Assembly (NCBI GenBank): GCA_965214775.1
Contig: OZ243974.1
Span: 2,272,001 to 2,336,000, forward strand
Reading direction: 5' to 3'
Source: Nitrosopumilus sp.
GTDB taxonomy: Archaea > Thermoproteota > Nitrososphaeria > Nitrososphaerales > Nitrosopumilaceae
Length of the DNA: 64,000 nucleotides
Shown here: in pieces, positions 1-64,000 of the stretch
Layout of the letters: every line of letters begins with the position of its first letter
Position numbering within the stretch: position 1 is the stretch's first letter
Program-made: the position numbers and the translations under genes
The notes under the pieces: generated by a model
What the model saw: only the letters and a program-made list of their open reading frames with translations
Databases searched by the model: none
What the model was told of the DNA's origin: nothing

Positions 1-2
1 AG

Positions 3-302
3 GTTTTTCATGGAGAGGCAGCAGCTAGAACTGATTCTTCAGAGCCCCTTGTACAAAATGTCAGGGACGCTGCAGACAAATCATATGGTAGCAGCGGCGG
101 TAAATCCATTCTGAACGTTTCAAATGCTGGAACCGGCCCGATGCATCCCTTTGTTGAAATTCTAAAGGCGCCGTGCATCTCAATTGGCAGCACCTACGTG
201 TTTTCAAGGATACATTCCCCAAACGAATTTGCACGTGTTGATCTGTTGAGAAAGACTACAAAATGCATTTGCCTGATAATGGAAAATTTTGGAAAATCCT
301 AG
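3..302 (+). CDS. M20-family metallopeptidase/deacylase, C-terminal part (runs in from before the window)
   Basis: Manual translation of frame 3 is open to TAG at 300-302: ...NAGTGPMHPF...SIG...RIHSPNEF..., the typical M20 C-terminal H-x-P-N-E motif. Confidence 0.8.
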   Translation, partial: VFHGEAAARTDSSEPLVQNVRDAADKSYGSSGGKSILNVSNAGTGPMHPFVEILKAPCISIGSTYVFSRIHSPNEFARVDLLRKTTKCICLIMENFGKS

Positions 303-715
303 TGAAGGCATCTGGGAATCTTTTTGACTGCTTGAACTAGCGACACTCTTCCTGGACCTGCAATCATGATTACTAGGGATGCTGCAAGCAAGATCACATC
401 GAACTCTACTCCTCTGTCTCCTGTCATGCTTTGGGCCCCCTTGACATGGAAAATTGCGCCTAGCATAACTATGGAAAGCAACGCCCCTGAAAATCTACTA
501 AGAACCCCGATTATCATCAAAACCCCTGGAACCACTTCTGCAAGTGCGATTGGAATTTGCATTTCCGGTGGCAATCCCATGTTTGGCAAGGCGTTTGCAA
601 ACCCTGGATTGAATTTCATCATTCCATGAAGGATAAAGATCACTCCGATAGATGATCTCAAACCCATAAAGACAGCGTCGTTGAGAACCATTGCCTTTAT
701 CTCTGCTGTAGCCAT
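299..715 (-). CDS. DoxX family membrane protein
   Basis: R..IG.IFI.HG..K motif, four hydrophobic segments, C-terminal GPGR.S. Confidence 0.85.
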   Translation of the reverse strand: MATAEIKAMVLNDAVFMGLRSSIGVIFILHGMMKFNPGFANALPNMGLPPEMQIPIALAEVVPGVLMIIGVLSRFSGALLSIVMLGAIFHVKGAQSMTGDRGVEFDVILLAASLVIMIAGPGRVSLVQAVKKIPRCLH

Positions 716-810
716 ACAATGTTGATTATCTTTTCAGTATAATTGTTTTACTCATATATTTATCATATATTGTCGAAAGCCCTTTATTATACAAACAAAA
801 CATTTGAAAT

Positions 811-1407
811 ATGTCAATGTACATGCCGGGGGCAACTGCCGTTGGAATCACTTTTGATGGAGGAGTCGTTTTTGCAAGCGAAAAAAGGATCGCATTTGGA
901 AACTTTCTTGTAAGCAAATCGACCAAAAAGACGTTTCCCATCACTCATAAAGTCGGTGCAACATGTGCCGGACTAGTTGCCGACATGCAAATCCTGTCAC
1001 TACAGATTTCAGCTCTGGCTAAAATCAGAAAAATGGAGCTAAAAAGAGACGTTCCTCCAAATACCGTGGCCAAAATGATGTCAAATATGATGTATGAGAG
1101 ACGATACTTTCCATTATTGACTCAGGTAATTGTCGGCGGTGTTGTAGACAAGCCAATCATGTATACCTTGGATCCCCTGGGTTCGGTTCTGCCAGATGAC
1201 TATGCTGCAGTTGGAACCGGCGCTGAAATGGCATTAGGTGTTTTGGATCCGCAGTTCAAACCAAACATGTCCAAAGACGAGGCAGTCGATTTGGCAAAGC
1301 GCGCAGTCAAATCTGCCTCTTTGAGAGACTCTGCTAGCGGTGATGGCCTGGATGTCCTAGTCATTACAAATGAAGGGACAGAGGAATTTACGGAGCCTAT
1401 CAACTAG
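811..1407 (+). CDS. psmB: Proteasome subunit beta (probably the non-catalytic paralog)
   Basis: Ntn-hydrolase motifs GVVFASEKR, G.VAD.Q, D.LGS, RD.ASGD; N-terminus reads GATAVG rather than GTTTVG. Confidence 0.93.
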   Translation: MSMYMPGATAVGITFDGGVVFASEKRIAFGNFLVSKSTKKTFPITHKVGATCAGLVADMQILSLQISALAKIRKMELKRDVPPNTVAKMMSNMMYERRYFPLLTQVIVGGVVDKPIMYTLDPLGSVLPDDYAAVGTGAEMALGVLDPQFKPNMSKDEAVDLAKRAVKSASLRDSASGDGLDVLVITNEGTEEFTEPIN

Positions 1408-1880
1408 TCATATATGGTTTTTCCAATCTCCCAAAACCTGTCTGATATGTAGTGTAAATTTTTCAAAGCCTCCCCTTTGTCCATTGTTTCTAACTCGGAA
1501 CTAGAAACCATTGATTTTCCCACAGCCAAAAACTTGTGTTGAGATTCTTCAACAACACAAACCAGTCTGTCTTTTTCAAACTCTGAAAAGCTCTTGATGC
1601 CTGGCCTCATTACGTTGGCTCCCTTGCACATGAATTTGACTGCGCCCATGTCTACTATGACGCTTGGGAATTTTTCCAACATCTCTGTTTCTGAAAGAAA
1701 TGGCAGATAATCCTCGTTAATTTTTAAAATTTTTACTCCTCTGCCTGTAATGAGCTGTGCATCATCTGTAATTTGGTGCATCTTGAGATTTTTGTTCTTG
1801 GGAAATTCAATTCCCCATTTTTCTGAGACTGCCTTGGTGAGCGCCAAAGTCTCACTCTTTGAAATCAAATTTGATTTCAA
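1404..1880 (-). CDS. PUA-domain RNA-binding protein (MCT-1/Tma20-like)
   Basis: VDMGAVKF.C.GA.VMRPGI and LHY..D..W motifs. Confidence 0.88.
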   Translation of the reverse strand: MKSNLISKSETLALTKAVSEKWGIEFPKNKNLKMHQITDDAQLITGRGVKILKINEDYLPFLSETEMLEKFPSVIVDMGAVKFMCKGANVMRPGIKSFSEFEKDRLVCVVEESQHKFLAVGKSMVSSSELETMDKGEALKNLHYISDRFWEIGKTIYD

Positions 1881-2887
1881 GTTCCTGCCATCTCTTTTCT
1901 AATGTCTAGCAAGTCTCTCAGAATTGAACTGGCAGTTTCCATGCCTCCGGCGCCCCTGCCGATGATTGTTTGCGTGCCTGAATGCTCAGACGTAAACGCA
2001 ATTGCGTTTAGGGTTCCGTTAACGCCTAACGGATCCTCGTTTGGGACATGGATTGGGCCTACCGTAAGATCTTTGTCACATGATGCAACCAGTTTCACTG
2101 AACAGTTGTCTTTGGCGGCGTTTTTGATGTCGTCAGTTGTGACCCTTCTTATTCCTGTACAATTAATGTCTGGCAACGTAACTTTCATCCCCATGATCCA
2201 ATTTGCCAAGATTACTAGTTTTGCAGCTGCATCCCATCCATCCAAATCCAGTGATTCGTCTGCTTCGACATATCCCCTGTCTTTGGCGTCTTTTAGCGCT
2301 TCATCAAACGACAATCCTGCAGCCATATTTGTCAGGATATAGTTGGTCGTTCCATTTAGAATTCCTGCAAACGATATGATTCTCTCGCCGCTGAGGCTGT
2401 TTTTTGCATAATCCAGAATCGGGGTGCCTCCTCCTACGGTGCCGCTAAATTTGAACATGACCTGGTTGTATGTGGCAAGTTCCATCAGTGATGGAAATGC
2501 AAGTGCCAAGGGCCCCTTGTTCACCGAGATTACGTGCATACCTTTTCTCATTGCAGTTGTAATGTGGGTCATTCCAGGCTCCGCATCCTTGTAATTGCTT
2601 GCAGTTGTCTCAATTAGGACGTCTGCCTCGACATTTTTGAGCATTTCGACTCCTGTCATTGAATTTTTTGTACTTGCATAATTTTTGACGGTTCCAAACT
2701 CTTTCTTTACTTTTACAAGTTTGTTAAATTCCAACCCTGAAGAATCAACGGCACTTCCTTTGCTATCAAAGACCCCTACAACCCTTGGTTTTAACCCGTA
2801 TTTTGCATACAGATCTTCTGCTCTGGAATCAAACAGCTTGACTAGGCTCTGGCCAACAACGCCAAAGCCACATAATATGATCCTCAA
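1877..2887 (-). CDS. hom: Homoserine dehydrogenase
   Basis: GFGVVG Rossmann motif, NKGPLA, GILNGTTNYIL, GY.EAD...D.DG.DAAAK, GRGAGG..TAS. Confidence 0.95.
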   Translation of the reverse strand: MRIILCGFGVVGQSLVKLFDSRAEDLYAKYGLKPRVVGVFDSKGSAVDSSGLEFNKLVKVKKEFGTVKNYASTKNSMTGVEMLKNVEADVLIETTASNYKDAEPGMTHITTAMRKGMHVISVNKGPLALAFPSLMELATYNQVMFKFSGTVGGGTPILDYAKNSLSGERIISFAGILNGTTNYILTNMAAGLSFDEALKDAKDRGYVEADESLDLDGWDAAAKLVILANWIMGMKVTLPDINCTGIRRVTTDDIKNAAKDNCSVKLVASCDKDLTVGPIHVPNEDPLGVNGTLNAIAFTSEHSGTQTIIGRGAGGMETASSILRDLLDIRKEMAGT

Positions 2888-2966
2888 ACCGTATCATCAT
2901 TCCTTTTGATTGTGATTGATTTGTTCATTGCGTGGCCTCGATTTTCTTATCATTGATGGTGTTTTA

Positions 2967-3416
2967 TTAATAATTTTTGGATTGGGATGTTGTTTCTTCC
3001 CCTTCCCCTTCCCCTCCCCCTTCATCCTTTTCATGTCTGAGGGAAATTGAATTGATGCAATATCTCAAATTTGTTGGATTTGGCCCGTCATCAAACACAT
3101 GTCCAAGATGTGCCCCGCACTTGCTGCAGTTTACTTCTGTGCGCACCATTCCGTATGATGTGTCAGAGACGTACTCGATTTTTTCATCATCAATCGGTTT
3201 CCAAAAGCTTGGCCACCCTGAACCCGAATCAAATTTTGATTCAGACGAAAACAACTCTTCCCCGCAGCATGTGCACTTGTAGGATCCTTCTAGTTTGGTA
3301 TGGTTGTATTTTCCAGAGAATGGTGGCTCTGTTCCGTGATTGATACAGATCTCGTATTGATCAGGAGTAAGCTCTTTTTTCCACTGGTCCGGGGATTTGG
3401 AAATTTTCTCTGCCAT
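2967..3416 (-). CDS. msrB: Peptide-methionine (R)-S-oxide reductase
   Basis: [35 protein letters not shown] motifs. Confidence 0.97.
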
Positions 3417-4085
3417 GGTAGTTTGATGTAGGCTTTGGCGTATTAGACTTTATGCGTAATCGACCGTGATTAAAAATTCCGTAGGCTTTTCCAAACGCAA
3501 ATGCGCTGATCGGATCAAATTACCGCATGCATCTCGTGTCATGACGCACGTAAAAGCCAGTTGCGCCAAAAGAACGTGCGCAACCATGCAGCACGGCAAT
3601 GTGCCCCGTTGACAAGTCAGAAAGAATGGCGGTCCGTACCGCCGTATGTCATGTGTCTGGCAGCAGATGCAGCTGCTGCAGCAGCTGGCCATAGTATTTT
3701 TTCCTTTTCAACATCGTCTTGAGGTTCTCAAGACCCGTGATTATCTGCATGAAATAATTGAGATCCTTGGCAGTTCCGCCAAACGGCATGGTAAGAATGC
3801 CATATCTTTTGAGCCGCCCTATGTGGTGCTCCACCCTGACGCGAACCCTGCTTATCTGCTTGCGGCGCCTCTTTTGCGTTGCAGTAAGATCCCCGTCCCT
3901 GGGCTTCTTTGGGGGCTGCCTGTTAGTCAATTCATAAAAAAACGAACAATTTTGACAACTGCTTTTGATCCAAACATTAAGATCAGGCAAACCATCGCAC
4001 ATGCATGGGAAAACAGGTAGAATTCGCAACATCAAGGGACAAATTCCTAGGCAAGCAAAGCACTCACGTCTTCGCAAGGCGTACT

Positions 4086-4218
4086 AGACCCGACAGTATG
4101 GAACACGACAGTTGTTGTGGCAGTAGTTAATTCGTGCATGGGGGGTTTGACATACTGCCACACAAGACCCGACAGTATGGAACACGACAGTTGTTGTTGC
4201 TGCTGCTGCTGCAGTAGT
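4086..4218. repeat. Direct repeat pair (33-bp exact core, period 79 bp) with a TGC expansion in the second unit
   Basis: AGACCCGACAGTATGGAACACGACAGTTGTTGT at 4086-4118 and 4165-4197, each followed by ...GCAGTAGT. Confidence 0.9.
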
Positions 4219-5327
4219 CAGCCCATCAAATATCGGAACATCTTTACCGGTAGGATCTCTCCACTGGCAAACATCTTCCGCACGGACTGCTCCATCTCAT
4301 CAAGCGTATCAAACATCTTGGCAGACAGCCTCCGCTTTATCTCCCTCCACTGTATCTCTACAGGATTGAGCTCCGGCGTGTGCGGCGGCAGGTACTTCAG
4401 TATTATCTCGCCCTTGTACTTTTCCAGCATCTCCCTTACGCCGACAGACTTGTGGTATGACGCATTATCCAGGAATATCAACACCTTTCCGTACTTTTCG
4501 TGCACCTTTTCCAAAAAGTCGCAAAAGCTGTCGGTGTTGGTCTTGTCATAGAACATATAGTAGAATATGTTAACTGCCAGCACGCCGAACATGTACCGGC
4601 GCTGCCGTGACAGCGTCAAGGGCGCCGTGACGCTCATGCCGCGCCTGAGCCACCCGTGTTTGGGGCTGTTTGAGGTCTTTTGTATGGATGACTCGTCTTC
4701 TGCCAGTACCGTATACCCTTGCGCCTCCTTTTCCCGTATCAGCTCTTGGGATGCCTCCTTGAACTCGTTCTGCTTTTGTTTTGAGACGGCCTTTGGGTTC
4801 TTTGGCCTCGGCTTCCTCCATGAGAACCCAAGCTCGCGTGCCAGCAGCCGCGTGCCGCTCTTGCTGTATTCTATGCCGAACTTCTTTTTGATGTGCCGTC
4901 TCATCAGGCCCGAGTCCCACAGGCTGCTCTCAAAACCGCACTCCTCGGATCCTGACTTGAGATCCGCTGCAAGCTGTTTCAGCTGCGACTCACTCAGCTT
5001 GTGCTTGCGTCCCCTGCCTGGCCGCTCGTGCCTTGCACGTATTCCCTCGTCCTGTGCGCGGATGAGCCACTTGGATATGGTGGAATGTGCCCGGTCGAGG
5101 TTCTTTGCTATCTGTTCCACACCGAGGTCGTCCTTGCGCTGCATGTATGCAAGCAGCCTGTCGCGCTTTCTCTTGTCTGTCTCCTTTTTGTATGCCTTGT
5201 GCAGGTAGGAGCGTGACGTATTTGGCAGGAATTTGCTTCCTGATGCTACGAATTCCTTTCTCTGTCTGTCCATGCATATGCGTATTCCTTGCCTGATCTT
5301 AATGTTTGGATCAAAAATAGTTGTCAA
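4218..5327 (-). CDS. IS630-family transposase (true start may be an internal ATG near 5273)
   Basis: HTH region, GFSWRKPRP, DES, DNASYH, LPPHTPELNPVE.QW DDE motifs; single reading frame. Confidence 0.92.
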   Translation of the reverse strand: MTTIFDPNIKIRQGIRICMDRQRKEFVASGSKFLPNTSRSYLHKAYKKETDKRKRDRLLAYMQRKDDLGVEQIAKNLDRAHSTISKWLIRAQDEGIRARHERPGRGRKHKLSESQLKQLAADLKSGSEECGFESSLWDSGLMRRHIKKKFGIEYSKSGTRLLARELGFSWRKPRPKNPKAVSKQKQNEFKEASQELIREKEAQGYTVLAEDESSIQKTSNSPKHGWLRRGMSVTAPLTLSRQRRYMFGVLAVNIFYYMFYDKTNTDSFCDFLEKVHEKYGKVLIFLDNASYHKSVGVREMLEKYKGEIILKYLPPHTPELNPVEIQWREIKRRLSAKMFDTLDEMEQSVRKMFASGEILPVKMFRYLMG

Positions 5328-6454
5328 AATTGTTCTTTTTTTTATATGTTGACTATGTGTATGGCGCCCGGAAGCATCTTTTGAATGCCCTCAAATCCCA
5401 GGTCGCTGTAAATCACAAACGCCTCTTCCGGATCGTCTGCGTTTTTTGCATTCCTCATTGATCCGGTGTGCCTTCCAAAGTCCGGGCCGCCCCCTGCGTT
5501 CATCACGCCCTTGTCGTTGACGCTTCCGTCCACAGTCTTGCCGCAGTGCAGTATGAGGCCGTCCAGGTTCGAGGTAATTATCGTGTTGAACATGTGCCGC
5601 TTTTTTCTTCCCGAATATCTGGTCTTTCTTGCGGTCCTGTCCCCGGGCCTGTCTACCGGAGTCAGGGTGCCGTCAATCAGGAGCGTCTTTTTTGGGATCA
5701 GCACCTCCTCCAGCTTGCCTGCCGGGGTCTTGCAGATGATGCTTGTTAGCTTTTCGGAGGCAGGCAGGAGCCGGCGCAGTAACACGGCACCGTACCGGAG
5801 GTACCTGGACATTGTGGACTGGTCGACGTCAAACGTTGCGGCCAGATGATGCTGCGTTGCCTTGGTCCTTATGCTCATGAGTACTGCAAGCAGCGCGTGC
5901 CTGATGTACAGTTTGCACCGGTTTCCGGCATCGCCGCCTCTTACGTCGTCCTCCCAGAACAGGGGTCTGTCCTCGTCGTCCATGACTTCTTCCGTAAAGC
6001 GCTCCAGTATGATCGTAAATGACTCCTTTGTGCATCCCGTGACGTTGCAAAGGCGCACCGGATCGCCGATTATGCCGTCTGCAACCTCGATTGCGTGCAT
6101 CCGCAGAGGCGTCCCGCCGCGCACGACTCTTTTTGTCTTGTTTTCTTCGGACTGCCACAACGAGTCCTCAAACGCAAGCTGCTTCCTCATACGCTCGTTT
6201 TGCTTGGACATCTGTTTGTTTTGCTTGGATACCTGCTCGTGTTGCTCGACTAGCATCTCGTGTTGCTCGACTAGCATCTCGTGTTGCGCTTGTAACGCTT
6301 GAAATGCTTGGAGAGTCTTGTCATTTGAGCCCATACAGTTAGGGAATCATACAGATCTTTAGGGTTGTTGGTGTGCAAATAATGATCTATTGTGTCGTAT
6401 TTTTAGATCAGATGGGCCGATTACGCATAAAGTCTATTAGAACATTCTTCTATT

Positions 6455-8110
6455 TTATCTTCTTTGTCTCTTCCCTGTCTTTGTCTCTTTTCTTTTCTCT
6501 TCGGTTCTTTTTTCTGACTCGAATCTTTCCAAATCATATTCCTTCAAATCTACAAATTTCATTATCTGGCTTAGTTTTGGATGAACCCTGTCAATCTGGT
6601 GATACATTTGTTGAACAACTCTCCTGTAGTCTGCATGTCCCTGAGGAACGGTTCGTAATTCAATCAAGTGACATGCTTCTCTTAAATTGAATTTCATAAA
6701 ATATGGATAATTGTATGCAAAGTTTACAACATACTGCCCTTGCTCTGGATGTTTTTTTCTAATTTTTTCAAACGCATTTTTGGTATTGTCCATGCATTCC
6801 TTGAATTCTTTTTCTATTCCTAAAACCCTGATCTCATCTGGCATGTTGTATCCGTGGTCTGTAGTCAGCAACTGCCTTTCAAGCGTCAATACCCTGTGCC
6901 TGTGAAGATCCCTGAACATCCCAAAATTATTGCACAAATCAAACGTATAGTATACGCTTTCAAACGCCCTTGATGGCCTATGCCTCCTATTTGTTCGAAG
7001 CCCTGCAAACTCTTTGATGATTTTCTCTTTTTTAGAGACTGGCATCTTTTTTACCTGGGATAAGATATTTTGATATGATGTGCTTGGCGATTGCTCATAG
7101 ATTATGCCTGTAATGATTTTGTCAATTGCATTTTTTTCAGGCTCACAATCCACTAATTTTGTGATTGTCCCCTTGCTCGGGCTTGATTTAATCTGTTTTG
7201 AGACTGAGGCTGACTTTCTTTTGATGTCTCTTAGGTATTTTTGAAACGCTTTTCCGTATTCGCTGTCAACACGTCTGACAAATGACTTTATTGTCGCGTC
7301 AAGTTCTTTTTTGATTTTTGAGGCCAATTCCTGCTCTTCTTTGAGTTCAGATGAGCCTAAAACGGTTAGCAGATACTCAAAAGCTCTTCCGTTGCCTGTG
7401 ATCCCCACATTTGTCAAAGTCGATGCCGGCAGCAATCCTCTTAGGATATCAAGTGCTTTTGCTTTTGTCGAACCCTTGTAAATCATGTTTGCTGATTTGA
7501 TGTCACCTGCAACTTTTAATTTTGAGAAACTTTTTTCTTTTCCGTCCGTAGAATCCATGAAACCGTATTTTTCAATAGGATGCCTTTCCCGAACGTAGCT
7601 TACCATCGGCTCTATGTTTTTTGAATAAACATCAAATGAAAAATTACAAGCTTCCTCATACAAATCTCCAAACTTGGACTTTGTCAAATCGGGATCTCTG
7701 TAAAATCTATACCTTCCTTTTTCTTTTTTATTCCAAGCTACGTACCTTGATGATTTTTCCAAATATGACAGGCCGATCCTTCTGTCTTGAATTTTTTTTA
7801 CGGCAATGTTTGTCAGTCCCTCGATTGCGATTTGAGCTTCGCCAAGCTCTGAAACTGAGTCGTCGCCATATTCCAGCAGGACTCGATTGTAAAACTCTTC
7901 GCCCCTGTTTTTGTTTTTTAAAAACTCATCAAGAAAGATCCTTCTCATGCTTTTGTCCGTTCTGCTGTATCTTGACATGAGCGCACCTCGATCTACCTGC
8001 CTTGGCGTAGTGATTGCAAAAACACTGCCGTCAGTATTTGAAAAATGATCGGATAGAATGCTTCTTTCTTTGTTTGAAAATTCTGACAACATTAAAGCCA
8101 GGCTCTTCAA
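6455..8110 (-). CDS. thyX: FAD-dependent thymidylate synthase, two-domain form (start probably near 8092)
   Basis: [34 protein letters not shown] motifs. Confidence 0.9.
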
Positions 8111-8120
8111 TTATTAAATT

Positions 8121-8414
8121 CTATTTCTTTTTTCTTCCAATCTGGATTAGATCAGGACCGCCCTTGTCGATTTCGTTTCCCTTTTGCTGCCATCTGAACA
8201 AAACCTGTTTGAATGCCTCGGCGTCTTCCGGGTTTTCAGTATACATTGCAGTTGTAACCCAGTACCCGCCCTTGACAGTTCTTCCTCCAACGGAGTTCAT
8301 CCAGAAATCCCTTGGCAGGCCCTCTAATGCCTTGCTGTTTGGATCCTTTGTGACTTCGATCCATCTGTTTGCAATAAAGTCCAAAATCTGCTTGATTTCT
8401 TCTCTTTGAATCAT
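8121..8414 (-). CDS. Hypothetical protein
   Basis: 97-aa ATG ORF with host-like composition directly upstream of thyX. Confidence 0.7.
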   Translation of the reverse strand: MIQREEIKQILDFIANRWIEVTKDPNSKALEGLPRDFWMNSVGGRTVKGGYWVTTAMYTENPEDAEAFKQVLFRWQQKGNEIDKGGPDLIQIGRKKK

Positions 8415-8545
8415 GAGCCTAAGCCGTATCTTTCTAAATTTTAAAATTTCTAATTTGGCCGGTTTGAGTTGGTAAAAATTAACTCACTAAAATCAAAAAC
8501 ATTTCTTACACTTTGTCGGTTATACAAATCCCTAAACCATTTGGC

Positions 8546-9430
8546 ATGACCCACGACGATATCGAGATAATCGGTAAAAACGTCAAAGACATGTACGGAA
8601 CATTCATGGGCAAAGTCGCTGGAACCATAACTGACATCGATGGCAGCATCCAATCTGTCGGAGTTGACTATGGCGCTCAAGGATTACAGCATATCCAATA
8701 CGAGCAGCTGGTAGTTCAAAACGATGTTGTTATCTACATTCCGAGATGGAGACTTGACTCTCAGAGACTCATTCGTGAAAAACAACTAACTTTACGCCGT
8801 CTAAAAGCACTGATTGATATTGTTTCTGAAAACGACGATATGAAATCTGACGCAGAAATCATTCATCAAAGATACAAGTCAAAACTTGTGGAACTAGATG
8901 AGACGGAAGGCAAAATCAAGGCCAAACTTGAGGCAAGATTGGCAGAGTTGGATGAACAAATGAAGTCTGCAAAGATGCTAGTGTTTGATGCAAAAGTACA
9001 GTTCAAGAGCAATGAAATTTCAGAGGCAACATTTGAGACCGTGAAATCATGCACAAACGATGTAATTGAGCATGTTGATCACGAAGTCGCAGAAATTGCC
9101 AATGTGAAAAGCAGAATTGCTGATCTTGAATTGGAAGTTCAAGAACTGACAACACCTCCACAGCAAAACATCCAAGAATCTGCCGTTTCATATCTGGAGA
9201 CTTCTTCTGAGCCACAACAAGTAGTTCAGGCAATACTTCCAGAAGCGCCAACAGAACCTGTCACGATACCTTCAGAACCGACCAAGGTAGAGGCAACTGC
9301 AGCCATGCCGGAGCCTCCGTCTGAATCTGAAGTTACATCCGCATTTCCAGAACCGCCCCAACAGGTGACCCCGGAAACTACAAAGGACAACAATGACAAC
9401 GACTGGCTTGCTAGAATGGAAGCACAATAA
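8546..9430 (+). CDS. cdvA: Cell division protein CdvA
   Basis: N-terminal PRC-barrel-like IGK.VKD.YG..GKV, central coiled coil, Pro/Glu-rich tail; ATG at 8546 preferred over 8513. Confidence 0.88.
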   Translation: MTHDDIEIIGKNVKDMYGTFMGKVAGTITDIDGSIQSVGVDYGAQGLQHIQYEQLVVQNDVVIYIPRWRLDSQRLIREKQLTLRRLKALIDIVSENDDMKSDAEIIHQRYKSKLVELDETEGKIKAKLEARLAELDEQMKSAKMLVFDAKVQFKSNEISEATFETVKSCTNDVIEHVDHEVAEIANVKSRIADLELEVQELTTPPQQNIQESAVSYLETSSEPQQVVQAILPEAPTEPVTIPSEPTKVEATAAMPEPPSESEVTSAFPEPPQQVTPETTKDNNDNDWLARMEAQ

Positions 9431-9489
9431 TTTTTTTTAACTTATTTTTTCTTTAACATTTAGAAAGCACAACCTTCCACACTTTTTTG

Positions 9490-11400
9490 ATGTCTGAAAC
9501 CTTTGAAATTGGACTTGGCAACAACAATCCTGAAATTCGAAAAAAGGCTGATTCTGATTTTGTCTCATTTTGGGACGAGCAAGCAAGGCAGCTGTCTTGG
9601 TTTTCTCCTTGGGTTGAGACCCTAGATTGGAATCCTCCGTTTGCAAGGTGGTTTGTGGGCGGCAAAATCAACGCCTCCTTTAACACCCTGGATGTCCACC
9701 AGGCCTCAAAATCTCAAAAACCTGCCATATTGTGGGAGGGCGAAAACAACGAATCACGCGTGCTGACTTATAAGGACATTTTTATCCAAGTTCAAAAATT
9801 TGCAAATGTCCTAAAATCCCTTGGCGTGAAAAGCGGTGACCGTGTAACCATCTATCTTCCAATGGTCCCGGAACTGCCAATTGCCATGCTGGCCTGCGCA
9901 AGAATCGGCGCCACACATACCGTGATCTTCTCCGGATTCAGTGCGGCATCCATCAAAGACAGGATTGATGATTCGAAATCCAGAGTTGTAATCACCGCAG
10001 ATGGCGGATATAGAAGAGGCAGAGTTGTAAAGCTCAAAGAAACTATTGATAAGGCAATCCAAGGCTCTAATTTTGTCGAGCACGTTGTGGTTTTGGAGAG
10101 GACAAAAAATGAAATCACTTTAACTTCCAAAGATCATTTGTGGGGCAAACTCATGGAAGATGCGTCCCCCTTGTGCGATGCTGAGCATCTGGACAGTGAT
10201 CACCCTCTTTACATTTTGTATACTTCTGGCACTACTGGAAAACCAAAAGGTGTTTTGCATGGAACGGGAGGATATCTGACTCACTTGCATTCTACATACA
10301 AGTGGGCCTTTGACATTAAAGACTCTGACGTCTTTTTTTGTACTGCTGACATTGGGTGGGTGACTGGCCACAGCTATGTCGTTTATGCGCCTCTTTTGCA
10401 TGGTGCAACTGAGGTAATGTATGAGGGTGCGCCAGACTTTCCAGACGCCTCCAGGATGTGGGACATTTTACAGAAATACAAGGTTACCATATTTTATACC
10501 ACGCCTACTGCACTTAGAATGTTCATGAAGTTTGGAGACGACATTCCAAATTCTTTTGACCTGTCAGCATTGAGACTGCTTGGAACTGTGGGAGAACCAA
10601 TTAATCCCGAGGTCTGGAAATGGTATTTCAAAACCATCGGAAAGGAAAAATGTCCGATTGTTGACACGTGGTGGCAAACAGAAACCGGGGGCATGCTGAT
10701 CTCTTCCCTTCCTGGAATCGAAACCGTTCCCCTAAAGCCTGGCTCTGGCACTCGTGCCATTCCAGGCGTAAATATTGCTGTGGTTGATGAAAATGGCGCC
10801 GATGTGGCTCCAAACGCAAAGGGATACCTTGTCGTAAAGAACCCGTGGCCTGGAATGCTTTTGACTCTGTGGAATGATGATGAAAAATACAAAACCACCT
10901 ATTGGTCAAAATATGAAAACTGCTATTATCCTGGAGACTATGCTCTCAGAGATGACGATGGTTACTTGTGGCTTTTGGGCCGTGCCGATGATGTTTTGAA
11001 GGTAGCTGGACACAGAATTGGCACTGCCGAATTGGAAAGCTGTATCGTATCTCACAGCTCTGTTGCAGAATCTGCCGTCTGTGGAATCCCTGATGAAGTA
11101 AAAGGAGAGGCCGTCATTGCTTTTGTTGTTTTGAAACAAGGTATTGGCAAAAACAATGAATTGGAAAATGAACTCTTGACAAAAATCCGCGACGATATCG
11201 GTGCAATTGCCACTCCCAAACAAATCTGTTTTGTTCCCAAACTTCCAAAAACACGCAGTGGGAAAATCATGAGAAGACTGCTCAAAGCTATTGCCAGTGA
11301 TGAAAAAACTGGAGATGTAAGCACTTTGGAAGACGGCGCCGCAGTTGCCGAAGTCCAAGCTGCTTTTGATAAAGTTAAAAAATCAACAATTCAAAGTTAA
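9490..11400 (+). CDS. acs: Acetyl-CoA synthetase (AMP-forming acetate-CoA ligase family)
   Basis: YTSGTTGKPKG, ADIGWVTGHSY, DTWWQTETGG, LPKTRSGKIMRR. Confidence 0.93.
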   Translation: MSETFEIGLGNNNPEIRKKADSDFVSFWDEQARQLSWFSPWVETLDWNPPFARWFVGGKINASFNTLDVHQASKSQKPAILWEGENNESRVLTYKDIFIQVQKFANVLKSLGVKSGDRVTIYLPMVPELPIAMLACARIGATHTVIFSGFSAASIKDRIDDSKSRVVITADGGYRRGRVVKLKETIDKAIQGSNFVEHVVVLERTKNEITLTSKDHLWGKLMEDASPLCDAEHLDSDHPLYILYTSGTTGKPKGVLHGTGGYLTHLHSTYKWAFDIKDSDVFFCTADIGWVTGHSYVVYAPLLHGATEVMYEGAPDFPDASRMWDILQKYKVTIFYTTPTALRMFMKFGDDIPNSFDLSALRLLGTVGEPINPEVWKWYFKTIGKEKCPIVDTWWQTETGGMLISSLPGIETVPLKPGSGTRAIPGVNIAVVDENGADVAPNAKGYLVVKNPWPGMLLTLWNDDEKYKTTYWSKYENCYYPGDYALRDDDGYLWLLGRADDVLKVAGHRIGTAELESCIVSHSSVAESAVCGIPDEVKGEAVIAFVVLKQGIGKNNELENELLTKIRDDIGAIATPKQICFVPKLPKTRSGKIMRRLLKAIASDEKTGDVSTLEDGAAVAEVQAAFDKVKKSTIQS

Positions 11401-11930
11401 TTTTGTCTTAAATCCTTCAAGTCTGTTTCTAGGAGCATTTCAAACATCGCTTTTAATCCGCTGTGCTCTGATTTTGAGTCTTCATCCAGGCTTTGATATT
11501 CTGTTTTCTTTATTTCATCTAGTCTGCTGCTTGCATCTTTGAAATATTCTTCAAACTCTTCAATTTTTTCATCAGTCATTTTTGTCAAATCAAAAATCAC
11601 CGTGTTGCTTCCAAGAAGTTCCCTGTTTTCGTCATACAGGCTGGTGGCCTGCAATACTCCTGGAAACGTGCTACCGTCCTCCCGCCTGAACGTGATTTTT
11701 CTATCTGTAACCTTGCCTGTATCAAACCATGCTTTTAGCGAGTCATTCATTGCTTGCCATTCTTCTTTTGGTACATGCTCGAAGATTGACCTTCCTAGAA
11801 TCTCTGACTTTGAATATCCCAGATTTGCCGCATATGTTGAATTACAGTCCAAAATCACGCCTATGGAGTTGATCCTTCTCCACATTATTGGCGCGTCTTT
11901 GAGTGTCTTTCGGGCTTTTGTTTGAGGCAT
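11397..11930 (-). CDS. Stand-alone PAS-domain protein
   Basis: N..YA..LGYSKSEILG, RREDGSTFP, LYDEN..LLG pattern of PAS/PAC. Confidence 0.82.
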   Translation of the reverse strand: MPQTKARKTLKDAPIMWRRINSIGVILDCNSTYAANLGYSKSEILGRSIFEHVPKEEWQAMNDSLKAWFDTGKVTDRKITFRREDGSTFPGVLQATSLYDENRELLGSNTVIFDLTKMTDEKIEEFEEYFKDASSRLDEIKKTEYQSLDEDSKSEHSGLKAMFEMLLETDLKDLRQN

Positions 11931-11970
11931 TTTTTAAAATTAGACTGGCTAGTTATTAAATTAAAATTTT

Positions 11971-12993
11971 CTAAAACCATTGATCCAGATTCTGACTTTT
12001 CTTCTCTAGGGCTTTTTTCAGCCTGTTTAGGGTTGACTGTACTCTGTCCTCTGAGAAACTGCGCTCTTCTACCAGATACCGTATCATTCCCTCATAATCA
12101 GTTTTTTCAAAAATAATTTCGTCTACCTCTGCTACTTTGGGATCGAGAAATATTTTTCTTATCTGCTCATAATCGATTTCTTGCAACTTTTCTTGTATTT
12201 GCGGAATGTCTTCTAATCTGGAGTGCTGTTTTATCATTTTTAATGCTGTTTTTGGCCCGATTCTCTCAAACCCGTTTGGATTAAAATCGGTTCCAATCAA
12301 AATTCCCACGTCGACTAACTCTTCCCTTGTTAATTGTAGTTCATCTAGTGTCTTTTGTGTTTCAATTGTTTCTGGAACTATGTCGATGTATGTATTGCGA
12401 TTTGGAATTTTCCTTCTTCCGCTGTTTGTAAAATTTCTGACTAGTTTCTTTGCACCGCATAATATTGAATCAAAATCCTGGCTTGCAGATGCATGTGCCT
12501 GCCCTGTATTTGTCAGATGCGCTGCAGTTGCCTCCCCTTCTGATGGCGCCTCTATGTATGGTATTCCAAAATATGTCAAAAGCTGCTTTGATTCTTTTAC
12601 CATTCCATCTTTCATGCTGGTTGTTTGCTGTGCATATTTTCTTGCATCCTCGATATTTCCTTCTGCAATAGCTTTTTCGTATTTTACGGTTGCGTCTTTT
12701 TTGATTTGTTTTCTTCGCTCAATTTCCGCTGTTTTTAGTGAGGGTGGCTTGCCGTCAAAAACATAGACGGGTTTTATTCCCAATGACAAAAAATTGACAT
12801 TTCTGTAAAACAGTCCGCTTAGATGGCTCGTAATTCTGCCTTCCGAATCTGACAGTTGGAGTCCGTCAGGCCCCCTTATGCTTGCTAGAAACTGGTAGAT
12901 CGCATTGTATGCATCAATTGCTATGACTTTGTTTGCAAATGACTCTAGCGTTGTTTTTTCCCTGACAACTAGATCTTTGAGGTTTAATCCCAT
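11971..12993 (-). CDS. fen: Flap endonuclease 1
   Basis: [33 protein letters not shown] and C-terminal PIP box QNLDQWF. Confidence 0.97.
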
Positions 12994-13212
12994 GACTTTG
13001 TATGCTTTTTGCTATATTTTGAATTTGTCATTTTGTAATTTTTCATGAGAATTCTCATTCCGTTTTAACCTTGATTATCTCTTGTCGCATTTTATGATTT
13101 GCAAGTAATCGGTTAGATTGAGCGCGAGGAGGATGAGAGTTGGTTCGAAGCTAGCGGGTTCGAATCACGCATAAGCGAATTTACATTATTAAATCAATTA
13201 AAATGCCCACAT

Positions 13213-13335
13213 CGGTACTTCCTAGGTGTGCTTTTGCAGACCCGGCACGACATAGCCGCTAATTTCGTTTGCGCATATGGTCTTTTGCAAATTACGTAAT
13301 TGCCGTGCCTGTAAAAGTACCCTTGGGAAGTACTG
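13213..13335. mobile_element. Degenerate ISH3-type MITE
   Basis: Imperfect 17-bp IR (CGGTACTTCCTAGGTGT vs CAGTACTTCCCAAGGGT, 13/17), ACAT on both flanks. Confidence 0.5.
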
Positions 13336-13993
13336 ACATGACAGGTTATTTGTAAAATTACTTGATAAATGTACAGAAGAATCCGGGAATTTATGCGGTT
13401 TCTAATTTCGGATAATCTCTCAACCCAAGGCCAAGATCGAACTGTACTCGTCAAGGCGGTGTATGGTGACAGGTTGCCACGATCGAAAAATACAGAGCCA
13501 AGACTAGAAACGTCGACCTGACCGCTAGGGTGTTGTATTTTTGCTATTCCCTGATACTGTTCAACGAGTGGATAATTGCATGGCACTGCTCTGCGATGAA
13601 TCCTGGGTCAGAGTGTCATGACGATGCCGGTATTCAAGGAGGACATGACGATTCATATCAAGTAGCCCAAGCTCCACCCTGACGCCAAATCCTGGACGCT
13701 TTTCACTTATCTGAACATGCCGCTAGTGTTTTAGATTTGTTTTTACTCTGTCAAGAATTCTTTCTGCCCACTTTATGGATTTTTCTGCCTGGTCGCCTCT
13801 CATCAAATCTGGCTGATACTCTGATGCATTTTTCAGACTAAGTAGCGAGCTAAACTGCCTTTCTACGTCTTTGAATTCTGAACCAGCAAAGATGCCTTTT
13901 ATAAGCAATAACACATCAGTATGTGATCCTGAGGCGCGTTTGTTTAGATGAAAGGTTGTAAGTGCATCTAACGCATTAATTGCACCGTGTACG

Positions 13994-15128
13994 TAGTATC
14001 CTCGGCTACCAATTGATCACAAAAAGGACAATTTTTTTCAACCAAAGGATCTAAGAGCTATTAGTCCCATATATACACATGAAAGGAAAGAAGGAATTAC
14101 CGACGGGAACAGCGTTCCTGTACGGGATAGCAAGCAAGGACGAGCTTTTTAGGATGCACAAGTCCGAGAAGGACGCCAAGGCGGCAATCCGGCTCCTTGC
14201 ATACCACATGAGAAAGTGCGGCGCGAGCATATATGATATTGCCGAGAAGCTGAGCAGGCCGTATGGAACCGTACGATACTGGCTGGTGCGTGCGCACAAG
14301 CATGGCCTGGAGGGCAGGTTTGACATAAAGCATGGCGCCCCGTGCAGGCTCGACAAGAAACAGCTTGAACGGCTGCGCGCAGACCTGATCAAGGGCCCGG
14401 ACAACTGCGGCTTTAAGGCCACAACATGGACAGGGCCGCTGGTCATTGCCCACGTCAAAAAGAAGTTCGGCATCACGTATGCAGAAACGAGCATGTACGA
14501 CCTGCTGCACAGAATCGGCTTCTCATGCAGAAAGCCCAGGCCAAAACACCCAAAATCAGCCTCAGAATCCGAGAAAAAGGAGTTCAAAAAAAAAGCTAGG
14601 CAGAGCGCAAAGTACTATTCAAAAAAGGGGTACACGGTAATGATAGGCGACGAGTCCATGTTCATACTGGGATGGAACGTCAAGAACAGCTGGTACCCCG
14701 TAGGAGAGCCGGTCTATACGCCCGTCAGCCTGTCTAGGAAGCGGTTCTATGTCATAGGGGCCCTCTCAAGAAACAGGTTTGACTATCGCTTTTACGAAAA
14801 GGCCAACACGGGAACATTCTACAAGTTTCTCAGGACACTGCGCCGCAAGTACGGCAAGGTGTTGTTGTTTGTCGACAACGCATCGTACCACAAGTCAGCA
14901 GAACTCAATAGAAAGATGGCCAAGTGGAACGGGGACGTGGTGCTAAAGTACCTGCCGCCGTACGCGCCGGAGCTTAACAACTCGGAGGGGCAGTGGCGCG
15001 GGTTCAAAAAGGCGACTTCAAACTGCCTTTACAAGACCGTCAAGGAGATGCAGAGATCACTGCGCAGTATGACGCGCAGGGGCGAGATAAAGGTGGTAAA
15101 GATGAACAAATGGCTGACGTAGATACTA
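13994..15128 (+). mobile_element. IS630-family element type B, copy 1
   Basis: Ends TAGTATC / GATACTA, CG (or ACG) duplicated; near-identical to 22564-23697. Confidence 0.93.
14079..15122 (+). CDS. IS630-family transposase (in-frame A9 allele)
   Basis: GFSCRKPRP, DES, DNASYH, LPPYAPELN..E..W. Confidence 0.93.
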   Translation: MKGKKELPTGTAFLYGIASKDELFRMHKSEKDAKAAIRLLAYHMRKCGASIYDIAEKLSRPYGTVRYWLVRAHKHGLEGRFDIKHGAPCRLDKKQLERLRADLIKGPDNCGFKATTWTGPLVIAHVKKKFGITYAETSMYDLLHRIGFSCRKPRPKHPKSASESEKKEFKKKARQSAKYYSKKGYTVMIGDESMFILGWNVKNSWYPVGEPVYTPVSLSRKRFYVIGALSRNRFDYRFYEKANTGTFYKFLRTLRRKYGKVLLFVDNASYHKSAELNRKMAKWNGDVVLKYLPPYAPELNNSEGQWRGFKKATSNCLYKTVKEMQRSLRSMTRRGEIKVVKMNKWLT

Positions 15129-15244
15129 CGCAATTCATTACAGTGCTGTCAATGCTTGTCTTTCTAGTGCAACTTTTGCTAACTGTATAGAGTTTTCTGC
15201 TTTTGTAATGTAATTTGCATATTTGTAAAAATCTACGTCTCTAG

Positions 15245-15853
15245 TCATTGTATCATGCTCTCCAAGTTCTTGCCACAAATTATGACATGGTTTGTAATGA
15301 TTGAACGGATCAAACCGCTTTTCTTTTTGGATTCAAGTTCTTTTTCCGAGAATATTATCGGTGCAAGCTGAGCATGAAATACTTCTGCTACTTCTACTAG
15401 AGCGTTTGAAACTATTTGGCTTGCGGCATCAAAATCATTTGATATGACAAGTATGTCAATATCGCTATCTGGCTTCTCTTTTCCCTTTACAACACTCCCA
15501 AACAGTGCAGCAGAGATAATGATTTTTTTTTCATCAAGATTTTTTTTTAGAACTTTAAGCAACACATCTAAAGTTTCTTTTTCAATCTTGAAGATAGGTT
15601 CGATTATCTTGTTGAAGATGTAGTTTTTCTTGTTCAAGGATATCTGATGCGACCTTCCAACAGGCTGAATCCTGACGATGCCAAGATCTTCAAAATCACG
15701 AATTGTAAGGGCTGCTTCATTGACAGAAACATTTGCTGTTCTGGCAAGACCTCTTTTGGTAAAGATCTTGGCTTGATATCTAACCATTGTTCTAAGTAGA
15801 CGTATGGCTGCCTTGTTACCCAAAACCTGTTCAAGATAGTCGCGAAATTGCAT
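15245..15853 (-). CDS. HTH plus minimal nucleotidyltransferase (MNT antitoxin)
   Basis: LFGSVVKG....DSDIDILV nucleotidyltransferase motif, N-terminal wHTH-like region, adjacent HEPN gene. Confidence 0.88.
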   Translation of the reverse strand: MQFRDYLEQVLGNKAAIRLLRTMVRYQAKIFTKRGLARTANVSVNEAALTIRDFEDLGIVRIQPVGRSHQISLNKKNYIFNKIIEPIFKIEKETLDVLLKVLKKNLDEKKIIISAALFGSVVKGKEKPDSDIDILVISNDFDAASQIVSNALVEVAEVFHAQLAPIIFSEKELESKKKSGLIRSIITNHVIICGKNLESMIQ

Positions 15854-15856
15854 TAT

Positions 15857-15918
15857 TATGTCCTATATTTAAGACATATGTCCTATATTTAAGACATATG
15901 TCCTATATTTAAGACATA
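15857..15918 (-). promoter_or_regulatory. Triplicated 20-bp near-palindrome containing a TATA-like box upstream of the MNT-HEPN operon
   Basis: (TATGTCCTATATTTAAGACA)x3; ATGTC-N10-GACAT dyad; TTAAATA on the minus strand. Confidence 0.7.
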
Positions 15919-15927
15919 ATTAATGGT

Positions 15928-16230
15928 CAGTATTTCCAGAAGCAACTCATGTAAGCACCGGTGGATGGGTTGGAGTGGCGTTCTATAGTGTGACATACAG
16001 TGTTTGAACACGTCATTGAGGCACTGCTGGTTGATTAGGAGATCCTCTGTAATGATCCCCGCAATGATCCTCGTCATCATGCCTGTCATGACCTATGCAT
16101 TGAAGATGGTTACCGAGTGTGCAAAGTACAACATTCTCACGACCGGGCTCTTGATGTGGGTCTGGATTCTTGTGTTCGTAGCGGGGTTGTTTCCTAATTC
16201 CGCCTACCTGACTCAATCTGTATGTTTTTC
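15928..16230 (-). pseudogene. ISH3-family transposase C-terminal remnant with one end
   Basis: Minus frame ...TRIQTHIKSPVVRMLYFAHSVTIFNA*VM resembles the C-terminus of the intact ISH3 transposase; TIR-like CAGTATTTCCAGAAGCA at 15928. Confidence 0.6.
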
Positions 16231-16312
16231 TTAATTTTCACCCCTTTGCACACCTGATCCATGTAATGTCTTAACGGTTTTCAGGAATTCTGGTGAATTA
16301 GAAAACAACTCC

Positions 16313-16415
16313 GTTCGTAGCAGGTCGGGCTCTGGAAGTTCATGTATGAATTTTGTCAGTAATGACTGCCGATCAAATAGAATTTGTTCGTAGCAGGTCG
16401 GGCTCTGGAAGTTCA
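16313..16415. repeat. 30-bp perfect direct repeat x2, period 73 bp
   Basis: GTTCGTAGCAGGTCGGGCTCTGGAAGTTCA at 16313-16342 and 16386-16415. Confidence 0.9.
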
Positions 16416-17370
16416 GGCGCGAATCTTGCGACCTCGGAGGTCTCCCGGGCATTACCACTGGCCATCAGTAGGATTTGGAAAAATTACAACACATAAAGAT
16501 CACAGGATCTGTCTTTCCTGTATTGGTTGGAGATCCTGATATTATTGACATGGACTGGAACAATCCCGACGTACGCTGCCTGTTTGAACACATGAAGTCA
16601 AGGATGGAGAAGATTGAAAAAAGAAAACCAGCGACTGCAAAAAGAAAACGTGTAGCTAAGGACGCAGCTCGCACAGCAACAGTAGACAGCGGCCGCATCT
16701 GGATCCGGACCGGCTCTTCTGAAGGAGGAATGTAAGAGATCAAACCTCCGCGACTACAACATACGCAAGTTAGATGACTTTCCGCACCCCGAAAAGCCGG
16801 CCCCCAAAAAAAGAAACCCGATACCAAGGCCGTCATCCATACATGTTTGGTAGACATCAAGTTCTGTCCGACTGCAATAACAAGCTCCTGGCTGGTTTGA
16901 AGAACATCCAAAGGGCTAAGAAGGCAGCAGCTAGGATTCTGAAATCGATTCTTAATTTTAGGTATAAATTCTGATTGAACGATTCTTTTTGGTGGCAAAA
17001 TTAGTGCCTGAACTTCCAGAATATGATGTGCTATGTGACTGCCTTTGAGGATGAGCTGCTCACCCTCGGAATCAAACTGAAAGCTCCGGTATGGTGAGAC
17101 ATAATTTTCATATGATACAAAATTAAATTTGACTCGTGAAACATAACTAAAACAAGTCTTGTTTTTCATTTTCATCTAAAGAAAAACAGCAAATAACTGA
17201 GATTATTATTTTGAATAATTCTGATGGTCTTGCGTCTATTTTTACTGACACTCAGTGACACGAAACGGGGAAGGCAAGGCATCAAATTAAAAATAAATTC
17301 CAAGACAAATTATTTGATACTGATGATTGCCTCTGATTTGCTTTATTATGGAGAATGTTCAAGACTAAAT

Positions 17371-17452
17371 GCCGGGATAGCCAAGCGGTAAGGCGGCCGT
17401 CTCGAAAACGGCTACGCGCAAGCGTGCAGGGGTTCAAATCCCTTTCCCGGCG
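17371..17452 (+). tRNA. tRNA-Ser (anticodon CGA)
   Basis: Acceptor GCCGGGA/TCCCGGC, anticodon arm GCCGT-CTCGAAA-ACGGC, long variable arm, GGTTCAAATCC T arm, no encoded CCA, no intron. Confidence 0.96.
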
Positions 17453-17493
17453 TCTAACAAACGGTTAAAATTCCGTCCTTCTCAAGAAACTTC

Positions 17494-17679
17494 ATGGCAA
17501 AAGAAACAGAATCAAAAATTGAGGGTTCTGGAATTCCTTTGGGTGAATTAATCGGACATTTTAAGGAAAAATGCAAGATGTGTGGCCATCATAGGATAAT
17601 GCATAATGAACTGGGCAAGTGTGAGGGTGTGATGAATAAGCCCTGTAACTCTGGATGTGATGCATTTGAAGCTGAATAA
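17494..17679 (+). CDS. Small Cys/His-rich putative metal-binding protein
   Basis: CKMCGHH...H....C......C...C..F in a 61-aa ATG ORF. Confidence 0.72.
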   Translation: MAKETESKIEGSGIPLGELIGHFKEKCKMCGHHRIMHNELGKCEGVMNKPCNSGCDAFEAE

Positions 17680-18146
17680 GGCAAAATGGGTTGTGTGGCA
17701 GCATCTTTGAATATGGAAGTTCAGGCATGAATTTTACTACTGATGAATGCAGATCAAAATAGAGTTTGCACCTAAAATCAGAAACGGCTTCTAGAACCAG
17801 TTCAGTTACCAAAATTTGCTAATTATAATTCACTTCTCAGGCCGGGTTCTGTGCAATCTTCGACACCTGAAATATGGATCTTCTCCGTGTCAAGTGCCGT
17901 CGCCTGAATTTTGGTTGGCTGGCAGTGTACCTTCTAGCTTGGATTTTAGACAATGCTCCGCTTGGAATCATCTCAATTCAAAGACGTTTGTCGAATAGTC
18001 CACTACTTCGGGGTAATTGCAAGGAATGAATTCTTTGGGCGATGCCTGTGCATGAATGTAATCCATAATATACGTTCCATTTGCTTGTCTTATTCCCGTT
18101 AGTTGGTAAAGCACAAGATAGCCTCCATAATCATTTTCTTGGCAGT

Positions 18147-19702
18147 AGACTTTATGCGTAATCGGCCCATCTGATCTAAAAATACGACACAATAGATCAT
18201 TATTTGCACACCAACAACCCTAAAGATCTGTATGATTCCCTAACTGTATGGGCTCAAATGACAAGACTCTCCAAGCATTTCAAGCGTTACAAGCGCAACA
18301 CGAGATGCTAGTCGAGCAACACGAGATGCTAGTCGAGCAACACGAGCAGGTATCCAAGCAAAACAAACAGATGTCCAAGCAAAACGAGCGTATGAGGAAG
18401 CAGCTTGCGTTTGAGGACTCACTGTGGCAGTCCGAAGAAAACAAGACAAAAAGAGTCGTGCGCGGCGGGACGCCTCTGCGGATGCACGCAATCGAGGTTG
18501 CAGACGGCATAATCGGCGATCCGGTGCGCCTTTGCAACGTCACGGGATGCACAAAGGAGTCATTTACGATCATACTGGAGCGCTTTACGGAAGAAGTCAT
18601 GGACGACGAGGACAGACCCCTGTTCTGGGAGGACGACGTAAGAGGCGGCGATGCCGGAAACCGGTGCAAACTGTACATCAGGCACGCGCTGCTTGCAGTA
18701 CTCATGAGCATAAGGACCAAGGCAACGCAGCATCATCTGGCCGCAACGTTTGACGTCGACCAGTCCACAATGTCCAGGTACCTCCGGTACGGTGCCGTGT
18801 TACTGCGCCGGCTCCTGCCTGCCTCCGAAAAGCTAACAAGCATCATCTGCAAGACCCCGGCAGGCAAGCTGGAGGAGGTGCTGATCCCAAAAAAGACGCT
18901 CCTGATTGACGGCACCCTGACTCCGGTAGACAGGCCCGGGGACAGGACCGCAAGAAAGACCAGATATTCGGGAAGAAAAAAGCGGCACATGTTCAACACG
19001 ATAATTACCTCGAACCTGGACGGCCTCATACTGCACTGCGGCAAGACTGTGGACGGAAGCGTCAACGACAAGGGCGTGATGAACGCAGGGGGCGGCCCGG
19101 ACTTTGGAAGGCACACCGGATCAATGAGGAATGCAAAAAACGCAGACGATCCGGAAGAGGCGTTTGTGATTTACAGCGACCTGGGATTTGAGGGCATTCA
19201 AAAGATGCTTCCGGGCGCCATACACAGGCAGCCCCCAAAGAAGCCCAGGGACGGGGATCTTACTGCAACGCAAAAGAGGCGCCGCAAGCAGATAAGCAGG
19301 GTTCGCGTCAGGGTGGAGCACCACATAGGGCGGCTCAAAAGATATGGCATTCTTACCATGCCGTTTGGCGGAACTGCCAAGGATCTCAATTATTTCATGC
19401 AGATAATCACGGGTCTTGAGAACCTCAAGACGATGTTGAAAAGGAAAAAATACTATGGCCAGCTGCTGCAGCAGCTGCATCTGCTGCCAGACACATGACA
19501 TACGGCGGTACGGACCGCCATTCTTTCTGACTTGTCAACGGGGCACATTGCCGTGCTGCATGGTTGCGCACGTTCTTTTGGCGCAACTGGCTTTTACGTG
19601 CGTCATGACACGAGATGCATGCGGTAATTTGATCCGATCAGCGCATTTGCGTTTGGAAAAGCCTACGGAATTTTTAATCACGGTCGATTACGCATAAAGT
19701 CT
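18147..19702 (+). mobile_element. IS5-family (ISL2-group) element, copy 2, intact, 1556 bp
   Basis: 18-bp perfect TIRs, AGT duplicated. Confidence 0.97.
18248..19498 (+). CDS. DDE_Tnp_4-type transposase with N-terminal coiled coil
   Basis: HTH (LAATFDVDQSTMSR), IDGT....DRP, YSG.KK.H, G...D, SDLGF, R..VEH.IG.LK. Confidence 0.95.
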   Translation: MGSNDKTLQAFQALQAQHEMLVEQHEMLVEQHEQVSKQNKQMSKQNERMRKQLAFEDSLWQSEENKTKRVVRGGTPLRMHAIEVADGIIGDPVRLCNVTGCTKESFTIILERFTEEVMDDEDRPLFWEDDVRGGDAGNRCKLYIRHALLAVLMSIRTKATQHHLAATFDVDQSTMSRYLRYGAVLLRRLLPASEKLTSIICKTPAGKLEEVLIPKKTLLIDGTLTPVDRPGDRTARKTRYSGRKKRHMFNTIITSNLDGLILHCGKTVDGSVNDKGVMNAGGGPDFGRHTGSMRNAKNADDPEEAFVIYSDLGFEGIQKMLPGAIHRQPPKKPRDGDLTATQKRRRKQISRVRVRVEHHIGRLKRYGILTMPFGGTAKDLNYFMQIITGLENLKTMLKRKKYYGQLLQQLHLLPDT

Positions 19703-20261
19703 AGTATATTACAAAACTGTCCCCGATGGTAAATTCTCTTTCAAAGTCTTCAAAATGATTAATCGGATAAGGTGGCAATTCTTCAGGAATTCTAAAACTG
19801 ATTTTTATGGTTTGCTCGTCTAACAATGTAAGATCCATCAATTCTCGAGAAAGTGTATGATTCATTCTTACAAAGGTAGTTGAATGAGGATGAGGAGAAT
19901 CAGGTGAGATTTCGCTATTTTTTATTGGTACTGTGTACTTGTAATAATCAGTCAGCGGGTTGTAAAAGACCGGAATCATCACTGCTGCCACCGTGACAAT
20001 TCCAGCTATTAGCAAAATCGAATTTTTCATATCTGATGATGCATTAAAGAAAGAAAAAAGGTTATGGGTTGGTCCAATAATAGGAACCAAGACTCTCTAC
20101 GAGAATTCCAACTATCTAGGGATTTGACGCTGAAGGATCATGATGGAGGGCAGAGGCACAATAGTTGAGATTCAAACCATCATCGCTTAAATCATGCCGC
20201 AATGCTTGAGCCAGATATGGCGTCATTTCAACTGCATTGATTATGGTCTGCGGCCCAGTAT

Positions 20262-21611
20262 CAGTAGACGGAAATGTACCCCCTTTAAATACGTCTGACA
20301 GACGACAGCGTAAAAAAATCTACCAAAAATGTAAACAAATCTAGATCACACAGATCAACTGTAAGGCGCCCCTACCCGCTATAGTGATTGGACAAAATAG
20401 CAGGCAAAAGCACCGCATCAACATGGGCAACAGGGTGCTTAATACCTTGGCAAACATCATAGGCGGCGGGGGCGAGATCAAGTTCTCCAAGCAGCATAAC
20501 GCGCTATACGGACTGTCACAGTTTGTGATGATCCTGGCATCCATGTGCAAATCAGGCCAGACTGCAACAGAGAGCGTGATAGAGTTTGAAGACAGCGAGA
20601 ACCTGCCCACTGCCAGGTGGTTTCACGGAATGGTCCGAACCGCAGGCCTTGACGGAATAAGACAGATTTGCGATGACCTGATGGATATTGCAATCAAGGC
20701 CGCCAAAAAGGGCGGCATTCACAGTAACGGCCCCGTCATGATTGCAATAGACAAGCACGAGATACCGCGGTATGACAAGGACAACATGAAGTATCTGATA
20801 AGATCAAAGCCCAAAAAGGGAACAAGCAAGTTCGAGGCGTATGCGACCATGCAGGCAGTCGACTCTCCTGTCAATGCCACGCTCGGATGCATTCCGCTCA
20901 CAAGGGAGGACTTTGACGCCGATTTCGTGCGTAAATTTGTGAATATTCTCAGGAAATCAAACATAATGTACCGGCTCTTTCTGCTGGACCGGGAGTTCTA
21001 CTCAGTTGACATAATGACAGAGATGTATCATGCAGGAAAAAAGTTCCTGATGCCTGCAATCAAGAATGCCACAGTAAAGAATGCAATAGAGGCGGCACAC
21101 GCAGCAGGCAAGACCAAGGGGAGCTGCGTGTCTGATTTTACCATTACAAACCGCAAAGGCAAGACCGCATCATTTAACCTGGTCATCGTGCCGTCTGCCA
21201 TGCACGGGCAGGAGGGCAAGACAGTAGTGGAACAGTACGTGGCATTTGCCACCAACCTCCCGTTCTCCAACGCGCTGCATGAGATCGATACTGCCTCACC
21301 GGACTACCGGAAGAGGTGGGGCATAGAGACAGGATACAGGCAGATAGAGCAGATACGGGCCAAGACCATAAGCAGGAACCAGGACATCAGGCTGCTTGTA
21401 TTTTTTGTGTCTGTCTTTGTGTACAACATGTGGGCCATCGAGCGCAACAGGGACGACATATGGTGTGCGAGAAGGGATCTTACGTTATTGCGGGTTTCAT
21501 GCGCGCTTCTCATGGCTGCTAGAAGGAATCTTGCAGAATACGGGTTTGCCGGCCCGCCACTGCCGCCGTAGGGTCGAGGTGGCCTTTGGGGGGTTACATT
21601 TCCGTCTACTG
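20262..21611 (+). mobile_element. ISH3-family element, intact
   Basis: 17-bp perfect TIR CAGTAGACGGAAATGTA, 5-bp TSD AGTAT. Confidence 0.93.
20384..21571 (+). CDS. ISH3-family DDE transposase
   Basis: IAID...IPRY, LLDREFYS, FATN, YRKRWGIETGYR. Confidence 0.92.
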   Translation: MIGQNSRQKHRINMGNRVLNTLANIIGGGGEIKFSKQHNALYGLSQFVMILASMCKSGQTATESVIEFEDSENLPTARWFHGMVRTAGLDGIRQICDDLMDIAIKAAKKGGIHSNGPVMIAIDKHEIPRYDKDNMKYLIRSKPKKGTSKFEAYATMQAVDSPVNATLGCIPLTREDFDADFVRKFVNILRKSNIMYRLFLLDREFYSVDIMTEMYHAGKKFLMPAIKNATVKNAIEAAHAAGKTKGSCVSDFTITNRKGKTASFNLVIVPSAMHGQEGKTVVEQYVAFATNLPFSNALHEIDTASPDYRKRWGIETGYRQIEQIRAKTISRNQDIRLLVFFVSVFVYNMWAIERNRDDIWCARRDLTLLRVSCALLMAARRNLAEYGFAGPPLPP

Positions 21612-22256
21612 AGTATAGGTGTCACATACTCTTCCATAGAAAGACATGTACTCGCCTCTATAGACGTGCTCCAAATTAGGAGAGCCATAACTGTCATGAT
21701 CAATCGAGTCGGCCCCTGTGGTTGGTTCATCCCAGGTTTCATAGCAGTTGTTATAGTAGCATCCGCCTAGTGAGATTCTAGCATAAATCTCATATGGAAC
21801 TTGAACTTGGGTCCAAGCATATGCTTCTGGCAAAACCACATCCCAGAAATCAATCGACACATTTTTTACTTCTGCCTCGATTTGTCGGATTCTTTCAATC
21901 TCTTCCTGTGTTGCGCCTGGCTGGTGCCTTAGTGCATCAACGTCACATTCTGAATTTCGCTCACAAGCAGCAATATGTGAAACCTCGCCCCAGTAATCTT
22001 CGTCTAAAATGAATAATTCGATTGGAACGCTACCGAGTTCAGCTAGTTTGTTAAAGTTGCCAGCATGTTTTTTTGCTAAATTAACAAATTTCGGGTCTCC
22101 GAGAATTTCTACTAGTCTGTCATTTATTTCTGCTTTGGTTGTTGGAACTGTATGTTGTTCTTCAATCCAACGTATGAGGTCACCTATTCCCCCACATTAG
22201 GTCAAATATTGATGACGATGCCGATCCTTATACCATGATCGCGTATACTAGACATT

Positions 22257-24931
22257 ATGAAAGGTCAACCCTCCACATACTGTGAGATCGAGGCATCTAT
22301 GGCATCGTCGACGGAGAAGATACAGAGTCTGGAAAAGGGCATCAAGGAACGTGACAACATCATCAAGGAACGTGACAACATCATCAAGGAACGTGACACG
22401 ACCATTGAGAAACTAAACAACATAATCAAGGATCAGGGCAGCAGGCTCCGATACTATGAGAACGAGAACTCGCCCCCGTCGGCAGACTCGCTTGCGTGGA
22501 AGGAGCAAAAGGCACAGAGGAAAAAGGAGAGGGCCCGATCCGATGCTGCAGCCGGGAATGACGTAGTATCCTCGGCTACCAATTGATCACAAAAAGGACA
22601 ATTTTTTTCAACCAAAGGATCTAAGAGCTATTAGTCCCATATATACACATGAAAGGAAAGAAGGAATTACCGACGGGAACAGCGTTCCTGTACGGGATAG
22701 CAAGCAAGGACGAGCTTTTTAGGATGCACAAGTCCGAGAAGGACGCCAAGGCGGCAATCCGGCTCCTTGCATACCACATGAGAAAGTGCGGCGCGAGCAT
22801 ATATGATATTGCCGAGAAGCTGAGCAGGCCGTATGGAACCGTACGATACTGGCTGGTGCGTGCGCACAAGCATGGCCTGGAGGGCAGGTTTGACATAAAG
22901 CATGGCGCCCCGTGCAGGCTCGACAAGAAACAGCTTGAACGGCTGCGCGCAGACCTGATCAAGGGCCCGGACAACTGCGGCTTTAAGGCCACAACATGGA
23001 CAGGGCCGCTGGTCATTGCCCACGTCAAAAAGAAGTTCGGCATCACGTATGCAGAAACGAGCATGTACGACCTGCTGCACAGAATCGGCTTCTCATGCAG
23101 AAAGCCCAGGCCAAAACACCCAAAATCAGCCTCAGAATCCGAGAAAAAGGAGTTCAAAAAAAAGCTAGGCAGAGCGCAAAGTACTATTCAAAAAAGGGGT
23201 ACACGGTAATGATAGGCGACGAGTCCATGTTCATACTGGGATGGAACGTCAAGAACAGCTGGTACCCCGTAGGAGAGCCGGTCTATACGCCCGTCAGCCT
23301 GTCCAGGAAGCGGTTCTATGTCATAGGGGCCCTCTCAAGAAACAGGTTTGACTATCGCTTTTACGAAAAGGCCAACACGGGAACGTTCTACAAGTTTCTC
23401 AGGACACTGCGCCGCAAGTACGGCAAGGTGTTGTTGTTTGTCGACAACGCATCGTACCACAAGTCAGCAGAACTCAATAGAAAGATGGCCAAGTGGAACG
23501 GGGACGTGGTGCTAAAGTACCTGCCACCGTACGCGCCGGAGCTTAACAACTCGGAGGGGCAGTGGCGCGGGTTCAAAAAGGCGACTTCAAACTGCCTTTA
23601 CAAGACCGTCAAGGAGATGCAGAGATCACTGCGCAGTATGACGCGCAGGGGCGAGATAAAGGTGGTAAAGATGAACAAATGGCTGACGTAGATACTACGG
23701 CACCAGGAATAACAGGAAAAAGCCCGGCGGCCAAAAGGGCCACAAGGGCGTATCGCGCGTCCACCGGCCCACCCGGGTACAAAGGCACTACTTTCCGGGC
23801 GGACAGGCGCCAGAGTGCTGGTGCGGCACCACCACGAAGATCATGAACAGGCCGCAGACACGCGACATGATTGGATTTGAGATCAAGGCGATTGAGACTC
23901 GCCACGAGTCGCAGAGGGCAGTATGCCCAAAGTGCGGCACGTATCATATTGCCCCCAACGGCCTGCCCCGATGCGGCAACTACGACACGAGCGTGGTCAC
24001 AGCCGTCACCAAGCTGCGCAGCGAGGGCGTTCCATACAGCAGGATCCCAGGCATCCTGTCAGATATCACGGGTGTGGACATGTCAAAGTCAACTGCAATC
24101 AACAACGTGGGGCGCGTCTGCGAGGCCGCAAAGGCGCCTGCCGAGGCCATCGCAAAGGAGGTAAAGATCTCAAAGACCGTCTGCATAGACGAGACGGGGA
24201 TCAACCTGGCAGGCAAGACGGGATGGGTGTGGACCATACTGTCAGCAGCAGGCATACTCATGATATACAACAATACAAGGAAGGCCCTGGTTCTGGACCA
24301 GTACATGAGCGGGTACAAGGGTGTCGTCACATCAGACGGATATCCCGCACACAAGAGGTTCGATCCGGGGGGAAGGCACCAGCGGTGCTGGGCGCACGAG
24401 CTGCGGTCCCTCCTGTATGGTTCGCAGAAAAAGGACGCCCCGCTGTTTGCAGGGATCCTGTACCGGCAGGGGCAGCAGCTGTTCGGAGACGCCAAGACGT
24501 GTCTGGAAGGGTGGGACAAGCTGTCCCCTGAGGATCTCCTGGATCTTGAAGAGAGGACGGGAATAAGGGCCGCCGACGGGCTGATGGGCCGGCACTCGCC
24601 GGAGCTGCGCCGGCGGTTTGAGACCAACATGCGCAACGTCCTGTTCGGATACAGGGATACGCAGGACGAATCGTTGAAAGCTCTTGTCAGGCGGATGTAC
24701 AATGCCCTGCCTGGCCTGTTTGCATTCCTGGAATACGAGGACGTCGAGCCCACCAACAATTCTGCAGAGCGGGCGCTGCGCCCCGTCGTATTGCAGGACA
24801 AGATAAGCGGCCAGATCAAGGGCGGCCTGGTCTGGATGGACAGGTACGGATGGCTCAATACATGCACCTCGACGTGGAAGCTGCAGGGCAAGTCCATCAT
24901 GGTTGAGGTAGCCAAAATAATTCAGGGGTAG
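22257..24931 (+). pseudogene. IS66 transposase (512 aa when the IS630 is removed)
   Basis: Coiled coil, NSPPS.D, KPGGQKGHKG, Zn finger, DET, SDGY, QRCWAHELR, PTNNSAERALR; halves rejoin in frame. Confidence 0.9.
22564..23697 (+). mobile_element. IS630-family element type B, copy 2 (A8 allele, two frames: 22649-23209 and through 23691)
   Basis: Same ends and (A)CG target as copy 1; one A shorter in the run at 23156-23163. Confidence 0.93.
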
Positions 24932-24943
24932 GTGACCTCATAC

Positions 24944-25496
24944 GTGCTACCTGTTCGCCTCGATGGACGACGATACGCGCTACTGGCTGGCCTCCGACTT
25001 GGCAGACAGCAAGTTCCAGCACAACGCGGATTCCCTCTTGGAGATAACCAAGAAGCAGGCAGGAAAGAATCCTAGGAACTTCATCACGGACGGCCTGCCG
25101 GCCTATGCCAAGTCCTCAAGGAAGGTATTCGGAAAGGGCACAAACCACGTGAAGCACATCCGTCTGGCAGGAAAAAGGGACAGTGACGACAACAAGATGG
25201 AGAGGCTCAACGGTGAGATCAGAGACCGCGAGAAGGTGTTCAGGGGCCTCAAGAAGATGGATACGGCCATACTTGACGGAATGAGTCTGTCTTTCACTGT
25301 TCTTTCTTCCACCCAGCTGTTCAAGAAGATGGATACGGCCATACTTGACGGAATGAGGGTATACTATAATTTCACAAAAAAGCACGGTGCACTGGACGGC
25401 CAGACCCCTGCAGAATCGGCCCTGATAAGCGTGGACGATGCGAACAAGTGGAAGACGATAATCCAGAACGCCTCACTAAGCAAGGATTCTGTCTAG
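24944..25496 (+). pseudogene. IS6-family-like DDE transposase, 5-prime truncated, with a 72-bp in-frame insertion
   Basis: YLFASMD..TRYWLA, FITDGLPAY, MERLNG.IR.R.K..RG.K, YYNF...H..L.G.TPAE. Confidence 0.82.
25249..25357. repeat. 37-bp perfect direct repeat flanking a 35-bp unique segment
   Basis: TCAAGAAGATGGATACGGCCATACTTGACGGAATGAG at 25249-25285 and 25321-25357. Confidence 0.95.
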
Positions 25497-25729
25497 GTAT
25501 AAACTTTCAATTCGGAGAAGATCCTGTCTCAGGTGTCGAAGATTGCACATAACCTCAGGCCGCATGCCGGTTCACAGAAAGCATGTATACAAATACTTCT
25601 GATACCCCCCGTACCATCCATGCGGCTCTGACATGTCTGCTGCGCTGATTTTTTAAAAGGTTTACACACCCAATTTTATGAATAATCAGAAAATGCAATT
25701 CTTTAATATGTTATTCTTAAAATCATTTT

Positions 25730-26377
25730 ATGGCTTCTGAAAATTCTGAAGAAAAGATTTATCCCTTGGGGTATGAGCCACAAGCAACCCCTGCAAACAC
25801 TGATCCAAACGTAAGAAATCAGTTACTGAATTTTATTTTAAAATCTGGGCCCACCGAAGTCGTAGATACGGATCTGTTTGCTGTAATGGCAAAGAGAAGA
25901 TCCACAAGAAAGTTTTCCAAAAAACCCGTAGAGACAGAAAAAATTGACAAAATTATTGCAGCAGCTGACACTGCCCCTACTGCTGGAAACTATCAGGGAT
26001 TTGAAATATTTTATGTGAAAAGTCCCGAGAAGAAAAAACAGCTTGTTCAAGCCTGCAACAACCAGCCATATGTGGATTCGCCTGTGGTTCTGGTTTTCTG
26101 CAAAAATCCTGCAAGAGTTAAATTTGATTTTTCTGAATATGTCTTGAAAAAATTTGCGATTCAAGATGCAACTCTTGCAGCAGGATACTCGCAGCTGGCA
26201 GCTCAGGCATTGGGGTTGAGCTCAATTTGGATAGGGATGTTTGATGAGCAAAAAGTAATGGATGTCATTGAGTCTGATTTGATACCTTCGTCTGTATTGT
26301 GCATTGGATATCCCGAACAGACCAGGTTTCCAAAACCCCGAAGAAACCTCAAAGACTTGGTTCATGTGGTTTGGTAA
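25730..26377 (+). CDS. Nitroreductase family protein
   Basis: RRSTRKF, APTAGN.Q, GLSS.WIG.F, IGYP. Confidence 0.92.
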   Translation: MASENSEEKIYPLGYEPQATPANTDPNVRNQLLNFILKSGPTEVVDTDLFAVMAKRRSTRKFSKKPVETEKIDKIIAAADTAPTAGNYQGFEIFYVKSPEKKKQLVQACNNQPYVDSPVVLVFCKNPARVKFDFSEYVLKKFAIQDATLAAGYSQLAAQALGLSSIWIGMFDEQKVMDVIESDLIPSSVLCIGYPEQTRFPKPRRNLKDLVHVVW

Positions 26378-26428
26378 GCGTTCCTAAAATTCTCCATATT
26401 TAAATAATGATTCGCCTCTGCATTACAT

Positions 26429-26662
26429 ATGACTGATGCGTACGTGATGCTGAACTGTGAGCTAGGCGCAGAAGAAGAAATTATCGAACAATTAAAAGAA
26501 CTTGAACATGTTGTGGATGTTTTTGAGACTATTGGGACTCATGACATGCTGGTAAAACTACAGGCAGAAAATTTTGAGAAAATCCGAGAAATCGTATCTT
26601 GGAATGTTCAAAAACTCAAGAAAGTACGTTCCACTGCAACTCTCATAAAAAAGGATAATTAA
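26429..26662 (+). CDS. Lrp/AsnC ligand-binding domain protein
   Basis: AYV.LNCE.G, G..D.LVK, VRST.TLI. Confidence 0.85.
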   Translation: MTDAYVMLNCELGAEEEIIEQLKELEHVVDVFETIGTHDMLVKLQAENFEKIREIVSWNVQKLKKVRSTATLIKKDN

Positions 26663-26684
26663 GATCGGCATATGGTAGTTTTTT

Positions 26685-26861
26685 ATGGTTGATGAGAAAA
26701 ACGAAATTGAAAAACTCATTGACAACATGATCTCTGGCGGGGATGAGCTAGTTGCAAATCTTAAGACCGTCCTGCCGGACTCTCTTGCAGAATCCATGGC
26801 CCTGTTTCAGGAATCTAACGTGGAGAACCTGAAAAGGATCAAGGATTTCTTAAACAAGTAA
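26685..26861 (+). CDS. Small hypothetical protein (58 aa, not in the ORF track)
   Basis: Manual translation MVDEKNEIEKLIDNMISGGDELV...KDFLNK*; fills the gap between co-oriented genes. Confidence 0.7.
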   Translation: MVDEKNEIEKLIDNMISGGDELVANLKTVLPDSLAESMALFQESNVENLKRIKDFLNK

Positions 26862-26920
26862 AATTATGATTCTGATAAATACTACCACATCTTTTTTAAC
26901 CATGATCCGAGCTATAATTT

Positions 26921-27319
26921 GTGATCCGAAGCAGAACCATCTCAATAACTGTAAAGAAAGAGACCGGGGATGCATTTGATGCAATCTTACAAATTCCGTC
27001 AAAAATGATACCTGATGGAAAATTTTATGATGACCGATGGTGGACATTTGCAGGACAGCACGGCTCATCCAAGCTCAAATTCAACGAGTGCAAGTCTTTT
27101 GGAATTTCAGATCACAGACACATTGATGAAGAATCCGTTGCTTGGGACGCACCGATGCACGTAGTTTCAAGCGGTGATTACTCTGAAGTAATCATTACAC
27201 TGAACAAGCCTGAAGAACTCAGTGATGAGCAGTTTGATCAAATAATGGAGGATATTGGCCAAATGGCAAACAGCATAAAAAAGATAATTGAATCTTCTCC
27301 TGACTTTTCTCAAGGTTGA
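26921..27319 (+). CDS. SRPBCC/START-like hypothetical protein
   Basis: SRTISITV...AFD, G..DH, C-terminal helix IKKIIE. Confidence 0.6.
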   Translation: MIRSRTISITVKKETGDAFDAILQIPSKMIPDGKFYDDRWWTFAGQHGSSKLKFNECKSFGISDHRHIDEESVAWDAPMHVVSSGDYSEVIITLNKPEELSDEQFDQIMEDIGQMANSIKKIIESSPDFSQG

Positions 27320-27423
27320 ATTTCGGTATGGGTCAGTTGCTCCTCCCGTCATCCCGACATTGAATTTCTCTAAACACTCTGAAAATGGTGATTTTTTTGT
27401 GTCCTGTCAACATGAATAATGCC

Positions 27424-27513
27424 GTACGGGTTTATCCCTCACCTGAGATACGGCGTGGCAGGCGTGATCATGAAGGCTCCAGACACCAGTATGCCTAAGG
27501 GGTAAACTCGTAC
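27424..27513. mobile_element. 90-bp MITE with GTA-starting (IS66-like) ends
   Basis: 16-bp IR with 14/16 match (GTACGGGTTTATCCCT), 9-bp TSD AATAATGCC. Confidence 0.85.
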
Positions 27514-27803
27514 AATAATGCCAGTAGTTCCGATTGTGGCCTGAAAACCCAGCAAAAGGGCAGTTTTTTCTGATCAACCGGATCTATAGCGGGCAACCCG
27601 TAGTGCGTGCAGTTGAAAATCGAATGTTTTTTTGGCGAAATATGCACGACGTGTCAAAATCATATTCCATTTTTTGATGCTGGTACTGGGGTTGTCGCCT
27701 AATTCATCAGAATTTCTGAAAATCATGCGATGTTATCCTGACTAGGTGTGCAAAAAGTGTCAGGAGTTCAGAAAAATGTGCGGATTGTATCAGGCAGGTG
27801 GAA

Positions 27804-28226
27804 TTAGGCCTTGTTCCTGTGTACAAGCTCCGGCGTCTTGGGCGACATGTTCCTCTTGTTCATCTCCCTTCTGATGGAGACGGGGTGGTACCACACGCCG
27901 GCCTTCTCATGTATGTCAGAGCACAGCTTCTTTGGCGTGATTATGCCGTCCTCAGCCGACTTTATGATCTTGGTGATGCGCTCTGGACTTACCCTGGGTG
28001 GTCTGCCGGTACGCGGCTGATCCCGGAGGGCCTTCATGCCGCCATTCTCAAAGCGTGTCATCCATTTGTATGCCCAGCCGACTGACTGCATGAGGCATTC
28101 TGTCGTATTTGCATAGCAGTCATCGTGTATGAATACCATGTTTACTGCGGCTATTCTGACCTTTACCTGCGAATCCTTTTCATTCTTGTATGCATCCTTC
28201 AGGCATACCACGCATGTTCCCGCCAT
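27804..28226 (-). pseudogene. IS630-family transposase N-terminal HTH fragment, no DDE domain
   Basis: W..RFE.GG..AL.D.PRTGRP motif; stops before the catalytic domain. Confidence 0.8.
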
Positions 28227-28458
28227 GTGTCTTGTCAGAGACGGCGATCAAAATACGTTTCGATCCGGCGGGTTTATTTTCACGAACTTTTGTTTCACAC
28301 CATATGCATGAAAAGGAAGAAATTCTTCCTCAAACTTAAATGCAAATTTTGCAATAACAGTATGAGAAATGCCTTATGAAGAAATATATTTTCAAAGATT
28401 AGAAGAAGACAACCCTGAAGATTATGCGAAATTAAAATCCAAAAAACCTGAATAATCT

Positions 28459-28803
28459 TCAGTCCTCCTTTGGCTTGTCTGAATCATCATTTTGATTACC
28501 TCCTGGACCGACCATGTCTTCTGATTTGACCTTGTTGTCCCAACCACCCTTCACTCCTTTGACTAATGAAATAACTCCTCCTGCAATCAAAGCTAGAGTT
28601 ATTCCAAAGAAAACTGTCTGATCAAATATTTTGTATGAACAATTGACTTCTTTAGGCGGCGCTTTGTCTGAATACTCATAACAAGTTCCAAATTCATCTG
28701 CTTCAAATGACGCTGCTTGGTAATCCTGACCAAAAACTCCTAGCACTCCAAACCCGATAAAAATCAAGACTACTCCAATCAGAGTAAATCTCATGTCACT
28801 CAT
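28459..28803 (-). CDS. Hypothetical membrane protein (2 TM)
   Basis: Two hydrophobic segments with a loop Cys pair. Confidence 0.75.
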   Translation of the reverse strand: MSDMRFTLIGVVLIFIGFGVLGVFGQDYQAASFEADEFGTCYEYSDKAPPKEVNCSYKIFDQTVFFGITLALIAGGVISLVKGVKGGWDNKVKSEDMVGPGGNQNDDSDKPKED

Positions 28804-28856
28804 ACAGTTTTTTTCAGATTGTCATATTTACGCTTTGACCTGCATTTGTTATGGCG

Positions 28857-29321
28857 TTATTTTTTCTCTAAATCTGCCTTCAAATTTTCTAATGATGCAT
28901 CATAGAAACTTTCCATAAATGTAACAAAATCCAGAAATTGCTTTTCTGTCATTTTCTTACTGTTGATATATGATTTCCATGTTAACTCGACTAAAGATCC
29001 TGACTTTGGCCTGATTGAAATTGTGGCAACATATGCTCTTAACGGCAATCCTTCAGTTGCAATATATGAAAAATATTCTTTTTCTTTCCAAGCAGTTACA
29101 TGCTCTTCAATCTTGCTTCCATCATCAAACGTGATCAGTCTTACGGCACCTACCCCTCTCTTTTTACTTGAAAGGTAGACTGTTTTCTTTACATCTACAA
29201 CCCATGTGGGCAAGCCTGCAATATCACTAATCTTCCTCCAGACTTTGTCTCTTGCTGCCTTGATTCTGATGGTTTTCTTGACTGACCCGGTATGAAATGC
29301 TTTTTTTGTTTTGTCTGCCAT
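28857..29321 (-). CDS. SRPBCC (polyketide cyclase-like) family protein
   Basis: I.A..DKVW..ISD...LP.W, GVGA.R, C-terminal L.NLK. Confidence 0.88.
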   Translation of the reverse strand: MADKTKKAFHTGSVKKTIRIKAARDKVWRKISDIAGLPTWVVDVKKTVYLSSKKRGVGAVRLITFDDGSKIEEHVTAWKEKEYFSYIATEGLPLRAYVATISIRPKSGSLVELTWKSYINSKKMTEKQFLDFVTFMESFYDASLENLKADLEKK

Positions 29322-29397
29322 GTGCTGTGTTTTTATCTGTCTGGATTTTAAATCTAGCCGTACAACCGTTTTTAATCCTCGTTGAATAACGATACTA

Positions 29398-30699
29398 ATG
29401 GTCTTTGGATGGGGAAAAAAGAAAGAGGAAAAGAAAGAGGAAAATCACGCAAAACAAGAAATCCCTCAGAACAAAGAAATCCAATATGCCGACATTCCAA
29501 AAATCATTGCTGATTTAAAACAACTACGCGAATCCCAAACGACTTCTGAAATCAAACACTTGAGAAATTCAACTGCCCCGCTCATTGAGGAATTAATCAG
29601 GATTGGCAACGTTCTAGAGAAAGACAGTTTGAAAGTAGACGACATTGACAGGCATCTGGCAATTATTGTCGTCCGTGGAAAAAAACAGGTGATAAGCGTG
29701 ATCAAAAAAGACGTAGTCCCCCTGCCTGAAGTCAAAACAATCGGGGATGCATCCAAGCTTAATTCATTGTTGGGTCAAATTTTAAAAAAGGTAGGAGATG
29801 TCTTGGGACGCCAAACACGAGTGATTCACATTTTTGCAAAAAAATATGCTGAACAACTAAAAAACAACTTGGAGGTCATGAATTCCAACCATGCAGAAAT
29901 TCAAAAACTATTAAAAAACTATCAGGACGGAAAAGATCTATCCGAACAAATCCTTAAATCGGTGGACGAAATTGACAAAATAAAAAAATCAAAAGAGCAT
30001 AAAATTGCCAAGATTTCTGAAACTAAAAATCTTCTTCAGAAAACTAACGCCTCTGTCTCCTTAATTGAAAACTCTGTCGAAAAAATCAAGTCTTCAGAGC
30101 ACTATAAGAAATACTTGGAGTTGGAATCTTCATTGGACAGTCTCACAAACAAAAAATCTCAAATTAAAAATTCGATTTACGCCCAGTTTACAAAAATCTC
30201 AAGACCCTTGAGCAGATACGAATACGGTTCCTCTTTGGATAAGGAACAAAAAAACCTGTTGACTCAGCTAGTAAATGACCCGTTTGACATCTTACTTCCT
30301 AAAAACAGGGATCCGATCATAACAATATTGGAAAATGTGAAGAAGGGAATTGTCTCTGGTTCCATTTCTGTAAAAGATCAAGACAAATCAATGCAGCAGA
30401 TCACCGAAGTTGAAGAGTCATTGGATTCTCTCATTTCCCGTGTATTGGAACACTCTGAAAAACTCAATTCTCTGCAAAACGAACTAGACTCATACGATCT
30501 GACAGAATTTAACAATAAAAAAAATGACTTGGAAAAAAACCATTCATTGCAAAAAGCACTGCAATTAAAACTAGAGTCCTTTCAAGAAGAGGTCAACGAA
30601 TGTGAGGCAAAAATCCCTGCTGTCATATGTGAAGTTCAGACAATGATGCAAAACTATTCAAACACAAAGTATGTCGTACTAGACTCAAAATTAAATTAG
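29398..30699 (+). CDS. Long coiled-coil protein
   Basis: 433-aa ORF rich in K/E/L heptads; no Walker motif seen. Confidence 0.8.
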   Translation: MVFGWGKKKEEKKEENHAKQEIPQNKEIQYADIPKIIADLKQLRESQTTSEIKHLRNSTAPLIEELIRIGNVLEKDSLKVDDIDRHLAIIVVRGKKQVISVIKKDVVPLPEVKTIGDASKLNSLLGQILKKVGDVLGRQTRVIHIFAKKYAEQLKNNLEVMNSNHAEIQKLLKNYQDGKDLSEQILKSVDEIDKIKKSKEHKIAKISETKNLLQKTNASVSLIENSVEKIKSSEHYKKYLELESSLDSLTNKKSQIKNSIYAQFTKISRPLSRYEYGSSLDKEQKNLLTQLVNDPFDILLPKNRDPIITILENVKKGIVSGSISVKDQDKSMQQITEVEESLDSLISRVLEHSEKLNSLQNELDSYDLTEFNNKKNDLEKNHSLQKALQLKLESFQEEVNECEAKIPAVICEVQTMMQNYSNTKYVVLDSKLN

Positions 30700-30719
30700 T
30701 CAAGAAATCAAGTAATTGT

Positions 30720-31136
30720 ATGATTTTTAAAAAGAAGAAACTGGAACGTAAGGTTATGATCAGAAAAGACGTTGTGCAAAGCATTCTGTCTTACTGTCAA
30801 ATGAAGCATCCTAATGAAGGAATTTTGATTTTAAAAGGCAAGTCAAGACAAGGGGAGATCAAAATTGACGGACTGGTCATTCCTCCATTCAGTTATACGG
30901 GCCCCACATTTGCAGGGTTCCTGCATTCCTTTTTGCCATTTGACATGAGCTACGTGGGAATGGTACATTCACATCCAAGTGGTTCTGCAGAGCCCTCTGT
31001 AACTGATTTGCATAATTTCTTTGGATTGATTTCCCTCATCGTCAAAACCCCTTACAAGGATGATTGCATTTTTGCCTGGGACAGCGGAGGGAATTCTGTG
31101 CCTCTCTCCATCATCGAGGAATCCCAAGAGCCGTAA
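30720..31136 (+). CDS. JAMM/MPN+ metalloisopeptidase
   Basis: HPNE...HSHPSG...PS..D JAMM motif. Confidence 0.92.
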   Translation: MIFKKKKLERKVMIRKDVVQSILSYCQMKHPNEGILILKGKSRQGEIKIDGLVIPPFSYTGPTFAGFLHSFLPFDMSYVGMVHSHPSGSAEPSVTDLHNFFGLISLIVKTPYKDDCIFAWDSGGNSVPLSIIEESQEP

Positions 31137-31149
31137 AAACGCCTGAAAA

Positions 31150-31533
31150 ATGTTGACAAAACTTTATAACATATTTTGCGATACGATCATTGAATTGTTC
31201 AATTACAAAACATATCTGATTTTCTTGTTTGCTTCTTTGGCTATCAGTATTGGATTGCAAATGGTCCTGCCTTTCCCATATGGATTGGGCGCCGCCCTTG
31301 CAATCTTCATTGCCTTTCCGCTGATTCTCAGAAGACGCTACATGAGCCGCATGAGGGGCAGTTATGGCAGTGGCAGCAGCGATTCTGGCATCGGCGGGGG
31401 CAGAGGATTCTTTGGAATGGGATCTTCAAATTCGTCTGGCGGGATCCGTTACGTATGCTTGGTATGCAACAATAAACACAAGGGCGGAAGCTGTCCCCGA
31501 TGTGGCTCAAAAATGAGAAGAGCTGATTTCTAA
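31150..31533 (+). CDS. Membrane protein with C-terminal zinc ribbon
   Basis: Two TM segments, Gly/Ser linker, CLVC...CPRCGS. Confidence 0.75.
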   Translation: MLTKLYNIFCDTIIELFNYKTYLIFLFASLAISIGLQMVLPFPYGLGAALAIFIAFPLILRRRYMSRMRGSYGSGSSDSGIGGGRGFFGMGSSNSSGGIRYVCLVCNNKHKGGSCPRCGSKMRRADF

Positions 31534-31543
31534 CTTAGATGGC

Positions 31544-31867
31544 ATGTCCTCCTCCTCCTCTTTGGATGCACTCAAAGAAAAAGTAATTTTTCATAATTCA
31601 GTCGACGTCTGGATTGCTGCATGCGGAGAAAAAAATATTCAATGGGCTAGCCCCCCTGATTATAAAAAATTCATTGCATATTTACTCAAAAATAACCTGA
31701 ATCTCAAGGCGTTTAACCTGTGTGCCCATGATGCCGGTGCCATCGAAGAAGAGAAAACAAAATTTGCTGAAACACTTGCAGAAACAAAAGACGATCCAAA
31801 CTCGCAAACCTACACCATCAAATTAACCGACTCTGCACTTGAAATAATCCGAAGTTATTCTTTTTAA
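31544..31867 (+). CDS. Hypothetical protein
   Basis: 107-aa ORF co-oriented and closely spaced with upstream genes. Confidence 0.72.
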   Translation: MSSSSSLDALKEKVIFHNSVDVWIAACGEKNIQWASPPDYKKFIAYLLKNNLNLKAFNLCAHDAGAIEEEKTKFAETLAETKDDPNSQTYTIKLTDSALEIIRSYSF

Positions 31868-33238
31868 TTATCTTCTGAGTTTTGGATTTACAATTGCATC
31901 TAATGCATTTCCAATAAAGACAAAAGCTAGGCCTGTAACTGCAATCATCACCCCTGGTGGCATTATCCACCACCATAATCCCCTTGCAGCTGCGCCAAAT
32001 GTATTTGCATCATGGAGAATCTGCCCCCATGTTGGAAATGAGGGGTCTCCCAATCCCAGAAAACTCAATCCTGCCTCTGTGGTGATTGCTGCAGGAACCG
32101 AAATTGCAATACTTGCAAAGGCATAAGGGAGCAATTGTGGAATAATGTGCTTTAAAATAATTTTGGAATTTTTTTGCCCCATCATGCTGGCAGCATCAAC
32201 ATACCCGCGAGTTTTGATTTGCAGCGACATGCTTCTTGAAACCTTGGCAATCCCCACCCATCCAAAAATCATCAGAAACCCCACCATTAGGAAGATGCTG
32301 CTGCTGATTGTGACTGAGAGAATAATCAGAAACGGCAGGGCTGGCAATGCGTATACTATATCATTGAACCTCATCATTACTTCGTCTGTTTTTCTACCCT
32401 TGAAACCTGCATAAACCCCATACATCAATCCCATGATGACAGAAGCAATTGCAACTACCAGTCCGATGAATAATGCAAGGGGGGTCCCCCAAAGCAAACC
32501 AACTGCCAAATCTCTTCTTAGTTCATCTGTCCCCATTACTCCAAACGCCTTTCCTCCTATGATAAGTTCTGACTCGGTTAGTTTAATTTCAGAGCCAATT
32601 GAAATTGCATTGATTTGAAACACGTATTTTCCTTTCAGAGGCGCATTTTGTTGGGTTTGTGAGAAAATAACGTATTCGGAGGATAGATTTTGAATAGAAA
32701 ATCCATAATGGCCTGATTGCAAAAACAAATTTTTCTTGATCATCTCATCAGTGGAAAAAATTCTTTCTTGATGAACTGCTGATTTTTCAGAATATGGCAG
32801 CGATGATGAAACTAGATCTAGTCTGATGCCGTCTGGTCTGAGGACTGACATTTGAATTAATGGTGAATTTTTGTATTCCAAAGCAAACTCGTAAATGAAA
32901 TCATTTGGAAAATCATCGTATTGGTAATTTGCTGTAAATTGATGTGATGTTTGAATGATCTCTCCTTGAACAACGTTGCCAGCGATCGGAGAATCTAAAA
33001 TTTCATGTTCTGGAATTTTTTCAGACTGCAAATAATTTACCCAAGCCGGAACTGCTGCCTTTGGATACGAAATCCAACTCCCTGGATTGTTCCATTCCTG
33101 AAATGTTTCAACTGGAATAACTGTAATGGCAAATAATGAAACTGACACTAGAATAAGCAAAATTGAAATTCCTGCAATTCCGATTCTGCTTCTGATGAAT
33201 TCCTGTTTGATCTCTTGAGGACTAATGCTGCTGCTCAC
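31868..33238 (-). CDS. Peptide/nickel ABC transporter permease (DppC/OppC-like)
   Basis: GTD..RD, YV.AA...G, EAGLSFLGLG, WG..L, WW...PPG. Confidence 0.93.
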   Translation of the reverse strand: MSSSISPQEIKQEFIRSRIGIAGISILLILVSVSLFAITVIPVETFQEWNNPGSWISYPKAAVPAWVNYLQSEKIPEHEILDSPIAGNVVQGEIIQTSHQFTANYQYDDFPNDFIYEFALEYKNSPLIQMSVLRPDGIRLDLVSSSLPYSEKSAVHQERIFSTDEMIKKNLFLQSGHYGFSIQNLSSEYVIFSQTQQNAPLKGKYVFQINAISIGSEIKLTESELIIGGKAFGVMGTDELRRDLAVGLLWGTPLALFIGLVVAIASVIMGLMYGVYAGFKGRKTDEVMMRFNDIVYALPALPFLIILSVTISSSIFLMVGFLMIFGWVGIAKVSRSMSLQIKTRGYVDAASMMGQKNSKIILKHIIPQLLPYAFASIAISVPAAITTEAGLSFLGLGDPSFPTWGQILHDANTFGAAARGLWWWIMPPGVMIAVTGLAFVFIGNALDAIVNPKLRR

Positions 33239-34296
33239 TGGCCTGTACTCCTCCTTACACGCGGATCAAAGTAGCCATACAGCAAATCCGCAACAAAAAT
33301 GCTGATCAGGAAAAACACGGTCAAAATGTATGTGGCTCCGATTATCACTGGCAAGTCCATCACTGTGATTGCTTCAAAGTACAACCTTCCCATTCCTGGC
33401 CAGTCAAAAACTGCTTCAGTAATGATGGCTCCCCCTAGTGAGCCTGACAAACTGAGCGCAAGTACTGTTACAATAGGCGGTGCTGCATTCTTGAGGGCAT
33501 GAGTATACACGATCTTTTTTTGGTTTATTCCTATGGTCTTTTTTGCTAAAATGAAATCTTCTTGCATGATTCCCACCATGAAGTTTCTAACTAGATATGC
33601 CCATGATCCAAACCCGATCATCACAATGGTGATCAGCGGAAGTGTCATGTGATACAGCAAAGCCAGCAGATATCCTGGCTCTGATGACGGGATATCCGGG
33701 GTAGCTCTTGCCGGGAAAATTTGATACGCGAATGAAAATACAAAAATCATCAGCATACCAATCCACCAAACCGGGAAACTTGAGCTGATTATTGCAAACG
33801 ATGAAGTGATTCTGTCAATTGCCGAGCCGACTCTAGAGCCTGCCAGTGCACCTAGAAAAATACCTATAATTGAGATGATTATTGTAGCAGTTGTAAAAAG
33901 CAGGACTGTTCTTGGAAGCTTTTCAAAAATGATTTCTTTGACATCTGATGATCCCGAGTCGCCTGCTAGAAACGTGGCATGGCCAAAATCTAGCAGAAGA
34001 ATTTTGTACATTGTTATTCCAATTCTTTGCGGTGAATACCACGGTTCGTCTAATCCTAGTGATTTTACCCTCTGATCAATCTGACTTTGTACAAACGCTT
34101 CAAATTCTTCGATTGATGAAAAACTTTCGGCAATTCCTGGATTCTCTGCAATTTCTGCTCGAACTTGAAAGACCACTCCTTGTTTTAGAATTGTGTCCAT
34201 GTTGGAACCAACTAACGCAATTGTAATTAGCAAGGTAATCATCAGAACTCCAAACATCGTTGCTAGTCTTGTTGCAACATATCTTTTCATTCCCAA
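33235..34296 (-). CDS. Peptide/nickel ABC transporter permease (DppB/OppB-like)
   Basis: LP.T.LL, HALKNA, G.IITE.VF.WPGMG, DPRVR. Confidence 0.93.
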   Translation of the reverse strand: MGMKRYVATRLATMFGVLMITLLITIALVGSNMDTILKQGVVFQVRAEIAENPGIAESFSSIEEFEAFVQSQIDQRVKSLGLDEPWYSPQRIGITMYKILLLDFGHATFLAGDSGSSDVKEIIFEKLPRTVLLFTTATIIISIIGIFLGALAGSRVGSAIDRITSSFAIISSSFPVWWIGMLMIFVFSFAYQIFPARATPDIPSSEPGYLLALLYHMTLPLITIVMIGFGSWAYLVRNFMVGIMQEDFILAKKTIGINQKKIVYTHALKNAAPPIVTVLALSLSGSLGGAIITEAVFDWPGMGRLYFEAITVMDLPVIIGATYILTVFFLISIFVADLLYGYFDPRVRRSTGQ

Positions 34297-35102
34297 TATT
34301 TTTGAAATTATGGTTGGTCGTTATAATATTAGACGGTGTTTTTTGTGCGTAGCACGATAATTGCCCGGAATTTCTGATTCAACAATAAAAGGCTTCACAC
34401 CTGTTCCTTTCAAATTTGGCAGCAACAAGACACAGGGGGGGGAGGTAGGAAGTAAGGGAGACAGGGAGGGAGACAGGGAGGAGCGGGGTGGGAGTTCGTG
34501 GCAAATGAGAACAAACTAGGCCAAATTCCGACTGAACACGCTCAAAACCGCATTTTGAGGTAAAACTTCATCTTAAAACATCTCCTGCCGGCGGGCACAA
34601 TTTTACGCGTCGTGTTTCTTGCCATGTTTCCGTTTTTACTTGGTTTTTGGCACATTCCACTTGGCTGCATTATGTTTGCCTATTTGCACAGAAACCTTCT
34701 GAAAAATTCCAAAATCTGGCTACCTCCCGTCTTTGATTCGTTGCTTTATGAATTGCCGTTGTTATGGCAAGAAAAAAACAATTTGTATGTGAATTACTGT
34801 GTGAGAATGCAATGGCCAGAGAGATGATCCAAAGTTAGAGGCCGTGCAAATCATTGCCCTGATTTCTCTGTATATCTGTCAGGTAACTTACATTAGGTAA
34901 CCTGTCATTTACGGTCATTTTAATCGATTAATGTAAATTTGTTTATGCATGATGATCCGAATCTTCTAATTTTGAATCAATTCTATGTGGTACTTTTCAC
35001 CTGCCTGATATTGGAAAATGCAGTACAACAAAACACCTGTCTTCATAACGACGTTTCAGTATAATTTTGAATACGAGGAGCGCGTAGAATCCATCATCTG
35101 TT

Positions 35103-36002
35103 TTATTGCTCTTCTGATTGAACTTTTACGTCCGGCTTTTCTTGGTTGAATTGTTCCAGAATTTCTTTTGGCATAGTGATCATTTCCAAATACGCTTTTT
35201 GAGCTTCTTCAAAAGTACCTCCATTATCCAAGATTTCTGCCCTTAGATTCTGAGCGTTTTCAAAGATGTTTTTTGTAAAATTTAACTGGTTTGTGACTAG
35301 TTCTTTGATTTCAGGTCTTAGACTTGCAACATAGTATTCATACTGGTATCCACCATATGTTCCTGTACCTGGTTGATAGAAATTGATGGCTTCCTGCTTT
35401 AGTTCTTCGGCGATTCTCCTTTGCTTGTCTAAGTGAATTTGTTCTTTATTTGGTTTGAATTGCTCCTTTTTTTCTAAAATTAGCTTGTCTAATAATCCGT
35501 GATAATATCTGAATAGCATTTGGCCAATTGGGTCTTTTTCAAAATCACCCTCATCTGCACTTAGATATTTTCTTGCTTGCTCTGATGCCAATCGCTGTTC
35601 TAATAATGATAATTTACTTGCATCTCCTTTTACATCAAAAGAGATAGATGACAAACCTTTCATCTCATCCCAGGCAGCTACAATGTTTACCGGATATGTT
35701 CCTGCAGCCCTCTGCAAATCTCTGATCTCTGCCCTGAATTCACCCAGTGGATTTGTGAAAACTTTGAGGGATTCTGAGCCTGTTCTTAGAAGAACTTCTG
35801 CCCCGCTGATTGGCTTGTATGCATGATCGACAACTTGTCCGGAAACTATTACTGTGTCTCCTGAAACTATCGACTTGTTTTCCACATCAGATATGATGAT
35901 TAAATCCCACAACTCTGTCCCCCCTGCTTCTGCTGCAGGAAGAAGCAAAACTGTCATCATGCCTGCAAGAAATGCAATTACTGCTATCTTACGGGCAATC
36001 AT
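35103..36002 (-). CDS. Secreted hypothetical protein with an Ig-like/carboxypeptidase-regulatory-like N-domain
   Basis: Signal peptide, VSGQVVD...PI.GA.V, TN..GEF. Confidence 0.75.
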   Translation of the reverse strand: MIARKIAVIAFLAGMMTVLLLPAAEAGGTELWDLIIISDVENKSIVSGDTVIVSGQVVDHAYKPISGAEVLLRTGSESLKVFTNPLGEFRAEIRDLQRAAGTYPVNIVAAWDEMKGLSSISFDVKGDASKLSLLEQRLASEQARKYLSADEGDFEKDPIGQMLFRYYHGLLDKLILEKKEQFKPNKEQIHLDKQRRIAEELKQEAINFYQPGTGTYGGYQYEYYVASLRPEIKELVTNQLNFTKNIFENAQNLRAEILDNGGTFEEAQKAYLEMITMPKEILEQFNQEKPDVKVQSEEQ

Positions 36003-36156
36003 GTATGGTTTTGCTGAATTTTATTGTTAAGATGATATATGAAGAAAAATTATCCATTTTTCAATTTTTTTTGAGCCGATTTTGTTGCCTTTGTTAAAAC
36101 CGTATCTGAATCCCTTCCCTAATTCTTAAACATCTGGAAAATTTACCCTAAGAAAT

Positions 36157-36816
36157 ATGGATTTTGAAAAATTCCAAAACGATGTAACACAAATGACAGA
36201 AAAACTGTCTCAGAACCTGGACAAGTCTGATTTGCCAAAGTTGAATTTTGTTTGTAAGCAGTTAATTGAAATGCACAAGAAACATCTTGTCAAAATCAAC
36301 CATTCGATTTTAGAACTGGTTTGTGCAAGCACTCTGATTTCCCGTGGCTATGCCGTTGAGGTTGAGAAAACTGTTTCTGAAATTCTAGTCTGCGATATCT
36401 TTGCAAAAAAGGGAGGCGGTGATACAATCGTTGAGATTGAAACGGGATTCACCCCTCCAGAACATGCAATGGATACCGTCGATTATTATGCTGCGCGAGT
36501 AATGAGTAAAATTGCTCGATATAGTAAGCATTGTGCAAAATTTTCATTGGCAACCCCTGTGACCGGAATGTTGCCTGTTGCAAAAATTTTCCTGCTTCCT
36601 CCAAATGCGAGAAAACAGGCGGATGTTCAAAAAATTAAAAGACTGTGCGATCGATACTACAAAAACCCCCCAATCAACTATGATGATATTCTGAACGCTC
36701 GCCTTCATTCAATTTTCTTGATAAATGTTGACAAGGGCTTTGCAAAGGAACTCGATCCGCAGGGATACGTGGATCTGACAAATGACCTCCTTGGCAGGAG
36801 TGAAGTCGCATATTGA
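36157..36816 (+). CDS. Hypothetical protein, possible PD-(D/E)xK fold
   Basis: E.....CDIFA......VEIE pattern. Confidence 0.7.
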   Translation: MDFEKFQNDVTQMTEKLSQNLDKSDLPKLNFVCKQLIEMHKKHLVKINHSILELVCASTLISRGYAVEVEKTVSEILVCDIFAKKGGGDTIVEIETGFTPPEHAMDTVDYYAARVMSKIARYSKHCAKFSLATPVTGMLPVAKIFLLPPNARKQADVQKIKRLCDRYYKNPPINYDDILNARLHSIFLINVDKGFAKELDPQGYVDLTNDLLGRSEVAY

Positions 36817-36866
36817 TTTGAACACATACGAAAAAATTCAAATTTCCCCCCGTTTCTAAATAAGTT

Positions 36867-37001
36867 ATGATATGTGCAGCATGTGAATCCCGCAAGCACT
36901 TTGAATGCATTGATTGTATGAACAACCACAAGACTCACATTTGTACCTGTGACTGCCATGATGAAAATACCATGCCCCATCCGGTGGGAAAATCTCACTG
37001 A
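36867..37001 (+). CDS. 44-aa Cys/His-rich microprotein (not in the ORF track)
   Basis: MICAACESRKHFECIDCMNNHKTHICTCDCHDENTMPHPVGKSH*; stop abuts the convergent PAC2 stop. Confidence 0.6.
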   Translation: MICAACESRKHFECIDCMNNHKTHICTCDCHDENTMPHPVGKSH

Positions 37002-37682
37002 TTAGTTTCTGAATTTCCGTTCCGTGCCTTGGGCCATCACTTCTAACTGACTGATGTTTCCTAGTTTTCGATAAGTCAGCTTTTCTAGAGTCTTGATAAT
37101 GCTGATTGCTGCCCTGTATTGCGGGATTTCTGGCTCATTTAATTCCCCATACACGCCAATTCCCTGAACTTCGTACTTTTTGGCAAATCCGAGAATTAAT
37201 CCATTAAATCCTGTGATTATGGATTCTTGCGGGGTAGTTTCCACATCCATCCTTTTGATTTGATTTGTCATCTCTACGGATGTTGTAGTGATGTATGTCT
37301 TGGGATTGTCGTCAAAAATCCTGTTTGTATGAAATCCCCCTAGCGTGTAAAGGAATTTTGCAGAATATTTCTTTGAAATTTCGATTACATCTTTGCATAA
37401 TGCGTTTAACTCACTGTTGCTTTGAGGTTGGCCTTTTCCGCCCCCAAAAACAATTAGGCCTTCGGCGCATCTGTAATCCCAACTCTCATCTGGAAGATCA
37501 ATGTATCCTCCCCTGTCTACCACATATGTGGGAAATGGAGTTTTTGCCGTTCTAAATGGCTTGGTATGCAGTGACTCGTTGATGAAATTTATGACAATAC
37601 TGCCGACATTTCCCATGTCTTGCATAGCTGCAATGACGATTGGCTTTTGTACATCTGGCTCTTCAATCTGGCTAAACTCCAC
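37002..37682 (-). CDS. PAC2 family (proteasome assembly chaperone-like) protein
   Basis: D.GNVG.I, YTLGG, ITGFNGLILG.A, AA...I..L. Confidence 0.85.
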   Translation of the reverse strand: MEFSQIEEPDVQKPIVIAAMQDMGNVGSIVINFINESLHTKPFRTAKTPFPTYVVDRGGYIDLPDESWDYRCAEGLIVFGGGKGQPQSNSELNALCKDVIEISKKYSAKFLYTLGGFHTNRIFDDNPKTYITTTSVEMTNQIKRMDVETTPQESIITGFNGLILGFAKKYEVQGIGVYGELNEPEIPQYRAAISIIKTLEKLTYRKLGNISQLEVMAQGTERKFRN

Positions 37683-37883
37683 ATGTCTTCTTAATTCTAA
37701 TGAATTTTAAACCTATGTTGAAAAAGTTTTGATTGATTGAAACATTATTGCGCCTAATCTGGCGTTTTCCCCTACTGTAAAAACAATATCATATTTTAAC
37801 TCTTGCAGATTTGCAATTTTTTGGCCCAAGATCGATGAAAACGTGAAGATTCATAAGGCAAAAAAACATCCTATCGACAAATT

Positions 37884-39608
37884 ATGGCAACTGCTGTAGA
37901 AAACATTGGAACACTCGAGTATGTCCTAGACAAATACTCCAAAGTCTGGAGTTGGAAGGTAACAGGCGATCGTGCAGTAAGCATGATCTCCAGACTGGTC
38001 ACTCAAGCATGGTATGGTGAAAATGTAAATGAGATAATTATTCCTGACAGTGATGAAAGTGTAAAACAAATCAAAATGATTCTAGACAGATACCCTCTAG
38101 AGATTCTCTCAAAATCTGCTTGGCAAAGAAAAATTGCAAAAACATTTGCTCCAAAGCCTGCATTGCCGCCCATAAAATTGAAACTCAAGAGAGCCAAAAC
38201 AGGCGAACAGTTCAGAGGAAAACTCTTGAATTTTCAAAAGGAAGGGTTGGATTTCCTGCTAAAATCCTCCGGCAATGCGTTATTGGCCGACGAAATGGGT
38301 TTGGGAAAGACTGTCCAAACATTATCATATGTGGCAACAGAAAAGCAAACCTTTCCGGTCCTAGTTGTTGCTCCTCTTGTCACTCTGAATAACTGGGAAA
38401 GGGAAATTTCCAAATTCTTAAAGAAAAAAAGTCGTAATGGACGGATTGTTGAAGCTGATTCTCCTGCCGTGACTATAATCCGCACTGGAAAATCAAAAGA
38501 ATTGCCAAAAACTGATATTTACATTATCAATTATGAACTACTTTTCAAAAGATACGATGATCTGTCTAAAGCTGGAATCAAAACAATCGTGTGTGACGAA
38601 GTGCACAATCTTCGCTCAAAGACTACTCAAAAGTACAAGGCAGTAAAAAAGTTAGCAGCGCTTGATTCTGTCAAATACAGAATTGGACTTTCTGGAACTC
38701 CGATATATAATCGCGGGTCTGAGATCTGGCCAATCGTTGACATCCTGAAACCCGGATTGCTAGGAAGCTTTAAAGAATTTTGTGAATATTTTTGCTATGT
38801 GAACGAAAAAGGCAGGGCCATTGTCTTGGAAAACAAGCGTGCATCTCTCAGAAACGAACTTCAAAAACATGTCATGCTTCGAAGAAAAAAGTCTGACGTT
38901 CTCAAAGAGCTAAAAGACAAAGTCAGATACAAGGAAGTAATTGCAGCTGATACCGAATACTATTTAGAGGAATTAAATAAGATTTGGCAAAAATTAGAAG
39001 AAGAACAAAGAGATGCTGAGACTGAATTTTCAAAATCTGCATCATATCAGCGTGCAATTCGGAATGAAAGACAAATTGCCGGTATGGCAAAATTACCTCA
39101 TGTAATTAATTTTGTCAAAAATATAATGGAGATTGAGGAAAGTGTCGTGGTATTTTGCCATCACAAAGTAATTCATAAGCTACTTCATCAAAGCCTTGAA
39201 GAGTTTTCTCCAGTCTCAATAATCGGTGGGCAAAGTGATTTGGTAAGGCAGGATCAAATTGACAAGTTCCAAAAGGGTGAATCAAAACTGATGATTGCCG
39301 GATTGCGTGCTGGAAATGTCGGCATTAATCTAACCCGGGCAAAATATGTTGTCTTTGCAGAGTTGGATTGGAGTCCTGCAATTCACAGACAGGCCGAAGA
39401 TAGATTGCATAGAATCGGCCAGGAAAACACTGTTTTTGCATATTATTTGATTGGCAATGGCACTCTGGATGATCATGTTGCAAATGTTCTTGTTGACAAA
39501 AGCTATGAAATTGACGAAATCATGGATGAATCGACAGAAAATTATGAAAACAAAAACAAGGCGGAATTAATTCTTGCGCAAATTCAAGACAAAATCAGAT
39601 CAAAATAA
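37884..39608 (+). CDS. SNF2-family helicase/ATPase (SMARCAL1/HARP-like)
   Basis: LADEMGLGKT, DEVH, LSGTP..N, GINLT, QAEDRLHRIGQ. Confidence 0.95.
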   Translation: MATAVENIGTLEYVLDKYSKVWSWKVTGDRAVSMISRLVTQAWYGENVNEIIIPDSDESVKQIKMILDRYPLEILSKSAWQRKIAKTFAPKPALPPIKLKLKRAKTGEQFRGKLLNFQKEGLDFLLKSSGNALLADEMGLGKTVQTLSYVATEKQTFPVLVVAPLVTLNNWEREISKFLKKKSRNGRIVEADSPAVTIIRTGKSKELPKTDIYIINYELLFKRYDDLSKAGIKTIVCDEVHNLRSKTTQKYKAVKKLAALDSVKYRIGLSGTPIYNRGSEIWPIVDILKPGLLGSFKEFCEYFCYVNEKGRAIVLENKRASLRNELQKHVMLRRKKSDVLKELKDKVRYKEVIAADTEYYLEELNKIWQKLEEEQRDAETEFSKSASYQRAIRNERQIAGMAKLPHVINFVKNIMEIEESVVVFCHHKVIHKLLHQSLEEFSPVSIIGGQSDLVRQDQIDKFQKGESKLMIAGLRAGNVGINLTRAKYVVFAELDWSPAIHRQAEDRLHRIGQENTVFAYYLIGNGTLDDHVANVLVDKSYEIDEIMDESTENYENKNKAELILAQIQDKIRSK

Positions 39609-39614
39609 CTGCTG

Positions 39615-40232
39615 TTAGTTCTTAATCTTATTTTTCAATTCAGCAAGTTTTTTGACGATGGGCTCTTTTTGAGTTGGCTCCATTTGTGAATCACGAACTT
39701 TTTTTTGAATCTCATCAATCATGCCCACAATCTCGATGATGCTCTGACTGTTTTTCTCAAAGTCTATTTTTTCAAACCCCTCTTTTTCTGTTTTATCAAT
39801 CTCTTCTATTCCCTCTGGAAGGATTTCAAAAATTTTGACAATTGCGTCATTGACTCTTTGTGGGGACATTAATACAAGTTGGTTTTTTCTCAATTTTTCC
39901 ATTTCTTGATCGATTTCTTCTTCTGTCTCTTCTAGAATGCCTGAAATCTCCTTCATACTGCATGATCTTATTTGCAATAATCTGAGGATTCGAGCCCATA
40001 ATGGAACTTTGGAATTCCAGAGAATTTCTTTTGCCAAATTCGTAATGGAAAAGGAACCATTGTTATTTAGCATGATCATCTTTCTGTCTTTTAATGCTGC
40101 CAAGGCATCCAAAATTTTTCCAACACCTAACCGATTTAAACTGGAATTTTCCAAATTTGTCTCATTAAAGGTACCTTTTTTCTTTATGGCCAAATCCAAA
40201 ATTTCTAATTCTATTGTTCCTATATTTCTCAT
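39615..40232 (-). CDS. Winged-helix-like hypothetical protein
   Basis: Two wHTH-like segments in a 205-aa ORF. Confidence 0.65.
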   Translation of the reverse strand: MRNIGTIELEILDLAIKKKGTFNETNLENSSLNRLGVGKILDALAALKDRKMIMLNNNGSFSITNLAKEILWNSKVPLWARILRLLQIRSCSMKEISGILEETEEEIDQEMEKLRKNQLVLMSPQRVNDAIVKIFEILPEGIEEIDKTEKEGFEKIDFEKNSQSIIEIVGMIDEIQKKVRDSQMEPTQKEPIVKKLAELKNKIKN

Positions 40233-40623
40233 GATTTCGAATCACTTTCTTGATTTATTTTCTTTTTTCCTTTTATTTTGTTTTTCTTTTCTTTTTTTAC
40301 TTGTTTCCTCCGAATGACTGTTTTTTGATCCTTTTTGTGGTTTCAAAATATTCCCACTATTGGATTTTTACCACTTTCCGAATTCCTCTATTATTTCTAA
40401 CTTAAAACATGGGTTAGAGTTCTGATTGTCTAAAAACCCGTGTTCTCCGCAAAAATTATTTTTTGCATCCGTAACCAATTCTGACTTGGAAATGAATTTG
40501 CCATGTTGTTTTTTATTTTATCTCTTTTTTCATGGCTGATTTCAATTAATTTTCCGAAATTATTTTTTTCAAAATGTTGAAATCTGTGAAATGCCTTGCC
40601 TGCTGATTTCTCTTAATTCTCTG

Positions 40624-40716
40624 GTATGTGGTCACGTCCCCTTGCTAGCTAGGCACAAGGATTACAATCATTCATGCTAATTCATGCCTAACTGATGATG
40701 GCAGGTGACCTCGTAC
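40624..40716. mobile_element. 93-bp MITE related to the IS66 element
   Basis: Ends GTATGTGGTCACGT / AGGTGACCTCGTAC resemble the IS66 TIR; 8-bp TSD ATTCTCTG. Confidence 0.88.
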
Positions 40717-41023
40717 ATTCTCTGATATTTTTGTCACCATTCACAAAAATTACATGCGTCCTTTTTCGTTAATTGAATCTGACAAACCAATCTGCCTAAT
40801 CTTTGAAATTTCATCTGTTACAACATGTCTGCTTGCATCCAAATGACACTAGATGAATTCCTCCATCTTTTCAATATTTTCTGATCTTTCATACATCCAA
40901 GCCAATAAACTCACTTTATCTTCTTTATCTTTATCATCTCAAAGTTCTTGAACTGGTGGATGCATATATCATAGTTTGGCTATTTTTCTTCAAAAATATA
41001 TGTAGATTCTAAGGTTTCATCGT

Positions 41024-41647
41024 ATGGTCAAGTATGGACTTCCAAAGCTGCCTTATAGTTACGATGAATTAGAGCCTCATATTGATGCTGAAACTATGAG
41101 GATTCACCATCAAATGCACCACCAAGCATACGTAGACGGCCTTAACTCTGCACTAAAAATGGTGGGGGGGACATCTCATCCCCAATACATCTCGTCAATT
41201 CTTTCAGATTTGAAGTCTGTGCCTGAATCAGGAAGATCTGCTGTAAATTTTTTCGGTGGGGGATTTGAAAACCACAAACTGTTTTGGGAAACTTTGACTC
41301 CTAACTCTGATAAATCACCTGGGGGAAAATTGGAAGACGCAATTGATATCTACTATGATGATTTTAAAAACTTTGAAAAGGTTTTTTCTGAAAAAGCAAT
41401 TTCTATTCAAGGCAGTGGTTGGTGTTGGCTGGTATTTGATCAAACATACAATAAAATAGAAATCATTACCACTTCAAATCAAGACAGCCCATGGACCTTA
41501 CAAAAAATGCCGTTGTTGGCATTAGATGTTTGGGAACATGCATACTATCTGCATTATCAAAATCAAAGACCTGATTATGTAAAATCCTGGTGGAACGTTG
41601 TTAATTGGGATTACGTGGAAAACAGATTTTCTGAGATATCTGGATAA
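41024..41647 (+). CDS. sod: Fe/Mn superoxide dismutase
   Basis: LPY.YD.LEPHI, HH..HH..YV, NH.LFW, GSGW.WL, DVWEHAYY. Confidence 0.96.
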   Translation: MVKYGLPKLPYSYDELEPHIDAETMRIHHQMHHQAYVDGLNSALKMVGGTSHPQYISSILSDLKSVPESGRSAVNFFGGGFENHKLFWETLTPNSDKSPGGKLEDAIDIYYDDFKNFEKVFSEKAISIQGSGWCWLVFDQTYNKIEIITTSNQDSPWTLQKMPLLALDVWEHAYYLHYQNQRPDYVKSWWNVVNWDYVENRFSEISG

Positions 41648-41698
41648 ACATCACAATTTGGACAAATTCTTTTAAAGAAAAACCTCATTTTTGTATCA

Positions 41699-43024
41699 AT
41701 GAACAAGAGTCTAAGAATTATTGCAATTCTAGCAATATTGCCCTTGTTTGCAACAGGTCTGGGGACTGACTATTTCTCAGGTGTCGATGCTTTGAAAAGT
41801 AAAGGTACTTCAATCTCTCAATATGGTTCAAGTACTGATATCTGTGGATTGGATTTCTGCTCAAACTATCCTGGCGGAAGAGCTGGATGGGAGGCAGACC
41901 GAGGCAGTGCTACTGCACCTGTAGCTCCAGTTGAAAAAGAACACATGGAAAAAGAACACATGGAAAAAGAACACATGGAAAAAGAACACATGGAAAAAGA
42001 ACACATGGAAAAAGAACACATGAAAGAAACTCATGAGGAATTGACTGAAGAAGACTTGGGCTCTGTACTTAGATTGTCAAGAGCAAATGTTCCGGCAACG
42101 ATCCCGTTACATCAAGGATTTTATGATGGGCGTGATGTATATTACATCATTACCGATTCAAGTGATCCTACACATGCTAGCGTGATTACTGAAAACCAAG
42201 GTTGGAAAGTTGAACTTGCCCCACTGTTAAAGAACGCTCCTAAAGAAGCGCTATCAAAAACCTACATGTTCGTAAACGGAATTGAAGGCGATGGCGTTCA
42301 CGGTTATCAGGGAGAGATCTTCACTAGCACTCCTGCTCAAGAAGATATCTACAGTGCCCTGACTTCTCATGTGCATGTTACATGGAATGAAGGTTCCACT
42401 CCTAGAATTTTAGATTCTGAGGCCGTGGTAATGGAAGCTGCAGACAACGGGGAAATTCAATTAGCTGAAATCGATGTTGTATTGAACATGCCTCAAATCA
42501 TCTGGCCTGAAGGACAAATGATGGTAAAAGAGGACAAAACTTTGACTGACACAACACCGTATGGTGGCGGTCAAGTTCTTGATATTAATACAGAAGAAAT
42601 GACGGTAACTTTCATTGCTCATCGTGGATGGGGTCCAGATGGTAGAACAATCTATTACATTGTAACGGATGCAACACCAAGCGATCCTGCCAAAATGATG
42701 GGCGTTGTAAGTTCGCCGACATCTGCAAGATTGATTGCAAGTTCTGCAGCAGTTGATTTGTATCAGTTCAAAAACGGAATTGCAGGGACTGGTCCGTTAG
42801 GATTTCAGCCTGGAATTGCAGTAGGCGCCCCCGGTGATCAAAACTATTCCCCAATGTGGAGAATCTTTCTGACTGGATGGGCTGATCCTGAAAGTGCACA
42901 AGTTTTAGAAACCATTGATGATCTGAATGCATATCAGCAAGCTGGGTTGATTGAAATTGGAATTGCACGTCCTATGGACAGTGATCATATAGTAAACTGC
43001 CCATTTATTGATCCATTCCAATAA
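41699..43024 (+). CDS. Secreted protein with His/Met-rich repeat and duplicated DUF7482-like domain
   Basis: Signal peptide, (EKEHM)6, two copies of G...YYI.TD...Y.F.NGI.G.G..G.Q...YS. Confidence 0.8.
   Translation: MNKSLRIIAILAILPLFATGLGTDYFSGVDALKSKGTSISQYGSSTDICGLDFCSNYPGGRAGWEADRGSATAPVAPVEKEHMEKEHMEKEHMEKEHMEKEHMEKEHMKETHEELTEEDLGSVLRLSRANVPATIPLHQGFYDGRDVYYIITDSSDPTHASVITENQGWKVELAPLLKNAPKEALSKTYMFVNGIEGDGVHGYQGEIFTSTPAQEDIYSALTSHVHVTWNEGSTPRILDSEAVVMEAADNGEIQLAEIDVVLNMPQIIWPEGQMMVKEDKTLTDTTPYGGGQVLDINTEEMTVTFIAHRGWGPDGRTIYYIVTDATPSDPAKMMGVVSSPTSARLIASSAAVDLYQFKNGIAGTGPLGFQPGIAVGAPGDQNYSPMWRIFLTGWADPESAQVLETIDDLNAYQQAGLIEIGIARPMDSDHIVNCPFIDPFQ
41933..42022 (+). repeat. 15-bp tandem repeat x6 encoding EKEHM
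   Basis: (GAAAAAGAACACATG)6, perfect. Confidence 0.95.
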
Positions 43025-43206
43025 AATCAAAATCCTCTTTTTTGTAACTGATCGGGCTCTAAGCCGTTTCTGATTTTTTCAAGCACAAATTCTATTTGAT
43101 CAGCAGGCATTCATTATATGGTGACGAGTGAAAGTCTTTGATCCTCAAAAGGCGTCTTCCTGCGTAGTTTATGCCATGTGTGCTCAAGAACTTTTAATCG
43201 CCACTA

Positions 43207-43285
43207 TAGCAACGAGCAAAAGTCTTTGAGTCAAAACATGGTCAAATTGCCCGTAAAAGACCTCAATTATTTGTGAGCGTTGCCA
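43207..43285. mobile_element. 79-bp TA-flanked MITE, copy 1
   Basis: T(A/G)GCAACG...CGTTGC(C/T)A ends, TA on both sides, near-identical to 53734-53812. Confidence 0.88.
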
Positions 43286-43438
43286 TAGTAGGAAAATCTA
43301 TGTCTGAACTTCCAGTCCGATCAGCCTCTTTTTTTATTTTTTCAAACTTTGAACGTATGTTTGATTTCAAGTATTTTTTTTAATGTTTTTTTGAAAATTG
43401 ACTGTCAACTTTATCTATGATCAAGTGAATATGTTGGT

Positions 43439-43813
43439 ATGAGTATTGCAGGAATGTACATGCTAAATTCTTCGGAGTACCAGGAGGATAAAATCCGTCA
43501 AACCCTGGACATGTTATATGTTGACAGAAAAAATGAGTTTCGTGAGTTGGCCCAGATTCTATTGCCTGAAAAGGCAATGACATCCATGCAAAATTGGAAA
43601 GAATTCGTTTTGAATTTCTCATTGGATGTTGAGGAATCCTTCAAGTCTTGGTCAGGCCAATCTGAATTGGATACTCACTCTCCACAAAAGGCATTGACAA
43701 TATTGCGCCAATTGGGCCATGATTTGACTTCCATGAATCAATTGACACATCTTCTTAACCTGTCATACAATCTATCTGTAGAATTCAAAGAGATTTACCG
43801 CAGACTAAAGTAA
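43439..43813 (+). CDS. Hypothetical protein
   Basis: 124-aa ORF with host-like composition. Confidence 0.72.
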   Translation: MSIAGMYMLNSSEYQEDKIRQTLDMLYVDRKNEFRELAQILLPEKAMTSMQNWKEFVLNFSLDVEESFKSWSGQSELDTHSPQKALTILRQLGHDLTSMNQLTHLLNLSYNLSVEFKEIYRRLK

Positions 43814-43853
43814 CTTCCTTATTTTTTTATTATGGTAGGCACAAATTTTCATA

Positions 43854-44078
43854 TTGAATTTTCTATCAAAAAAGGTTCTAGAGTATCAGGAAAAAAAATT
43901 AAAAGAGTCTGAAAAAACCTTACGTCAACATCTTGACAATAAAAAAAGACTTGAATCATCTGGTGGCTCAACAAAAGAGATCGAACATGAAGAAAAACTT
44001 GTCAAAATTTGGTCTGCCAATATCGAAAAAATAAAGGCAGAGATGAGAAAAATTCAAGAAAAAAATAAGATTCATTAG
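43854..44078 (+). CDS. Small coiled-coil hypothetical protein
   Basis: 74-aa K/E-rich ORF. Confidence 0.65.
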   Translation: MNFLSKKVLEYQEKKLKESEKTLRQHLDNKKRLESSGGSTKEIEHEEKLVKIWSANIEKIKAEMRKIQEKNKIH

Positions 44079-44100
44079 GAATGGCATTGATTGCTTGTTT

Positions 44101-44352
44101 ATGGATTTCATGCTTGAAGAGGAATTGATTGATTTGATGACATTTTGCCTCCAAAACCCAGATTCCTCTGAAATTCCAGAAAAACATAAACGGATTACTG
44201 AAATTGGCCATGAACTATATGCTGATGGCGGGATTGATGCACTTGAAAATTTCTTCTTTGTACTAAAAAACAGAATTACTGAAGAAATAGAAAAAGATCC
44301 ATCCCCGATGCGTTCGCTATGGAATGGCCTTACTGATAAATGGCAGTATTAG
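44101..44352 (+). CDS. Hypothetical protein
   Basis: ATG at 44101; IG.EL...GG...L and LWNG....W pattern. Confidence 0.72.
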   Translation: MDFMLEEELIDLMTFCLQNPDSSEIPEKHKRITEIGHELYADGGIDALENFFFVLKNRITEEIEKDPSPMRSLWNGLTDKWQY

Positions 44353-44371
44353 ATTCCCGTATTTGGGAACT

Positions 44372-44515
44372 TTATCCCCTGCCAATTCTGAATATGGCTG
44401 TGTTGCAGGTCGGGCATGTGCCTCTGACTGCAGGTTTGCCATTTTTCATGGTGTATGGTTTTGCGCCGCCGATCTCTCGTTTGTCGCGACACTTTACACA
44501 ATATCCTATTGCCAT
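44372..44515 (-). CDS. 47-aa DUF5679-like zinc-binding basic protein (not in the ORF track)
   Basis: MAIGYCVKCRDKREIGGAKPYTMKNGKPAVRGTCPTCNTAIFRIGRG*. Confidence 0.82.
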   Translation of the reverse strand: MAIGYCVKCRDKREIGGAKPYTMKNGKPAVRGTCPTCNTAIFRIGRG

Positions 44516-44708
44516 AATTGAACTAGGCTCAGGTTCTATTAGCGAGGACTTGTTGAACTTTTTTTACCAAGTGGCAAACCTTCGATCCCACTTTTTATGT
44601 CATAAGACGATTTTTTCGCATCAACCGTTTTTTGCAAGATTTAGGAACAAGTTCTTGGAAGATCTTGGGTAAAACATGCAAATTTAATGAACAAAGTCTG
44701 TCCATTTT

Positions 44709-45134
44709 TTAGCTTACATTGACTTGAACTCTAGATGCTGCAGACAAGGCGTGATGGTTTTTCAAAGCTTCCCATACAAAAATTTCTGCAAAATGCTCCC
44801 CATCTTTTTGTGGAGTCCATGATAATGAAAGATTTAGTTTTTGATCAGGCGTCAACTGTCCCCTTATCCATCCAAGCGATACGACAAAACCTGATTTATC
44901 CTTGATTTGTACAAGATACACAAAATTTTGAGATTTTGTTTGATGGTTTGTAATGTCTGCTGAAATCTGGACTTGCTGATTTACATTGACATTGTCTGTT
45001 ATTGGTACTCCGAATGCGTTTTCTAATCTTGGCTTTTCAATTGAAGCTCTTTCTAATTCTGATAATGCAAAAATTGGGCTAAAACTAATGCTTACCAGCA
45101 ATATGATTGCAATTCCCATCCACCCAGATAACAC
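44709..45134 (-). CDS. Secreted Ig-like hypothetical protein typical of Nitrosopumilaceae
   Basis: Signal peptide, Q.QI.A.I.N, F.Y.VQI.D..G, SWTP..G....IFVW. Confidence 0.78.
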   Translation of the reverse strand: MLSGWMGIAIILLVSISFSPIFALSELERASIEKPRLENAFGVPITDNVNVNQQVQISADITNHQTKSQNFVYLVQIKDKSGFVVSLGWIRGQLTPDQKLNLSLSWTPQKDGEHFAEIFVWEALKNHHALSAASRVQVNVS

Positions 45135-45209
45135 AAAAATTGAACAAGTTTTTTGCTAATAAAGCGTTTGTGGATCAATTTTTTTCGATTTGGGCATTAA
45201 TCTGCCAAA

Positions 45210-46658
45210 TTAATCCCCCTCCCCTCTCTTGGTTTTTGATGGGACTATCTTGTTTGGATTGAGAACTTTGTTCTGATCTAACAATTCCTTTAATTCTTGA
45301 AAAATCGCATAATTTTTCCCTCCATATTGGCTTTTGATGAATTCTGAACGAGCGATTCCATCCCCGTGTTCGGCCGTGATTGTGCCTGACAATCTGATCA
45401 CTTTCGAAAAGAATTGTTTTGAAATGTCTCTGACGGTACTTTCTTGCAGAATATTTCCTGACAATCTGATGTGTAAATTCCCATTTCCAATATGCCCGTA
45501 AATGATGGATTTTGTAGCGTATTTTTTGTTAATTTGTTTGATGATTGAAAACACTTTTTCAATTTTTTCAATCGGAACTGCCGCATCTTCAATTATGTCT
45601 GGCATTCTTTCTTCTTTTCTTATCGATTTTAAGCTGTAATGTAAAGACAAATCCCTGTATTTCCACCACTTGGAGACCTCCTTGTCTGTGCAAGCCATTT
45701 TTTTGATTCTGCCCTTTGAGAGTGATTTTAATTCCTTTTGGTTTTTAGAAATTTTATCATCGTACTCTACAAATAATAAACAGTCTGTTTTTTTGTCAAA
45801 TTTTTCTGGAATGTGTTTTAGCATTGCCTTGTCTACAAATTCCATTGCCGACGGATTTGTCATCAAAATTTCTTTACAGTTTTTAGCAGCTTGCATGTTT
45901 GAATTGTATTCTATTACGAACAGAATTTTCTTTTTAGGGATGTCTTGGATTTGAATTTTTGCTGAAAGAATAATTCCCAGCGTTCCTTCAGATCCTAAAA
46001 TAATTTTATGCGAGTCTTTTTCATTTTTTATCGCGTCAATTCTGTATCCTGATGAGTTTTTAGAGACGTCTGGAAACCTTTTTTTGTCAATCTTTTTTGA
46101 AATATCAAATATTTTTTTGCTGATCTTCCTGTTTTCTGGAAGTTTGACAAGTTTTCCATCTCCGTCCACTATGGTCAGTTCTAAAACATTGTCAATCATA
46201 CTGCCGTATTTCAAACTTCTACTTCCGCTTGAATTGTTTCCCAGCATTCCGCCAATAGAACAATACGGCCCAATTGAAGGATTTGGCGGAAAGAACTTCT
46301 TTTTTGGTTTTAATTTTTCATCCAGGACTCCTTTTAGAACCCCCGGCTCAACGTGCGCGTAATTTTCTCTAATTTTGATTTTGTCTAATCTTTTTAAATC
46401 CAAGATTATGCCTGAATTCAACGCACTTCCGACGAGTCCGGTTCCTGCCCCTCTGACTGTGACTGTAGTGTTGAATTTTTTAGCCGTTTTGACTGTATTG
46501 ATTACGTCTTTTTGGCCGTTGGCTATGATGACTGCTTTGGGGACAATTTGATACGAGCTTGCATCTACTGAATAATAATTTCTTGCTTCTTTGTCTGATA
46601 GTACACTGCCGTCGATTTTTGATTCCAGGCATTCTATCAGATTTTTTTCATGTGGCAT
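45210..46658 (-). CDS. FAD-linked oxidase (GlcD/D-lactate dehydrogenase-like)
   Basis: RGAGTGL.G, GGM.GNN.SG, GSEGTLG, GH.G.GNLH, AEHGDG, LNP.K. Confidence 0.92.
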   Translation of the reverse strand: MPHEKNLIECLESKIDGSVLSDKEARNYYSVDASSYQIVPKAVIIANGQKDVINTVKTAKKFNTTVTVRGAGTGLVGSALNSGIILDLKRLDKIKIRENYAHVEPGVLKGVLDEKLKPKKKFFPPNPSIGPYCSIGGMLGNNSSGSRSLKYGSMIDNVLELTIVDGDGKLVKLPENRKISKKIFDISKKIDKKRFPDVSKNSSGYRIDAIKNEKDSHKIILGSEGTLGIILSAKIQIQDIPKKKILFVIEYNSNMQAAKNCKEILMTNPSAMEFVDKAMLKHIPEKFDKKTDCLLFVEYDDKISKNQKELKSLSKGRIKKMACTDKEVSKWWKYRDLSLHYSLKSIRKEERMPDIIEDAAVPIEKIEKVFSIIKQINKKYATKSIIYGHIGNGNLHIRLSGNILQESTVRDISKQFFSKVIRLSGTITAEHGDGIARSEFIKSQYGGKNYAIFQELKELLDQNKVLNPNKIVPSKTKRGEGD

Positions 46659-46664
46659 GCGTGT

Positions 46665-47981
46665 CTAAATCTTAATTCTGTAATAATCCCACCTTTCAGG
46701 ATCAAACAGGGTTACAAACTCTGCCTGTTCTTTATCGACCCTTGATCTAATTACGTCTCGTAGAGCAAAACTAGTAAGGAATTTGTATTTCATAGAATGG
46801 GCCTGCATGATGAACATGTGTCTCATCTCACTGCCTCCCTTCAATCCCCAATAACCCGTTTTTAATGCAAGCGGTTCTAAGAAAACCGTATTTCCTAACC
46901 CGTAATTCTCATCTCTGATCTCCTCTCTGAGGCTGTACTTTTCTAGTGGCCCGCCCTTGGCAAATCCCAAAATTTCCCCATCTTTGTAGTTTAGCCTTAG
47001 CGTATTGATGATAACTTGCGGATCCTTTACCGTTTTCTCAAAATTATCTTTTTCAAACTGCAGCGGGGTTGGAAGCTCCAGGAATATCTCGTATAACGAT
47101 TTTATGAAGCTTGGATCTTCCCTTGTGGGCATTGATTCTATGGTTGGAATTAATTTCAAATTTTCATAAGCATAATCGGCCTGAATTGCAATCTCTTGCT
47201 GTCTGATTTTCATAAATGACAAAACTGTATCAAAAAAGTTTTTCCGCATTTCTTTTGGCAGTGTTTTTAGAATTCCTTTTACCATGTCTGTTTCCTTGTT
47301 TAACAATTCTTCAAAATATGCAACTGCGCTTCTGACAATTAATGACGGCCTCCATGCTAATGCATGGGCGTTCATCTTTACTATTTCCATGGATTTGGCA
47401 AAGTCTCCTAAGGCATAACCGCTGATTCTATCTACCACTGAGAGAAACCATCCCATCTCCATAACATGCTGTTGAAATTGTTGATTGTCTCTAGCTGAAT
47501 TTGAATTTTGAAAACATTGTTTGATTTGCTCCTCTGCATTTCTTCTCAAATCACCGCTCCACGGATACGTTGTTCTTAAAATCAAGACCTTGATGATTTC
47601 TAGATCTACGTTTGCCGTGCTGATCAGCCGCCTTAATTTCTTATCCATTGAAATAAACCTCAAAACACTTTCTTCGTGCGGCTTGTCTACGTTTTTTTGT
47701 GGATCAAAATCATGAAACAGCGCTGCAATGTACAGATATTTGACATCTTCTGGCGAAAACTTGACTCTTTCTTGATTTATTGCCAGAAGAGAAACATAAG
47801 TCACTTCAAGTTCGTGATGGATGTTGTGATATCCGTAGTAGTCACTTCCCAATCCTTGGCTTTCAAACAAATCAATAGTGTAATCTAGCATTTCGACATA
47901 ACAGTCATCCTCCAATCCGTTTTGAACCATCAAGCTGATGATTTCATTTCTCATCAAGTGAGTGTTTGCAAATTTCTGCAA
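46665..47981 (-). CDS. HD-domain phosphohydrolase with C-terminal extension
   Basis: YHN..H, ALFHDFD, later conserved D in VVDR. Confidence 0.82.
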   Translation of the reverse strand: MQKFANTHLMRNEIISLMVQNGLEDDCYVEMLDYTIDLFESQGLGSDYYGYHNIHHELEVTYVSLLAINQERVKFSPEDVKYLYIAALFHDFDPQKNVDKPHEESVLRFISMDKKLRRLISTANVDLEIIKVLILRTTYPWSGDLRRNAEEQIKQCFQNSNSARDNQQFQQHVMEMGWFLSVVDRISGYALGDFAKSMEIVKMNAHALAWRPSLIVRSAVAYFEELLNKETDMVKGILKTLPKEMRKNFFDTVLSFMKIRQQEIAIQADYAYENLKLIPTIESMPTREDPSFIKSLYEIFLELPTPLQFEKDNFEKTVKDPQVIINTLRLNYKDGEILGFAKGGPLEKYSLREEIRDENYGLGNTVFLEPLALKTGYWGLKGGSEMRHMFIMQAHSMKYKFLTSFALRDVIRSRVDKEQAEFVTLFDPERWDYYRIKI

Positions 47982-48082
47982 TACAACACAAATCTAAATT
48001 CCTGTTTTTAAAGATGATCCGTTGTGATACCCGTAAAGCCCCTTCAGTAACACTCAATAGAATTATCATTGGATAATTTTCA

Positions 48083-48505
48083 ATGTCAGTCGACCTTAAC
48101 TTACTTGAAAAATTAATGACTGAAACCGGGTCTAAAAAACTCGGTTTTTCGTTACATCTTGATGGTTCAACTTATCCTGTAACCTCTGTTGGCATCACTA
48201 ATTCCCCCACTCCTGTAAATGAGCCTACTACCCGTGGAGGCGTATATTTTTCAGATACGTTTGCGTACAAAATGAAGGGAACTATTGAAGACCTGTCTGT
48301 AATTCCGTTACTGACAAAGAAAATGCTGGGTCCGAATACTGATTTTGGAGAACTGAAAATTATTGCACAGATACCGTCAGATGATAACGGCGATGACGAC
48401 GATGACGATTCTAAAATTGTAGTCTTTGCCAATCTGACAAACAGCGTTCAAACCCCAACTTCAATTGAACTAAACATGGTTATTGTAAGACTCGAGACTG
48501 CCTAA
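48083..48505 (+). CDS. Hypothetical protein
   Basis: 140-aa beta-rich ORF with an Asp run. Confidence 0.7.
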   Translation: MSVDLNLLEKLMTETGSKKLGFSLHLDGSTYPVTSVGITNSPTPVNEPTTRGGVYFSDTFAYKMKGTIEDLSVIPLLTKKMLGPNTDFGELKIIAQIPSDDNGDDDDDDSKIVVFANLTNSVQTPTSIELNMVIVRLETA

Positions 48506-49056
48506 TCTTTTTTAAAATATCTGTCATATTTTTTACGACTTTCTTCGTTTGACAGTATCTCGTAAGCTTCGTTTAACTCTGCCATCTCTTTTTCAGAGCC
48601 TTCCCTTGTTTTATCCGGATGGGTTTTCTTTACTAATTCTCTGAATTTTCTTTTGATTTCTTCTGATGATGCATCAATGTCTACTCCCAATTTTTCATAA
48701 TAGTCCGGGAGTTCGTCATTAATCGATGCTTCCAGAAATTCCTTATCTTCTCTGGTGTTTTGTCTTTGTCCGATCTCTTCATAGTCATCCCCCCATCCTG
48801 AATGGTACTTTTCAAACGTTTTTTCTTTTTTAGACTCTAGATTTTCTTTGTCGTATGATGTTTTTTTCCTGAGGATTATGTCTCTTGCCAGAAATAAAAA
48901 AATTGCAATAATTGCTATGGAAAATCCTCCAAACAACAGCATCCTGTCCTGATCTGAGGCCTTTAACTCCATGTCTAATTCTGAAGACTGCTGTCCATGT
49001 GCAAACTGTGTTGTAAAAACCACCAACAATGAGATCACAAGAATGTTTTTTTCCAT
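48502..49056 (-). CDS. Membrane-anchored DnaJ-domain protein
   Basis: DYY..LGV, HPD, NEAYEILS; N-terminal signal/TM segments. Confidence 0.9.
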   Translation of the reverse strand: MEKNILVISLLVVFTTQFAHGQQSSELDMELKASDQDRMLLFGGFSIAIIAIFLFLARDIILRKKTSYDKENLESKKEKTFEKYHSGWGDDYEEIGQRQNTREDKEFLEASINDELPDYYEKLGVDIDASSEEIKRKFRELVKKTHPDKTREGSEKEMAELNEAYEILSNEESRKKYDRYFKKD

Positions 49057-49067
49057 CAGTCTCTCCT

Positions 49068-49511
49068 TTATGCTAGTCTAAAGTCTTCTTTTACCGTATT
49101 TAGAACTAGATGTGTAATGGTGTTTTTGACGTTGGGGATTGATGCTAATCCCTTTACAAACACGTTAAGTTCGTCTCTTTCTCTGAATTTGGCAATAACG
49201 ATTGTATCTGTAGAACCTGTGATGTCATATACGCCGCAAACATTCTCAAATTTCGAAATCTCTTCTTCTATATCGACAATTTTGTTATTTTTTGCAACAA
49301 TCTCTATGATTGCAGTAAGCGAATATCCTACTTTTTCATGGTCTATAATTGCGGCATATCCCTTGATTATCTTCTCTTTTTCTAATTTTTTTATACGCGA
49401 AAGGATTGTGACTGTAGCCATGCCAAATTTTAGCGCTAATTGCCTTGCAGACAATCTTGCATCCATCATTAGATTTTTCATAATCTTTTCATCAGTATCG
49501 TCAAAACTCAT
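49068..49511 (-). CDS. Lrp/AsnC family transcriptional regulator
   Basis: D..D.KI...L..DAR.S...LA, R.KKLE...II.GY, ITG..D. Confidence 0.93.
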   Translation of the reverse strand: MSFDDTDEKIMKNLMMDARLSARQLALKFGMATVTILSRIKKLEKEKIIKGYAAIIDHEKVGYSLTAIIEIVAKNNKIVDIEEEISKFENVCGVYDITGSTDTIVIAKFRERDELNVFVKGLASIPNVKNTITHLVLNTVKEDFRLA

Positions 49512-49576
49512 ACTATATCATCGTGAAAAATTTATTTAAATTTTGAATCTTTCAAATTTATTACAAACGAGCTTCC

Positions 49577-49816
49577 ATGTTGTTTGTGGTGGACGAAATT
49601 GCCGAACTGGTCTCAAAGGGACAATCCTTTATGGATGATGGAGAATTTGAAGATGCCCTGGGTGCCTTTGAGCAAGCTTTGCTATTAAATCAAGACGACC
49701 CAGATTTGTGGAATCATAAAGGGGTTGCACTGAGAAGTCTGGGAAGGTATGATGAATCTGTGGAATGCTTTAACCGTTCACTGGAAATTGATCCTAGAGA
49801 TAAACGTGCTTCTTGA
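49577..49816 (+). CDS. Small TPR protein
   Basis: Two TPR motifs (W..KG.AL..LG.Y.E...F...L..DP). Confidence 0.85.
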   Translation: MLFVVDEIAELVSKGQSFMDDGEFEDALGAFEQALLLNQDDPDLWNHKGVALRSLGRYDESVECFNRSLEIDPRDKRAS

Positions 49817-49818
49817 TT

Positions 49819-49929
49819 CAGCTAAGTGAAAAGTACCATGAAATCGAGCAAAAACAGAAACTGGGCAGGAGGCACGGCGCCTCAATAGCAAGGCAAAACA
49901 ACAAATCTCGTTTACTTTTCACTTAGCTG
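49819..49929. mobile_element. 111-bp ISH3-type MITE
   Basis: 17-bp perfect TIR CAGCTAAGTGAAAAGTA; TGATT at 49814-49818 and 49930-49934. Confidence 0.92.
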
Positions 49930-49934
49930 TGATT

Positions 49935-50056
49935 CAGTCTTCCCAGAAGTTCCCCACAAGACGGCTCCAAACTCGAAACAATTCAGGCTGGGATGCCTGC
50001 AGGTCCGTACGTCACCGTCTGCACGGCCATTAGTCTGGTTACTTCTGGGAAGACTG
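49935..50056. mobile_element. 122-bp ISH3-type MITE of a different subfamily
   Basis: 16-bp perfect TIR CAGTCTTCCCAGAAGT; TGATT at 49930-49934 and 50057-50061. Confidence 0.92.
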
Positions 50057-50117
50057 TGATTGAATCGGCGTAAAGCAGTGGCAAATCTATTTTATTATCA
50101 AATGATTATTTCATCTA

Positions 50118-50615
50118 GTGGTTGTAGAGATATCAAAAATGTTACAACAAGCAATGGAATTCGTCGAAGATGACAATTTTGATGATGCACTGAAAATGTA
50201 TGATTTGGTTTTAAAAAAGGAACCAGAAAACATTCATGCCCTAATTGACAAGGGTGCAACCCTCCAAAATATGGGCAGAATAAAACTTGCAATCAAACAC
50301 TTTGACCGCGCATTAAAAGTCTCTCCCAAAAACCTTGATGCGTTATTAAACAAAGGTGCAGCATTACATTCAGAGGGAAGTCACTCTGAGGCAATCTTGT
50401 GCTATGATGCTGCGCTAAAAATTGACAAAAAATGTGCCGTGGCCCTTGCCTACAAAGGACTTTCTCTTGGAGAGATGAATCAATTAGAAGATGCAATAAT
50501 CCATTTCAAAAAGGCGCTATTAATTGACAGGGAATATGATCTTGCACACGTCTCAAAAGAGATTGCTCAGGAGTTGCTAAAATCTATCAAAGAGAAAAAA
50601 GCTAAAACACCGTAA
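50118..50615 (+). CDS. TPR protein
   Basis: About four TPR motifs. Confidence 0.88.
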   Translation: MVVEISKMLQQAMEFVEDDNFDDALKMYDLVLKKEPENIHALIDKGATLQNMGRIKLAIKHFDRALKVSPKNLDALLNKGAALHSEGSHSEAILCYDAALKIDKKCAVALAYKGLSLGEMNQLEDAIIHFKKALLIDREYDLAHVSKEIAQELLKSIKEKKAKTP

Positions 50616-50775
50616 CATCGCCTGGTGCTGGTTCTCTGTTTGTCTGTTTTTCATTTGATTCAAAAAAGTCGCCATGTTTGGAATTCTGGTGTTCCCTTAG
50701 TTCTTCAACATTGTCAAATCCCTCGTGACACAGATAACACTTTGGCTTGTGCTCATCTACTAGGGGCAGAACCAT
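50602..50775 (-). CDS. 57-aa C2H2 zinc-finger microprotein (not in the ORF track)
   Basis: CYLC...F.....L..H....H in MVLPLVDEHKPKCYLCHEGFDNVEELREHQNSKH...VTVF*. Confidence 0.78.
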   Translation of the reverse strand: MVLPLVDEHKPKCYLCHEGFDNVEELREHQNSKHGDFFESNEKQTNREPAPGDVTVF

Positions 50776-50826
50776 GATTTACTCTAGGCAATTGGCTACT
50801 TATCTTTTCAGACTAAGGAATATATC

Positions 50827-51945
50827 GTGATTAAACTGACTTTGGACATGCTAGAGCAATTATCTGGAGATTCCCAAGCACTTGATAGAGCCATTGCCGG
50901 CAAGGAACTGTCCTACAAGGATGGCTTGGAATTGATGAATTATGACAACCTGCATTTGCTTGGGGCAGTAGCTGATGCCTCTAGGAAAAAACTGGTTGGC
51001 GATACCGTTACTTTTGCGGCATCCTATTACATGAATTACACAAATGTATGTGCTGCAAGCTGTCAAATGTGTGCATTTTATCGAAAGGACGGCGCCGATG
51101 ATGCATACACCCTGACTCCTCAAGAAATTGAGCAACGTGTTTCAATTGCAAAGCAAATGAACGCAACTGAGGTTCATATTGTTGGCGGTTTTCACCCAAA
51201 GCTTCCTCTGGAATATTACGAGGACATGATACGGACCATCAAAAAAAATCATCCTGAGTTAAACATCAAGGCATTGACTGCTGCAGAAATCTTCTACCTC
51301 TCAAAACTTACGCAAAATTCTACCCGGGAGATTCTGTCCCGCCTAAAAGATGCCGGGCTTGATTCCATGCCTGGTGGCGGTGCCGAACTGTTTCATCCTG
51401 ATATTCGAGGAAAAATTGTTCGTGGAAAATGTTCTGGCCAACAGTGGCTAGATGTGATAGAAGAGGCTCACAACCTTGGAATTCAAAGCAACGTAACCAT
51501 GCTGTACGGCCACATTGAAAAACCTGAACATATCATTGATCATCTCATTAAGATTAGGGAATTGCAAAAGAAGACTGGAGGGTTTATCACCTTGATTCCG
51601 TTAAAATTCAGTCTAGATAATACGGAACTAGAACAAGAACACTTGGTAAATAACGAATGCTCTTCAGTTTATGATCTTAGGATAATAGCTCTTTCTCGAC
51701 TGATGCTGGCAAATGTCCTAAACAACATTTCGGTGTACTGGGTCGCATACGGGAAAAAACTTGCCCAGGTTGCACTGTCTAATGGGGGAAGTGATCTGGT
51801 AGGCACTGCATTTTCTGAAGAAATCTATCGTGCAGCAGGAAAATCCACTGCCTCGTCAATTGACGAGCTAGCAACAATGGTCAAGGAAATTGGCCGTTCT
51901 GCTGCACAGCGAAACACTCATTTTAAAATTTTAAACCAGTTCTGA
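50827..51945 (+). CDS. mqnE: CofH/MqnE-family radical SAM enzyme, probably aminofutalosine synthase
   Basis: TNVC...C..CAF, EVHIVGG.HP, SMPGGGAE, TMLYGHIE; mqnD nearby. Confidence 0.8.
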   Translation: MIKLTLDMLEQLSGDSQALDRAIAGKELSYKDGLELMNYDNLHLLGAVADASRKKLVGDTVTFAASYYMNYTNVCAASCQMCAFYRKDGADDAYTLTPQEIEQRVSIAKQMNATEVHIVGGFHPKLPLEYYEDMIRTIKKNHPELNIKALTAAEIFYLSKLTQNSTREILSRLKDAGLDSMPGGGAELFHPDIRGKIVRGKCSGQQWLDVIEEAHNLGIQSNVTMLYGHIEKPEHIIDHLIKIRELQKKTGGFITLIPLKFSLDNTELEQEHLVNNECSSVYDLRIIALSRLMLANVLNNISVYWVAYGKKLAQVALSNGGSDLVGTAFSEEIYRAAGKSTASSIDELATMVKEIGRSAAQRNTHFKILNQF

Positions 51946-52022
51946 TTCCATGCTTGGGTGTTTCTTGACTGATTCTATCATGTCTTTCATGCTTGTCTTT
52001 TCTTGAACCAACTTTGATTACT

Positions 52023-53557
52023 AGACTTTATGCGTAATCGGCCCATCTGATCTAAAAATACGACACAATAGATCATTATTTGCACACCAACAACCCTAAA
52101 GATCTGTATGATTCCCTAACTGTATGGGTTCAAATGACAAGACTCTCCAAGCATTTCAAGCGTTACAAGCGCAACACGAGATGCTAGTCGAGCAACACGA
52201 GCAGGTATCCAAGCAAAACAAACAGATGTCCAAGCAAAACGAGCGTATGAGGAAGCAGCTTGCGTTTGAGGACTCGTTGTGGCAGTCCGAAGAAAACAAG
52301 ACAAAAAGAGTCGTGCGCGGCGGGACGCCTCTGCGGATGCACGCAATCGAGGTTGCAGACGGCATAATCGGCGATCCGGTGCGCCTTCGCAACGTCACGG
52401 GATGCACAAAGGAGTCATTTACGATCATACTGGAGCGCTTTACGGAAGAAGTCATGGTCGACGAGGACAGACCCCTGTTCTGGGAGGACGACGTAAGAGG
52501 CGGCGATGCCGGAAACCGGTGCAAACTGTACATCAGGCACGCGCTACTTGCAGTACTCATGAGCATAAGGACCAAGGCAACGCAGCATCATCTGGCCGCA
52601 ACGTTTGACGTCGACCAGTCCACAATGTCCAGGTACCTCCGGTACGGTGCCGTGTTACTGCGCCGGCTCCTGCCTGCCTCCGAAAAGCTAACAAGCATCA
52701 TCTGCAAGACCCCGGCAGGCAAGCTGGAGGAGGTGCTGATCCCAAAAAAGACGCTCCTGATTGACGGCACCCTGACTCCGGTAGACAGGCCCGGGGACAG
52801 GACCGCAAGAAAGACCAGATACTCGGGAAGAAAAAAGCGGCACATGTTCAACACGATAATTACCTCGAACCTGGACGGCCTCATACTGCACTGCGGCAAG
52901 ACTGTGGACGGAAGCGTCAACGACAAGGGCGTGATGAACGCAGGGGGCGGCCCGGACTTTGGAAGGCACACCGGATCAATGAGGAATGCAAAAAACGCAG
53001 ACGATCCGGAAGAGGCGTTTGTGATTTACAGCGACCTGGGATTTGAGGGCATTCAAAAGATGCTTCCGGGCGCCATACACAGGCAGCCCCCAAAGAAGCC
53101 CAGGGACGGGGATCTTACTGCAACACAAAAGAGGCGCCGCAAGCAGATAAGCAGGGTTCGCGTCAGAGTGGAGCACCACATAGGGCGGCTCAAAAGATAT
53201 GGCATTCTTACCATGCCGTTTGGCGGAACTGCCAAGGATCTAAACTATTTCATGCAGATAATCACGGGTCTTGAGAACCTCAAGACGATGTTGAAAAGGA
53301 AAAAACACTATGGCCAGCTGCTGCAGCAGCTGCATCTGCTGCCAGACACATGACATACGGCGGCACGGACCGCCATTCTTTCTGACTTGTCAAAGGGGCA
53401 CATTGCCGTGCTGCATGGTTGCGCACGTTCTTTTGGCGCAACTGGCTTTTACGTGCGTCATGACACGAGATGCATGCGGTAATTTGATCCGATCAGCGCA
53501 TTTGCGTTTGGAAAAGCCTACGGAATTTTTAATCACGGTCGATTACGCATAAAGTCT
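52023..53557 (+). mobile_element. IS5-family (ISL2-group) element, copy 3, 1535 bp
   Basis: 18-bp TIRs, ACT duplicated; 21 bp shorter than copy 2. Confidence 0.97.
52124..53353 (+). CDS. DDE_Tnp_4-type transposase (409 aa)
   Basis: Near-identical to 18248-19498 with one HEMLVEQ unit fewer. Confidence 0.95.
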   Translation: MGSNDKTLQAFQALQAQHEMLVEQHEQVSKQNKQMSKQNERMRKQLAFEDSLWQSEENKTKRVVRGGTPLRMHAIEVADGIIGDPVRLRNVTGCTKESFTIILERFTEEVMVDEDRPLFWEDDVRGGDAGNRCKLYIRHALLAVLMSIRTKATQHHLAATFDVDQSTMSRYLRYGAVLLRRLLPASEKLTSIICKTPAGKLEEVLIPKKTLLIDGTLTPVDRPGDRTARKTRYSGRKKRHMFNTIITSNLDGLILHCGKTVDGSVNDKGVMNAGGGPDFGRHTGSMRNAKNADDPEEAFVIYSDLGFEGIQKMLPGAIHRQPPKKPRDGDLTATQKRRRKQISRVRVRVEHHIGRLKRYGILTMPFGGTAKDLNYFMQIITGLENLKTMLKRKKHYGQLLQQLHLLPDT

Positions 53558-53733
53558 ACTGCTTTTGTCCTTGCAATTTCTAAACTGTGAACTGTCTCTG
53601 ACATTTTCTCTGCATCCTGACTGATTTCATGCTGCCTGATTCTAAGGCTGTCCACACGGGATACCCATGTCTCAAATCTTCCATCCCTTGAATTGATCTT
53701 ACTGCTTTGGCAGTGTAAAAACTGGTACCGGTA

Positions 53734-53812
53734 TGGCAACGAGCAGAAGTCTTTGAGTCAAAACATGGCCAGATTGCCCGTAAAAGACCTCAATTATTTG
53801 TGAGCGTTGCTA
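53734..53812. mobile_element. 79-bp TA-flanked MITE, copy 2
   Basis: Near-identical to 43207-43285, TA on both sides. Confidence 0.88.
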
Positions 53813-53904
53813 TAGTTTTTTGTGGCCACTGGATAGGCGATGCTGGTTTATGCCCGAGTCATATCTTCTTACGTTCAACAAATTACGACAAAGGCCTTGA
53901 ATTA

Positions 53905-54183
53905 CTATTCTGCAGGTTTCTTCTCTGCCTTTTTTGCACTGCCTTTTTTGCGTCTTGCTCCAAAACTAACTAGCACAAGCAAGAATCCAACACCGACTAA
54001 GATCCCCGAAAGCATCTGATAAGCCTGGTTTTCATCTTCGGCAACCATCAAATCAATTATCTCTTCTTCGGTCATGCCTGATTCTCCCAACGGTGGCTGG
54101 CTCATTGCTGCTGCAATTACCGCCATGCCTGCTGCTATCATGACAATTCCGCCGGCAAAAATTTTCTTATCTAATAGGACCAT
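53905..54183 (-). CDS. Hypothetical membrane protein (2 TM)
   Basis: Two hydrophobic segments and a basic tail. Confidence 0.75.
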   Translation of the reverse strand: MVLLDKKIFAGGIVMIAAGMAVIAAAMSQPPLGESGMTEEEIIDLMVAEDENQAYQMLSGILVGVGFLLVLVSFGARRKKGSAKKAEKKPAE

Positions 54184-54225
54184 TTTCTACTATAAATTGA
54201 ATCTCATCATATATTAGGCATTTTC

Positions 54226-54519
54226 TCAAAATCCCTTTGGTGGCCTTTGAACAAAGACGTTGCAAACCAGTGCGTCTGTCTTTGAATCTCTATACTGGAC
54301 ATTACAGGATAGAAATTTTCCTTTCAAGGCATGTTCTAACTGCTCCCTGGTAGTTTCAACATATTGCAAATTATCTGGATTATCGATTTTTGCAATGATG
54401 ATTTTTTCCGTTTTTCCGTATTCTTCTTTGTTGTCTTTTCTTACATGACTTACAACCATTCGAAATGCATTTCCAGCTAAAACCTCCATTACCGGACCTC
54501 CTATCCCGTCACCCATCAA
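54226..54519 (-). CDS. Hypothetical protein, possibly thermonuclease-like OB fold
   Basis: V.EV..G..F, L...L.GK...C.V..RD pattern; catalytic residues not evident. Confidence 0.6.
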   Translation of the reverse strand: MMGDGIGGPVMEVLAGNAFRMVVSHVRKDNKEEYGKTEKIIIAKIDNPDNLQYVETTREQLEHALKGKFLSCNVQYRDSKTDALVCNVFVQRPPKGF

Positions 54520-54543
54520 TTTTAAAAAATTTTCGTTCTATAA

Positions 54544-55392
54544 TTACTTGGTGGCAATACTTGGTTCAAAGTCTGGGACAAGATTTTTCTTTTTGGCCAT
54601 TTCAAAGAGTCTTCTAATTGACTGCTCGCCTGTGTCTCCCATGTTGACTGTAACTTTGTTTACATACATCCTGACAAATTTCTCAATCAAGTCCCTTGGC
54701 TTTCCTCTCGAGTACCGCATTGCATACTCTAGTGCATCATTGAAATTTTCTAATCCAAATTCGATGGATGCCTGAAGATATCTGTCAAACTTTGCAATTG
54801 TATCTGTACCCAACTCTGTCTTCATTACATTGATTCCCAGAGGAACCGGGAGCCCGTTTGTGGTCTTGTCCCACCATTTACCAACATCCAAAACCTTGAC
54901 ATTGCCTTCCTGCTTGTATGACAATTGCGTCTCATGAATCACCAAACCTGCATCTGCCCTTCCTGATTTTACAGCTTCAGGAATATCGCTGAAATCCATC
55001 TCTACGTAATCAAACTTTCCAATCATTAGCTGAAGTAACAAAAATGCCGAAGTCATTTTGCCTGGAACCACAATCTTGCATTTTTTGATTTCATCGATGT
55101 CCATTTGTTCTCTTGCAGTTACAATTGGCCCATACCCAATTCCGAAACTTCCTCCGCTTCGTAAAATCGTATATCCGGGGATGTATGCGCATGCGTGAAC
55201 TGATACGGCCGTTACATCTAGATGTTGAGGATCTGCTGCTGCTCCTCCTGCTGCGGCTTTGCGATTTAGTCTCTCAATGTCTTCTATTACGTGGTTTACC
55301 TTAAAGTCTGGCGAGGGAACTTTTCCTGTGAACATTCCATAAAACATGAATGCATCATCAGAGTCCGGAGTATGCCCGACAGATATTTCCAT
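54544..55392 (-). CDS. mqnD: 1,4-dihydroxy-6-naphthoate synthase (futalosine pathway)
   Basis: GHTPD.DDAFMFY, G.GYGP, PG..TSA, GLVIHE, W...T.GLP.PLG, MYVN. Confidence 0.88.
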   Translation of the reverse strand: MEISVGHTPDSDDAFMFYGMFTGKVPSPDFKVNHVIEDIERLNRKAAAGGAAADPQHLDVTAVSVHACAYIPGYTILRSGGSFGIGYGPIVTAREQMDIDEIKKCKIVVPGKMTSAFLLLQLMIGKFDYVEMDFSDIPEAVKSGRADAGLVIHETQLSYKQEGNVKVLDVGKWWDKTTNGLPVPLGINVMKTELGTDTIAKFDRYLQASIEFGLENFNDALEYAMRYSRGKPRDLIEKFVRMYVNKVTVNMGDTGEQSIRRLFEMAKKKNLVPDFEPSIATK

Positions 55393-55466
55393 GTCTGACT
55401 GAAAATCCAGTCGTAATAAAAATTAAAACCCGTCTTCAAATCGTCTTTCTAATATATGTCTCAGTG

Positions 55467-56387
55467 GTGATAAATCCTGTGAACACGATTACTGCATTTG
55501 AAAGGGACGTTGATCTTCAAATTTCCCTTCTAAAGTCGTTTAAGAAGCAAAAGCCCATTTCAAAAAACAAACAAAAAAACACTGTTTTTTCTGGAAGCGG
55601 CGATTCTCTTGCCTCATCGATGTTGGCAGAATCGCTTTCTGATGGCATGATTCGAGCCGCAGATCCGATGGATTTGTATTGCAACAAATCTGCTGTAAAA
55701 ACAAAGAACATCTATTTTGTTTCGATATCTGGAAATACAATTACTGGCATAAAGGCTGCCAGGTATGCCAAGCACTCCACAGCTATTACTGCCAGACCTA
55801 ACAGCAGACTGGCATCTGCCGCTGACAAGGCAATAATTCTGAATGTCGACACCCCCCATGTTTTTACTGCAGGAAGCATCTCCTTTTTAGAAAGTGCCCT
55901 TACCTGCATGTCTCTGGTAAAAAACATCAAAATTCCCAGAAATTCAAAACTCTTCTTAAAAGCAAAAAGTGATTCCCAAAAATTCTGCGTTTCAAAAAGA
56001 ATCTACGTGCTGGGAAACCAGTTCACTTTTCCTTTGGCCATGTACTGTGCTGCCAAATTTTATGAGATTATGGGCTATGATGCTCACTATTGTAAGATTG
56101 AACAGTTTTCCCATATGGAACTGTTCTCGGCAAAAAGGGGAGACACTGTCATCGTTTTTGAAGAAAAAAATCCGCACAATTCCCAACTGGCAAAAAACCT
56201 CGAAAAAATTGGCATAAACGTGATCCATCCATCAGTTCCAACTACTGGCAGGGTATCCCAATTTCTCTACTGTACGTTTTTTTCGCAGTTTCTTGCTCTA
56301 AACGAATCCAAAAGAAAACGTAAACGAGACTGTTACTTTGTCACCGCAAAAAAACTTCGAGACGTCAGCAATCAAATGATCTACTGA
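55467..56387 (+). CDS. SIS-domain sugar isomerase-like protein (start uncertain)
   Basis: FSGSGDS, SISGNT, AITA...S.LA, EQFSH; the ORF-track start at 55350 overlaps mqnD. Confidence 0.8.
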   Translation: MINPVNTITAFERDVDLQISLLKSFKKQKPISKNKQKNTVFSGSGDSLASSMLAESLSDGMIRAADPMDLYCNKSAVKTKNIYFVSISGNTITGIKAARYAKHSTAITARPNSRLASAADKAIILNVDTPHVFTAGSISFLESALTCMSLVKNIKIPRNSKLFLKAKSDSQKFCVSKRIYVLGNQFTFPLAMYCAAKFYEIMGYDAHYCKIEQFSHMELFSAKRGDTVIVFEEKNPHNSQLAKNLEKIGINVIHPSVPTTGRVSQFLYCTFFSQFLALNESKRKRKRDCYFVTAKKLRDVSNQMIY

Positions 56388-56438
56388 TCCTTTTTTCAAA
56401 GGCCAAGGTTTAATAGCTGAATACTAGGGTGTGCGAAC

Positions 56439-58631
56439 ATGGTAAAATTCAAGTCGACTGGTGAGGTTTTGAAAATTATCAAAAACAAGGATAATATCAG
56501 AAACTTTGGCGTCATTGCGCACGTTGACCATGGAAAAACCACCATGAGTGATAGCCTTTTAGCTTACTCTGGAATCATTGCCCCGTCTGCTGCCGGCAAG
56601 GCCCTGGCAATGGACTTTGATAAGGAAGAACAACAGAGGGGAATTACAATTTATCAGGCAAACGTAACTTTGCTTTTCCAGCAAAAAGACGACGAATATG
56701 TCATTAACATGATTGATACTCCCGGACACGTTGACTTTAGCGGAAGGGTAATTCGCAGTCTTAGGGCAATTGACGGCGCAGTGGTAGTATGTGATGCAGT
56801 CGAAGGCATCATGACACAAACTGAAACTGTTACAAGAATGGCACTCGAAGAAAGAGTAAAACCTGTCTTGTTCATCAACAAAGTCGACAGGCTCATCAAA
56901 GAACTCCGGCTAACTCCTGAAAAAATGCAACAGCAGCTAGCCGAGGTGGTCTCTAACTTTAACCAGCTGATTGATACGTATGCAGAACCTGAATACAAGG
57001 AAAAATGGAAGATTTCAATTCAGGATGCTAGTGTCACATTTGGTTCTGCCAAAGACAGATGGGCAATCAATGTTGACTTGATGAAAGAGCGTGGAATTAC
57101 GTTCAAGGATGTTATTGATGCCTATGAGAATGAAAAAGTCCCTGACCTGGTAGAAAAGGCGCCACTGGCAGATGCCGTCCTGGGAATGGTCGTAAAGCAC
57201 CATCCTGCGCCATACGAGGCCGTAAAATACAGAATTCCGCAAATCTGGAAAGGTGATTTGGATTCAGATGTTGGAAAAGCGCTGCTTGCATGCAGAGATG
57301 ACGGGCCGACAATTATGATGATTGTAAACATGGTATTGGATCCTGCAGCAGGGCCTGTTGCAATTGGAAGGTTGTTTTCAGGAACTATCAAAGACGGGCA
57401 AACCATTCAAATCATTGATGAAAAACGTGAAGGAAGGGTCCAATCTGTCAACTTTTTTATGGGAAATCAAAGAGAGCAGGTTGGCGAATTGGGCGCCGGA
57501 AACATTCCTGCCTTACTGGGACTGACTGAAGCCAGGGCGGGAAATACCCTGTCAACTGTAAAGGACATTCAGATGTTTGAAGGTGTAAAATATGTTTCAG
57601 AGCCGGTTGTTCAAGTTGCAGTTGAACCAAAACATCCAAAAGATTTGCCCAAACTCGTGGAGGTTCTCAAACAATTGACAATCGAGGATCCCAACTTGGT
57701 TGTAAAAATTGACGAGGAGAGCGGAGAGACCATTGTTGCTGGAATGGGCGTATTGCACCTTGATGTTGCAACGCATAGGATTCAAGACGCCAAAGTTGAA
57801 ATTGTAACTTCTGAACCTTTGATTAATTATCGTGAAACCGTAAAATCCGGTTGTGAACCGATCATGTCAAAATCACCAAATAGGCACAATAAGATTTTCA
57901 TGAAAGTAGAACCTCTGGAGCCTGAAATTGCAAACATGTTAAGAACCGGCGAAGTCAGCGACATGAAAGACAAAAAAGTCGTTGCCGATTTGCTAAAGGG
58001 CGCCGGCTGGGACACTGACACAGTTAAGAGAGTCATGAAACTTGATTCTCGGGGAAACGTCCTGATTAATGGGACAAAGGGAGTCCAATTTGTTCAGGAA
58101 TCAACTGATTCAATCAATTCTGGATTTGACGAAGTGATGAAAGAAGGCCCTTTGTGCAAGGAGCAAATGAGAGACTGTAAATTCACGTTTACTCACTTTG
58201 TTCCTCACGAGGATACTGCACACAGGGGCCTATCACAACTAGGCCCTGCATCAAGACGCGCTTGTACTGGCGCATTACTGACTGCTGGAACTACAGTTTT
58301 GGAGCCGACATTGGCCATCGAAGTCAGGGTTCCAACTGATTTGGTTGGAAACGTGGCAACCGTTCTTTCTGGAAAAAGAGGCAAAGTACTGGATATGGCT
58401 CAAAAAGGCGCGTCAAGTATTGTGACTGGCGAAATCCCTGCTTCTGAGACCTTTACATTGTCTGAAGAAATGAGAGGTCAGACTGCCGGCCGTGCAACCT
58501 GGAACACCTCATTTAAGGCATGGACTGAAGTTCCCAAATCTCTTTTACAATCTGCCGTTGCCGATATTAGGAAGAGAAAGGGCCTTGCTCCGGAACCGCC
58601 GGGTGCAGGCGAGTTCATTGACAAGGAATAA
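56439..58631 (+). CDS. fusA: Elongation factor 2
   Basis: AHVDHGKTT, RGITI, DTPGHVDF, NKVD, diphthamide loop HEDTAHRG. Confidence 0.98.
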   Translation: MVKFKSTGEVLKIIKNKDNIRNFGVIAHVDHGKTTMSDSLLAYSGIIAPSAAGKALAMDFDKEEQQRGITIYQANVTLLFQQKDDEYVINMIDTPGHVDFSGRVIRSLRAIDGAVVVCDAVEGIMTQTETVTRMALEERVKPVLFINKVDRLIKELRLTPEKMQQQLAEVVSNFNQLIDTYAEPEYKEKWKISIQDASVTFGSAKDRWAINVDLMKERGITFKDVIDAYENEKVPDLVEKAPLADAVLGMVVKHHPAPYEAVKYRIPQIWKGDLDSDVGKALLACRDDGPTIMMIVNMVLDPAAGPVAIGRLFSGTIKDGQTIQIIDEKREGRVQSVNFFMGNQREQVGELGAGNIPALLGLTEARAGNTLSTVKDIQMFEGVKYVSEPVVQVAVEPKHPKDLPKLVEVLKQLTIEDPNLVVKIDEESGETIVAGMGVLHLDVATHRIQDAKVEIVTSEPLINYRETVKSGCEPIMSKSPNRHNKIFMKVEPLEPEIANMLRTGEVSDMKDKKVVADLLKGAGWDTDTVKRVMKLDSRGNVLINGTKGVQFVQESTDSINSGFDEVMKEGPLCKEQMRDCKFTFTHFVPHEDTAHRGLSQLGPASRRACTGALLTAGTTVLEPTLAIEVRVPTDLVGNVATVLSGKRGKVLDMAQKGASSIVTGEIPASETFTLSEEMRGQTAGRATWNTSFKAWTEVPKSLLQSAVADIRKRKGLAPEPPGAGEFIDKE

Positions 58632-58835
58632 TATTTCAAGACTTCTTGCCACGTCAATGGATTCCAGATCCCGCCGGATTGCTTAGATGATGACGATGAG
58701 GAGGAGGAAAGCAAGACACCATCTGTTGCCTGAAATCAAGGGCGGATCTCAAAAAGAAAAAAAGAAAAAGAAACTGAAAAACATGCAACGGATCCGGATC
58801 AAGGCCCAGACAACGAACATGCCCTGTAATTGCTT

Positions 58836-59345
58836 TTACTCTGTAATTTCCTTAAACTCGTCCATCCTTTTGACTTCTTGAAAATCTAGATCCTGTCTTG
58901 CTTTTGCCTTGATTGAAAAGTCTGACTTGACTGCTTTTTCTAAAACCCTCATACCTTCTCTCACATTTTGCATTTTTACAAGAGTTGACGCCTTGTTGTA
59001 TAACGCTGTAGCGTTATCTGGTTTTGATTTAAGAACTCTGTCATAACAGTCTAACGCAGCTTGAAATTCATTTTCAAAATGATGGGCCAATCCCTTGTTT
59101 AACCAGGCAAGCAGGTTTTGATCATCCTGTGCCAGGATTTTATCATAATGAGCAATTGCTTGCTGATCTTTGGCAAGTTTTCCTAAAATGTGCCCTTTTC
59201 TTAACAACGCCTCGGTGTTATTGGGATATTGAGACAGTATTCTGTCATACACAACTGATGCCTCAGTTGGATTTCCCAGATTAAGCAACATCTGACCATC
59301 TTTCAATAATTTCTGAATATCATATTTCATGATTCTTTCAAACAC
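58836..59345 (-). CDS. TPR protein
   Basis: About four TPR motifs. Confidence 0.86.
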   Translation of the reverse strand: MFERIMKYDIQKLLKDGQMLLNLGNPTEASVVYDRILSQYPNNTEALLRKGHILGKLAKDQQAIAHYDKILAQDDQNLLAWLNKGLAHHFENEFQAALDCYDRVLKSKPDNATALYNKASTLVKMQNVREGMRVLEKAVKSDFSIKAKARQDLDFQEVKRMDEFKEITE

Positions 59346-59445
59346 TGTGTTTTAATGAGATTTGTGATTGTGATAAGATGAGGTGATTTCCCTCCATGGG
59401 CGGCGCCAAAAATTACCGCAACAAACGATTCAAAAAAAAAAAACT

Positions 59446-59524
59446 AGACTTTATGCGTAATCATCTCAGATCTGGGGTTATCACGAACAAATCCGTCTTA
59501 TTCAGGCCATTACGCATGAAGCCT
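59446..59524. mobile_element. 79-bp MITE carrying the ISL2-type TIRs
   Basis: AGACTTTATGCGTAATC left end, degenerate ATTACGCATGAAGCCT right end, ACT duplicated. Confidence 0.9.
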
Positions 59525-59699
59525 ACTCGCCGAAAAGGAAGACAATCTAGAGCAAGAAATTGATCATATACTGTAAAGAAGAATCTGACTGGCCAATGAG
59601 GATTCTGAGGCCGAGTCAAACTAAACTGCTAGTTGTCAAATTTCTCTGTCATTTCTCCCTGACAGCCAACATAGAGGCTGCATGCAGACCCGGTGAAAA

Positions 59700-59984
59700 A
59701 TGAGTCGGTTAGAGCCCAAACTGGAATCATGTGAGCATGAAAGGATTGCTCTAGAAGCAATTCGACAAAACCCAACTTTGCACCATAACGCATTGCTTCA
59801 ACATCGTGTTATTCCAAAATTCATGTCAAAAACAACTTTGAAAAATACAAGAAATTCACTTATTGACAAAGATATGATCTGTGTGAAAATTAGACAAAAC
59901 ATGAGATTTTGTCACCCGACTGGAAATTTTGAACATGCTTCACATCGGCATGTTGAGCAAAACACCGGCAATCCTGCTTTATGA
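59700..59984 (+). CDS. Small wHTH-like hypothetical protein, possibly truncated
   Basis: I..NP..HH..L, MSK.T......L pattern. Confidence 0.45.
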   Translation: MSRLEPKLESCEHERIALEAIRQNPTLHHNALLQHRVIPKFMSKTTLKNTRNSLIDKDMICVKIRQNMRFCHPTGNFEHASHRHVEQNTGNPAL

Positions 59985-60189
59985 TCTAAAATCACAAATA
60001 AGAAAACTAGAAACTGATTTTTCGCAACAGCTCGGGCTGTAATGGGATGGCCCCTGCCTAGGCAGCAATCAGGCACACATTTGCCTGCAGTTGTGATTTT
60101 CATGCCTGTCCGGCAGGGAGGCGTGACTTTAATTCTGCCTATGGACTACCCTATTACCAATTATATACTATCATGCGGCCATCCGGATT

Positions 60190-61143
60190 ATGTCGGATGT
60201 CGTGGGATCCTCCGTGCCGATAGGGCGCCGCCTTTGGCGCATGATGGATGCGGTCACGTGTGTGTGGGGGAGGGGCAGGAGGAGCGCCCGTGCGCTCCTC
60301 TTCAGCACCCTGCCGGACTTTCTGATTATAGGGGCCGCCAAGTCAGGCACCACGTCGCTTTACGGCCTGATAAGCGCGCATCCACACGTGCTTCCGGCGC
60401 GGATCAAGGAGATAGAATACTTTGCCCCCACGGGAATATACTTGTCTGGCCCGACGTGGTACCGCGACCACTTTCCGACCGTACTTCATATGTATGGCTC
60501 TGCCCTGCTGCACGGACACCGGATGCTGACCGGCGAGGCCACCGCCGTCTACATGTTCCATCCAGACGTGCCGGGCCGGGTCAGGGACTTGCTTCCAAAC
60601 GTCAGGCTGATAGCCATACTGCGCAATCCCGTAGATCGCGCCTATTCGGAGTACAACATGCGACTCGGGAGGGGAAACGAGTCGCTGACCTTTGAGGACG
60701 CAATAGCCGCAGAGCGTAACAGGGCATCGTATGGGGAGACATCGGATTCCAGATCCCAGTACAACCTCTATCACTCCTATCTGGGCAGGGGCCGCTATGC
60801 CGAGCAGCTGATCCGCTGGTACAAGTGCTTTGACAGGAACCGTCTTCTGATCCTGACGACCGAGGAGCTGGAGGACGACAGGCAGGGTATGCTTGACAGG
60901 GTCTTTGGGTTTCTGGGACTAAAGCCGTTTGAGGTGGGGGGGGGGTCAGACGGCCTGCCGGACTCGCCTTGGATGAAGAAGTACAAGTCCGAGCCGCCCC
61001 ATGCGGACGATCCCTTCAAACTCAACGTGGGAAGATACCCCGCGATGAGACGCGACACGCGGAGGATGCTGGTTGACTATTTTCGCCCGTACAACGAGCG
61101 GCTGTCTGAGCTTCTGGGGCGTGGCTTTGACTGGGATCGGTGA
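60190..61143 (+). CDS. PAPS-dependent sulfotransferase (heparan-sulfate sulfotransferase-like motifs)
   Basis: 5-prime PSB LPDFLIIGAAKSGTTSL, KE..YF, 3-prime PB LRNPVDRAYS, FRPYN..L..LLG..FDW; visibly GC-rich. Confidence 0.93.
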   Translation: MSDVVGSSVPIGRRLWRMMDAVTCVWGRGRRSARALLFSTLPDFLIIGAAKSGTTSLYGLISAHPHVLPARIKEIEYFAPTGIYLSGPTWYRDHFPTVLHMYGSALLHGHRMLTGEATAVYMFHPDVPGRVRDLLPNVRLIAILRNPVDRAYSEYNMRLGRGNESLTFEDAIAAERNRASYGETSDSRSQYNLYHSYLGRGRYAEQLIRWYKCFDRNRLLILTTEELEDDRQGMLDRVFGFLGLKPFEVGGGSDGLPDSPWMKKYKSEPPHADDPFKLNVGRYPAMRRDTRRMLVDYFRPYNERLSELLGRGFDWDR

Positions 61144-61235
61144 CCAGTGCCCGGCACAATGCGATCTAGGCCGCATATCGGAGGGGACTCGAATCCGCCA
61201 TGTGCGGGGTCGGGCCCCGGCCGGACTGAGTACAG

Positions 61236-62408
61236 AGGGTTAATTCGAAATTAGCAAATTTTGATCAAATGGGAACATAATGTACACCAACCCGATCCAA
61301 ATGCCAGTAAAATGTACATAATTCATGAAGTTATTTGATAAATTGTCAAAAACTCCAGACATTCAAGAAGATGTTTGCCGGCATGACTGCCCCCGAATTT
61401 GATTTGTTGTATGCAAAGGTGGCAAAAAAAAACACCCAAAGATGGACAGAAAGAGGCTTTCTGCTTTCTGCCAAAAAAGACCGCAAGCGTGATATCATCG
61501 GTGCAGGACGCCCGACTGCCCTCAGCCTGAAGGAGAGTCTTCTGCTGTCCCTGTTCTACTACAGGACGTACGTCACACAGGACGTGGCATCTGCCATGTT
61601 CGGAATAGGACAGGCATCAGTCTCGCGCTCGATAGACAGGATTGCGCCGGTTCTCAAAAAGTGCCTGTCGATCCCCGAAAAGATCTATTCGGGCACCAAG
61701 AGAATATCCTCAGTAGAGGAGCTAATGGACGTATTGCCAGAACTTGTCTGCCTGACAGATGCCTCAGAACAAAAGATATGCAGGCCCAAGAGAAAGGACA
61801 TGGAGAAATCGCACTATTTAGGCAAGGCAGGCACGCACACAGTCAAGGTCCAGTACACCACCAACATCCACGGACTCAGTACACAAGACACACCCCACTC
61901 TCCGGGACGCGTAAACGACATCACGATGTACCAGATGAGGCATCCCACGTTCCGGTACGACCAAAGAAAGGAAAAAGAGAAGGAGAAAAAGTGTCCCGGC
62001 GGCAGCGGGGATGGTGATGCGCCACAACAACAACAAAAGAGCACAAAGCTTCGTCACTACATGGACCGCGGATACCAGGAAGCACAGTTAGTGGATGCAG
62101 GCACGGACATCATACTCCCAATCAAGAAAAAACCGGGCGGCAAGCTCACTGATGCGCAAAAAAGAGTACAATATCACGCACTCAAAGATACGTGTGTACG
62201 TGGAGAACACCATACGCAGGGTCAAAACATACAGAATAATGGGCGACCGGTACCGAAACCCACTCAAAAAGTACGACCTTGCCAACAGTATCGTGTACGG
62301 ACTGGTCAACGATAGGGCGTTGGCCAGAATCGCTGCTGCGGCCTAATGAGTGGCGGCAGCAGAACGGCTGCGGACGGGGCGCTCGATTTCTAATTTCGGA
62401 TCACCTCT
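61236..62408 (+). mobile_element. Second IS5-family (DDE_Tnp_4) element, degenerate
   Basis: 19-bp IR with 15/19 match (AGGGTTAATTCGAAATTAG), CAG duplicated. Confidence 0.8.
61335..62346 (+). pseudogene. Frameshifted DDE_Tnp_4 transposase
   Basis: FGIGQASVSR, DASEQ...RP, G..ND, MDRGY; C-terminal R.YVEN.I..VK lies in another frame after the A run near 62160. Confidence 0.85.
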
Positions 62409-62411
62409 CAG

Positions 62412-62564
62412 GGACGACATATGGTGCGAGAGAAGGGACTTTACATTGTTGCTGGTAGTATGCGGGCTTCTCATGGCTTCCAGAAGAAACCTTGCAGAGT
62501 ACGGGTTTGCCGGCCCGCCGCCGTAGGGCCGCGGTGGCTTTTGGGGTTACATTTCCGTCTACTG
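62412..62564 (+). mobile_element. 3-prime end remnant of a diverged ISH3 copy
   Basis: Aligns with 21451-21611 and ends in TACATTTCCGTCTACTG. Confidence 0.88.
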
Positions 62565-62640
62565 TTTATGCATAATCGGTGCAGATCTGGGATTATTACG
62601 AACAAATTCATCTTATTCAGGTCGATTACGCATAAAGTCT
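62565..62640. mobile_element. Second ISL2-type MITE with its left TIR clipped by the ISH3 end
   Basis: Internal sequence matches 59446-59524; perfect right TIR CGATTACGCATAAAGTCT. Confidence 0.85.
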
Positions 62641-62663
62641 AACAGTGTTTTGTCTAGTTATTT

Positions 62664-62930
62664 ATGCAAGTACGTTTTTGGGATGTTGTGGGATTGCTTT
62701 ATACGAAATTTTATATGGATTTTGATGAAGGGGAATGGAGGCAGATTTCCAATGAACCTGTCGCTTTTCAAACAGTCAAGGACTCTGTCTCACTAGAGGT
62801 AGAGGACACTTCTCACAAGTTTCACAAATTACATTTTAAGGAGGGAGGCAAAATCAGGCTTTTGCGGGTTACGGGAAAATTCCGCCTTCTCTGGGATGAC
62901 GAGGACGTCCTTGACCAAAAAAAATTATAA
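62664..62930 (+). CDS. Hypothetical protein
   Basis: 88-aa ORF with host-like composition; start uncertain. Confidence 0.62.
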   Translation: MQVRFWDVVGLLYTKFYMDFDEGEWRQISNEPVAFQTVKDSVSLEVEDTSHKFHKLHFKEGGKIRLLRVTGKFRLLWDDEDVLDQKKL

Positions 62931-62953
62931 CCTGCGACTCTGCCTTCTGCAAT

Positions 62954-64000
62954 AGACTTTATGCGTAATCGGCCCATCTGATCTAAAAATACGACACAAT
63001 AGATCATTATTTGCACACCAACAACCCTAAAGATCTGTATGATTCCCTAACTGTATGGGCTCAAATGACAAGACTCTCCAAGCATTTCAAGCGTTACAAG
63101 CGCAACACGAGATGCTAGTCGAGCAACACGAGATGCTAGTCGAGCAACACGAGCAGGTATCCAAGCAAAACAAACAGATGTCCAAGCAAAACGAGCGTAT
63201 GAGGAAGCAGCTTGCGTTTGAGGACTCACTGTGGCAGTCCGAAGAAAACAAGACAAAAAGAGTCGTGCGCGGCGGGACGCCTCTGCGGATGCACGCAATC
63301 GAGGTTGCAGACGGCATAATCGGCGATCCGGTGCGCCTTCGCAACGTCACGGGATGCACAAAGGAGTCATTTACGATCATACTGGAGCGCTTTACGGAAG
63401 AAGTCATGGTCGACGAGGACAGACCCCTGTTCTGGGAGGACGACGTAAGAGGCGGCGATGCCGGAAACCGGTGCAAACTGTACATCAGGCACGCGCTGCT
63501 TGCAGTACTCATGAGCATAAGGACCAAGGCAACGCAGCATCATCTGGCCGCAACGTTTGACGTCGACCAGTCCACAATGTCCAGGTACCTCCGGTACGGT
63601 GCCGTGTTACTGCGCCGGCTCCTGCCTGCCTCCGAAAAGCTAACAAGCATCATCTGCAAGACCCCGGCAGGCAAGCTGGAGGAGGTGCTGATCCCAAAAA
63701 AGACGCTCCTGATTGACGGCACCCTGACTCCGGTAGACAGGCCCGGGGACAGGACCGCAAGAAAGACCAGATACTCGGGAAGAAAAAAGCGGCACATGTT
63801 CAACACGATAATTACCTCGAACCTGGACGGCCTCATACTGCACTGCGGCAAGACTGTGGACGGAAGCGTCAACGACAAGGGCGTGATGAACGCAGGGGGC
63901 GGCCCGGACTTTGGAAGGCACACCGGATCAATGAGGAATGCAAAAAACGCAGACGATCCGGAAGAGGCGTTTGTGATTTACAGCGACCTGGGATTTGAGG
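62954..64000 (+). mobile_element. IS5-family (ISL2-group) element, copy 4, running off the window; transposase starts at 63055
   Basis: Left TIR after AAT; near-identical to copies 1-3. Confidence 0.96.

Follow-up and report, generated by a model that had tools for sequence, protein, structure and literature searches.

A 37-bp duplication that encloses 35 bp of unrelated sequence inside a broken transposase gene is very probably the scar of a full-site spacer integration, performed at a non-CRISPR site by the genome's own Cas1-Cas2, probably together with Cas4. The scar lies within the window, that is, the whole stretch of 64,000 nucleotides that was analysed (C1:2272001-2336000 of genome G000, which is a single contig, C1, of 2,833,656 bases). 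Taken by itself it is probably functionless, and its value resides in the population of scars to which it led. On the strength of that population we consider it fairly likely that off-target spacer integration acts often and repeatedly as a natural source of mutation in this archaeal genus (scar density about 13 per Mb for one species, about 8 for another), inserting 24-residue segments into proteins, breaking genes, re-hitting preferred sequences, sometimes growing mini-arrays and leaving an unselected record of capture. The enzyme that writes CRISPR arrays seems to miss its own array often in nature.

Sequence comparison confirms that the 37-mers at 25249-25285 and 25321-25357 agree at every base (100% identity) and start 72 bases apart, just as the original prediction had described a perfect duplication around 35 bp; the insert, also as described there, contains no terminal inverted repeat that can be read from its sequence. 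The open reading frame at 24963-25496 (+) remains open across the entire structure, so that the gain of 72 bp is indeed in frame, as had been claimed, and adds 24 residues to the translation. The features of this locus, in window coordinates, are:

23843..24931 (+): IS66-family transposase ORF (PF03050, 124 bits), which occupies the place of the missing 5' part of the IS6 element

24944..25520 (+): IS6/IS240-family element, 5'-truncated and scar-bearing; homology with the other copies begins at 24944

24963..25496 (+): transposase-remnant open frame of 177 aa, including the 24 scar-added residues, translated without a stop across both units and the insert

25249..25285 (+): 37-bp target unit, copy one of two; transposase coding sequence native to the IS6/IS240 element and single in other IS copies

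25286..25320 (+): 35-bp insert of spacer size, captured from C1:1086376-1086410 of the same genome

25321..25357 (+): second copy of the 37-bp unit, with 100% identity to 25249-25285

A full IS6/IS240 copy elsewhere in the genome encodes 326 aa, of which the window copy retains only about the last 153, and the domain match of the remnant (DDE_Tnp_IS240, E 2.3e-5, 25 bits) is a weak one that falls under the 27-bit cut-off. The loss of the 5' part was presumably caused by the IS66-family transposase ORF at 23843-24931. This truncation and the insertion sequences that surround it place the scar in a dead IS fragment within an IS nest, where it is most likely functionless.

That sequence was gained at this site, rather than lost elsewhere, is indicated by the paralogs of the IS: all five of the other copies that were aligned carry the 37-mer once, with a clean 72-column gap at the scar site, and a BLAST test found the empty, single-unit allele in eight IS copies and the scar in no other copy, thereby giving the empty allele that alignment of IS6 copies had been predicted to reveal. 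When up to six substitutions were allowed, the 35-mer had one other occurrence in the genome, at C1:1086376-1086410 (34/35 identity), 1.21 Mb from the scar. The match stops exactly at the insert boundaries, and the flanks at the source are unrelated. This source comprises the start of a 68-residue open frame and the sequence upstream of it, appears to be native, and is preceded on its 5' side by the three bases TTT. A single distant source whose boundaries coincide with those of the insert implies that the latter is a discrete copy of chromosomal DNA; the 35-mer is thus foreign to IS6 and to the nearby sequence, and the template switch that might have undone the original prediction finds no footing here.

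Two other candidates were tried and rejected. The scar resembles the outcome of IS insertion in that a direct repeat of the target flanks the inserted DNA; however, the duplication measures 37 bp where that of an IS is usually 2-14 bp, the 35-bp insert has neither inverted ends nor a gene and differs from locus to locus, and the 35-mer occurs only at its source and in the scar, all of which argues against an IS or MITE. As for a functional CRISPR array, the repeated unit is IS coding sequence with weak resemblance to either of the real repeats of the genome.

The genome encodes cas1, cas2 and cas4, all of them open frames and adjacent to one another. Its sole cas1 (C1:2426073-2426972; PF01867, 232 bits; TIGR00287, 1e-64) lies about 128 kb downstream of the scar and none is present in the 64-kb window, in keeping with the earlier statement that the window lacks cas genes. 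The neighbours of cas1, which form with it a series of open frames, are cas4, cas2, cas3 (HD and helicase parts), cas5b, cas7/Csh2 and two frames without hits. We call the system type I-B-like, a label qualified in this way because the subtype models score under their curated cut-offs. Archaeal ribosomal protein genes adjoin the cas module, and MCR alpha was not found in the genome. Array 1, beside the module, consists of 68 repeats of 37 bp and 67 spacers ranging from 33 to 38 bp, the main lengths being 33 (3 spacers), 34 (16), 35 (25), 36 (12) and 37 bp (5), with a mode of 35. Array 2 (C1:1977219-1978060) is an orphan in which 12 repeats, each of 36 bp, alternate with spacers of 36-39 bp. 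Elsewhere in the genome the real repeats do not occur as solitary copies. With 37 bp plus 35 bp, the window scar reproduces the modal geometry of array 1, i.e. a 37-bp repeat and the spacer length shared by 25 of 67 spacers.

The same geometry recurs throughout the chromosome. We searched it for direct repeats without gaps, taking each period between 40 and 130 in turn (+1 for a match, -3 for a mismatch, threshold 22), leaving out the two real arrays and short-period tandem repeats. After filtering there were 113 non-tandem two-unit repeats, 58 of them at periods 70-76 (70, 3 events; 71, 5; 72, 14; 73, 16; 74, 12; 75, 6; 76, 2), against a background of only 0-3 events at each of periods 65-69 and 77-81. 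An excess as sharp as this rules out chance as the origin of the scar geometry, and the scan that the original prediction had proposed yields a narrow rather than a broad size distribution. Removal of a six-copy family of period 75, located within a repeated element, and of one divergent event (2133530, four mismatches) gives a set of 52 events at periods 69-77; multi-copy families at periods 79-82, 63/117 and 86 were not counted. Within a core set of 38 events (units of 33-40 bp, periods 70-76), the units measure 34 (1 event), 35 (5), 36 (15), 37 (10), 38 (4) and 39 bp (3), the inserts span 32-39 bp with a mode of 36, and the two units are perfect in 32 cases; units of the same lengths at all other periods amount to 22 rows, which reduce to some nine distinct multi-copy sequences. 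No two of the 52 inserts are alike. An island of glycosyltransferase, sulfotransferase and AbiE genes holds eight of the events within 45 kb. Because the hotspot gene has no DNA-level match in any of 30 relatives (18 of them of the same genus), paralogous copies within the genome were used to read empty alleles, which exist for 14 events of the set of 52, 11 of these belonging to the core of 38, and no scar is common to two copies.

Matches to Cas1 are present in 19 of 60 same-genus genomes, the closest being 55% identical. We applied the same repeat scan to a second species of the genus (G014, contig C1, 1,861,824 bases), whose arrays have repeats of 36, 37 and 30 bp, and detected 32 events outside the arrays, half of which (16) cluster at periods 72-74, with periods 68-71 and 75-82 empty; two more events have the geometry of the array with the 30-bp repeat. 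Fifteen events were analysed, a 23-bp event at 1825240 being excluded, and for five of the 15 inserts the same contig holds a source that covers all or nearly all of their length; two of these sources are situated at 7-18 kb from the CRISPR-cas cluster. Twice, a repeated element had two of its copies struck at the identical sequence, each with a different insert. In a further relative, G002, Cas1 was not found with this query, and the first 800,000 bases (0.8 of 2.2 Mb) contain 16 two-unit events, none of them of core geometry, where about 10.7 core events would be expected at the density of G000 and about 6.4 at that of G014. Scars were hence seen in two genomes that bear cas1 and in none of the 0.8 Mb scanned of G002.

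The sites that were hit share a preference at their ends, which becomes apparent when the 76 ends of the 38 core events are read inward from both sides of each unit. Outside the unit, G stands at -3 in 33 ends and C or G at -2 in 57, and A occurs at -1 in only 6; inside it, 31 ends have G and 22 have C at +1, a pyrimidine (C or T) stands at +2 in 60, either G or T at +4 in 55, and A is found at +6 in 34 ends and at +7 likewise in 34 of the 76. Seven positions deviate from the genome composition, with chi-square p values of 1e-3 to 1e-5. Read inward, the termini of the array-1 repeat are GTTTCAAT and GTCGTAAT, and those of the array-2 repeat are CTTTCCAC and GCTTCAAT; judged from these sequences, the unit ends of the scars carry the terminus motif of the real repeats, namely G/C at +1, Y at +2 and A at +6/+7. 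The unit ends in G014 repeat the motif (G/C at -2, Y at +2, A at +7). In the window scar, the left end fits at -3 to -1, +2, +6 and +7, and has T at +1 in place of the preferred G. Over the entire unit, similarity to the real repeats is weak (a population z of about 4, owed to the ends), and the window 37-mer has no overall resemblance to a real repeat. The check for cas1/cas2 and a 36-37 bp repeat resembling the 37-mer, suggested with the original prediction, accordingly has a divided outcome: cas1, cas2, cas4 and a 37-bp repeat are there, whereas the whole-unit resemblance is absent and only the ends fit, in part.

A similar preference is documented for the P. furiosus proteins. According to PMC6698737, P. 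furiosus Cas1-Cas2 integrates in vitro at paired non-CRISPR sites with repeat-length spacing, prefers G, then C, at the integration nucleotide, and shows enrichment of G1, T2, A6, C at -3 and, more broadly, a C-rich -3/-4 flank. The scars, with G/C at +1, Y at +2, A at +6/+7 and a G/C-rich stretch from -3 to -1, agree with what is described there, although those integrations concern plasmids and a 30-bp repeat, whereas the ones reported here are chromosomal, inherited and have units of 36-37 bp.

The inserts themselves stem in good part from the host. A second genomic copy exists for 22 of the 52 inserts, over the full length in 11, six of which are 100% identical, and among the 38 core events 15 inserts are copies of sequence from another place on the chromosome; two inserts derive from one 12-copy IS630-like transposase gene, and several sources are multi-copy. 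By comparison, no match longer than 17 bases was found in the genome for any of the 78 real spacers, i.e. 0 of 78 array spacers have a self source as opposed to 22 of 52 off-target inserts. Array 1 has four of the ten unique full-length sources within 100 kb of it; the binomial p for this, taken post hoc, is 0.004. By eye there is no clear, consistent PAM among the sources, and 5'-TTN is suggestive at most: this motif, which was picked post hoc, adjoins, at one end, 8 of 16 full-length sources in the two genomes combined (p 0.003), with 4 of 11 in G000 (p 0.08) and 4 of 5 in G014 (p 0.009). GC skew gave no indication of where origins or termini lie with respect to the sources. In naive adaptation by P. 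furiosus, as PMC5737086 relates, most new spacers come from the organism's own chromosome, with active transposons and CRISPR loci as hotspots, and the same paper cites E. coli adaptation hotspots at ter and at active arrays. The inserts described here are alike in coming from the host chromosome and in having near-array and multi-copy IS sources; however, in the P. furiosus experiments self spacers enter real arrays and are visible by deep sequencing only, whereas here the self inserts persist off target and are missing from the real arrays.

The identity of the module responsible is where the best of the rival explanations makes its claim. It attributes the scars not to the I-B-like Cas1 of today but to a second module, since lost, in which a Cas4/Cas1 fusion of type I-G worked on the 36-bp repeat family to which array 2 belongs, and we regard it as possible yet unlikely. 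In its favour, the modal core unit is 36 bp, and the mean core period of 72.9 sets the core apart from array 1 (72.1, Mann-Whitney p 3e-4) but not from the orphan array 2 (73.5, p 0.19), to which its geometry is nearer; G014 has the array-2 repeat family next to a Cas4g/Cas1g fusion of type I-G (712 bits), and in G000 the 15 kb upstream of array 2 contain no cas genes. Nevertheless, G000 has no trace of a Cas4/Cas1 fusion, for only the I-B-like cas1 was matched, at 30% identity; the perfect units in 32 of 38 core events and several inserts that are 100% identical to their sources point to recent events; and the window scar has exactly the geometry of array 1. At a target that lacked the internal anchor motifs of the repeat, a molecular ruler might, moreover, be expected to yield a unit one base short. 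Either the present integrase measures 36-37 bp at targets devoid of those internal motifs, or a lost module made some of the scars.

Under the interpretation that we favour, i.e. integration by the genome's own Cas1-Cas2, a prespacer of about 35 bp would have been excised from the chromosome at C1:1086376-1086410, its two 3' ends would have attacked opposite strands of the IS6 fragment 37 bp apart, and gap filling would then have duplicated those 37 bp, in just the way that the CRISPR repeat is duplicated upon spacer addition. Catalysis by Cas1, the identity of the acting Cas1 module and the timing of the events are elements that we infer from sequence.

Repair of a double-strand break with templated 'filler' DNA, in which Cas1 would have no part, is a very improbable explanation; a staggered break or a replication error within the IS would have been mended with a short stretch copied from another locus, and the flanking sequence would have been duplicated in the process. 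Such repair can pick up short fragments, and the insert does copy chromosomal DNA, but broad sizes would be expected of it and not the 34-39 bp units and 32-39 bp inserts of the 38 core events, with neighbouring periods empty; nor does it foresee a repeat-terminus motif at the unit ends, a second species with scars that match the geometry of its own arrays, or the lack of such scars in 0.8 Mb of the relative in which cas1 was not found.

More improbable still is an artefact of sequencing or assembly at the window locus. The window stretch is contained in seven public sequencing runs from three studies, and none of the contigs listed from four of them (X1, X3, X5, X7) spans 25249-25357, which leaves the scar locus without assembly-independent support; a scan of metagenome contigs for the unit/insert junction likewise gave 0 matches. 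The site is an IS nest of the sort where short-read contigs break. Against this, an assembler cannot manufacture a 35-mer from 1.2 Mb away inside a 37-bp duplication of exact CRISPR geometry, and the pattern is common to dozens of loci and to a separate genome, G014.

Least credible of all, to the point of being negligible, is a local 72-bp duplication by slippage whose copies later diverged, or a tiny mobile element that duplicated 37 bp of its target: unit-insert-unit is formally equivalent to 1.5 copies of a 72-bp tandem, and the window repeat at 16313-16415 has that look, but the 35-mer of the scar is in none of the other IS copies, hence not native, and matches a locus 1.21 Mb away, and the 52 inserts are all different. 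The repeat at 16313-16415 was itself considered as a scar and discarded, its 'insert' and 12 unit bases being contiguous in eight other copies; contigs of X3, X5 and X7 span it without differences. The geometry, the empty allele, the source, the cas module and the scar population together support the fossil off-target spacer acquisition that had been proposed for the window locus, and the undescribed integrase put forward as its alternative becomes superfluous.

The process is already known, from over-expression in E. coli and from archaeal proteins in vitro, and what appears to be new is its natural scale, not its mechanism. As papers that cite it relate, the work of Nivala, Shipman and Church (2018, Nat Microbiol 3:310) describes non-canonical integration that gives rise to 'neo-CRISPR' loci in E. 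coli, where Cas1-Cas2 of type I-E was over-produced and oligonucleotides were supplied. Among the papers listed in the literature search, the term 'neo-CRISPR' stood only in the preprint 10.1101/148544, which cites that work and describes the natural evidence as 'circumstantial' and 'in two other species'; a 2026 preprint lists off-target acquisition among the proposed origins of isolated arrays. The loci in E. coli and those described here share a spacer-sized insert at a non-CRISPR site with a repeat-length duplication, giving repeat-spacer-repeat, as well as a site that can be extended by reuse, here in the form of a three-unit, two-insert mini-array at C1:1266834-1267015. They differ in that the present ones are natural, fixed in the genome, archaeal and associated with a type I-B-like system, and in that one genome has 38-52 of them and a second species has 15, with inserts of mostly self DNA. 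We found no report of genome-wide natural off-target scars in the literature searched, and papers beyond that set could change this picture.

Dozens of fixed events with empty alleles, sources and a motif give access, free of experiment, to the specificity and the molecular ruler of a type I-B-like integrase, and the scars put a figure on insertional mutagenesis as the price of CRISPR adaptation. They also permit a direct comparison of self-sampling off target and in the arrays. If off-target integration is indeed as frequent as we suppose, the scars, which are not used for interference, would constitute an unselected record of capture, made up largely of self, IS and near-CRISPR DNA, and that record would show how strongly self spacers are purged from real arrays. 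The combination of a repeat-length unit with a spacer-length insert furnishes a simple screen for all CRISPR-bearing genomes. On the same premise, the birth of new CRISPR loci would be observable in natural genomes, and its early stages are on display in the three-unit mini-array and in the repeated hits on one target sequence.

Scars, the two-unit direct repeats around a unique insert that are read as off-target Cas1-Cas2 spacer integrations, are also present in a second species of the genus (G014), where some target sequences were hit twice; its contig C1 holds the following features (periods are start-to-start spacings of units).

G014:C1:124523 and 772618, pair of repeated-element copies with scars
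G014:C1:377456 and 1825240, second such pair
G014:C1:648736 and 1310110, isolated two-unit repeats (n=2), 31-33-bp units, periods 66-67
G014:C1:1821585-1821750, small separate array, four units of a related repeat

Within each pair the target sequence is the same and the inserts are different, and this repeated use of one target indicates that G014 has preferred off-target sites. The first pair also shares one polarity, once oriented by the TTN flank (a post hoc candidate PAM) of the insert sources, and the two isolated repeats have the geometry of G014's array with a 30-bp repeat.

Repeated or clustered events are likewise found on contig C1 of G000, the Nitrosopumilus genome that contains the window, as are the CRISPR arrays of that genome.

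G000:C1:1266834-1267015 (L024:6834-7015), mini-array, three units of 36 bp and two inserts
G000:C1:1053573-1086410, three insert sources, at most 33 kb apart
G000:C1:1977219-1978060, orphan CRISPR array (array 2), 12 repeats of 36 bp
G000:C1:2424440-2424570, irregular stretch of array 1, close to the leader end

A frame of 562 residues carries the mini-array at its 3' end, and two mismatches and one indel, close to the 5' end of the first unit, set that unit apart from units 2 and 3; around the mini-array scars reach a density of four in 1.7 kb and eight in 45 kb, the island that holds these eight being one of glycosylation/AbiE genes. The three clustered sources (1062473, full length; 1086376, that of the main scar at window 25249-25357; 1053573, partial) may mark a second protospacer hotspot. 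Array 2 adjoins IS66 and VirD4/TraD-like genes, and its repeat family is served in G014 by a type I-G Cas4/Cas1 fusion that G000 does not have. In the irregular stretch of array 1, one repeat is partial and degenerate, and two "spacers", of 50 and 57 bp, are over-long.

Repeated elements are very abundant in G000, the largest of 61 genomes sampled in the genus, and several scar-like repeats belong to them.

G000:C1:113943, 228016, 794568, 1521943, 1531675 and 1590841, six-copy family, 34-bp repeat (2 mismatches), 41-bp middle, period 75
window 16313-16415 (G000:C1:2288313), 30-bp repeat, 43-bp middle, period 73
window 4086-4200 (G000:C1:2276086), multi-copy family, 33-39-bp direct repeat, 43-46-bp middle, periods 79-82
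window 22996-25520, nest of three different insertion-sequence remnants

The six-copy family, which sits within a repeated element and is excluded from the G000 scar counts, has two readings: a native coding repeat, or an old scar that transposition has multiplied. The period-73 repeat, spanned without change by contigs from three public runs, looks like a local tandem duplication, since its middle and 12 unit bases are contiguous in eight other copies of a repeated element. The multi-copy family was rejected as a scar and assigned to a repeated element because its sequence is identical across all copies, at least eight genome-wide. The nest surrounding the main scar consists of an IS630-like DDE_3 remnant, one of the IS66 family and an IS6/IS240 fragment.
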